Source: Chloroflexota bacterium (GTDB lineage Bacteria > Chloroflexota > Dehalococcoidia > UBA2979). From it: a stretch of 32,332 nt of DNA. The translations under genes and the position numbers were made by a program. Below are positions 1 through 32,332 of this stretch, in pieces. The stretch is taken from positions 1-32,332 of the forward strand of contig JAQCIU010000035.1 in NCBI GenBank assembly GCA_027593235.1. The letters run 5' to 3'. Under the pieces are notes generated by a model. It saw only the letters and a list, made by a program, of their open reading frames with translations. It ran no database searches and had not been told where the DNA came from. Numbering within the stretch: position 1 is the stretch's first letter; each line of letters begins with the position of its first letter.

Positions 1-216
1 GACATACGTCCGGAGCCCGTGGCGAAGGACTAGCGAGACATGCGTCCGGAGCCCGTGGCGAAGGACTAGCGAGACATACGTCCGGAGCCCGTGGCGAAGG
101 ACTAGCGAGACATGCGTCCGGAGCCCGTGGCGAAGGACTAGCGAGACACACGTCCGGAGCCCGTGGCGAAGGGCCAGCGAGACATACGTCGCGGAGCCGG
201 CGGCAAACGGCCGAGG
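1..216. repeat. 36-bp tandem repeat (GACATRCGTCCGGAGCCCGTGGCGAAGGACTAGCGA), 5 near-perfect copies plus 1 degenerate copy; may continue beyond the window edge
   Basis: Units start at 1, 37, 73, 109, 145 and 181. They are contiguous with no spacers; variation is at unit positions 5-6 and in the last two copies. Confidence 0.95.
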
Positions 217-373
217 ACGAGGGGCTTCCGAGGCCATCCAACATCACCCGCGCACCGTCGCGTGACGGACCGACCGGGCCGGCAAGGCCCCTGCGATCGT
301 CACTGTCCGATTCCTGACACTCCCGACTACCGAACCCACCCGTGCGGTCGATCATCTTCCGAAGTGCGCCATC

Positions 374-2260
374 GTGCGTACGAGGATTGGCTGGGCGGCT
401 GTGCGACGGCGTATCTCGATCGAGCGAGTGCCTCTGGGCCTCCGACTGGCCGTGCTCGTTGCCGCCCCGTTGTTGGTCATCGCCGTCGCCGCCGGCGATC
501 GGCTACTCACCCTCGAGGACCAGCGCGCCACCGGCGAAGTCTTCGCCCAGCGCATCGACGAGGCCGCCGCGATCGACACCGCGATCGTCTACCTCCAGGC
601 CGAGCGCGAACTCACCGCGCGATTACTCGTCGCCCCGCCCGAGCCGCAGCCATTCGCGCTCCGCGATGCCCTCCGCAAGGCCCGCCGCGACTCCGACGAG
701 GCAATCGCCACTGCCGGCCTCAGCACCCTCGTGCCTCCCTTTGATCTGGAGACCTTCGTCCGCCCCTGGCAGGCCGAAGCCCGCCTCTCGCTCGACACCA
801 TCGAGGATCTCCGCACCCTCGTTGATCGGCGCGTCCTCCCGCCGCCCGACGCGATCCTGATTTACTCCGCCGTCATGTACGGCTACCTCGGCGCCTTGAA
901 CGAAGCGATCAGCGTCGACGAAGGCGTCGTCCCTCCCAGCGAACTGATCGCCTACACCGCCGCGCTCGCCAGCGCCGAATCATTCATCCAGGCGCGCGCC
1001 TGGGGCACCGTGCTCATCTCCTCGCCGGCGCCCGGAGCCACCACCCGCGAATGGATCCTGCTCTCCTCGCTCGCCCAGACCGAGGACTTCTTCCTCGGCC
1101 AGGCTCGCCGCACGAGCGCCGGTGATCGCCACGCCGTCGATCGGCTCCTCGATGCCCCGTCCTCGCGTGACGCCGACAACCTTCGCTGGGCCGTCATCGC
1201 CAGTGGCGCCAACGGCGGGAGCGTCACCGCCGAGGTCTGGCAGGAAGGCACACAGCCCCGCGTCGACGCCTGGAACCAGACCACCGCCTTCATGCTCGCC
1301 GACCTCACCGAGGGTGCCGAGGCCTCCGTCGCCGCGGCCAATCGCGCATTCGCCACCATCGCGACCGCCGCAGTGCTTCTCGTGGTCCTCGGCGCGTTCG
1401 CCGCGTGGCGCGTCACCCGCTCCATCGCGCGGCCGCTCGGCCGCCTCGCCGTCGGCGCGCGTGACGCCTCCGTGGGGCGCTTCTCCGAGGTCGATCTGCC
1501 TCAGTCGCGCGACGCGATCGGCGAAATCGGTACCGCCTACGGCGCGCTGAACCAGTACCTCCACCACATCGCCGACGCTGCCGAGGAAATCGCCGGCGGC
1601 GACCTCACCCGCGAGATCGCCCCCCGCTCCTCCGAGGACCGGCTCGGCACCGCCTTGCAGACGATGACCCGCCAGCTCTCTTCGATGGTGGTCCGCTCAC
1701 GCCGCCGCTCCGAAGCCCTCGAGGAAACCGTCGGCGCGCTCCAGGAGACCGCCGCGCGCGATCCACTCACCGGCCTCCTCAACCGCGGACGCTTCGTCGA
1801 ACTCGTCGACGTCGCCATCGACGGCGCCCGCGCCACCAACTCCCGCTTCGGCATGCTCTTCATCGACCTCGACGGCTTCAAGCAGGTCAACGACGAACTG
1901 GGCCACGCCGCCGGTGACGAACTGCTCCGCCAGGTCGCCTCGCGTCTGCTCGGCGCCCTCCGCGTCGACGACGTCGTCGCACGGCTCGGCGGCGACGAGT
2001 TCACCGTCCTCGTCACCAACGGCTTCGACGCCGTCGCCATCGAATCGCTCGCGCGCCAGGTCGTCGATCTCGTCGGCGCGCCCTACTTCGTGCACGGCGA
2101 AACCGTCGAGGTCCGCGCCAGCATCGGCCTCGCCCGCTTCCCGGAGCACGGCGCTACCGTCGCAACGCTTCTCGTCGCCTCGGATCAGGCCATGTACGCC
2201 GCCAAGCGTGTCGGCGGCAACGGCATGAGCATCGCCGTGCACCAGGCCCCGGCCGCCTAG
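374..2260 (+). CDS. Membrane-bound diguanylate cyclase (TM, NIT-like sensor, TM, two HAMP, GGDEF)
   Basis: DPLTGLLNR, FIDLDGFKQVNDELGHAAGD, RLGGDEF with RxxD I-site (RVDD), two hydrophobic helices, HAMP-like segments. Start codon uncertain. Confidence 0.92.
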   Translation: MRTRIGWAAVRRRISIERVPLGLRLAVLVAAPLLVIAVAAGDRLLTLEDQRATGEVFAQRIDEAAAIDTAIVYLQAERELTARLLVAPPEPQPFALRDALRKARRDSDEAIATAGLSTLVPPFDLETFVRPWQAEARLSLDTIEDLRTLVDRRVLPPPDAILIYSAVMYGYLGALNEAISVDEGVVPPSELIAYTAALASAESFIQARAWGTVLISSPAPGATTREWILLSSLAQTEDFFLGQARRTSAGDRHAVDRLLDAPSSRDADNLRWAVIASGANGGSVTAEVWQEGTQPRVDAWNQTTAFMLADLTEGAEASVAAANRAFATIATAAVLLVVLGAFAAWRVTRSIARPLGRLAVGARDASVGRFSEVDLPQSRDAIGEIGTAYGALNQYLHHIADAAEEIAGGDLTREIAPRSSEDRLGTALQTMTRQLSSMVVRSRRRSEALEETVGALQETAARDPLTGLLNRGRFVELVDVAIDGARATNSRFGMLFIDLDGFKQVNDELGHAAGDELLRQVASRLLGALRVDDVVARLGGDEFTVLVTNGFDAVAIESLARQVVDLVGAPYFVHGETVEVRASIGLARFPEHGATVATLLVASDQAMYAAKRVGGNGMSIAVHQAPAA

Positions 2261-2306
2261 CCCCGGCTCCCGGACCGCGTACTCGCGAGCGCTCCCTGTA
2301 CCCCGG

Positions 2307-3116
2307 CTACTCGCGCGTGCGCGCTCGCTCCACGTTCAGGTAGAGCCGCCGTCCGCTGCCCTCCGTCTGCCCACCGGTCACCGGAACCTCGTTCGCCCCT
2401 CGCACTATGCGGTCCGAATGTGACGACATAATGTGTGCCGTGAACCCCTGGATCTCCTGCATCTGATTGATCGAGTGCTTGATCATCTGAAGCTGGAACG
2501 GATCCATCTCCGCCACCCGCAACGCGTAGGCGATCGTCTTCGCCTCCAGCTCCTCCGCCGGGTGCACCTCCTGCACGAACCCCAGCTCATGCGCCTGCGC
2601 GCCGCTGATGAACCGGTTCTCGAACAGCAGGTGCTTCGCGCGCCGCGCGCCCAGGTCCCACGGCACGCTGAAGTACTGGAAGTTCGTCGCCAGGAACTGC
2701 GCGTCATCCGCCGCGAACACCAGGTCCATCGAGGACGCCAGCATCCACGCGGCGTAAATGCAGTGCCCGTGCACCATCGCGATCGTCGGCTTCGGGATCG
2801 CACGGAAGCGCAGCAGCGGATCCGGATCCAGCGCCCGGTTGCGGTTGTACTTCGTCGCCATCGGCGCCTTGTTCGATTCCTCCCGGTCCCCCACGTCGGG
2901 GCTCCCGAGGTCATGCCCGGCGCTGAAGCTCGGCCCCTCGCCGCGCAGGATGATCACCCGCACCTCCGGGTCCGCGTTCGCCTCAGCGAATGCCGTTTCG
3001 AGGTCCGTCATCATCTGTGGGCTCAGCGCATTGCGGTACCGCACCCGCGCCATCGAGACGATGCCGATGCGCCCGTCCTCGCGCGTTTCGTAGTGCACTC
3101 GGGCTTCGTCGGTCAT
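2307..3116 (-). CDS. Enoyl-CoA hydratase/isomerase (crotonase) family protein
   Basis: RNALS, GEGPSFSAGHDL, PKPTIAMVHGHC; GAGGAG SD upstream. Confidence 0.9.
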   Translation of the reverse strand: MTDEARVHYETREDGRIGIVSMARVRYRNALSPQMMTDLETAFAEANADPEVRVIILRGEGPSFSAGHDLGSPDVGDREESNKAPMATKYNRNRALDPDPLLRFRAIPKPTIAMVHGHCIYAAWMLASSMDLVFAADDAQFLATNFQYFSVPWDLGARRAKHLLFENRFISGAQAHELGFVQEVHPAEELEAKTIAYALRVAEMDPFQLQMIKHSINQMQEIQGFTAHIMSSHSDRIVRGANEVPVTGGQTEGSGRRLYLNVERARTRE

Positions 3117-3178
3117 CGCGGCTCCTCGTTATCGCGCTCGGGTCGTATGGTGTCGCAGTTGTAGCAGAGGACTCAGCC

Positions 3179-4345
<1,167 letters not shown>

Positions 4346-4358
4346 CTCCCGAGGGCGT

Positions 4359-5618
4359 TCAGCCGCCGTTGCCGGTACGTCGCGGTGCAATCCACGCGAC
4401 CACGGTGCCGACCGCCGCCAGTCCCGCGACGAAGATCACCACGCCGTCGAAGCCCGCGTCCGTGTTGATCGCGCCCGCCACAGCCGGCGCCACCGCGCCG
4501 ATCAGCGCCCCGCCGGCGAACAGCGCAGCCACCGAGGTGCCCTCGGATCCCACGTCCGTCGCGTCCATCGCGGCGGCGACGATCACCGGCATGATCGAGA
4601 AGATGAAGACCCCCAGCAGCACGATGTTCACCGTCAGCATCCAGCCGTGGTCCGCCCACAGGAATGCCGCGCTCAGCCCCGCGATCGCCGCCATGCTCGC
4701 CGTGGAGACCGCCCGCCGCCCGAAGCGGTCCGACAGGCTCCCGAGGATCGGCGTCGACCCGATCCCTGCGAGCGTCAGCAGCGACACGTTCACGCCAATC
4801 GCGAAGTCGCTGTAGTCCAGCTCGTCGGCCATGTAGATCACGAGGAAGAGCTGAATCGAGTTGTGGGCGGCGCCTCGAAGGGCGTGCAGCACCGCCTGCG
4901 CCAGCACCGCCGGGTTGCGCAGCAGCCGTCCGGACGCCGCCAGGTACTCGCCGAGCGAGACCTTCGTTTCCGAGGGCGCGCCGCCCTTGAACCGCGCCGC
5001 GATCACCAGCACCGTCACGATCGATGGGATCACCAGCAGGAACGACACCGTCCGCCAACCCAGCCCGCCCCACTCGATCCCGAGCACGCTGATCCCGCCG
5101 AGCAGCAGGCCGATCGTCACCGGTGCGGTCGTGTTGCCGATCTGCGCGCCGGTCGAGTGCGCCGCCATCGCGAAGCCGCGCCGCGCCGGGTAGCGCAGCG
5201 CCAGCTCGGAAAACGCCGGCGCATGCCACAACGAGGTGCCCGCACCGATCAGCAGCAACGAAAGCAGCACCAGCCAGTAACCGGTCGACACGCCGAGGAT
5301 AAGGTAGCTCGCGCCCACCATCACCATGCTCGCGATTAGCAGCGCCGGTACGCGGTGGCGGTACATATCCGTGAGCAGCCCCGCCGGCACATTCGCGAGA
5401 CCGGACGCCGCGTCGCGCGCACCGAACATCGCGCCGATCGCCACATCCGAGAGCGCAAGCGTCGCCTTCACCTCGGGCACCAGGATCAGCACGGCGCTCT
5501 GCCCGAAGTGCTTCACGCCGTGCCCGGCGGAGATGCCCCAGAGCAGCCCGCGGCTCCGGTCCCCGGTCGGTGCGGCTTCCTCTTCTGCGCTCGACGGATT
5601 CGAGGCGACGTCGACCAC
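4359..5618 (-). CDS. MFS transporter
   Basis: About 12 hydrophobic segments; motif A GSLSDRFGRR. GTG overlaps the upstream TAG (TAGTG). Confidence 0.9.
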   Translation of the reverse strand: MVDVASNPSSAEEEAAPTGDRSRGLLWGISAGHGVKHFGQSAVLILVPEVKATLALSDVAIGAMFGARDAASGLANVPAGLLTDMYRHRVPALLIASMVMVGASYLILGVSTGYWLVLLSLLLIGAGTSLWHAPAFSELALRYPARRGFAMAAHSTGAQIGNTTAPVTIGLLLGGISVLGIEWGGLGWRTVSFLLVIPSIVTVLVIAARFKGGAPSETKVSLGEYLAASGRLLRNPAVLAQAVLHALRGAAHNSIQLFLVIYMADELDYSDFAIGVNVSLLTLAGIGSTPILGSLSDRFGRRAVSTASMAAIAGLSAAFLWADHGWMLTVNIVLLGVFIFSIMPVIVAAAMDATDVGSEGTSVAALFAGGALIGAVAPAVAGAINTDAGFDGVVIFVAGLAAVGTVVAWIAPRRTGNGG

Positions 5619-6487
5619 TAGTCCTCACCCCGCTCAACGGTCGCGCGTTCGATCTCCAGGAGGCGCTCGATGCCGACGGCCTTGTTGAGCTCCGCCGAGA
5701 GGCGCCGCGCGTCCTCGGCGGTCAGCGATGGGCTACTGAGGTCCTCCGCCGTCGACTCGTACAGCTCTTTCCACGCGCGGAACGCGACCAGCATCGGCTT
5801 CGCCGCGTCGATCAGCAGCTTGAACCCGAGCGCACCCAGTTCGCCAACGGTCATCCCGAGGACGCCCGTGCCACCTGCCGGTACGAGCATCTGGAACGGA
5901 CCTTCCAGGCGGTTGGCTACCGCCCGCACTTCGGCCTCGTTCCGCGGCGAGAGCATCAGCAGGTCAGCGCCCGCCGCCTTGTAGGCTGCAGCCCGTTCAA
6001 TCGCATCCTCGAGGTCCGTCGAGCGGATCCCGTTCGTCCTCGCGACGATCAGGAACTCCTCCGAACGTCGCGCGGCGACCGCCTCGCGCACCTTCGCCGC
6101 CATCAGCTCGGTCGGGACCATGTGCTCGATGCCGACGTGGTGATGCGCTCGCTTCGGGACGAGTTGGTCTTCGATCTCGATCGCCGCGAATCCGGCCGCC
6201 TCGGCCATCGGGATCGTGCGATGCATGTGCATCGGGTCGCCGAAGCCGGTGGCGCCATCCAGGATCAGCGGCAGGTCGCAGACCGTCCGGATGTCGATCC
6301 CTGCCTGCACCAGCTCGCTGATGTTCAGGTTCGCCTCCAGCACCGCCTTCGCGTAGCCGAGCATCCCGCCGCCGAGGTAGAGCGCCCGGAAGCCCGCCTG
6401 TTCGGCCAGCTTCGCCATCAGCGGGTTCGATACCAGCGTCGCGACGACCGGCTCGGGCTCGTTCAGCATCGATCGCAATGAGGCCAT
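5618..6487 (-). CDS. Isocitrate lyase/PEP mutase superfamily protein
   Basis: GFRALYLGG, LPLILDGATGFG, IEIEDQLVPKR, IVARTN, YKAAGAD. GGAGG SD before ATG 6487. Confidence 0.88.
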   Translation of the reverse strand: MASLRSMLNEPEPVVATLVSNPLMAKLAEQAGFRALYLGGGMLGYAKAVLEANLNISELVQAGIDIRTVCDLPLILDGATGFGDPMHMHRTIPMAEAAGFAAIEIEDQLVPKRAHHHVGIEHMVPTELMAAKVREAVAARRSEEFLIVARTNGIRSTDLEDAIERAAAYKAAGADLLMLSPRNEAEVRAVANRLEGPFQMLVPAGGTGVLGMTVGELGALGFKLLIDAAKPMLVAFRAWKELYESTAEDLSSPSLTAEDARRLSAELNKAVGIERLLEIERATVERGED

Positions 6488-6628
6488 CGGTTCACCTCCA
6501 GACGGGGGGCGACAGAGAGGACGCAGCGTACTCGGACCGGCGAGCCTGTGGAGTCCCGGCCTCTTGCAGTAGCATCCGCCCGGGATCGCGGCACACGCCT
6601 CGGTCGGGATCGGTGCCGGGAGGCCAGC

Positions 6629-7912
6629 ATGAAGTTCGGGTTGTTCTACGAGCTGCAGCTCCCGCGACCGCTCGACGGCGAAACCTGGGACCCCGACGCC
6701 GAGCGCCGCCTGATCGAGGAGATGTTCGAGCAGGTCGAACTGGCGGACCGCCTCGGCTACCACTACGTCTTCTTCGTCGAGCACCACTTCCTCGAGGAGT
6801 ACGCGCACTCCACCGCCCCGGAGATCATGCTCGCCGGGCTCGCCCGCACGACCAAGCAGATTCGCCTCGGGCACGGCGTCGTCCAGATGCCACCGCTCGT
6901 CAATCACCCGGCACGTGTCGCCGAGCGTATCTCCTCGCTCGACCTGATCAGTGGCGGCCGCGTCGAGTTCGGCACGGGCGAGGGCGCCTCGGACGCTGAG
7001 CTCGGCGGCTACAACGTCGACCGCACGCTCAAGAAGTCGATGTGGGAAGAGGGCACCCGCGAGTGCCTGCGCATGATGTCGGAGACCCCGTACCCCGGTT
7101 ACGACGGCGATCACTTCTCGATGCCCGAGCGCAACGTCATCCCGAAGCCGATCCAGAAGCCGCACCCCCCGGTCTGGGTCGCCGCCTCCCGTCGCGAGAC
7201 CACCCTGCTCGCCGCCCGCTTCGGCATCGGCAGCATGGGCTTCGGCTTCGAGACCCCCGAGGAGACGGCGGTCCGCGTCGACGAGTACTACCGCCTGATC
7301 CGCGAGGAGTGCTTCCCGATCGGCAAGGCGATCAACCCCGGCCTCTTCGTCCTCAATCAGTTCATGGCCGCCGAGACCGACGAGGAAGCCGTTCGCCGCA
7401 GCGCCGACGGCCCCGGGTTCTTCAGCTACTCGCTCGGCTACTACTCAACCACCCGCGGTACCCAGAAGGACGCCGCCGGCGTCCCGCTGATCTCCCAGCA
7501 CCACGCCGGCGTCACCAACATCCATCGCCAGTTCGCCGCGCTCCCGCAGGAAGAGAAGGACGGCCGCACTCAGCTCAAGGAGGCGAAGCTGATGACGGCC
7601 GAGGAGATCGCCGCCGCTGAGCCGGAGAATGAGATGGCGAAGGCATTGTTCCGCGCTGCCCGCAGTGGTTCCGCGATCGGCACCACCGACACCATTCGCG
7701 AAAACATCAAGCGCTACGAGGACGCCCACACCGACATCATGGTGTTCAACGCCCAGTGCGGCGCCCGCAAGCACGAGCACATCATGGAGGCGATCCAGCG
7801 CTTCGGTGAGGACGTGCTGCCCGAGTTCTCGGAACGCCACGAGACTGTCCACCGCCCCTGGCGTGAGCAGCAACTCGCCGGCGTTCCGTTCGAGATCAAC
7901 TCCTCGATCTAG
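6629..7912 (+). CDS. Luciferase-like (LLM class) flavin-dependent oxidoreductase
   Basis: MKFGLFYE, VEHHF, IRLGHGV, HPARVAE..LDLISGGRVEFGTGEG, PKPIQKPHPPVW; GGAGG SD. Confidence 0.93.
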   Translation: MKFGLFYELQLPRPLDGETWDPDAERRLIEEMFEQVELADRLGYHYVFFVEHHFLEEYAHSTAPEIMLAGLARTTKQIRLGHGVVQMPPLVNHPARVAERISSLDLISGGRVEFGTGEGASDAELGGYNVDRTLKKSMWEEGTRECLRMMSETPYPGYDGDHFSMPERNVIPKPIQKPHPPVWVAASRRETTLLAARFGIGSMGFGFETPEETAVRVDEYYRLIREECFPIGKAINPGLFVLNQFMAAETDEEAVRRSADGPGFFSYSLGYYSTTRGTQKDAAGVPLISQHHAGVTNIHRQFAALPQEEKDGRTQLKEAKLMTAEEIAAAEPENEMAKALFRAARSGSAIGTTDTIRENIKRYEDAHTDIMVFNAQCGARKHEHIMEAIQRFGEDVLPEFSERHETVHRPWREQQLAGVPFEINSSI

Positions 7913-7934
7913 CGTTCCGATCGGAGGCTGAACG

Positions 7935-8264
7935 ATGGCCCGCTACGAACAGGTGAAAGACGAAGGCGTTCGTGCGCTGCTGGAGCAGGCAACCAACGAG
8001 ATGCGCGGCGGCGCTCCTGCCGTCGCGGTTCACGCCTGCTGCGACGCCTTCTTGCTACTGATCGAGCAGTACCCCGACCTCTTCGAGGAGAACCTTCCAG
8101 CGGACGAGAAGATCCATCACCAGCAATTCCCGCGATTCGGCGCACGTCTCGTATCCGTCGCTGACCAGCCCGGCTTCGAGTTCGACCGCGAGCGCTTCTC
8201 GATGGGCGAGGCCATCACTTACCTCGACTTCACGACCGACACCGCACTGAAGCGGCAGGGGTAG
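7935..8264 (+). CDS. Hypothetical protein (109 aa)
   Basis: GGAGG SD, protein-like composition, fills the gap between co-oriented genes. Confidence 0.75.
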   Translation: MARYEQVKDEGVRALLEQATNEMRGGAPAVAVHACCDAFLLLIEQYPDLFEENLPADEKIHHQQFPRFGARLVSVADQPGFEFDRERFSMGEAITYLDFTTDTALKRQG

Positions 8265-8335
8265 CCCCCGCTTCCTCCACAATCACGCCCGCTCGTCAGA
8301 TGGCGGCGGGCACGCAGAGAGGACCATCGATCCCC

Positions 8336-9349
8336 ATGGCCGGAACCCCCAGCGCGAACACCACCTACGAGCCCGTCCCCGGCTGGGCGAAGATCCCGCA
8401 CGGCCTCTTCATGCGCGAAGCGACTTCGGTCACTGTCGACGAGAACGACAACGTCTACGTCTTCAGCCGCGGCAACATGCCGGTCATGGTCTTCGACCGC
8501 GACGGCAACATGATCGATGGCTGGGGTAACGACGACCCGTACAGCGGCACCGTCCAGGTCACCGATCCCTACGGCAACCCGATGGTCACCTGGCCCGGTA
8601 ACCGCTTCACCTGGGCGCACGCGATCAAGGTCGATCACGAGGGCAACGTCTGGCTCGTCGACGTGCTCGGCAACAAGATCTACAAGACGACCAAGAGCGG
8701 CCAGGAGCTGATGTCGATCGGCTCCGGCGTCCCCACTGAGTTTCAGGCCGGCGAGCCGTTCAACCGCCCCACCGACGTTATCGTCGATCCCAACAGCGGC
8801 GACGTCTTCGTCTCCGATGGCTACCGAAACTCCCGCGTCCACCGCTTCGACGCGCAGGGCAACCACAAGCTCTCGTGGGGTACACCCGGCACCCTCGACG
8901 GTGAGTTCAGCCTCCCCCACGGCATCGCCATGTTCGGCGACGACGGCGTCATCGTCTGCGACCGGGAGAACCACCGCGTCCAGGTCTTCTCGCTCGAAGG
9001 CGAGCACCGCAAGACCTGGCACGCCCACAAGGCCGTCGCCGTCTGGTCCGGGCGAGGCGAGGACAAGGCCGTCTACGTCGCCGAGCAGGGGCCGCCGCCC
9101 GTCCAGTCCGGCGTCGCCAACGTCGGCCAGCGCGTCGGCGTCTACAACCTCGAGGGCGAGTTGATCACCCGCCTCGGCGACGGCACCGCCGGCGAGCACC
9201 CCACCCAGTTCCTCTGGCCGCACGCCGTCTCCGTCGACTCCGAGGGCTCCGTCTACGTCGCCGAGGTCTCCTTCGTCGAGGTCGGCCGCCACCAGAACCC
9301 ACAGCGCGAAATGGTCTCCCTGCGCAAGTGGCGCCGAACCTCGGGCTAG
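8336..9349 (+). CDS. NHL-repeat beta-propeller (peptidyl-alpha-hydroxyglycine alpha-amidating lyase-like)
   Basis: FNRPTDV, VSDGYRNSRV, GEFSLPHGI, DRENHRVQVF, FLWPHAVSVD. Alternative start at 8300. Confidence 0.88.
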   Translation: MAGTPSANTTYEPVPGWAKIPHGLFMREATSVTVDENDNVYVFSRGNMPVMVFDRDGNMIDGWGNDDPYSGTVQVTDPYGNPMVTWPGNRFTWAHAIKVDHEGNVWLVDVLGNKIYKTTKSGQELMSIGSGVPTEFQAGEPFNRPTDVIVDPNSGDVFVSDGYRNSRVHRFDAQGNHKLSWGTPGTLDGEFSLPHGIAMFGDDGVIVCDRENHRVQVFSLEGEHRKTWHAHKAVAVWSGRGEDKAVYVAEQGPPPVQSGVANVGQRVGVYNLEGELITRLGDGTAGEHPTQFLWPHAVSVDSEGSVYVAEVSFVEVGRHQNPQREMVSLRKWRRTSG

Positions 9350-9357
9350 GCCGCGCG

Positions 9358-11844
9358 ATGACCGAGGGCTTCGCACGTTCCGAGGGCCCGCTCGCCGGCA
9401 TCCGCGTGCTCGATCTCACCACCGAACGCGCCGAGCTCGCCGGCCGCATGCTCGCCGACCTCGGCGCTGACGTGCTGAAGATCGAACCGTCCGAGGGCGC
9501 CAGGGCGCGCCATCTCGCGCCCTTCGACGAGCGCCCCGACGCCCCGAGCGACGGCGACCACCCGCGCTCCCTCTACTGGGCCGCCGTCGGCCTCGGCAAG
9601 CGCAGCCTCGTCCTCGACCTCGAAACCTCCGAGGATCGCGACCGCCTGCTCGCGCTCGTCCGCGACGCCGACGTGCTGTTCGAGTCGTTCGCGCCGGGCT
9701 ACCTCGACGCGCGCGGCCTCGGCTACGCGGCACTCAGCGCCCTCAACCCGCGCCTCGTCTACGCCTCGATCACCCCGTTCGGCGCAGAAGGCCCGAAGGC
9801 CGCTTGGCCCGCCGCCGAACTGACCATCGAGGCCGCCTGCGGCCGCCTCTCCCTGCAGGGCGATCGCGACCGCCCCCCGATCCCGCTCGGCTACCCGCAG
9901 GCCGCATTCCATGCCGGTGCTCAGGCTGCCGCCGACGCCATCATCGCCCTCAACGAGCGCGCGCTGTCCGGCCTCGGTCAGCGCCTCGATACCTCAATGG
10001 TCGAAGTAATGATCTGGACGCTGATGAACGGCGCGCAGTACCCGCCGGCCACCGGCCACGAGCCACCCGCCGGCGGTGACGACCGCGCCGACAGCGATTT
10101 CCGAGGCGCCGGCGAGGGGCCGCCCGTGCCCTGCGCCGACGGCTGGGTAAACGCGACCTTCCCCCCGACGCTCCTCGGACGGCTCGTCGCCGCGATCCGC
10201 GACGACCTCGGCGACCGCTTCGCCGACGAGCTGGACGTGCCGCCCGAGCTGCTCGAGGTCGATGGCGAGGCGTGGGTCGAACAGGCGATGGCCGGGCAAC
10301 TCACCTACGCGCTGGCCGTCGCTGCACAGGAACTCGTGCTCCGCTTCTGCACGCTGCGCACGAAGGCGGAGCTGTTCCAGTGGGCGGCCGCGCGTCGGAT
10401 GCGCCTGGCGCCGATCAACACGACCGCGGACGTGCTGCTGGAGCCTCAGTTCCAGGCTCGCAACTACTGGCAGACCGTCGGCGACACCGTTCACCCCGGG
10501 CCGGCGGCGCGCCTGTCCCGCACTCCGCTCGTTCCGCTGCGTCAGGCGCCCACGCTCAACGACTCGGCCGACGACCCATCCTGGCGCTCCGATCCGTGGC
10601 TGGCTGATCCGCCCGCCAGTCCCGGCGCCGATCGTCTCGGTGAGGCGTTCACCGGCCTCAAGGTCGTCGACTTCAGTTGGGTCGCCGCCGGGCCGATGAC
10701 CGCGAAGGCGCTGGCGGACCACGGCGCAACCGTTGTTCGCGTCGAATCCGCAACCCGCCTCGATGTCTGCCGGCAGCTCCCGCCGTTCCCGCGCGACGAG
10801 TTCGATCCCAAACAGAGCTGGTGGATGTCCAACGTCAACAGCTCGAAGCTTGGCGCCTCACTCAACCTCGCGACCGACGAGGGGCTGGCGCTCGCCCGTC
10901 GCCTCGTCGACTGGGCCGATGTCGTCGTGGAGAGCTTCACCCCCGGTGTGATGAAGCGCTTCGGCCTCGACTACGAGACCGTCTCGGCCGATCACCCCGA
11001 ACTGATCATGCTCAGCACCTGCTTGCTCGGACAGACCGGTCCACAGGCCGCCTACGGCGGCTTCGGCAGCCACGGCGCCGCCATCTCCGGTTTCCAGACC
11101 CTCACGAGCTGGCCCGATCGCCCGCCAACCGGCCCCAGCGGCCCCTACACCGACGTCATCACCCCGCGCTTCGCGGTGCCGATCCTGGCGGCCGTCATCC
11201 TCGAACGCCGCAGCAGCGGCCTCGGGCAGCACATCGACCTCTCCCAGGTCGAGGCCGCGATCCACTTCCTCGAGCCGCTGCTCCTCGACCAGACCGTCAA
11301 CGGCCGCACCGCTCCGCCCGCCGGCCAGTCCTCGAGGACCGCCGCACCCCATGGCGTCTACGCGACCGCCGGCATCGAGCGCTACATCGCCATCGCTGTC
11401 GAAACCCCCGAGCAGTGGCACGCCCTCTGCACTGTCGCCCCGCTCGACGCCTTCGCCGGCCCTCAGTTCGACACACTCGAGGCCCGCCAAGCCGTCTCCG
11501 CGGAGATCGACGCCACGCTTCGCTCCTGGCTCGCCAGCCGCCCCGGCCGCGAAATCGAAGCGACGCTCGTCGCCGCCGGCGTCCCCGTCTCCGTCTGCCA
11601 GCGGATGAGCGAACTCCACACGGATCCCCAGCTCGCCGCCCGCGACTTCTTCCAGGTCCTCCCCCACTCGGCCAGCGGCACCGTCACCCACGACGGCCTC
11701 GCCACCCGCTTCTCCGCGAAGCGGGAAATGTTGCACTCGTCCGCGCCGCTCCTCGGCGAGCACACCGAACACGTCCTCCGCGACATCCTCGGTTGCAGCG
11801 ACGACGACATCGCCACCTACGCGGCGGCCGGCGCGTTGACGTAG
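9358..11844 (+). CDS. Class III (CaiB/BaiF) CoA-transferase with two fused domains
   Basis: Two CaiB repeats: PLAGIRVLDL..LADLGADVLKIE and GLKVVDFSWVAAGP..LADHGATVVRVE; G.GQ.(L/I)D.S in both; C-terminal APLLGEHT. Confidence 0.92.
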   Translation: MTEGFARSEGPLAGIRVLDLTTERAELAGRMLADLGADVLKIEPSEGARARHLAPFDERPDAPSDGDHPRSLYWAAVGLGKRSLVLDLETSEDRDRLLALVRDADVLFESFAPGYLDARGLGYAALSALNPRLVYASITPFGAEGPKAAWPAAELTIEAACGRLSLQGDRDRPPIPLGYPQAAFHAGAQAAADAIIALNERALSGLGQRLDTSMVEVMIWTLMNGAQYPPATGHEPPAGGDDRADSDFRGAGEGPPVPCADGWVNATFPPTLLGRLVAAIRDDLGDRFADELDVPPELLEVDGEAWVEQAMAGQLTYALAVAAQELVLRFCTLRTKAELFQWAAARRMRLAPINTTADVLLEPQFQARNYWQTVGDTVHPGPAARLSRTPLVPLRQAPTLNDSADDPSWRSDPWLADPPASPGADRLGEAFTGLKVVDFSWVAAGPMTAKALADHGATVVRVESATRLDVCRQLPPFPRDEFDPKQSWWMSNVNSSKLGASLNLATDEGLALARRLVDWADVVVESFTPGVMKRFGLDYETVSADHPELIMLSTCLLGQTGPQAAYGGFGSHGAAISGFQTLTSWPDRPPTGPSGPYTDVITPRFAVPILAAVILERRSSGLGQHIDLSQVEAAIHFLEPLLLDQTVNGRTAPPAGQSSRTAAPHGVYATAGIERYIAIAVETPEQWHALCTVAPLDAFAGPQFDTLEARQAVSAEIDATLRSWLASRPGREIEATLVAAGVPVSVCQRMSELHTDPQLAARDFFQVLPHSASGTVTHDGLATRFSAKREMLHSSAPLLGEHTEHVLRDILGCSDDDIATYAAAGALT

Positions 11845-11924
11845 GACCGCAAGTCCGCCTGACGAGGCCATCCGACGCCTCTCAGCGCCTCCCGTTGTAT
11901 GTTGCGCCGCGAGGAGGGCCGTCC

Positions 11925-13007
11925 ATGCTCGAGCAGTTCCACGTTCCCGAGGACGAAGAGGTGCGCGTCGAACCCGACGCCATGCGCCGCACCGTCCACG
12001 ACATCTTCACCGCGCTCGGCATGCCCGAGGATCACGCACGCAGCTCCACCGACGTCCTGCTCTACGCCGACACCCGTGGCATCGACTCGCACGGCGTCTC
12101 CAACATGCTGCGCGTCTACGTCGACCAGATCCGCGACGGCCGCATCAACATCAACCCGCAATGGAAGATCGTCCGCGAGGCCGCCGCCGTCGCCACGATC
12201 GACTCAGACGGCGCCCACGGTGGTGTCATCGGCCCCGAGGCCATGCGCATCGCCATCGAGCGCGCACGCGAATACGGCGTCGGCGCCGTCAGTGTCTTCC
12301 GAGGTGGCCACTACGGCGCCGCCGCCTACACCGCCGCGATGGCGCTCGAGCACGACATGATCGGCATCTCGATGACCGCCGGCGGCGTCCAGGTCACGCC
12401 GACCTTCGGCGCCGAGGCACTGATTGGCCTCAACCCGATCGCCGTCGCGATCCCGGCCCGCAACGAGGCGCCGTTCATCTTCGACGCCTCCATGTCCTCG
12501 GTCGCCGGTAACAAGGTCCGCCTCGCCCAGCGCCTCGGTCGCAACATCCTCCCCGGCTGGGTCGCCGGCCCGGACGGCGATCCGATCATGGAGGAAGCGC
12601 CGCTCCCCGAGGGCTTCCTGATGCTCCCGCTCGGCGGCACCCGCGAGATCGGCTCGCACAAGGGCTTCGGCCTCGGCGTCATGGTCGAGGTGCTAACCAG
12701 CGTCCTCGCCGGCGGAGGCGCCGGCCCCGACCGCCGCGGTGGCGCGGCGCACCACATGATCGCCTACAAGATCGACGCCTTCACCGACCTCGAGCAGTTC
12801 AAAGACGACATGGACACCTACCTCAAGCGCATCCGCGAGGCGAAGACCGCGCCCGGCCACGACCGCGTCTACTACGCCGGCCTCCCCGAGCACGAGGAAG
12901 AGGGCGAGCGCATGGAGCGCGGCATCCCGTACCACCCCGAGGTCATCCAGTGGTTCAAGGCCATCACCTCGGAACTGGGCATCCCGGACCGCCTGCCGTC
13001 GGCCTGA
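11925..13007 (+). CDS. Ldh_2 family (malate/L-lactate/sulfolactate dehydrogenase type 2) oxidoreductase
   Basis: ADTRGIDSHG, HYGAA, GLNPIA, PLGG..GSHKGFGL; GAGGAGG SD before ATG 11925. Confidence 0.9.
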   Translation: MLEQFHVPEDEEVRVEPDAMRRTVHDIFTALGMPEDHARSSTDVLLYADTRGIDSHGVSNMLRVYVDQIRDGRININPQWKIVREAAAVATIDSDGAHGGVIGPEAMRIAIERAREYGVGAVSVFRGGHYGAAAYTAAMALEHDMIGISMTAGGVQVTPTFGAEALIGLNPIAVAIPARNEAPFIFDASMSSVAGNKVRLAQRLGRNILPGWVAGPDGDPIMEEAPLPEGFLMLPLGGTREIGSHKGFGLGVMVEVLTSVLAGGGAGPDRRGGAAHHMIAYKIDAFTDLEQFKDDMDTYLKRIREAKTAPGHDRVYYAGLPEHEEEGERMERGIPYHPEVIQWFKAITSELGIPDRLPSA

Positions 13008-13050
13008 GCCCCGGCCGCGGCGGAAATGGCCACCCTCGAGGTGCGCCACC

Positions 13051-13920
13051 CTAGCCGGTGATCAGATCCTCGCGCCCCAGCAGCTTCGCCGCGTTGTCGC
13101 GCATGATCTTGATGTCCACCTCAGGCGCGAACTCGTACTTCTCCCAGTCGCGGAGCCACCGCTGCGGCGTCAGCACCGGCCAGTCCGAGCCGTAGAGAAT
13201 CTTGTCCTGCGCGATCGTCCGCGCGTACTGCACCACCAGCGGATCGAAGTACGCCGGCGCCCAGCCGCTGAGGTCCATGTACACGTTCGGCTTGTGCCGC
13301 AGCATCGCCAGCCCCTCCTTGTCCCAGGGGAACGGCGGGTGCGCCAGGATGATCTTCAGATCGGGGAAATCGGCTGCGATGTCGTCGATGTACGGAATCG
13401 GCTTCATGTACTCCAGCTTGATCCCGCCGCCCCCCGGCGTCCCGGCGCCCACGCCGGTCGTCCCGGAGTGGAACAGGCAGATCAGCCCCAGCTCCGAGGC
13501 CCGCTCCCAGAGCGGATAGAACTTCGGGTCGTTGGTGAAGAAGTGCTGCGACCCGGCGTGGAACTTCAGCCCCTTCAGCCCCAGCTCCGCGATCTCGTCG
13601 AGCTGGTTGACCGCGATCTTCCCCTTGTGCGGATCCACCGCACCGAACCCGATGAACCGCTCCGGGTGCTGCTTCACCGCATCCGCGATGTAGCTCATCG
13701 GCACTGGTGGATTCCCGCTGATCGTCTCCGAGTCGATCGTCAGTAGCACCGCCATCATGTCCAACTCTGCGTACAGATCCGCGAGCTGTGCCACGTCCAT
13801 CGGCCGCTGCTCCGCGGCGTTCGCCCCGAAGTACCGGTTCATCGCTCCCGAGGTGGCCGCCTCCCGCGATGTCGGGTTCGGCGATGGGATGTGCACGTGA
13901 ATGTCGATTGCGCGGACCAT
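13051..13920 (-). CDS. Amidohydrolase_2 family protein (CouO-like beta-ketoacyl-CoA hydrolase group)
   Basis: IDIHVH, FHSGTTG.GAG.PGGGG, ILAHP, NVYMDLSGW, LYGSDWP; GGAGGA SD. Confidence 0.87.
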   Translation of the reverse strand: MVRAIDIHVHIPSPNPTSREAATSGAMNRYFGANAAEQRPMDVAQLADLYAELDMMAVLLTIDSETISGNPPVPMSYIADAVKQHPERFIGFGAVDPHKGKIAVNQLDEIAELGLKGLKFHAGSQHFFTNDPKFYPLWERASELGLICLFHSGTTGVGAGTPGGGGIKLEYMKPIPYIDDIAADFPDLKIILAHPPFPWDKEGLAMLRHKPNVYMDLSGWAPAYFDPLVVQYARTIAQDKILYGSDWPVLTPQRWLRDWEKYEFAPEVDIKIMRDNAAKLLGREDLITG

Positions 13921-14090
13921 GATCTCTCCTCCAGCCGGGCGCCCCGGCACTCGCCCGCAGCATGAGCATTCCCCGATGAGACCGCAACGAGATCCGTCGG
14001 ACAGCGAATCGTCAGACGGTTTCCTGTGAACCTTCGAGGTGATCGTTAGGATGCGGGCCAACCCACCGTCGCAACTGCCGGGAGGCACAG

Positions 14091-14480
14091 ATGACAGCCT
14101 TGCTCAAGGAATTCCGCGACTTCGCGCTCAAAGGCAACCTGATCGAGCTGGGCACCGCCCTGGTGCTCGCCCTCGCCTTCAACTCGCTGATCACCTCGAT
14201 GGTCGATCACATCCTGATGCCAATCGTCGGCATCCTCTTCGGCGAACCGAGCTTCGATTCGCTCCACTTCACCATCAACGACTCCGTCATCCTCTACGGC
14301 GCGTTCATCACCAACGTCGTCAGCTTCGTGTTGGTCGCCGCCGCAATCTTCTTCTTCGTGGTGAAGCCCTACAACGCCATCATGGAAGCGCGTCGCACCG
14401 CCGGCCCGGACGCCCCGGCGACCCCGGAGCCCGAGGAGATCACGCTCCTCAAGCAGATCGTCGCCAACACCGCGAAGTAG
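14091..14480 (+). CDS. mscL: Large-conductance mechanosensitive channel
   Basis: LLKEFRDFALKGNLIEL, YGAFI, FFFVVKP.N, EITLLKQI; GGAGG SD. Confidence 0.95.
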   Translation: MTALLKEFRDFALKGNLIELGTALVLALAFNSLITSMVDHILMPIVGILFGEPSFDSLHFTINDSVILYGAFITNVVSFVLVAAAIFFFVVKPYNAIMEARRTAGPDAPATPEPEEITLLKQIVANTAK

Positions 14481-14501
14481 CGGTTGCCGACGCCGCGTGC
14501 C

Positions 14502-14530
14502 GCGTGGCCACCCACCGAGGGTGGTCGCGC
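14502..14530. terminator. GC-rich hairpin between convergent mscL and BKACE genes (possible bidirectional terminator)
   Basis: GCGTGGCCACCC-ACCGA-GGGTGGTCGCGC, a 12-bp stem with two G-U pairs; no U tract. Confidence 0.45.
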
Positions 14531-14544
14531 CGCCGCGCGGTCGC

Positions 14545-15450
14545 TCACCCGCGCCGCGACGGAAGACCGAGGATCGTCGCCGCCTCGGCGCTGCTCGCGA
14601 TCGGCCGCCCGAGGCGACTTGCCAGCGCCGTCGCCTCGCCAACCAGTTCGAGGTTCGTCGGCTGGCGATCGCCGCCGAACGGCTCCAGGCCGACCTGTAA
14701 GTGACCGCCGCGGAGCAACGCCGCCTCCGCCAATCCGGACGCGACCACGTCCCCGGCGAACGCGGAGACGAGCCACGGCAGCCCGGTCCCATCGAGGAGC
14801 TGCAGGTACGCCTCGAGACTGGCGACCGTCGGCGGTAGCCCGAACAGCAGCGGATCCGCGCCAAAGTAGAGCTTGATCATCACGCCCGGCGGGAGCTGCC
14901 CGGCGTGGTGGTAGGCGAGGATGAATCGCAGGAAGCCCGGCTCGAAAATCGAGACGCTGATGCCAACACCGAGGCGTCGGCACTCCTCGATCATGTAGCG
15001 CGACTCGCGGAAGTTGTTCGAGTAGACGCGGTCGCTGTCGGGCGGGAGACCGTCGGCGTCGGTTCGTCCCATGTTCGTCGAACCCGGGTCGACCGGCGCC
15101 TGCGCCAGTACGCCCGCTTCCGCGAGCGCGACCACGTGCGAGAACCGCTGTGCCACGGTCACCGCCTGCCCGACCGGCATCGTCGGGAACAGCAGCGTGC
15201 CCGGACGCGCCTCGAGGATCGGCCGCCACGCCTCGAGGTAGGGCGCGGGATCGTGCACGCCGGAGCCGCCGCTGACCGGGTCATCCGTGTGCGTGTGAAC
15301 CATCGAGGCGCCAGCATCGATGCAGCGGATCGCATCCGCGGCGATCTCGGCCGGCGCCCTCGGAACGTTCGGATTCGCGGACCTCGGCGTCCCGCCGTTC
15401 AGCGAGGCCTCGATGATGACCGGAATTGGCGAGGTTGTGGTCACCGCCAT
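14545..15450 (-). CDS. Beta-keto acid cleavage enzyme (BKACE/DUF849) family
   Basis: IIEASLNG...NPNVP..P.EIA.DA..C..AGASMVHTH, IFEPG, GGHLQVGLE metal-binding motifs. Confidence 0.9.
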   Translation of the reverse strand: MAVTTTSPIPVIIEASLNGGTPRSANPNVPRAPAEIAADAIRCIDAGASMVHTHTDDPVSGGSGVHDPAPYLEAWRPILEARPGTLLFPTMPVGQAVTVAQRFSHVVALAEAGVLAQAPVDPGSTNMGRTDADGLPPDSDRVYSNNFRESRYMIEECRRLGVGISVSIFEPGFLRFILAYHHAGQLPPGVMIKLYFGADPLLFGLPPTVASLEAYLQLLDGTGLPWLVSAFAGDVVASGLAEAALLRGGHLQVGLEPFGGDRQPTNLELVGEATALASRLGRPIASSAEAATILGLPSRRG

Positions 15451-15456
15451 CCGGCC

Positions 15457-16158
15457 CTACGCGCCCGTCGGGAGTGCGTACGCCACCGTCTCCACGCACC
15501 CCGCGTCATCGTTCTTCACCGAGTTCACCCGAGGCGAAACCGGCGTCGCGATCAGCGCGTCGTTCGGCTCCGCTCCCAGGAACGCCCGCACCGCGTCCAT
15601 GTCCTCGTTGCCCTGGAAGAGCCAGTCGTCGATGCCGTCCGAGGGCAGCACGACCGGTATCCGGTCGTGGATCGGGCGTACGAGGTCGTTCGGCTCGGTC
15701 GTGATGATGGTGAACGTCCGCCGCCACTCGTCCGTCGAGGGCTGCCAGGACTCGTAGAGCCCCGCGAGCAGGAAGACCGAGTGATCTGGGCGGTGGAACC
15801 ACACCGGCTACCGCGCTTCTTTCGGCCCGACCCACTCGAAGAAACCGTCCACCGGCACCGCGCAGCGTCGGTGTTGCTTCCAGGCGCTCCGGAACGCCGG
15901 TCGCTTGTCGATCGTCTCGGCCCGCGCGTTGATCTGCTTGAACGCGCTCTTCGCGTCCTTCGACCCGAACGGCACCAGCCCCCACTTCGCCGGGAGCAGC
16001 TCGCGTTCTTCGCGCTTCAAGCGCAGCACCCAGTGCTGGTCCGTCGGCGCCACGTTCCAGCGCGGGCGATAGTCCGGGGTCACCTGCTCCTCGGGAACGC
16101 CAAGCGCCAGCGCTAGTCGCTGCGTGTTCGTCTCCGTGAGCGTGAATCGACCGCACAT
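15457..16158 (-). pseudogene. SOS response-associated peptidase (SRAP/YedK) with one in-frame TAG at 15808-15810
   Basis: MCGRF, WGLVP, INARAET, GFFEW, then R-*-PVWF in the same frame, then FTIITT, IHDRIPV, VSPRVNS. 233 codons if read through. Confidence 0.85.
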
Positions 16159-16222
16159 CGCGCGAGTGTACGAGGCCGAGCCCCGCCCCGCCGCTACCGC
16201 CCCGCTGCGAGCTGCCCCGCCG

Positions 16223-17638
16223 CTACCCGATCCGCACCGACCCGCGCGCAAGCCGGTACCGCGTCACCGGCCGATCCGGGATCGATAGCGCGATGTACAT
16301 CGGCCCCAGCCGCCCCACGAACATCAGCCCGATGATCACCAGCGCTCCCGCGTTCGTCAGATTCGGCGTGACGCTTTGCGACCAGCCCACGTTGCCGAAC
16401 GCCGAGGTCACCTCGAACAGCGCCGGCAGGAACTCGACGTTGTCCGTCAGCTCCAGCAGCCAGACACCGGCACCCAGCGTGAAGAAACCAATCATCGTGA
16501 TCGCCACCGCCCGCAGCACGATCGATTCCGGGATCTACCGGCCGAACGCCGTCGCCGTGCGCCGCCCGCGCAACGCCGAGAGCACCACCACCATCGCCAC
16601 CATGAACGACCCGACCTTGATCCCGCTCGCCGTCGAGGTAGATGCGCCACCAACGAACATGAACAGCAGCAGCGCCGCGGCAGTCGCGTCGTCCAGCCGC
16701 GCCATATCGACGCTCGCCATTCCCGTCGTCCGCGCGTTCACCGAGAGGAAGAACGAGTTCGTGAGCTGGTCCAGCCGCCCGAGGTCTGTCAGCACGCCGC
16801 CGCTCCGTGTCTCCTCGACGAGCAGCAACAACATCCCCGCCAGGAGGAATCCGAACATCCCGATCGCCGTCAGCCGCGTATCCAGGCTCCATCGCCGGAA
16901 CGGCATCCGCAGGTTGAACGCGGTAACGAACGACAGCGATCCCAGGAACGCAGAGACACCAAGCACCAGTAGCAGGAACGGCGCATCCACCTCACCAATG
17001 AAGCTCTGGCCGCCTCCCTGCAGATCGAAGCCCGCGTTGTTGAACGCGGAGATCGAGACGAACAGCGCCTTCCACAGCCCCGCAGCGCCGTCCCCATGGG
17101 TCATGAACCAGGGTGCCACCAGCAGGAACGTCACCGCTTCGACGCCGAAGCTGTAGAGCAGGACGCGTCGCATCAGCCGCGCAAGGTCGTGCTCGGTCAC
17201 GTCGGAAAGCTCCATGCTGAAGAAGTCACGGCCGCGCATCCCAAACCGACCGCCGACCAACAGCAGCAGCGCCCCTGCGTACATCGTCACCCCAAGCCCG
17301 CCGGCCTGAATCAGTACCGCGATCACCGCCTCGCCGAACCCGCTCCAATGCTCCGCGCTATCGAACCGCGTCAGCCCCGTCACGCAGACCGCCGACGTCG
17401 AGGTGAAGAGCGCGTCGATCGGACCGGTCCACTCGCGGCGTTCGGACGACACCGGGAGCATCAGCAACAGCCCGCCAAACAGCGTCACCACGGCCCATGT
17501 CGCTGGGATCATCCACGGACGAGGGCGAATCGAGAACGCGCGCCGCTGCCGCGCGAGCGCAACCACCTCGTGCCGCATCCGCGCCCGGCGGACCCGAACA
17601 TTCCCGATGCGGCACGGTGGTGGTGGGGACGAGGTCAC
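16223..17638 (-). pseudogene. trkH: TrkH/KtrB potassium uptake membrane subunit with one in-frame TAG at 16535-16537
   Basis: Four pore motifs (SAVCVTGL, SAFNNAGF, NARTTGM, SAFGNVG), STASGIK, MFVGRLGP. Frame continues as FGR-*-IPESIVLRA. Confidence 0.85.
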
Positions 17639-17843
17639 GGTCGCTCCGGATACGACTGTGGTCCCGCCGATCGCTGTGATCCAGTGGGGTCGGCACGGCC
17701 CTCACCGCCTTCGGCGACCATCGCCGCGGCGCGGGCGCGACCCCGCCCCGCGCTGCTCCTGCCGCCCGGTCGCCCAGTCGCTGGTAGGCTCCTCGCGGCG
17801 GTCGGATCTCTGCTCAAACACGCGAACGGACCCAGGACCAACC

Positions 17844-18653
17844 ATGCTGCTTGACCAGTCGGACACCGTATTCGCGGGCCAAATCCCGGCGTTGTATGAC
17901 CGCTACCTCGTCCCCTTCATCTTTCAGGGCTATGCCGATCTCCTCGCGGAGCGAACCACGGCACTGCAACCGGCGCGCGTGCTGGAAGTCGCCGCCGGCA
18001 CCGGCGTCGTAAGCAGCGCCCTCGCCGCCCGACTGCCGAACGCCCACGTCCTCGCCACCGATCTCAATCAGGCGATGCTCGACTACGCCGCCAGCAACCG
18101 CGCCGCGCCCAACCTCGAATGGCGGCAGGCCGACGCGATGGCGTTGCCCTTCGCGGATGGCGCGTTCGATACCGTCGTCTGCCAGTTCGGCGTCATGTTC
18201 TTCCCCGACCGCGTCCACGCCTACCGCGAGATGCTCCGTGTGCTGAAGCCCGGTGGCACCTTCCTCTTCGACACCTGGGACCGCCTCGAGGAGAACGAGA
18301 TCCCGATGACCGTGAGCGACGCCGTCGCTGCGCTCTTTCCGGACGACCCGCCATCGTTCATCCGTCGCACCCCGCACGGCTACCACGACCAGGACGCGAT
18401 TCATCGCGACCTGAGCGCGGCCGGCTTCCGCCAGATCGAGATCGAGACCGTCGGCCACCGCAGCGTCGCGCCCTCACCGCGCGACCCCGCTTTCGCGCTT
18501 TGCGCCGGCACCCCGCTCCGCAACGAGGTCGAAGCCCGCGACCCGAGCCGCCTCGAAGAAGCCATCGAAGCGGCAACCGCCGCCGTCGCCGCCCGCTACG
18601 GCTCCGATACCGTCGAGGGAGAGATCCAGGCCCACCTCGTCACCGCGAGCTGA
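17844..18653 (+). CDS. Class I SAM-dependent methyltransferase (UbiE-like)
   Basis: VLEVAAGTG, TDLNQAML, ADAMALPF, VCQFGVMFFPD, RVLKPGG. Confidence 0.92.
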   Translation: MLLDQSDTVFAGQIPALYDRYLVPFIFQGYADLLAERTTALQPARVLEVAAGTGVVSSALAARLPNAHVLATDLNQAMLDYAASNRAAPNLEWRQADAMALPFADGAFDTVVCQFGVMFFPDRVHAYREMLRVLKPGGTFLFDTWDRLEENEIPMTVSDAVAALFPDDPPSFIRRTPHGYHDQDAIHRDLSAAGFRQIEIETVGHRSVAPSPRDPAFALCAGTPLRNEVEARDPSRLEEAIEAATAAVAARYGSDTVEGEIQAHLVTAS

Positions 18654-18682
18654 TCGGCCTTGGAGCGGCTAGGGCAGCGCGC

Positions 18683-19627
18683 CTAGTCCGGCAGCCAGCG
18701 CCGCGTACTGTCGTTGTCGAAACGATCCACGTTGCCCAAGCCGATCCCGCAGTCGGCGAGGACCAACCCGTCTTCTGGTGCGTCGGCGATCCGCTGCAAC
18801 GACCCGGGATCGGTGTCACCCGGTCCGTGGTACGGCCCAACGGTGACCATCAGGCTCCCCACCGCCGGGTCTGTTTGCGCGGGCCAGAGGAAGCACGTGA
18901 CATGGATGTACGCCGCATCCTCGTCAGCGATCGTCTGCGTCTGGCGTGCCCACTCAAGCGCGGGCGGATGCGTGACGCACCCATCTGCCGATACCGCGTA
19001 AAGCGCGCCGATGAGCGGGACGTTCGGCGGGTCCGGGAAGTGCTCGCTCAATGGAATAGCGCGCGCGTCCGGGTCGACGACGTGACAGATATCGACGAAC
19101 TCCGCGGCAACCCGGGCGAGCAATTGGACTGGTGTTTCGCCTGCGCTCGTGCCACTGGCGATCGGCACCGCCGTCACGGTCGGTTCCGCTGCGGTGGTCG
19201 GTCCGACTTCAGCGGTCGGTTCGCTCGAACTTGCCGCCACCGCCGTGCTCGGCTCCTCGAGCGATCTCCCAGCATTCCCCGCGATCGGGTGGTCGGATCC
19301 GGCGATCGAGACCCCGACGGCCGCGAGCACCGCTGCCGCGGTTCCGGCGCCGACGCGCAGCAAACTGCTGCTGCCCAGCCATCCGAGTCCTGACAGCCGG
19401 CGGTGCCGACGCTCGGGCGTCCCGTTCCAGGCGCGCAACGCCTCGCGGTCGTCCAGCTCCAGCTTTCCAAGGATGTTGGTCAGGTGGTACCGAACCGTGT
19501 TCACGCTCAGATCCAGCGCCTCGGCGATCTCACCGTTGGTCTGCCCTGACCGAAGCTGCTCAAGCACCCGCCACTCGGCTGGTGTCAGGATGTCGGGGTG
19601 GCGCGGTCGCCCTCGTTGATTCGGCAT
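18683..19627 (-). CDS. LuxR-type HTH + transmembrane helix + Pro/Thr linker + unknown C-terminal domain
   Basis: LTPAEWRVL...GQTNGEIA..L.LSVNTVRYHLTNILGKL, then hydrophobic AGTAAAVLAAVGVSIAG. Confidence 0.82.
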   Translation of the reverse strand: MPNQRGRPRHPDILTPAEWRVLEQLRSGQTNGEIAEALDLSVNTVRYHLTNILGKLELDDREALRAWNGTPERRHRRLSGLGWLGSSSLLRVGAGTAAAVLAAVGVSIAGSDHPIAGNAGRSLEEPSTAVAASSSEPTAEVGPTTAAEPTVTAVPIASGTSAGETPVQLLARVAAEFVDICHVVDPDARAIPLSEHFPDPPNVPLIGALYAVSADGCVTHPPALEWARQTQTIADEDAAYIHVTCFLWPAQTDPAVGSLMVTVGPYHGPGDTDPGSLQRIADAPEDGLVLADCGIGLGNVDRFDNDSTRRWLPD

Positions 19628-19715
19628 AATCCGAGACTAGCCACGAGATCGACGAATTACCCCATCACCCCGAAGGGGGCACTCCATCCGCTGGGTCGAG
19701 GTCGCACTGCGCGCC

Positions 19716-20873
19716 GTGATCGCCTACGGGCGTGATCGCTGCGCCATCTTCGCCGCCGGCATCACCTACTACACGCTCATCTCACTCCTCCCGCTGGCGC
19801 TCTTCGCCGTCGGCATCCTCGCCTTCTTCATCTCGGATCCGGCTGACCAGCAGCGGCTGATCGATCAGCTCATGACGTCACTCCCGCTCTCGGAGAACGA
19901 CGGCCGTACCGATCTGGAACGCCTTGTCGCCAGCGTTGTTGACGGCCGTGGCGCACTCGGGCTCGTCGGATTCGTCGGCACCGCCTATACCGGCAGCGCG
20001 CTCTTCAGCAGCGTTCGGGTCGCCCTGAACGGCGTCTTCCACGTCGAACGCCAGCGGCCCTTCGTCATCGGCAAGGCAATCGACCTCGGCCTCGTCGTCG
20101 GCTTCGGACTGCTCCTGCTCGCCTCGTTCGCGCTCACCTTCGCCATCGCCTTCGCCCAACGCCAGGCGGATGAACTCGTCGGCGCGGGAGCCGGCACCCT
20201 CGTCGCCTGGCTGGCCAACATCGCCTACTTCCTGATCCCGCCGCTGGTCACCGGACTGGTCTTCCTGCTGCTCTACACCACCGTTGCGCGGGTCGGCTAC
20301 ACCCGGCGGCAGGTCCTCCCGGGCGTCGTCGTCGCCGCCTTGCTGTTCGAACTCCTCAAGGTCGGCTTCGCGCAATACGTCGCCTCCTTCGGCAACTACG
20401 ACGCCACCTACGGAGCGCTCGGCTTTGTCATCGTGCTGCTGCTGTTCTTCAACCTCAGCGCTCAGGTGATGCTGTTCGGCGCCGAGATCGCCCGCGCCAA
20501 CGTCGAAGTGCTCGACCTCCAAAGCCACGGCCGCCCAATGGAAACCAGCCGTCGGTTGCGCCTCCGCGTCGCCAGCCTGCTCGGACGCGCCCGCCGCTGG
20601 CCCCTCGTCGGCCGCCTCATCCCCCGCGACCGCGCCGGCGAACTGATCGAGCTGCTCGACCCCTCCGACGACGAGGTCGCGCCGCCCTCGATCGAGCCGC
20701 CGGTACCTCGGCCGCTGGTAGTGCCGGTGGATCTGTCCGCGGCGAGACCTCGCTCTGCGTCGACCGCCGAGACGGCGGAGACGGCCGCTGAGCGTGGCTC
20801 ACCGTGGCGGTGGTTCGCGCTCACCGGACTCGGGGTGCTGATCGCAGGCTGGTTCTCCACCCGCGAACGCTAG
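19716..20873 (+). CDS. YihY/BrkB family membrane protein with extended C-tail
   Basis: AAGITYYTLISLLP, ALNGVFHV, YDATYGALG..I.LLL, LFGAEI. The true start may be 19686 (ATC). Confidence 0.88.
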   Translation: MIAYGRDRCAIFAAGITYYTLISLLPLALFAVGILAFFISDPADQQRLIDQLMTSLPLSENDGRTDLERLVASVVDGRGALGLVGFVGTAYTGSALFSSVRVALNGVFHVERQRPFVIGKAIDLGLVVGFGLLLLASFALTFAIAFAQRQADELVGAGAGTLVAWLANIAYFLIPPLVTGLVFLLLYTTVARVGYTRRQVLPGVVVAALLFELLKVGFAQYVASFGNYDATYGALGFVIVLLLFFNLSAQVMLFGAEIARANVEVLDLQSHGRPMETSRRLRLRVASLLGRARRWPLVGRLIPRDRAGELIELLDPSDDEVAPPSIEPPVPRPLVVPVDLSAARPRSASTAETAETAAERGSPWRWFALTGLGVLIAGWFSTRER

Positions 20874-20894
20874 ACGACGACTGACCTCCCGTGG

Positions 20895-22502
20895 CTAGTC
20901 GGCGACCGGGACGAGCTGCATTCCATCGGTGTAGACCTGTCGTGCAGCGACCGCCTGCCGTTCGAGGTCGATCACCACCAGCTCGAAACACTCGCTGGTA
21001 CACCCATCGCCGTATCCCAGGTCCGCCCAGCCGGGGCCGCGGGTCACGCCATAGGCGAATCGACCATCCGCCGACGCCGAGAGCTGGAAGAACGCGCGCC
21101 CACGTTCGAGGTGCGCCACGACCTCGAACGTTGACGCGTCGATCACCCTGAGCCCGTCGCCCATCACTCCCTGGACCCGCTCCGGGAGGTTCGAGTCGTC
21201 GTCCGATGTGACGAGCAGCGCGACCACGATCCATCGCCCGTCGCCGGAGACCACCACCTGGTTGACTCCCGATTCTTCGCGGACGAGCTGCATCGTCTCG
21301 ATGTCGAAGATCTGCACGCGGCCACCGATCGCCTCGCACGGCGTCTCCCAGCCGGGACAGTCGAGGCTCCCGCTTCCGCCGACGTACAGCCGTCGCTCGT
21401 CCGGCGAGAGTGCCCAGCTCCCGACCCTCCCATCGGGTCGCTGCGGGTCTACCTCGTCGGGACCTTCGGCAACGACCGCCATCGTTGCGAGATCGATGAT
21501 CTGGACGCGCGGCCCTGTGGCAGGGAAGACGTAGAGCAATGACTCGTCACTCGATAACACCGCGTTCTGAATCGTTCTCCGAAACTCAAGCCGCGCAAGC
21601 CCTGAGCCATCCCTGGGGTCAATCTTCAGGAGCTGAGACGGCAGGGTCTGCCCGTCGATCAACACGTTCGGTGTGCCGCCCAGGACGAACAGTCGTCCAT
21701 CCCTCGCCGGGTAGAGTCGTTGTTCGTCCTCAACCGTCGCGAGGAGCGTCACGTCCGGACCCCGGAGATCGAGTCGCCACAATTCGCCGTTCGGTCCGGG
21801 GCCCATGATCCGACGCATGGCGTAGACCCATCGATTCCCAGGCGCCCATGCGACGAACCGCAGTGTTGCGAATGGCGCCTCTGGCAGTTCCCATCGCTGG
21901 ACCAATCCCTCGTCGTCCGCCTTGAAGCCGGACCCACCAAAGCCGAACCGCCCCCCGTCGAAGACGGAGAGTTGTGTCGCTGAGCCCGGGGAAAACGGCG
22001 CTGTCCAGATCAGGCTGCCGTCGCCCAGGAAACCTCCCGCGCTGTCTGTGAAGTCGACGCGGTCGACCCCGGTGAGCGGCACGCCTGTCGCGAGGTCCAT
22101 CGCCACGAGGCTCGGGCGGCCTCCCTCGGACATCCGCAGCGCCATGCTCGTGTGTGGCTCGGGGGGTTCGTCCGCTGCCAGTACGACCGCCAGCACAACC
22201 ACCGCGGCGATCGCAATACCGGACAACGTCACCCAGCGACCCATGCCCCCGAGGCCGAGCGAGATCGGCGGGAGCGACGGTAGCCAGGCGAAGCGCTCTC
22301 GTGGCTCGCCGTCCCAGGCCGCGAGCGCCTGCCGATCGGGCTGTTCCAGCTTCGCGAGCATGTTCGAGACGTGGTACCGCACCGTGTTCACCGAGATCCC
22401 GAGGCGAACCGCAATCTCGGCATTGGGACGGCCGGCACGGACATGTTCCAGCACGCGCCACTCCGCCGGTGTCAGCACGTCGGGGTGCGGCGGTCGTCCC
22501 AT
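20895..22502 (-). CDS. LuxR-type HTH + transmembrane helix + beta-propeller (YncE/WD40-like) domain
   Basis: LTPAEWRVL...NAEIA.RLGISVNTVRYHVSNMLAKL; TM IAIAAVVVLAVVLA; blade motifs WAPGNRW, LSSDESLLY, LSPDERRLY, SGDGRW, SADGRFAY. Confidence 0.85.
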   Translation of the reverse strand: MGRPPHPDVLTPAEWRVLEHVRAGRPNAEIAVRLGISVNTVRYHVSNMLAKLEQPDRQALAAWDGEPRERFAWLPSLPPISLGLGGMGRWVTLSGIAIAAVVVLAVVLAADEPPEPHTSMALRMSEGGRPSLVAMDLATGVPLTGVDRVDFTDSAGGFLGDGSLIWTAPFSPGSATQLSVFDGGRFGFGGSGFKADDEGLVQRWELPEAPFATLRFVAWAPGNRWVYAMRRIMGPGPNGELWRLDLRGPDVTLLATVEDEQRLYPARDGRLFVLGGTPNVLIDGQTLPSQLLKIDPRDGSGLARLEFRRTIQNAVLSSDESLLYVFPATGPRVQIIDLATMAVVAEGPDEVDPQRPDGRVGSWALSPDERRLYVGGSGSLDCPGWETPCEAIGGRVQIFDIETMQLVREESGVNQVVVSGDGRWIVVALLVTSDDDSNLPERVQGVMGDGLRVIDASTFEVVAHLERGRAFFQLSASADGRFAYGVTRGPGWADLGYGDGCTSECFELVVIDLERQAVAARQVYTDGMQLVPVAD

Positions 22503-22588
22503 CGGCCTACCAATCGGGGCAATGGTAGATGGCTCACGCCAGACTTACCCCGTCCGCGCCGGGCCCGAGCGCTCCCAAGCGCGGATCG

Positions 22589-22999
22589 CTAGTCCGCCGC
22601 GCGCACCGCCTGCGTCTGCGTCACCAACCCCACCGCGCGACCATCCGCGTCCTCAAGCATCGTCTCGAGGACCAGCGACGATTGTCCGCTGTGCACTGTT
22701 CGCGCCACCGCATCCAGGTACCCGCCGCCCACCGGCCGCAGGAAGTTGATGCTGAAGTGCATCGTCCCCGCCAGCTCGCCCCGCGCATCCAGGCTCGCCC
22801 GCACCACCCCTGCCGTGTCCGCCAGCGACATGATCGCCCCGCCGTGCAGCGTTGCGTTGAAGCGCGTCAGCTCCGCGCGAAACGGCATCCGCAGCCGCAC
22901 GTGCTCCTCCGTGGCTTCGACCAGTTCGAAGCCGAACAGCCCGCCGTACGGCTGCGATCGTTCGAGGGCGACCCGCGCACGTTCGAGCAGTTCGCTCAT
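22589..22999 (-). CDS. PaaI family hotdog-fold thioesterase
   Basis: LHGGAIMSLADTA, SINFLRP; ATGA overlap with upstream gene. Confidence 0.9.
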   Translation of the reverse strand: MSELLERARVALERSQPYGGLFGFELVEATEEHVRLRMPFRAELTRFNATLHGGAIMSLADTAGVVRASLDARGELAGTMHFSINFLRPVGGGYLDAVARTVHSGQSSLVLETMLEDADGRAVGLVTQTQAVRAAD

Positions 23000-24156
23000 C
23001 CCTCCAGCGCCTCGTACGCGCCCCGCTCGAACTCCCGATTCAGCTCCATCATCGCCACATCGAGGAACGGCAACACCTGCGTGTAGATCGCCCCCGCAAT
23101 GTCACGTTCGAGGTCGATCCAGTAGTAACTGTTGAACAACCCGCCCCACGTCAGACTCCCCGCCGATCGCCCCGTCCGCGACGCCTCCAGCGTCACCAGG
23201 AACCCCAGCCCGAACCCCGCCGCTCGCCCGAAGGCCAGGTCCCCGCTGTTGCTCCGCCCCGCGTTCGCCGTCGTCAGCACCCCAACATCGAGGTCGCCCG
23301 TGTGGCTCTGCGCCATCTCGTCGACCGTCGTCGCCTCCAGCACCCGCACCCCATCGAGGGCGCCCCGGCCCAGCAGCATCCGCAAGAACCGCCCGTAGTC
23401 CCGCGCCGTCGATCGCAACCCGCCGCCGCCCGACTCATACGCCGCCCCACCGCGCGCCGCCGGCCACGCCTGCCGCGCCAGCGAACCGTCTGCCTGCCGC
23501 GCGTGCAACGTGGCGAGCTGCGCGTCGTCCGGCGGCACCCGGAACCCCGTCGCGCCCATCCCCAGCGGCGCGAACACCTGCTCGTCGAGGTACGCGCCGA
23601 GGCTCTGCCCAGACGCCGCCACCACCAGCTCCCCCAGCCAATCGGTGCTGATGCTGTAGTGCCACTGCGTCCCCGGGTCGAAGATCAGCGGCGCGGCCAG
23701 GAACTCCGCCCCCGGCACCGCTGCCGCCGGCAGCGGATGCGCTTCGAGGTACGCGGCCAGCCGCGCGTTCCATGTGTCGTAGCCAAACCCCGAGCTGTGC
23801 GTCAGCAACTGCCGCGCCGTGATCGCCGTGCGCGCCGGCCGCAGCGTCCCGTCCTCCTCGAGCACCATCGGCGCCTCAAGCTGCGGCAGCCACTTCGCCA
23901 CCGGCGCGTCCAGCTCGATCTGGCCCCGCTCCACCAGCTGCATCGCCGCAACCGAGGTCACCGCCTTCGTCATCGAAGCGATCCGCAGCGGCGTGTCCAG
24001 CCCGAACGCCGGCCCGCTCCCGTCCAGCTCGAAGTGCCCCGCCGCGCCCTCGTACCGCGTCTCGCCCGCCGCCTCCACCGTCGCCACGACACCCGCGAGG
24101 TCGCCGCGCGACACCGCCCGCTCCAGCAGCGGATCGATCCGTTCCGCGTACGTCAT
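22996..24156 (-). CDS. Serine hydrolase, beta-lactamase-related (family VIII esterase)
   Basis: IASMTK (SxxK), LLTHSSG, PGTQWHYS, GGGGLRST, WGG; ATGA overlap. Confidence 0.9.
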   Translation of the reverse strand: MTYAERIDPLLERAVSRGDLAGVVATVEAAGETRYEGAAGHFELDGSGPAFGLDTPLRIASMTKAVTSVAAMQLVERGQIELDAPVAKWLPQLEAPMVLEEDGTLRPARTAITARQLLTHSSGFGYDTWNARLAAYLEAHPLPAAAVPGAEFLAAPLIFDPGTQWHYSISTDWLGELVVAASGQSLGAYLDEQVFAPLGMGATGFRVPPDDAQLATLHARQADGSLARQAWPAARGGAAYESGGGGLRSTARDYGRFLRMLLGRGALDGVRVLEATTVDEMAQSHTGDLDVGVLTTANAGRSNSGDLAFGRAAGFGLGFLVTLEASRTGRSAGSLTWGGLFNSYYWIDLERDIAGAIYTQVLPFLDVAMMELNREFERGAYEALEG

Positions 24157-25118
24157 CGCCCCGCTCCCGCCGCCACCGTCCCTGCCGCCGGCAGGGACAC
24201 CGCCGCCGCCAGCTCCGCTTCGAGGAATGTTGCCGCCTCGTCGAACAGCGCGCGCGGCGTCTCGCCGTGCCCCCCGTCGAACCAGCGCAGCGTCTTCGGT
24301 TCCGCCAGCGCCGCTTGCAGCCGCTCCGCCGCTTCGCGCCCCACCAGCACGTCGTGCTCGCCGTTGGCCATGAACATCGGTCGCCCCGCCGTCATCGAGG
24401 CGAACACGATCGGATCCGTCAGCGCGAAGATCAGCTCGCTATCCGCCGCCAGCTCCGCGTACTCCGTCCCCTCGATCGCCCAGCTCGCATACGGCCCGGA
24501 CCCGCCGACGAAGAACGCCCCCGCCCGCACTCGCTCGTCCAGCCCCACGAACGGCACCCCCACGCGGCATCCCATCGACACCCCCGCGTACCCGATCGCG
24601 TCGCTCCGCACATCGTCGCGACTCTCGAGGTAGTCCACCGTGCGCATCAAGTCCTGCACCGCCTGCACGCGCGTATCGCGGGTGCGGAACATCAGATCCG
24701 CGCGATCCGGCCCCAGCCGCCCGCGGTTGTCCGTCCCCTCGCGCGACCCGAAGCCGTACGCGTCGACCGCGATCGTCAGGAACCCCTGCTGCGCCCAGAG
24801 CTGGTGCAGTGGCGTCCGCCCCGGCACCGAACACGTGTGCGGCCCCATCGGCGTCGAACCGTGCTGAATGATCACCGCCGCGAACGGCCCGCCCTCGGCC
24901 GGGCGCGTCACCGTCGCCAGCACCCGCTCGTCGTGCGTCGACCCGAACGTCACCCGCTCCGCCGTCAGCCCCTCGATCGGTAGCTGTGTCTGCGAGTCCC
25001 TCGAGATATCCCGTTCGCTCGTCGCCAGCAGTGGGAGCGAGCGGTCGTAGCGGTACAGGTGCCGGAGTAGTCCCTCGTCAATCATCGCGATCCCGCTCGG
25101 TGCTCGTTCCAACTGCAT
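24153..25118 (-). CDS. Alpha/beta hydrolase (acetylxylan esterase/dienelactone hydrolase-like)
   Basis: GVSMG nucleophile elbow, GEHD, DGGH triad. Start at 25118 or 25085. Confidence 0.85.
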   Translation of the reverse strand: MQLERAPSGIAMIDEGLLRHLYRYDRSLPLLATSERDISRDSQTQLPIEGLTAERVTFGSTHDERVLATVTRPAEGGPFAAVIIQHGSTPMGPHTCSVPGRTPLHQLWAQQGFLTIAVDAYGFGSREGTDNRGRLGPDRADLMFRTRDTRVQAVQDLMRTVDYLESRDDVRSDAIGYAGVSMGCRVGVPFVGLDERVRAGAFFVGGSGPYASWAIEGTEYAELAADSELIFALTDPIVFASMTAGRPMFMANGEHDVLVGREAAERLQAALAEPKTLRWFDGGHGETPRALFDEAATFLEAELAAAVSLPAAGTVAAGAGR

Positions 25119-25147
25119 CGCACTTCCGGCGGCACCGGCTGCGCCGG

Positions 25148-25705
25148 CTACCCTGGCGACCCCGGCGACGCCAGGCCGGCGCGTTCCGCCGCCCCGGCCT
25201 TCGCCCACGTGAAGTGACGCCGGCCGTGATCCGCGTTCGCCGCCAGGATCCCGCCCACCGTCCCGTCCGCCCACGGCGCGTTCGGAATCACCGAGGCCAG
25301 TTGTTCGTCCGTCAGCTCGCTGAGCAGCGCCAGCGTGTCGGCGCGCACCTCCAGGCCGACGCGCACCAGTTCGTCCAGCGGCTTCCCGCGGTGCTTCTCC
25401 GCCCAGCGCTCCGTCCACGCGTGGATCCGCGCCATCACGTCTTCCATCGGCTCGCGCGTCCCGTCGTCGCGGACGCCCGTCTTCATCCCCTGATCGCCGC
25501 CGACGTGTCGCCGCACCATCCCGTTCCAGTCGCGCTCAATCAGCGTCGTGTGCACGAAATGATCGGCGAAGCTCCACTCCACCGAGGGGTCATGCTCGCT
25601 CCCGGTCACCCCGCGCGTCAGCTCCTCGTCCGTCATCGCGGACAGCGTCTCCAGCAGCCATGCACGGTCACGGTTCAGCTTGATCTCGATCTCAATCCGA
25701 TTCAT
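25148..25705 (-). CDS. DinB/YfiT superfamily protein
   Basis: WSFADHFVH and ADHGRRH histidine pattern; GAGGGG SD before ATG 25705. Confidence 0.8.
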   Translation of the reverse strand: MNRIEIEIKLNRDRAWLLETLSAMTDEELTRGVTGSEHDPSVEWSFADHFVHTTLIERDWNGMVRRHVGGDQGMKTGVRDDGTREPMEDVMARIHAWTERWAEKHRGKPLDELVRVGLEVRADTLALLSELTDEQLASVIPNAPWADGTVGGILAANADHGRRHFTWAKAGAAERAGLASPGSPG

Positions 25706-25740
25706 CGGCGTCCCCTCGGTTGGTGTCGACACGGCGCTGC

Positions 25741-26337
25741 TCAGGCGTCCCGCGCGCGATCGTTCGCCGGCAGCAGGTCGCGCATGTGCTCGGACCGCTT
25801 CCAGTCCGCGATCGGCGTCTCGTGCTGCGTGTCTGGTGCGTGCTTCGACTGCTCCACCATCTCCATCTTGTGGATATACCGAGGGCAGTTGAACAGGATC
25901 TCGCGCGCTCGTACCCGCACCACGAATTGCGCCTCCGGGAACTCCGAGGTCAGCGGATCATCGAAGTCGATCGACGCCTCCCCGTTCACCCGCAGCCGCG
26001 ACTGCCGCTCGAAATCGATGAACAGCATCCCCACCTCGCCCGTCTGCGAGATGTTCCCCATCGACAAGAACATCCCGTTGCCGTCGTAGCTGGGGAATGC
26101 CAGCGTGTCCGGAGCCACCACCCGTACGAAGCCCGGAACGCCGCCCTTGTACGAGCAGTTCAGGTGCCCCTGCGCGTCGACCGTCGACAGAAAGAACATC
26201 GGCAAACGCTCAACCGTCTCGCGGTCCGCGTCGGTGAATTCCCCGTGCACGATCCGGTCTTCGAGGGCATCCGCTAGCCGCCGCGTATCGAAGCGATCCT
26301 GCAGCGATCGCTGGCTGTCGTGAAAGAGTTCTGACAT
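25741..26337 (-). CDS. Pyridoxamine 5'-phosphate oxidase-like FMN-binding protein
   Basis: CSYKGG.PGFV, FPSYDGNGMFLSMGNI, LFIDF..RLRVNG, NCPRYIH; GAGGAGG SD. Confidence 0.88.
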   Translation of the reverse strand: MSELFHDSQRSLQDRFDTRRLADALEDRIVHGEFTDADRETVERLPMFFLSTVDAQGHLNCSYKGGVPGFVRVVAPDTLAFPSYDGNGMFLSMGNISQTGEVGMLFIDFERQSRLRVNGEASIDFDDPLTSEFPEAQFVVRVRAREILFNCPRYIHKMEMVEQSKHAPDTQHETPIADWKRSEHMRDLLPANDRARDA

Positions 26338-26382
26338 TGCTCGCCTCCTCATCACCCATCGAGGCGCATCGTACTCGCGAGG

Positions 26383-26443
26383 CGGAGCCCGGTGCGGCGC
26401 ACTTCCGGTCGGAGCCCGGTGCGGCGCGTTTCCAGTTGGAGCC
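26383..26443. repeat. 27-bp direct repeat (about 2.3 copies) in a divergent promoter region
   Basis: CGGAGCCCGGTGCGGCGC at 26383 and 26410, each followed by a TTCC(G/A)GT tail; partial third copy TGGAGCC at 26437. Confidence 0.8.
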
Positions 26444-26502
26444 TTCCCCGTTCCGTCCCCCACCCGCGTGCGCCCGCCCCCGCTCGCGCGCACACTGACG
26501 CC

Positions 26503-27459
26503 ATGACCATCGCCCCCGATCGCGCCATCGAGGTCACCGGCCTCCGCAAGCGCTACGGCGACTTCGAGGCCGTGCGTGGCATCGACTTCCACGTCGATCG
26601 CGCCGAGGTCTTCGCCTTGCTCGGCCCCAACGGCGCGGGCAAGACCACCACCGTCGAAATCCTCGAGGGCCACCGCGATCGCGACGGTGGCACCGTCAAC
26701 GTCCTCGGATACGACCCCCACTCCGGCGGTTCGCGCTTTCGCGAGCGGATCGGCATCGTCCTCCAGTCCACCGGCGTCGAGCCGTACCTCACCGTCGAGG
26801 AGACGCTCCGCCAGTTCCGGGGCTTCTACCCCCACCCCCGACCGCTGGACGAAATCCTCGAGGTCGTTGGGCTCACCGCGCAGCGCGCCACCCGCGTCCG
26901 CCGCCTCTCCGGCGGCCAACAACGACGCCTCGATGTCGCGGTCGGCCTCGCCGGCGATCCAGATCTGCTCTTCCTCGACGAGCCGACCACCGGCTTCGAT
27001 CCCGCCGCCCGCCGCCAGGCCTGGGAACTCGTCCACAACCTCAAGGCGCTCGGCAAAACCGTTCTGCTCACCACCCACTACATGGACGAAGCGCAACAGC
27101 TAGCGGACCGGCTCGCCATCATCGTCGCTGGCTCCATCGTCGCCGAGGGCACCCCCGCCGAGTTGATGAGCCGCGACCACCTCTCGACCATCGAGTTCAA
27201 ACAGACGCCCGCTGCGACCGCCCTCATCGCCGGTGTCTCCGGTGAGGTCGCGCTCGGCGACGGCCTGGTCTCGGTCCGCACGAGCGAGCCAACGCGCGCC
27301 CTCGCCATGATCGCCGGTCGCGCCGAAGAGCGCGGCATCGAGTTGGAAGATCTCTCCGTTACCCGCGCCACTTTGGAGGACGTCTACCTCCAGCTCGCCG
27401 CCGATCCGGCCACCACGCCTGCCGATCTGGCGGCCCCTGCCGCGGGAGCGGCATCGTGA
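26503..27459 (+). CDS. ABC-2 type exporter ATP-binding subunit
   Basis: Walker A GPNGAGKT, LSGGQ, LFLDEPTTG, TTHY. Confidence 0.95.
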   Translation: MTIAPDRAIEVTGLRKRYGDFEAVRGIDFHVDRAEVFALLGPNGAGKTTTVEILEGHRDRDGGTVNVLGYDPHSGGSRFRERIGIVLQSTGVEPYLTVEETLRQFRGFYPHPRPLDEILEVVGLTAQRATRVRRLSGGQQRRLDVAVGLAGDPDLLFLDEPTTGFDPAARRQAWELVHNLKALGKTVLLTTHYMDEAQQLADRLAIIVAGSIVAEGTPAELMSRDHLSTIEFKQTPAATALIAGVSGEVALGDGLVSVRTSEPTRALAMIAGRAEERGIELEDLSVTRATLEDVYLQLAADPATTPADLAAPAAGAAS

Positions 27460-27546
27460 CGGCTCCTGCCGCGGGAGCGGCATCGTGACGGCTCCTGCCG
27501 CGGGAGCGGCATCGTGACGGCTCCCGCCGCCGGAGCGGCACTGTGA
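27431..27546 (+). repeat. 29-bp tandem repeat x4 spanning the ATPase stop and permease start
   Basis: Units at 27431, 27460, 27489 and 27518; consensus CGGCTCCTGCCGCGGGAGCGGCATCGTGA. Confidence 0.95.
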
Positions 27547-28319
27547 CCGCGCTCCGTCTCGGCCTGCGCCAGGTCCGCTATGAGGCCGTCGCGTTCGTAC
27601 GCAACCCCGCCGCCGCCTTCTTCACCTTCGTCTTCCCGCTCATCTTCCTGGTGATCTTCAACCTGCTGTTCGGCAACCAGGAACTCGTCCTCCCCGGTGG
27701 CACCACCAACGTCTCCACCTTCTACGTGCCGGCCATCGCCGCGCTCTCCGTGATCAACGCCTGCTACACCGGGCTGGCGATGAGCATGTCCGTCTCGCGT
27801 GACCTCGGGCTGCTCAAACGGCTCCGAGGCACCCCGCTGCCGGCCGCCTCGTTCCTGCTCGGGCGGGTGCTCTTCATGACCGTCGTCGCGCTCGCACTGG
27901 TCGCCATCGTGACGCTCTTCGGCGCCCTCTTCTATGGCGTCGACATCCCCACCAACACCCTCCCCGCCTTCGTCATCTCGCTCGCCATCGGTGCCGCCGC
28001 CTTCTCATTGCTCGGGCTCGCCATCACCACGTTCATCCCCAACGCGGATGCCGCGCCTGCCGTGGTTAACGCTTCTATCCTCCCCCTGCTCTTCATCTCC
28101 GACGTGTTCATTCGCATCGAGGACGATGGACCCGGCTGGCTCGGCTTCGTCGGCGATCTGTTCCCGGTGAAGCATCTCTCTCTTGCGCTCCAGACCGCCT
28201 TTAATCCCTTCGAAACCGGGAGCGGCTTCGAACCAGCGCACCTCGGGATCATCGCGCTCTGGGGCCTCGTGGGCGCGCTGATCGCCGCACGCCGCTTCAG
28301 CTGGGAACCGCGCGTCTAG
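27543..28319 (+). CDS. ABC-2 type exporter permease
   Basis: RNPAAAFFTFVFP, RDLGLLKRLRGTP, about 6 TM helices, FSWEP C-terminus. Confidence 0.93.
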   Translation: MTALRLGLRQVRYEAVAFVRNPAAAFFTFVFPLIFLVIFNLLFGNQELVLPGGTTNVSTFYVPAIAALSVINACYTGLAMSMSVSRDLGLLKRLRGTPLPAASFLLGRVLFMTVVALALVAIVTLFGALFYGVDIPTNTLPAFVISLAIGAAAFSLLGLAITTFIPNADAAPAVVNASILPLLFISDVFIRIEDDGPGWLGFVGDLFPVKHLSLALQTAFNPFETGSGFEPAHLGIIALWGLVGALIAARRFSWEPRV

Positions 28320-28431
28320 CGTCCGACGCGCCCATCCGCCGAGCCAACTACCACTCCTGCGTCAGCCCGCGCTTGCTGCCCGCTGGTACAGTCGGTCACT
28401 CACCACAATCGAACGGAAGCAGCCGACGCCT

Positions 28432-29022
28432 GTGAGCAGTTCACCCCCGGAATCGACCGATCCCGCAGCGCCGACACCTGGCGCCTCCCGCTCCCGACCG
28501 TTCGACTCCTACGGCGGATTCGCCGTCCTCGTCCCCGTCGCCATCGCCATCCTCGTGCTGGTCGCGATCGTCTTTCGCAGCCAGCTCGGGTTCGGTTCGA
28601 CCGAGGACGCCTCGGTCGGCGAACTCGTCGCGCTACCGGAGACCGTCCACGTCCCGGAAGGCTCGCTCGGCCCGAATCCGCCGCTGACCCCGGCTGGCGG
28701 CCCCCACTACGATCAGCCGCTTCGGCAGGGCATCTACGCCGAACCCGTCCCGGATGGCAATGCGATCCACTCGCTGGAGCACGGCCTCGTCTGGATCACC
28801 TACCGTCCCGAAGACATCAAGGCCGACCAGCTCGCCGCGCTCGAGGCCGTGGCGTCGGACTTCGCCCGTGACGTCATCCTCTCGCCGCGGCTGGAGAACG
28901 CCTCGCCCGTGATCGTCGTCTCTTGGGGGCGCCGGCTCACCATGGATGACGTCGATGCCGATCTGTTGCAGAAGTTCGTCACCACCAACCGCAACCAGTC
29001 GCCGGAGCCCGGACTACGTTGA
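28432..29022 (+). CDS. DUF3105 domain membrane-anchored protein
   Basis: N-terminal TM, P..GPHY, HSLEHGLVWITY, SWG. Confidence 0.82.
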   Translation: MSSSPPESTDPAAPTPGASRSRPFDSYGGFAVLVPVAIAILVLVAIVFRSQLGFGSTEDASVGELVALPETVHVPEGSLGPNPPLTPAGGPHYDQPLRQGIYAEPVPDGNAIHSLEHGLVWITYRPEDIKADQLAALEAVASDFARDVILSPRLENASPVIVVSWGRRLTMDDVDADLLQKFVTTNRNQSPEPGLR

Positions 29023-29027
29023 TCGCG

Positions 29028-29082
29028 CTTGGCCCGGTATTGGCAGCTCGGTATTGGCATGAGCCAGTCTCGGTAATTGGCC
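29028..29082. promoter_or_regulatory. Putative MocR/GntR operator upstream of the VOC-mocR pair
   Basis: CGGTATTGGCA at 29035 and 29049, CGGTAATTGGC at 29071, inverted GCCAGT at 29063. Confidence 0.55.
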
Positions 29083-29131
29083 TGCGCGATATGCCCGGAC
29101 GCGCCTATCGTGTCCGCGAGAGGGGTGCGAC

Positions 29132-29500
29132 ATGGCTGTGAGCCGCTACATCGTGGACGACGTGGACGAGGCCCTGACCTTCTTCACGGAAGTGCTCGGC
29201 TTCGAGCTGATTCAACGCTGGGGACCACCCTTCGCCTCGATCGGGAAGGGCGATCAGCAGCTCTGGCTCTCCGGACCCGGTACCTCCGCGCGCAAGCCCA
29301 TGCCGGACGGCGCAGCCCCGGTGCCCGGCGGCTGGAACCGCATCGTCGTCGAGGTCGATGATCTCGAGGCCGTCGTCGCTCAACTCCGCGCTCGCGGTGC
29401 AACCTTCCGCAACGAACCCCTCGCCGGTCCCGGCGGCACCCAGATCCTTATCGAGGATCCCTCCGGCAACCCGATCGAGGTCTTCCAACCCGCCTCGTGA
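29132..29500 (+). CDS. VOC (glyoxalase/bleomycin resistance) family protein
   Basis: RYIVDDVDEA..F, PGGWNRI, GPGG.QIL.EDPSGNPIE; GAGGGG SD. Confidence 0.92.
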   Translation: MAVSRYIVDDVDEALTFFTEVLGFELIQRWGPPFASIGKGDQQLWLSGPGTSARKPMPDGAAPVPGGWNRIVVEVDDLEAVVAQLRARGATFRNEPLAGPGGTQILIEDPSGNPIEVFQPAS

Positions 29501-29522
29501 TCCCGCTAACCGGGCTACCAAC

Positions 29523-30473
29523 GTGAGCCCCAATCCGGCCACCAACCCGGCTGCCAAAGTGACTGCCGACTTGGACGCGATCCTCGATCGCTTCACCCTC
29601 GATCGCGGGAGTCGCGAGCCGCCGTACCGCCAGATCGCCCGCTGCGTTCACGACGCCGTCGTCAGGGGCGAGCTGCCCGCCGGGATCCGCCTGCCCGCCG
29701 AACGCGACCTCGCCCGGCGCCTCGCCGTCAGCCGCGCCACGGTCGCGCGCGCGCTCAACGAACTCGCCGCGACCGGCCTCCTCGAACGCCGCGTTGGTCA
29801 CGGAACGCTCGTCGCCTTCAACCGCCAGAGCTGGCACGCCGGACCCACCGCCGGGATCCCCTGGGGCGCGATCCTCACCGCACTCGCCCCCGCGCGCCTC
29901 CCCACTGCGGCGGAGTTCCCTCGAGACGCAGTCCCGTCGGACCACTCCGCTCGACGCTCCCGGATCGCCGCTGCCCTCGGCGTCGCTGACCGCGATGCTG
30001 ACTCGATCATCCTCACCGCCGGAATCCCGGACGCAACGCGCTTCCTCGTCGCCGCGCTGGTGCGGTCGGGCGATCGGGTAATCGTGGAGACCCCCGCCTC
30101 GGCCGCGCTCACGATCAGCCTCGCGCAGCGCGGCGCGGTCGCACTGGAGCTGCGATCGTCGCCCACCCTCGCCGCCGACCTCGAACGCCTCTTGGACGCC
30201 CAGCCCGCCGCGGTGCTGGTCTGGCTACGAACCGCCAGCCGCCTGCGCGAAGCCGGTGCTCGCGCGCATCTCCTCGGACTCACCAAGCGGTTCGCGCTGC
30301 CCGTGATCGAAGAGCCGCCTCGCGACCGCGCCGCCACCGGACTCCTCGCCTTCGAGCCTCACGATCACGTCATCCGCATCGACGACGGCTGGCTCAGCGC
30401 ACCCCCGCCGTTGGCTCGGTTGCTCCGCCCCCTCGCCACCGCACTTGGCTTGGCGGCGACTCCGGAGGGTTGA
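29523..30473 (+). CDS. GntR-family regulator, MocR-like, with degenerate and shortened aminotransferase domain
   Basis: PPYRQIA, G.RLPAERDLA..L.VSRATV.RA, GHGT; remnants GDRVIVETP, PVIEE, GW..AP. Start uncertain (29523 or 29559). Confidence 0.8.
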   Translation: MSPNPATNPAAKVTADLDAILDRFTLDRGSREPPYRQIARCVHDAVVRGELPAGIRLPAERDLARRLAVSRATVARALNELAATGLLERRVGHGTLVAFNRQSWHAGPTAGIPWGAILTALAPARLPTAAEFPRDAVPSDHSARRSRIAAALGVADRDADSIILTAGIPDATRFLVAALVRSGDRVIVETPASAALTISLAQRGAVALELRSSPTLAADLERLLDAQPAAVLVWLRTASRLREAGARAHLLGLTKRFALPVIEEPPRDRAATGLLAFEPHDHVIRIDDGWLSAPPPLARLLRPLATALGLAATPEG

Positions 30474-30482
30474 TGCACCGAC

Positions 30483-30525
30483 CCGGGATCGCCGGGTTGT
30501 TCCAGGACATCCCTGCGGTGCCCGG
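30483..30525. terminator. Long imperfect hairpin between convergent mocR-like and CDGSH genes
   Basis: CCGGGATCGCCGGGTTGTT pairs with GACATCCCTGCGGTGCCCGG, about 17 pairs with mismatches; no U tract. Confidence 0.4.
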
Positions 30526-30629
30526 ACGTTGATGTGCCGCCTCCACCTGCCGCGGTGCGCCGGGTTGGGGCCGGCCCCGGGCGGCTGATGCGCCGGCATC
30601 CGGGGTCGTCCGCTCCCGTCTCGTTCGGC

Positions 30630-30824
30630 CTAGCTCGCCTGCACTTCGCTCTCGAAGCCCTCGCGGTTGTGCGATCCGTCGCAGAACGGCTTGTTCGCTG
30701 AGTGCCCGCAGCGGCACAGCGCCAGCGTCCCCGTCTTCGTGAACGCCTTGCCGGTCGCGTCGACCAGCTCAAGCTCGCCGCTCACGATGTACGGCCCATT
30801 GTTGTTCACTTTGATCGTTGCCAT
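30630..30824 (-). CDS. CDGSH iron-sulfur domain protein
   Basis: NGPY, LCRCGHSANKPFCDGSH; GGAGGG SD. Confidence 0.93.
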   Translation of the reverse strand: MATIKVNNNGPYIVSGELELVDATGKAFTKTGTLALCRCGHSANKPFCDGSHNREGFESEVQAS

Positions 30825-30999
30825 GGTTCCCTCCGGGTTCCCATACTCACGCGCCGGAGCGCCGGCGCCTCATTCGAGACGCCACAGTATAGGTAGTAAC
30901 TATCCGTGAGGATTTATCGAAACGTAACGAAGTTGACGGGCGGACGCGGCTCGGGCGCGTCACCGGATCCACCTGACTACAGCGCCGTTGGCGACTAGC

Positions 31000-32332
31000 G
31001 TGGCAGCCTCGACGGCCCATCAGGAGAGCGGGCGACGGTTGCTGCGGTTCTTCGAAACGCTCGAGGCCCATCGCGTCCAGGCGCTTGGCCTCGCCTTGGC
31101 GCTCACCGCGCTCTTCGTGATCCCGCTGCTCGCCATGCAGCCGGAGCACAGCGCCTCGCAGGACCCCGACGCCGCGGTCTTCGATACGCAGGATCTGGTT
31201 GACCAGCGCTTCCAGTCCGCGGTCTACCGGCCGGTCTTCATCGTCGAGTCACGCGACGGGGACGTCCTCCGACGCGACCCACTGTTTGAACTCCTCCAGA
31301 ACCAGCAAGCCCTCCGCACCTCCCCCGTCGGCGACGTGCTCCTCGCGCGCTACAACCCCGACGCCGGACGCATCACCCCCGGGCTCGTCACCCTCGCCGA
31401 CGCCGTCGATGTCGTGCTCCTCGCCAACTGGGTCGGCGGCCTCGAGTTCGCCACCGACGATCAAGTGAAGATCGCCGTCTCTCAGCTGCTCGAGGAAGGA
31501 AAACCTTCCGCCGGCCTCCGCGACACGCTCTCCGTCGATCGCCAATCCGAACGCCGCGTGGTCGGTACCCAGAACGTAGAGATCGACTACTGGACCGCCT
31601 CCGCACTCCTCGTCGAGTTGTTCGCCGACAACGAAGCACTCGGCGGCGGATCCGTCGTCGTCGAACTGGGCTCCGACAACACCACCGTCGAGGAGTACGC
31701 CCGCGACGCCCAGTCCCTCCTCCGAGGCGATCAGCAGCACATCCGCGTCTGGGGCATCGCGATCGACGTCAACCTCACCAGCGCCGAGGAAGGCGCCACC
31801 GCCGGACCGTTCATCGCGCTCACCATCGTCACCGTGCTGCTCGTCGTCGGCCTCTTGCTTCGCTCCTACTGGGCGGTCGCCGTCACCGGTGCCGGGCTCG
31901 CCATCCTCATGATCTGGCTCAAGGGCATCTCGAACCTCATCGGCCTCGACAGCTCGCTCACCCTCGACCTGATCGTCCCGATCGCCATGATCTCCTTCGG
32001 CGTTGACTTCGCCTTCCACGCCCTCGGCCGCTATCGCGAAGAGCGATCCAGCGCTGCGTCGGTCACCCCTGGGCGTGCCTTCGCCGCCGGCCTCACCGGC
32101 GTCATCGGCGCACTCGCGCTCGCGCTCGCCAGCGACAGCATCGCCTTCCTCTCCAACTTCACCGCCGGCATCCCCTCCGTCATCCAGTTCGGCATCGGCG
32201 CCACCATCGCGCTCGCCGCCGCCTTCATCGTCCTCGGCGTGCTCGTCCCCCTCCTGATCGCCGCAATCGACGCCCAACTCGACGCCCGCCACCCTGCCGC
32301 CGCCCCGATCCCCGCGACCCCCGCCGAGCCGG
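31000..32332 (+). CDS. MMPL/RND family transporter, N-terminal part (runs off the window; absent from the ORF track)
   Basis: Open frame from about 30934 to the end. TM1 ALGLALALTALFVIPLL, extracytoplasmic loop, then LLLRSYWAV, FGVDFAFH..RYREE, AFLSN. Start uncertain. Confidence 0.85.
   Translation, partial: MAASTAHQESGRRLLRFFETLEAHRVQALGLALALTALFVIPLLAMQPEHSASQDPDAAVFDTQDLVDQRFQSAVYRPVFIVESRDGDVLRRDPLFELLQNQQALRTSPVGDVLLARYNPDAGRITPGLVTLADAVDVVLLANWVGGLEFATDDQVKIAVSQLLEEGKPSAGLRDTLSVDRQSERRVVGTQNVEIDYWTASALLVELFADNEALGGGSVVVELGSDNTTVEEYARDAQSLLRGDQQHIRVWGIAIDVNLTSAEEGATAGPFIALTIVTVLLVVGLLLRSYWAVAVTGAGLAILMIWLKGISNLIGLDSSLTLDLIVPIAMISFGVDFAFHALGRYREERSSAASVTPGRAFAAGLTGVIGALALALASDSIAFLSNFTAGIPSVIQFGIGATIALAAAFIVLGVLVPLLIAAIDAQLDARHPAAAPIPATPAEP

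Follow-up and report, generated by a model that had tools for sequence, protein, structure and literature searches.

Two genes with a common LuxR-type head and different tails

The window (the whole analyzed stretch of DNA, 32 kb) holds two genes on the reverse strand, hereafter A (18683..19627; 314 aa) and B (20895..22502; 535 aa). Both encode a LuxR-type head followed by one hydrophobic segment, which is marginal in A; beyond it, A continues with a stalk and an external domain containing four cysteines, and B with a β-propeller. The gene for a YihY/BrkB-family membrane protein (19716..20873, forward strand; Pfam PF03631, E 1.1e-53) is divergent from A, and the same divergent arrangement, with an A-like gene, recurs at locus L023, the YihY homologue of which shares 65% identity. 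Homologues of A (P0084-P0087 and that at L023) and full-length homologues of B (P0001, 96%; P0002, 66%; P0004-P0012, 34-41%) were found.

That both proteins share an N-terminus of roughly 70 aa and are unrelated thereafter had been proposed in a first-pass annotation of this DNA, and both parts of this proposal held. BLASTP of A against B yielded a single significant alignment, restricted to the N-termini (64/155 identities, E 7e-28); every other segment had an E of at least 10. By tblastn, the heads are 64-65% identical over the first ~70 aa, and the window yielded no third copy (E 0.21 for the next best hit). The head of A (residues 1-70; 19418..19627, reverse strand; 65% identity to that of B) comprises a conserved RGRPxHPD arm and a four-helix LuxR/GerE helix-turn-helix (HTH); that of B occupies residues 1-66 (22305..22502, reverse strand). 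Residues 13-63 of A and 8-61 of B match Pfam GerE (PF00196) with 52.2 bits (E 4.6e-14) and 51.7 bits (E 6.8e-14), respectively, both above the gathering score of 23.5 bits. Four head helices are present in the AlphaFold models of both proteins (16-26, 31-37, 42-55, and 61-65 in A), and the canonical HTH positions are invariant in head alignments. The closest solved sequences are all DNA-binding domains, namely those of LiaR (4wsz; 6.9e-11), VraR (3.5e-10), ComA, NarL (6e-8), and GerE (4.7e-6), with matches spanning positions ~10-65 of the head profile.

Receiver, autoinducer-binding, and OmpR-type (Trans_reg_C) domains were absent from A and B at E ≤ 1 in Pfam, which bears out the earlier claim that neither protein has a receiver or autoinducer domain. 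Assignment to the quorum-sensing LuxR proteins was rejected for lack of a Pfam match to the autoinducer-binding domain; NCBIfam matches to SdiA and PA1136-type proteins were restricted to the HTH and far under the cut-offs. Likewise, the NarL/FixJ response regulators were rejected since Response_reg had no Pfam match, the NCBIfam response-regulator matches covering only the C-terminal HTH part of the models and staying under their cut-offs. ECF sigma factors were rejected because only weak region-4-type matches were obtained (Sigma70_r4_2, 20.9 bits for A and 25.5 bits for B; cut-off 25.7), sigma region 2 being absent in Pfam.

The external parts of A and B

The stalk of A (residues ~111-165; 19133..19297, reverse strand) is, judged from the translation, of low complexity (Ala/Ser/Thr/Pro/Glu), poorly alignable, and of variable length among homologues. 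In the external domain that follows (residues ~166-314; 18686..19132, reverse strand), C181, C217, C245, and C293 are invariant in 5/5 sequences (A and four tail homologues), and we infer a disulfide-type four-cysteine domain. The AlphaFold model of A (mean pLDDT 43.5) was unusable for the fold of this domain, and comparison with the Atlas folds gave a best score of 0.76, which is at chance level.

Residues 120-535 of B (20898..22145, reverse strand) were modelled as all-β with high confidence (pLDDT mostly 84-96, with few low loops). Foldseek returned a probability of 1.00 to NirN, a YVTN propeller, eIF2A, and Lp49 (TM-scores 0.32-0.56), the best PDB fold matches being NirN (6rtd_A, E 1.4e-12; TM-scores 0.47/0.53) and the YVTN propeller (1l0q_A, E 1.9e-12; TM-scores 0.35/0.45). 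The tail of B, as modelled, is a β-propeller. All matches to named repeat families were below threshold (WD40, E 0.019, and Cytochrom_D1, E 0.13, in Pfam; PQQ_ABC_repeats in NCBIfam, E 7e-5, but 22 bits vs a cut-off of 287). The comparison of folds suggested in the first-pass annotation thus confirmed the propeller of B, and the model of A could not serve it.

Membrane topology and the wider family

Membrane segments were called from Kyte-Doolittle hydropathy only (19-aa window). One peak per protein was observed, as the claim of one transmembrane helix each requires: a strong one in B (residues 91-109; 22176..22232, reverse strand; 2.77), where a helix was modelled at 98-108, and a marginal, Ala/Gly-rich one in A (residues 92-110; 19298..19354, reverse strand; 1.82), with Arg-rich sequence ahead and acidic sequence behind. 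At the same place, the homologues P0084 and P0085 have peaks of 2.45 and 2.84.

The head was found at the N-terminus, once per protein, in 231/245 fetched proteins and at the same position in 231/231. A hydrophobic segment follows within 70 aa in 197/231 of these relatives, after a linker with a median of 29 aa (range 8-40; n=197), and 194/197 are single-pass. Net charge is +1.48 before the segment and -1.32 after it (n=197), the former exceeding the latter in 181/197 proteins. Heads are free of cysteine in 191/197, and tails have a median of four cysteines, with an even count in 151/160 tails that contain at least two. Together, charge bias, cysteine-free heads, and even numbers of tail cysteines support a topology with the N-terminus in and the C-terminus out, and these indicators suggest that A and B have a cytoplasmic N-terminus and an external C-terminus. 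The arrangement of ToxR and CadC on a LuxR-type head, which had been anticipated, is thus what the GerE matches, the lack of Trans_reg_C, and the charge bias point to. A transmembrane transcription regulator has been defined as a protein with a DNA-binding domain and at least one transmembrane segment (PMC10269533); A and B, each combining a GerE domain with a single hydropathy peak (marginal in A), come under this definition.

In the genome collection, 397 relatives were confirmed by tblastn, and 1,621 representative clusters were found at E ≤ 1e-10. The relatives are almost wholly from metagenome-assembled genomes (MAGs) of Dehalococcoidia/Tepidiformaceae, often several per genome. The best 80 of the 397 were merged to 73 loci (nine of them from one MAG), which contain 88 family genes, 14 loci having two to three copies. 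GerE was matched at E ≤ 1e-4 in 76/77 locus-encoded relatives. The head is the best-conserved part of the proteins (60-84% identity across genomes), while the tails diverge: 185 tails fell into 51 BLAST similarity clusters, with types including RCC1, SH3, CarboxypepD_reg, LRR, LysM, PD40, and many of no known kind. Among 77 locus proteins, Pfam identified RCC1 in 10, CarboxypepD_reg in 9, SH3_3 in 7, LRR in 2, and LysM, PD40/DPPIV_N, DUF4367, and glyoxalase in one each, and none in 45. Also present are genes encoding the head only (82-136 aa; L055, L056, L016, L019, L025, L073, and L035:7357) and soluble fusions of the head to a VOC domain. These data support a large modular family in which a constant, probably cytoplasmic LuxR head and one membrane segment are combined with swapped external tails, as had been proposed from A and B.

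The family genes share a promoter of their own

Family genes are preceded by a distinctive promoter, reported here for the first time. It consists of an asymmetric box of the GGGGTAA(A/T)TC or GGGAAACC type that coincides exactly with the -35 position (-36 to -27), a 17-nt spacer, a TAnnnT -10 element, and mostly a leaderless start. A TAnnnT signal is known from high-GC groups (PMC3160421). Upstream of A (19631..19666, reverse strand), the box (19654-19666) is accompanied by the -10 element TAGTCT (19634-19639), from which 6 nt lead to the ATG, so that a leaderless start is predicted; upstream of B (22519..22554, reverse strand), the box (22542-22554) and the -10 element TACCAT (22522-22527) precede a 19-nt leader to the ATG. 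The distance from -10 to start codon is 6-7 nt in 69/79 promoters.

A 36-nt position weight matrix (PWM), built from the same family promoters, scored at least 14 at 66 sites in 761,876 bases (both strands, ~6 kb of flanking DNA on each side of the family genes), 62 of them directly upstream of family genes; in shuffled DNA, no such hit was obtained. Two of the four extra hits precede secreted RCC1 proteins adjoining family genes. In two-fold cross-validation, the folds of which may share related genomes, 30/34 and 34/37 hits were at family genes, and 24/88 family genes had no hit. When the window was left out of the matrix, only two hits of at least 8 were found in its 32 kb, upstream of A (15.8) and B (11.2). 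Box and -10 are kept between the promoter of A and that at L023, the spacer diverging, and box and layout are kept at the gene for a soluble head-VOC fusion on a Kordiimonas contig of 54% GC. As an inverted repeat, the box performed no better than shuffled sequence (best arm averaging 3.19 nt in both). Phylogeny confounds a link between variants of the recognition helix and variants of the box, and this link does not hold in every case.

A model for signaling and its alternatives

The reading that we favor, and hold to be reasonably probable, is that A and B are bitopic one-component regulators with exchangeable sensor tails whose heads read the shared box. All paralogues have nearly identical heads, and their genes share one unusual promoter. 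The cytoplasmic ~70-aa head, probably a complete LuxR/GerE-type DNA-binding domain behind its RGRPxHPD arm, would be joined by the ~29-aa linker to a single transmembrane helix, and the external part (the propeller in B, the four-cysteine domain in A) would serve as an exchangeable binding or sensing domain. Across the membrane, it may set the activity of the head via oligomeric state or stability. If the head recognizes the -35-positioned box, with either sign of regulation, family members would regulate themselves and one another; they may also act on a small number of neighboring genes whose products are secreted or reside in the membrane. Observations against this model include the marginal membrane segment of A, the place of the box where sigma region 4 reads -35, the confounded link between recognition helix and box, the 24 family genes without a PWM hit, and the absence of inverted-repeat symmetry in the box. 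Dimeric binding to repeats is usual for solved LuxR-type domains.

Possibly, though at clearly lower odds, the membrane-bound form is an inactive precursor, and an external signal leads to site-1 and intramembrane cleavage, the freed head then acting as a soluble dimeric regulator; the first-pass annotation had raised intramembrane proteolysis, alongside dimerization, as a possible means of activation. The short linker would leave the head little reach to DNA, the head-VOC fusions imply that it can work untethered, and its size matches that of stand-alone GerE (74 aa; 1fse). The head-only genes point the same way, but some of them may be fragments or pseudogenes. However, a recurring site-2 or other protease gene was not found near family genes in 74 sources (the 73 loci and the window), nor was a protease found among the scanned ORFs of the window, and ToxR, TcpP, and CadC are active while tethered.

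Somewhat less likely still is that an alternative, ECF-like sigma factor co-regulates all family genes and uses the box as its -35 element, with the heads binding other sites or acting on that sigma factor. Being asymmetric and placed by the 17-nt spacer exactly at the -35 site of sigma region 4, the box fits an alternative sigma factor at least as well as it would fit an activator. GGAAC-type -35 elements are typical of ECF promoters, and the GGGAAAC variant of the box resembles them; the heads themselves match Pfam Sigma70_r4_2 weakly (E 1e-5 to 4e-8). ECF promoters have a CGT-type -10, whereas that of the family is the housekeeping-type TAnnnT. Moreover, the 14 largest neighbor clusters included no sigma factor gene among their Pfam-labelled representatives, nor was one detected among the scanned ORFs of the window or in the scanned neighborhood of L069, and the box accompanies the head into the alphaproteobacterial Kordiimonas contig with no sigma factor gene nearby. 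The largest neighbor cluster comprises RCC1/LRR proteins (10/74 sources). A related reading, which we regard as improbable, is that the heads read the -35 box as tethered sigma-region-4-like proteins, so that dozens of sensors would converge on one leaderless promoter type. That the proteins are no regulators at all, but surface or cell-wall-associated proteins with a vestigial or protein-interacting HTH, A perhaps not even being inserted into the membrane, would agree with tails made of typical surface-protein modules (RCC1, LRR, SH3, LysM, CarboxypepD_reg) and with the weak hydrophobic segment of A, but is very hard to reconcile with the head being the best-conserved part, with invariant HTH positions and an unchanged location in every member.

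Significance and relation to known systems

In subsurface and marine settings, Chloroflexota of the Dehalococcoidia/Tepidiformaceae type abound, yet almost nothing is known of how they sense their environment. With 1,621 clusters and several copies per genome, the favored model of head-reading, tail-swapping regulators would make this family a major route from the outside to gene expression there. Given the constant head and the recognizable promoter, the DNA binding of one head could reveal what all members of the family control, and the catalogue of tails (RCC1, SH3, LysM, LRR, propellers, peptidase-like) would then be a list of what is sensed.

The first-pass annotation had stated that no characterized example was known. 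This stands for the family itself, since literature searches found no published description of a Chloroflexota family with this head, membrane segment, and swapped tails; it does not stand for the general class, which is already catalogued and within which the present variant is new. A 2023 census of transmembrane transcription regulators (PMC10269533) lists GerE as the DNA-binding domain of 4,943 of 50,302 entries, 56% of all entries being single-pass, and includes a Tepidiforma protein ("GerE, 1 TM, 515 aa"); it gives counts only, and family, head motif, tail repertoire, and promoter are not described in the portion consulted. Membrane-spanning LuxR regulators have been characterized genetically in Eggerthella lenta (DadR, HcdR, and CadR; PMC9734109). 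These Coriobacteriia regulators are activators and resemble A and B in being membrane-integrated LuxR proteins without receiver or autoinducer domain that are strongly expanded within a single lineage and combine a conserved DNA-binding domain with sensor parts that diverge. They differ in that the order is reversed, 10-12 transmembrane helices forming the N-terminus and the HTH the C-terminus, and in sensing presumably within the membrane domain, in contrast to the single segment and globular external domains of the present family (PMC9734109). A and B were not assigned to this type, their HTH lying within residues 8-63 and each having one hydrophobic segment.

All four helices of the head are homologous to those of NarL/FixJ-type DNA-binding domains and stand-alone GerE (4wsz, 5hev, 1je8, and 1fse). 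Unlike the NarL/FixJ type, the head has no receiver; unlike both, it carries the additional conserved N-terminal arm and is predicted to be tethered to the membrane via its C-terminal end. ToxR, CadC, and TcpP have the same order of parts as A and B (cytoplasmic N-terminal DNA-binding domain, one transmembrane segment, external sensor) and likewise no phosphorelay, but contain an OmpR-type winged helix (Trans_reg_C) in place of the four-helix LuxR/GerE HTH, and A and B were excluded from their family on the latter count. The linker is shorter in the present family, and, unlike ToxS or TcpH, no conserved partner gene is found near its members (74 sources). The family can be regarded as a LuxR-type counterpart to ToxR and CadC in which to study how a factor held at the membrane gains access to DNA. 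By functional analogy only, it also resembles ECF sigma/anti-sigma pairs, which are likewise characterized by many paralogous extracytoplasmic sensors, a distinctive -35 promoter type, and frequent autoregulation, but which consist of two polypeptides instead of one and contain sigma region 2. If the improbable reading of the heads as sigma-region-4-like proteins is correct, Dehalococcoidia would possess an envelope-sensing network of many sensors and one box, in which a single polypeptide does the job of ECF sigma/anti-sigma pairs elsewhere.

A common LuxR-type head followed by unrelated tails

Gene A (18683-19627, minus strand, 314 aa) and gene B (20895-22502, minus strand, 535 aa) lie on either side of a gene for a YihY/BrkB-family membrane protein (19716-20873, plus strand; Pfam PF03631, E 1.1e-53). 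Comparison of the two proteins by BLASTP gave one significant alignment, confined to the N-termini (64/155 identities, E 7e-28) and with 64-65% identity across residues 1-70; every other segment had an E value of 10 or more. No third copy of this head, the N-terminal DNA-binding part, was found in the window. Both heads exceeded the Pfam gathering score for GerE/LuxR (52.2 bits for A and 51.7 bits for B), Pfam detected no receiver, autoinducer-binding or OmpR-type domain in either protein, and no NCBIfam model reached its cut-off. Each protein has a single hydropathy peak, at residues 91-109 in B (value 2.77) and at residues 92-110 in A (value 1.82); the latter is marginal and Ala/Gly-rich, and the transmembrane (TM) helix of A is supported by this weak peak together with the family context.

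In A, the TM is followed by an Ala/Ser/Thr/Pro/Glu stalk and then by a four-Cys domain, the Cys residues of which are invariant across its four tail homologues. An AlphaFold model of the A tail from five sequences had a mean pLDDT of 43.5 and a pTM of 0.24 and was kept out of the fold search; the top score for this tail in an Atlas feature search (0.76) was inside the tool's stated chance range. For residues 120-535 of B, a confident all-beta model was obtained (mean pLDDT 74.8 for the whole chain, 84-96 in most tail blocks), the top fold matches of which were β-propellers: NirN (6rtd_A, E 1.4e-12), an archaeal YVTN propeller (1l0q_A), eIF2A and Lp49. The complex prediction for two copies of B residues 116-535 returned a score of 0.00 without a verdict and is evidence neither way. 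The first-pass annotation had described two proteins with a common LuxR head, one TM each and unrelated tails, and all parts of that description were confirmed, with the weak peak of the A helix as its one caveat.

The stored database entry for A (P0083, 294 aa) begins at the GTG of codon 21 and leaves out the region 19568-19627 (minus strand), so that the RGRPxHPD arm, which is conserved, and some of the first helix are missing. The conserved head and the predicted leaderless promoter both favor the ATG at 19627 as the true start.

A large, lineage-expanded family

The A/B group is a real, large and lineage-expanded family. Word-indexed searches returned 82 relatives of B and 55 of A. Full-length homologues of B were P0001 (96% identity), P0002 (66%) and P0004-P0012 (34-41%, at 98-100% coverage); those of A were few (P0084, 39% over 95%, plus P0085-P0087), and the remaining matches had the head alone in common with A or B, at 60-84% identity. 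An exhaustive HMMER search of 1.84 billion representatives with a two-sequence head profile yielded 56,511 proteins at E ≤ 1e-3, corresponding to generic LuxR, 1,621 at E ≤ 1e-10 and 39 at E ≤ 1e-30. Exactly one strong head (at least 60 bits), always N-terminal, was present in 231 of the 245 proteins fetched; 197 of the 231 have a hydrophobic segment no more than 70 residues past the head, and 24 of the other 34 have long tails. Tails of at least 80 aa (n = 185) fell into 51 single-linkage BLAST clusters, with A and B in separate ones. The structural reading of A and B as members of a modular family was right. The head profile also drew tandem GerE arrays (P0137, 2,854 aa with 14 stretches; P0183, 1,193 aa with 6; P0153, 392 aa with 4) and further giants (including P0138, P0139 and P0141) of up to 7,703 aa and up to 19 matched stretches.

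From a species-level genome collection, 565 pattern matches led to 397 tblastn-confirmed relatives, the best 80 of which gave 73 loci. The titles of these loci were nearly all Dehalococcoidia, Tepidiformaceae or Chloroflexi/Chloroflexota MAGs; those outside Chloroflexota were Rhodothermales (L016), Gemmatimonadetes (L049, a 2.3-kb contig) and Kordiimonas (L069). The 73 loci contain 88 family genes, with two or three close copies in 14 of them (three in tandem in L005). At least nine loci occur in one MAG and at least three to four in several complete chromosomes; because they come from the best 80 of 397 relatives, these per-genome counts are lower bounds. Among the 77 locus proteins of at least 150 aa, 76 contained Pfam GerE, and the tails were assigned to RCC1 (10), CarboxypepD_reg (9, one plus Peptidase_MA_2), SH3_3 (7), LRR (2) and, once each, LysM, PD40/DPPIV_N, DUF4367 and glyoxalase, with no Pfam tail family in 45. 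Precomputed Pfam assignments for relatives of A and B added Kelch, NHL/SGL and reprolysin-like peptidase domains.

A promoter characteristic of the family, mostly predicted to be leaderless

A family-specific promoter is an addition beyond the first-pass annotation, and the leaderless arrangement with a box at the -35 position is the most useful new handle on the family. Counting k-mers in the 220 nt upstream of 89 family genes revealed strong enrichment, one 10-mer being present in 19 of 89 vs at most 7 in shuffles. The 36-nt matrix fitted by hard EM consists of an asymmetric G(A/G)GG(T/A)AA(A/T)(T/C)C-type box and, about 17 nt past it, (C/G)TA(G/C)(G/C)(A/C)T, i.e., a TAnnnT -10 region, which is followed by the start codon. 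All 761,876 bases of the loci (about 6 kb either side of the family genes) and the window were scanned on both strands; 62 of the 66 matches of at least 14 were immediately upstream of family genes, and shuffled DNA gave no match at this threshold. The four matches elsewhere preceded two signal-peptide RCC1 proteins adjoining family genes (L068 and L061) and two membrane proteins. As the matrix was derived from the same sequences it scanned, controls for circularity were run. When trained without the window, it matched the 32-kb window at a score of at least 8 exactly twice, in front of A (15.8) and B (11.2). After a two-fold split, 30/34 and 34/37 of the matches of at least 12 were located at family genes; 64 of the 88 family genes received a match. 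Because the halves may include related genomes, the split is not a fully independent test.

The gap between the -10 region and the start codon was exactly 6 nt in 60 of 79 promoters and 7 nt in nine; six had an apparent gap of -2, the ATG being within the -10 region, and single promoters had gaps of 11, 19 and 57 nt or no in-frame start. With the predominant spacing, the start codon begins where transcription is expected to start; leaderless mRNAs are therefore predicted for most family genes. According to an in-silico survey (PMC3160421), TAnnnT upstream of start codons marks leaderless genes in high-GC groups; of 12 Chloroflexi genomes, such genes were detected in four, where they formed a small minority (about 4.7%). 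In the window, the gap is 6 nt for A, and B carries a 19-nt leader; having any leader is unusual for the family. At 22507-22528 (minus strand), the leader of B carries a 6-bp inverted repeat (CTACCA-N10-TGGTAG) that overlaps the -10 region, ends 4 nt before the ATG and could be an operator, an RNA hairpin or chance.

The box occupies about -39 to -27 (start codon = +1), i.e., the -35 position. Its interpretation as a palindromic operator was rejected: the box resembled an inverted repeat in a few promoters, and none was present beyond chance in the 79, the best contiguous arm averaging 3.19 nt in both real and shuffled sequence and reaching at least 4 nt in 29% vs 31%. With regard to the recognition helix, five two-copy loci (L018, L024, L032, L040 and L042), which are probably orthologous sets, combine heads of the AVKYH type (AAKYH in L024) with GGGAAACC and heads of the TVKYH type with GGGGTAAATC. 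A general rule of head and box pairing is contradicted by the NTVRYH heads with GGGGAAACC (L011, L014, L060, L019 and L021).

Neighboring genes

Neighbor clustering comprised 528 ORFs within 4 kb of family genes, called crudely as the longest ORFs ranked by GC3. A conserved partner gene was rejected: the top cluster, RCC1/LRR proteins, occurred in 10 of 74 sources, and the others were ordinary metabolic genes (metallo-β-lactamase fold, P450, CoA-transferase, SDR, ECH and MFS). The box-preceded RCC1 genes in L068 (8215-10257, plus strand) and L061 (5322-7064, plus strand), both with a signal peptide and a repeated N-terminal module, are possible regulon members. In locus L023, from a Dehalococcoidia MAG, an A-like gene with 40% identity across 261 residues (E 3e-35) is transcribed divergently from a YihY gene (4835-5893, minus strand) 65% identical to that of the window (19716-20873, plus strand), which is likewise divergent from A; between the two promoters, box and -10 region are kept and the spacer has diverged. 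The YihY/BrkB gene, having an 88-bp intergenic region in common with A, is a candidate co-regulated neighbor.

The window also encodes a 349-aa NHL-repeat protein (8300-9349, plus strand; Pfam NHL, E 2e-22), a propeller of a kind found among the family tails as well; no family box was found upstream of this gene. A further membrane sensor, a NIT-HAMP-GGDEF protein (374-2260, plus strand), is a putative nitrate/nitrite-sensing diguanylate cyclase.

Topology and proposed mechanism

In the 197 TM members, the conserved Trp that closes the head is separated from the TM by a median of 29 aa (range 8-40). The mean net charge of 15 residues is +1.48 ahead of the TM vs -1.32 behind it, and is higher ahead in 181/197; a second strong hydrophobic segment is absent in 194/197. 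Heads are free of Cys in 191/197, tails contain a median of four Cys, and the number is even in 151 of the 160 tails with at least two. As far as sequence patterns can tell, charge, hydropathy and Cys content are compatible with a head in the cytoplasm and a tail in an oxidising environment outside.

A constant LuxR head, a single TM, many kinds of external tail and a promoter type linked to the family are established. On this basis, we consider it rather probable that the head binds the family box and that the external domain sets its activity. The head would bind DNA as its NarL/GerE/LiaR relatives do; with the box as its target, autoregulation of either sign and cross-regulation among paralogues would follow, and the external domain would modulate the head. 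The RGRP at the extreme N-terminus of the head resembles an AT-hook core, and the box contains the only A/T-rich patch in a high-GC region (window GC 0.67-0.71), which makes minor-groove contact by the RGRP arm a reasonable guess.

Two alternatives partly overlap with this model. Setting the head free by proteolysis, a sub-mechanism of it, is favored by the short head-TM linker and the natural occurrence of head-only and soluble forms, but no linked protease gene was found among the neighboring genes, and such release appears unlikely. The soluble forms include ∼210-aa fusions of the head to glyoxalase/VOC (L069 5980-6651, plus strand; P0111-P0134), one of them attributed to Sphingomonas by its source and another located on a Kordiimonas contig, and the head module thus occurs beyond Chloroflexota and beyond membrane proteins. 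Head-only ORFs of 82-94 aa, also devoid of a TM (L055 6001-6246, L056 6001-6246, L016 3024-3305 and L035 7357-7635), could represent truncated genes or naturally soluble forms; their box-type promoter scores are 11-13 (L055 and L056), 8.4 (L035) and none (L016). That the box is instead read by a dedicated sigma factor, as its -35 position and asymmetry favor, is quite improbable given a -10 region of the housekeeping type, the lack of sigma genes linked to the family, and the Kordiimonas head-VOC gene (699-kb contig, 54% GC), which keeps the box and the 6-nt spacing with TAGGAA as the -10 region and has no sigma-factor gene in the neighborhood scanned.

Comparison with known systems

No published description of the A/B family, its head motif or its promoter was found in the full-text literature outside subscription journals, and a term search for "transmembrane" gave no match in a survey of actinobacterial LuxR architectures (PMC3466318). 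The claim that the design is without a characterised example was nevertheless too strong, as GerE-type transmembrane regulators have been catalogued and membrane LuxRs of Eggerthella characterised. The family falls within the definition of transmembrane transcription regulators in a 2023 census (PMC10269533), which lists GerE in 4,943 of 50,302 such proteins, one entry being a Tepidiforma protein, "GerE, 1 TM, 515 aa"; the coarse class is therefore already catalogued. The design of A and B works like that of ToxR, CadC and TcpP, but they stand outside that family because their DNA-binding domain is LuxR-type, not OmpR-type. In the genetically characterised membrane LuxRs of Eggerthella (PMC9734109), the order of the parts is opposite to that in A and B.

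Follow-up and report, generated by a model that had tools for sequence, protein, structure and literature searches.

The window analysed here, a 32,332-nt stretch of DNA with a high G+C content (0.65–0.73), carried two adjacent and co-directional genes for an ABC transporter, both of which had their best protein matches in Chloroflexota/Dehalococcoidia MAGs. The first gene, at 26503..27459 on the plus strand, encoded a DrrA/NodI-like ATP-binding subunit of 318 aa when read from ATG 26503, the same length as the window's own ATPase in the protein database (P0123). It contained a Pfam ABC_tran domain (5.3e-27) and ended in ...AAPAAGAAS, followed by the TGA at 27457–59 that closed an ORF of 355 codons. 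No SD-like motif was visible 5' of ATG 26503. The second gene, at 27543..28319 on the plus strand, encoded an ABC-2 type permease of 258 aa (Pfam ABC2_membrane, 1.3e-22). Its start, GTG 27543, was the first start codon in the permease frame 3' of the TGA of the second repeat unit described below, and fitted the N-termini of the homologues, which were mostly 257–258 aa long and opened with M-x-x-L-x-L-x-L-R-Q; judged by this comparison, it is the correct permease start.

The pairing of an ABC_tran ATPase with an adjacent, co-directional ABC2_membrane permease is that of the DrrAB/NodIJ-type ABC-2 exporters, but both proteins scored below the curated NCBIfam cut-offs, with 251 bits against 312 for drrA (TIGR01188) and 43 bits against 223 for drrB (TIGR01247). 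Membership of the DrrA and DrrB subfamilies was rejected on these scores, with the two Pfam domains standing, and the gene pair is therefore referred to as a DrrAB-like exporter.

A divergent region of 165 bp preceded ATG 26503 and was bordered on its other side by a minus-strand ORF of 199 aa (25741–26337) with AGGAGG before its ATG. This region held a direct repeat (27-bp unit, 2.3 copies) at 26383–26443, which could be an operator or another product of slippage.

A 29-bp tandem array at the gene junction

The space between the two genes was occupied by a tandem array of four 29-bp units at 27431..27546 on the plus strand (27431–59, 27460–88, 27489–517 and 27518–46), the first of which was formed by the last 29 nt of the ATPase gene. 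In this one assembly, Tandem Repeats Finder placed the array at 27431–27547, with a period of 29, 4.0 copies, 94% matches, no indels and a score of 199. The distance from the ATPase stop to the permease start was +83 nt, the result of exactly three extra units (87 bp). Units 2 and 3 were identical, unit 1 differed at unit position 5, and unit 4 differed at unit positions 8, 14, 24 and 25. An earlier reading made from the sequence alone (the sequence-only reading) had taken the difference of copies 1 and 4 from copies 2 and 3 as an argument against a pure assembly duplication, and the presence of at least three distinct unit variants upholds it. Since unit 4 has diverged at 4 of its 29 positions, the first duplication is not very recent, and an array that has persisted could be under selection, while the identity of units 2 and 3 points to a later amplification event.

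With up to three mismatches allowed, the consensus unit matched the window three times, always inside the array, against 0.00 matches expected from 100 shuffles; unit 4, having four mismatches, falls outside this count. The unit occurred neither elsewhere in the 32.3-kb window nor in 80 related loci. A dispersed element was ruled out by this confinement to one site, together with the homology of the unit to a native gene end.

Every unit contained GGAG, 7 nt and GTGA. The SD-like GGAG of unit 1 lay at 27445..27448 on the plus strand, 7 nt before GTG 27456, and those of units 2, 3 and 4 lay at 27474–77, 27503–06 and 27532–35 on the same strand. The ATPase TGA overlapped GTG 27456 and the resulting GTGA opened a mini-ORF of 10 codons plus stop (27456..27488, VTAPAAGAAS*), whose stop overlapped the start of a second mini-ORF of the same length and sequence (27485..27517). 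The stop of the second in turn overlapped the start of a third (27514..27546, 10 codons plus stop, VTAPAAGAAL*), and the stop of the third overlapped the permease GTG 27543. All three are on the plus strand, and their initiator GTG would be read as M. The four GTGA joints (27456–59, 27485–88, 27514–17 and 27543–46) thus had the 4-nt overlap of coupled gene pairs throughout. The motif spacing, the overlap of the ATPase stop with GTG 27456 and the chain leading to the permease start had been described in the sequence-only reading, and each was recovered in all units and at the same coordinates; the coordinates also place the three mini-ORFs in three different frames, as it had stated.

The same reading had proposed that the coupling geometry survives any copy number, and this follows from the unit itself. 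Because the unit holds an SD, a GTG and a TGA, and because 29 leaves a remainder of 2 on division by three (29 + 1 being divisible by 3), each extra copy automatically yields a coupled 10-codon ORF. All whole-number changes in copy number preserve the chain, each GTG sharing its frame with the TGA one unit further on, and duplications of arbitrary length would satisfy this frame condition by chance in one third of cases. As the chain follows automatically from the duplication of a coupled junction, its existence provides no evidence of selection, function or design. The substitutions among the units were the sole internal test of selection at hand. All five left GGAG and GTGA intact, with a chance probability of (21/29)^5, or ∼0.20, and three of the five fell at synonymous third positions in the reading frame of the unit (P for at least three of five ∼0.21). 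Both patterns would follow if either relay or peptide were important, and neither is significant. Two minus-strand ORFs crossing the array (27100–27483 and 27359–27541) failed the GC3 coding screen and were discarded.

The junction in related genomes

For comparison, 36 permease homologues were aligned, and 80 loci, out of at least 572 that matched, were taken from species-representative genomes. The ATPase gene lay directly upstream in 79 of the 80, the remaining locus (L051) being cut by a contig end. These loci represent orthologous junctions from Chloroflexota and Actinomycetota, and the nearest relative (P0004, with a permease 95% identical) was not among them.

The ATPase stop and the permease start overlapped by 4 nt (RTGA) in 72 of the 79 loci, as GTGA in 37, ATGA in 34 and TTGA in one. 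Other spacings were −1 (TGATG) in L002, 0 in L073, +2 in L059 and +46 in L009. In L004, L010 and L069, RTGA was present at the aligned permease start, but the in-frame extension of the ATPase ended elsewhere, a mismatch that may be due to a frameshift or an HSP artefact. An SD-like 4-mer was found at −18 to −4 in 66 of the 79 orthologous junctions, compared to 670 of 4266 control windows (15.7%). The prevalence of the −4 spacing and the enrichment in SD-like motifs indicate that the ancestral and nearly universal state of this junction is a single SD followed by RTGA, with the two genes coupled. The pair in the window, with its gap of 83 nt, would look uncoupled in an annotation, although coupling is nearly universal in the family.

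A comparison of this kind had been proposed together with the relay, and its outcome was divided. The coupled −4 overlap of the ATPase/permease pair proved to be widely conserved, but the array was absent from all 79 junctions, none of which carried a repeat containing the stop and start or any of the mini-ORFs. Seven Tandem Repeats Finder rows lay within 30 nt of a junction, in five loci, and all were short or imperfect. A 29-bp repeat of 2.0 copies in L057 was 2.8 kb from the junction and unrelated. Among nearer relatives, the permeases P0005 (89% identity) and P0008 (85%) exceeded the usual 258-aa form at the N-terminus, by 4 and 14 residues respectively, which suggests that the junction may have been remodelled in these relatives as well.

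Origin of the repeat unit

The 3' half of the unit resembled the corresponding junction of L010, with 17 of 18 bases alike across GTGA, and the ATPase of L010 ended in ...SGAAS*, similar to the ...AGAAS* of the window. On this similarity, the unit derives from the native end of the gene rather than from an inserted element. The ATPase tail that follows the conserved LEDVYL was of low complexity and hypervariable, ranging from 7 to 35 aa (median 13) in 72 loci, with 22 aa in the window. In L039 and L050, imperfect repeats of 14–17 bp occurred in the ATPase tail right up to the junction. Such variability, and the tail repeats in these two loci, indicate that the region is prone to slippage.

In the same two loci, at about 3905–4001 of each, the tails were 34–35 residues long and closed with an arginine run (...RGRRRRRRGGS), and imperfect repeats of 14, 17 and 33 bp extended as far as the GTGA junction. 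The ATPase tails of L026 and L078 were likewise rich in arginine.

Strong tandem arrays (score ≥90, period ≥15) numbered three in the 32.3-kb window and five in 635 kb of related loci, a density about 12 times higher in the window (Poisson P ∼0.002), although the sampling of the loci is biased and one of the window arrays lies at the contig end. The simplest origin of the junction array is an amplification of the slippage type in a repeat-prone lineage, which the quasi-palindromic nature of the unit may have helped.

The array at the contig end (1–198) consisted of 5.5 copies of a 36-bp unit with 94% matches and a score of 352, and was located upstream of a GGDEF/NIT/HAMP sensor gene. Its units shared the 9-mer CGGAGCCCG with those of the 27-bp repeat at 26383–26443, and CGGAGCCCG occurred nine times in the window, always on the plus strand, compared to 1.83 occurrences expected.

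A second relay at a junction of the same family

The sole long-gap junction among the 79 loci belonged to L009, a Dehalococcoidia MAG with 75% permease identity. Its ATPase TGA (3952–54, in the numbering of that locus) overlapped an ATG at 3951, which opened an ORF of 16 codons unlike the mini-ORFs of the window. The TGA of this ORF (3999–4001) overlapped a permease ATG at 3998 (−4) or 4001 (−1), so that the gap of 46 nt was bridged. There was no SD-like 4-mer before the permease start. A relay of this type arose by chance in 3% of trials when length, ends and spacer were random, and in 62% of shuffles when ends and length were fixed. As a single case, it is suggestive of insertions at the junction surviving when a relay is kept.

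The 46-nt spacer of L009 was flanked by a direct repeat, GATGA (3950–54 and 4000–04), a pattern resembling that of a small insertion with duplication of the ATGA junction. The insert had no further match in the 80 loci or in the window.

Predicted RNA structure

The sequence-only reading had proposed that each unit can fold into two exclusive hairpins, one of which hides the SD. Both are possible, with energies of −7.8 and −11.6 kcal/mol, but their stability does not exceed that expected from composition: single-unit folds did not gain over shuffled sequence (z of −0.2, −0.66 and +0.54), and a special structure at the level of the single unit was rejected as indistinguishable from composition. 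Multi-unit folds were more stable than their shuffles, with −34.7 kcal/mol for two units (z −3.0) and −77.9 kcal/mol for the 130-nt array (z −2.5), and long helices between units were predicted wherever two or more were present. In the predicted fold of the array, hardly any of SD3 and SD4 was left unpaired (unpaired probability 0.00–0.13, and 0.02–0.13 for the last SD). The unpaired probability of the permease RBS was 0.16 in the window and had a median of 0.32 among the orthologs, and 12 of 72 orthologs without the repeat had values as low or lower, which speaks against an exceptional occlusion of this RBS.

No Rfam family reached its gathering score anywhere in the window, and no terminator-like or promoter-like site was detected between 25900 and 28500; a leader-peptide attenuator, a known RNA family and a terminator were rejected on these grounds.

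Comparison with known systems

The closest precedent is provided by the MIRU repeats of mycobacteria, the original description of which is reportedly that of Supply et al. in 1997. MIRU units measure 46–101 bp. As with MIRUs, tandem repeats lie here between two genes of an operon, and the ORF of each unit overlaps the stop and the start of its neighbors. MIRUs differ in being dispersed over many loci and apparently mobile, whereas the present unit, of only 29 bp, was confined to one site in 32.3 kb and absent from the 80 loci, and its host was Chloroflexota-like rather than a mycobacterium. The array would work like a MIRU-VNTR but, on the sequence comparison above, it was born in place as a local copy of a gene end. 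According to a review, MIRUs are short repeats whose insertion hardly disturbs expression of the gene downstream, to which their internal ORF becomes coupled at −4 (PMC12548453). The 77-bp unit between senX3 and regX3 is present in two or three copies among BCG strains (PMC9392950; PMC3544749). Outside MIRUs, nothing relevant on a relay of this kind was found in the literature searched, which lacked most subscription journals.

The GTGA joints, with an SD inside the upstream frame in the window as in the 72 orthologs, are those of gene pairs known for termination-reinitiation at ATGA or GTGA (PMC6728339; PMC10666635). Known cases consist of a single joint between two real genes, whereas the array has four joints in series, three of which involve only 10-codon ORFs without independent function.

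Short leader ORFs offer a further likeness, since the ORF encloses the SD of the gene that follows and ends in a stop overlapping the start of that gene. The synthetic construct built on such a ribosome-delivering ORF is known as the bicistronic design. The leader is a single cistron at the 5' end of the message, whereas the ORFs of the array are repeated and lie between two cistrons. Short upstream ORFs can "deliver" ribosomes, a property exploited in biotechnology and one that removes the dependence on local RNA structure (PMC12548453).

Contingency loci also contain slippage-prone tandem repeats, the copy number of which could alter expression here too. The classic ones, which serve phase variation through simple-sequence repeats, switch the frame or the promoter spacing on and off, whereas the effect of the array would at most be graded, as all frames stay closed and the chain is intact at every copy number.

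Interpretation of the array

The reading considered most probable, at about 0.6, is a lineage-specific amplification in place of a coupled junction, in which the relay of mini-ORFs arose as a by-product and probably keeps the genes coupled. The terminal 29 bp of the ATPase gene would have been amplified from one copy to four, adding 87 bp, and the amplified segment would comprise the end of the hypervariable low-complexity tail, the SD of the permease and the 4-nt RTGA overlap. The relay would then be a by-product of mutation rather than an evolved device, and the peptides would be copies of the ATPase tail without a function of their own. The geometry would keep each stop and the start that follows it at −4, where termination-reinitiation is effective. 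After finishing the ATPase, ribosomes may be handed on in three short steps. Loading of fresh ribosomes may also occur at the individual SDs, which all have the usual spacing, and the inter-unit helices predicted to cover the last SDs (SD3 and SD4) would be melted as the mini-ORFs are translated. Permease output would be expected to be similar to, or somewhat below, that of a single-unit junction, and the amplification would have been nearly neutral.

The cost of a plain spacer can be gauged from published work: coupling of translation was strict in 13 of 14 overlapping pairs tested (PMC6728339), gaps of about 20 nt nearly abolished reinitiation (PMC10666635), and a 38-nt gap in E. coli led to a loss of 80–90% or to complete loss (PMC10666635). 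Because reinitiation needs an overlap or a very short gap, an untranslated gap of 83 nt would uncouple the permease, and the relay geometry would probably explain how an insertion of 87 bp was tolerated in a strongly conserved coupled junction. A working relay would amount to a naturally occurring series of four reinitiation joints, in which the efficiency of reinitiation per step could be measured and the passing of ribosomes by very short ORFs put to the test.

Alternatively, the relay may go unused. The permease would then be initiated independently at the SD and GTG of unit 4, which retains GGAG, 7 nt and GTG, and the mini-ORFs would be silent or irrelevant, the array acting as a structured 83-nt spacer that uncouples the genes. 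How much the SD contributes to coupling differs greatly among tested pairs (PMC6728339), and three successive reinitiations are not known to work, both of which leave room for this alternative. It is nevertheless judged unlikely, given that the very SD it relies on is predicted to lie nearly entirely within helices of the array, and that the −4 junction was kept in 72 of 79 relatives, which argues for coupling being important to the pair. An idle relay would be a neutral product of slippage in a repeat-prone genome, without wider meaning.

Going further than in-place amplification with preserved coupling, the locus might represent the birth in place of a MIRU-like, coupling-preserving minisatellite. 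An RTGA junction with its own SD would form a self-contained amplifiable module, and selection within the family would keep the hand-on of ribosomes across insertions at the junction, a notion to which the unrelated one-step relay of L009 also points. Strains would then differ in copy number, with a graded effect on the permease:ATPase ratio. Taken as a whole, this extended scenario is speculative and improbable, although the array does suggest a route by which repeats of this type arise from an ordinary gene junction.

Another reading would make the array a selected tuning or contingency locus, along the lines of the sequence-only reading: slippage would alter the copy number, and the stepwise loss of ribosomes would set the permease:ATPase ratio. 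ABC-2 exporters are complexes of fixed ratio, which leaves a variable ratio without obvious use. Each unit also has its own SD, and de novo loading could cancel the stepwise loss. The identity of units 2 and 3 would fit recent slippage and the divergence of unit 4 (4/29) persistence, and the substitutions left SD and GTGA untouched, but this sparing was not significant and no array was present at the 79 orthologous junctions examined. The independent relay in L009 is in its favor, and precedents exist in the MIRU between senX3 and regX3, with two versus three copies of 77 bp among BCG strains (PMC9392950), and in the −4 coupling of MIRU ORFs to the gene that follows (PMC12548453). A dependence of permease output on copy number is possible; that selection has shaped the array for this purpose is quite doubtful.

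The copy number could also be an artefact of assembly, the identical middle units having been miscounted and the true number being lower or higher. Tandem repeats are more often collapsed than expanded by assemblers. The window resembles a metagenome contig, its proteins being recorded only on contigs of about 32.5 kb, and begins inside another tandem array. The array at the junction contains an exactly periodic stretch of 89 nt (27436–27524), in which k-mers of up to 60 would recur and make a de Bruijn graph cyclic. The ambiguous stretch is short enough, however, to be spanned by a read of about 100 nt, and the reads must contain the three distinct variants as well as the new joint between units, which implies that at least three units are real. 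A wrong count is therefore viewed as rather unlikely.

Stop codons in the window

Recoding of TGA or TAG, which would undo the reading of the joints as stops and starts, was rejected because the TGA that ends the ATPase coincided precisely with the start of the permease in 72 of the 79 relatives. In the window, 15 of the 24 stop-bounded ORFs from the GC3 screen ended in TAG and eight in TGA, and two of the 15 TAGs were in-frame stops inside the genes for a SRAP peptidase and TrkH. These two neighboring minus-strand genes were each split into two ORFs, by TAG at 15808–15810 and 16535–16537, with the Pfam coverage divided into 1–110 and 118–214 for SRAP and into 39–377 and 417–484 for TrkH. As TAG is a common genuine stop here, both appear to be nonsense mutations or sequencing errors rather than signs of recoding.
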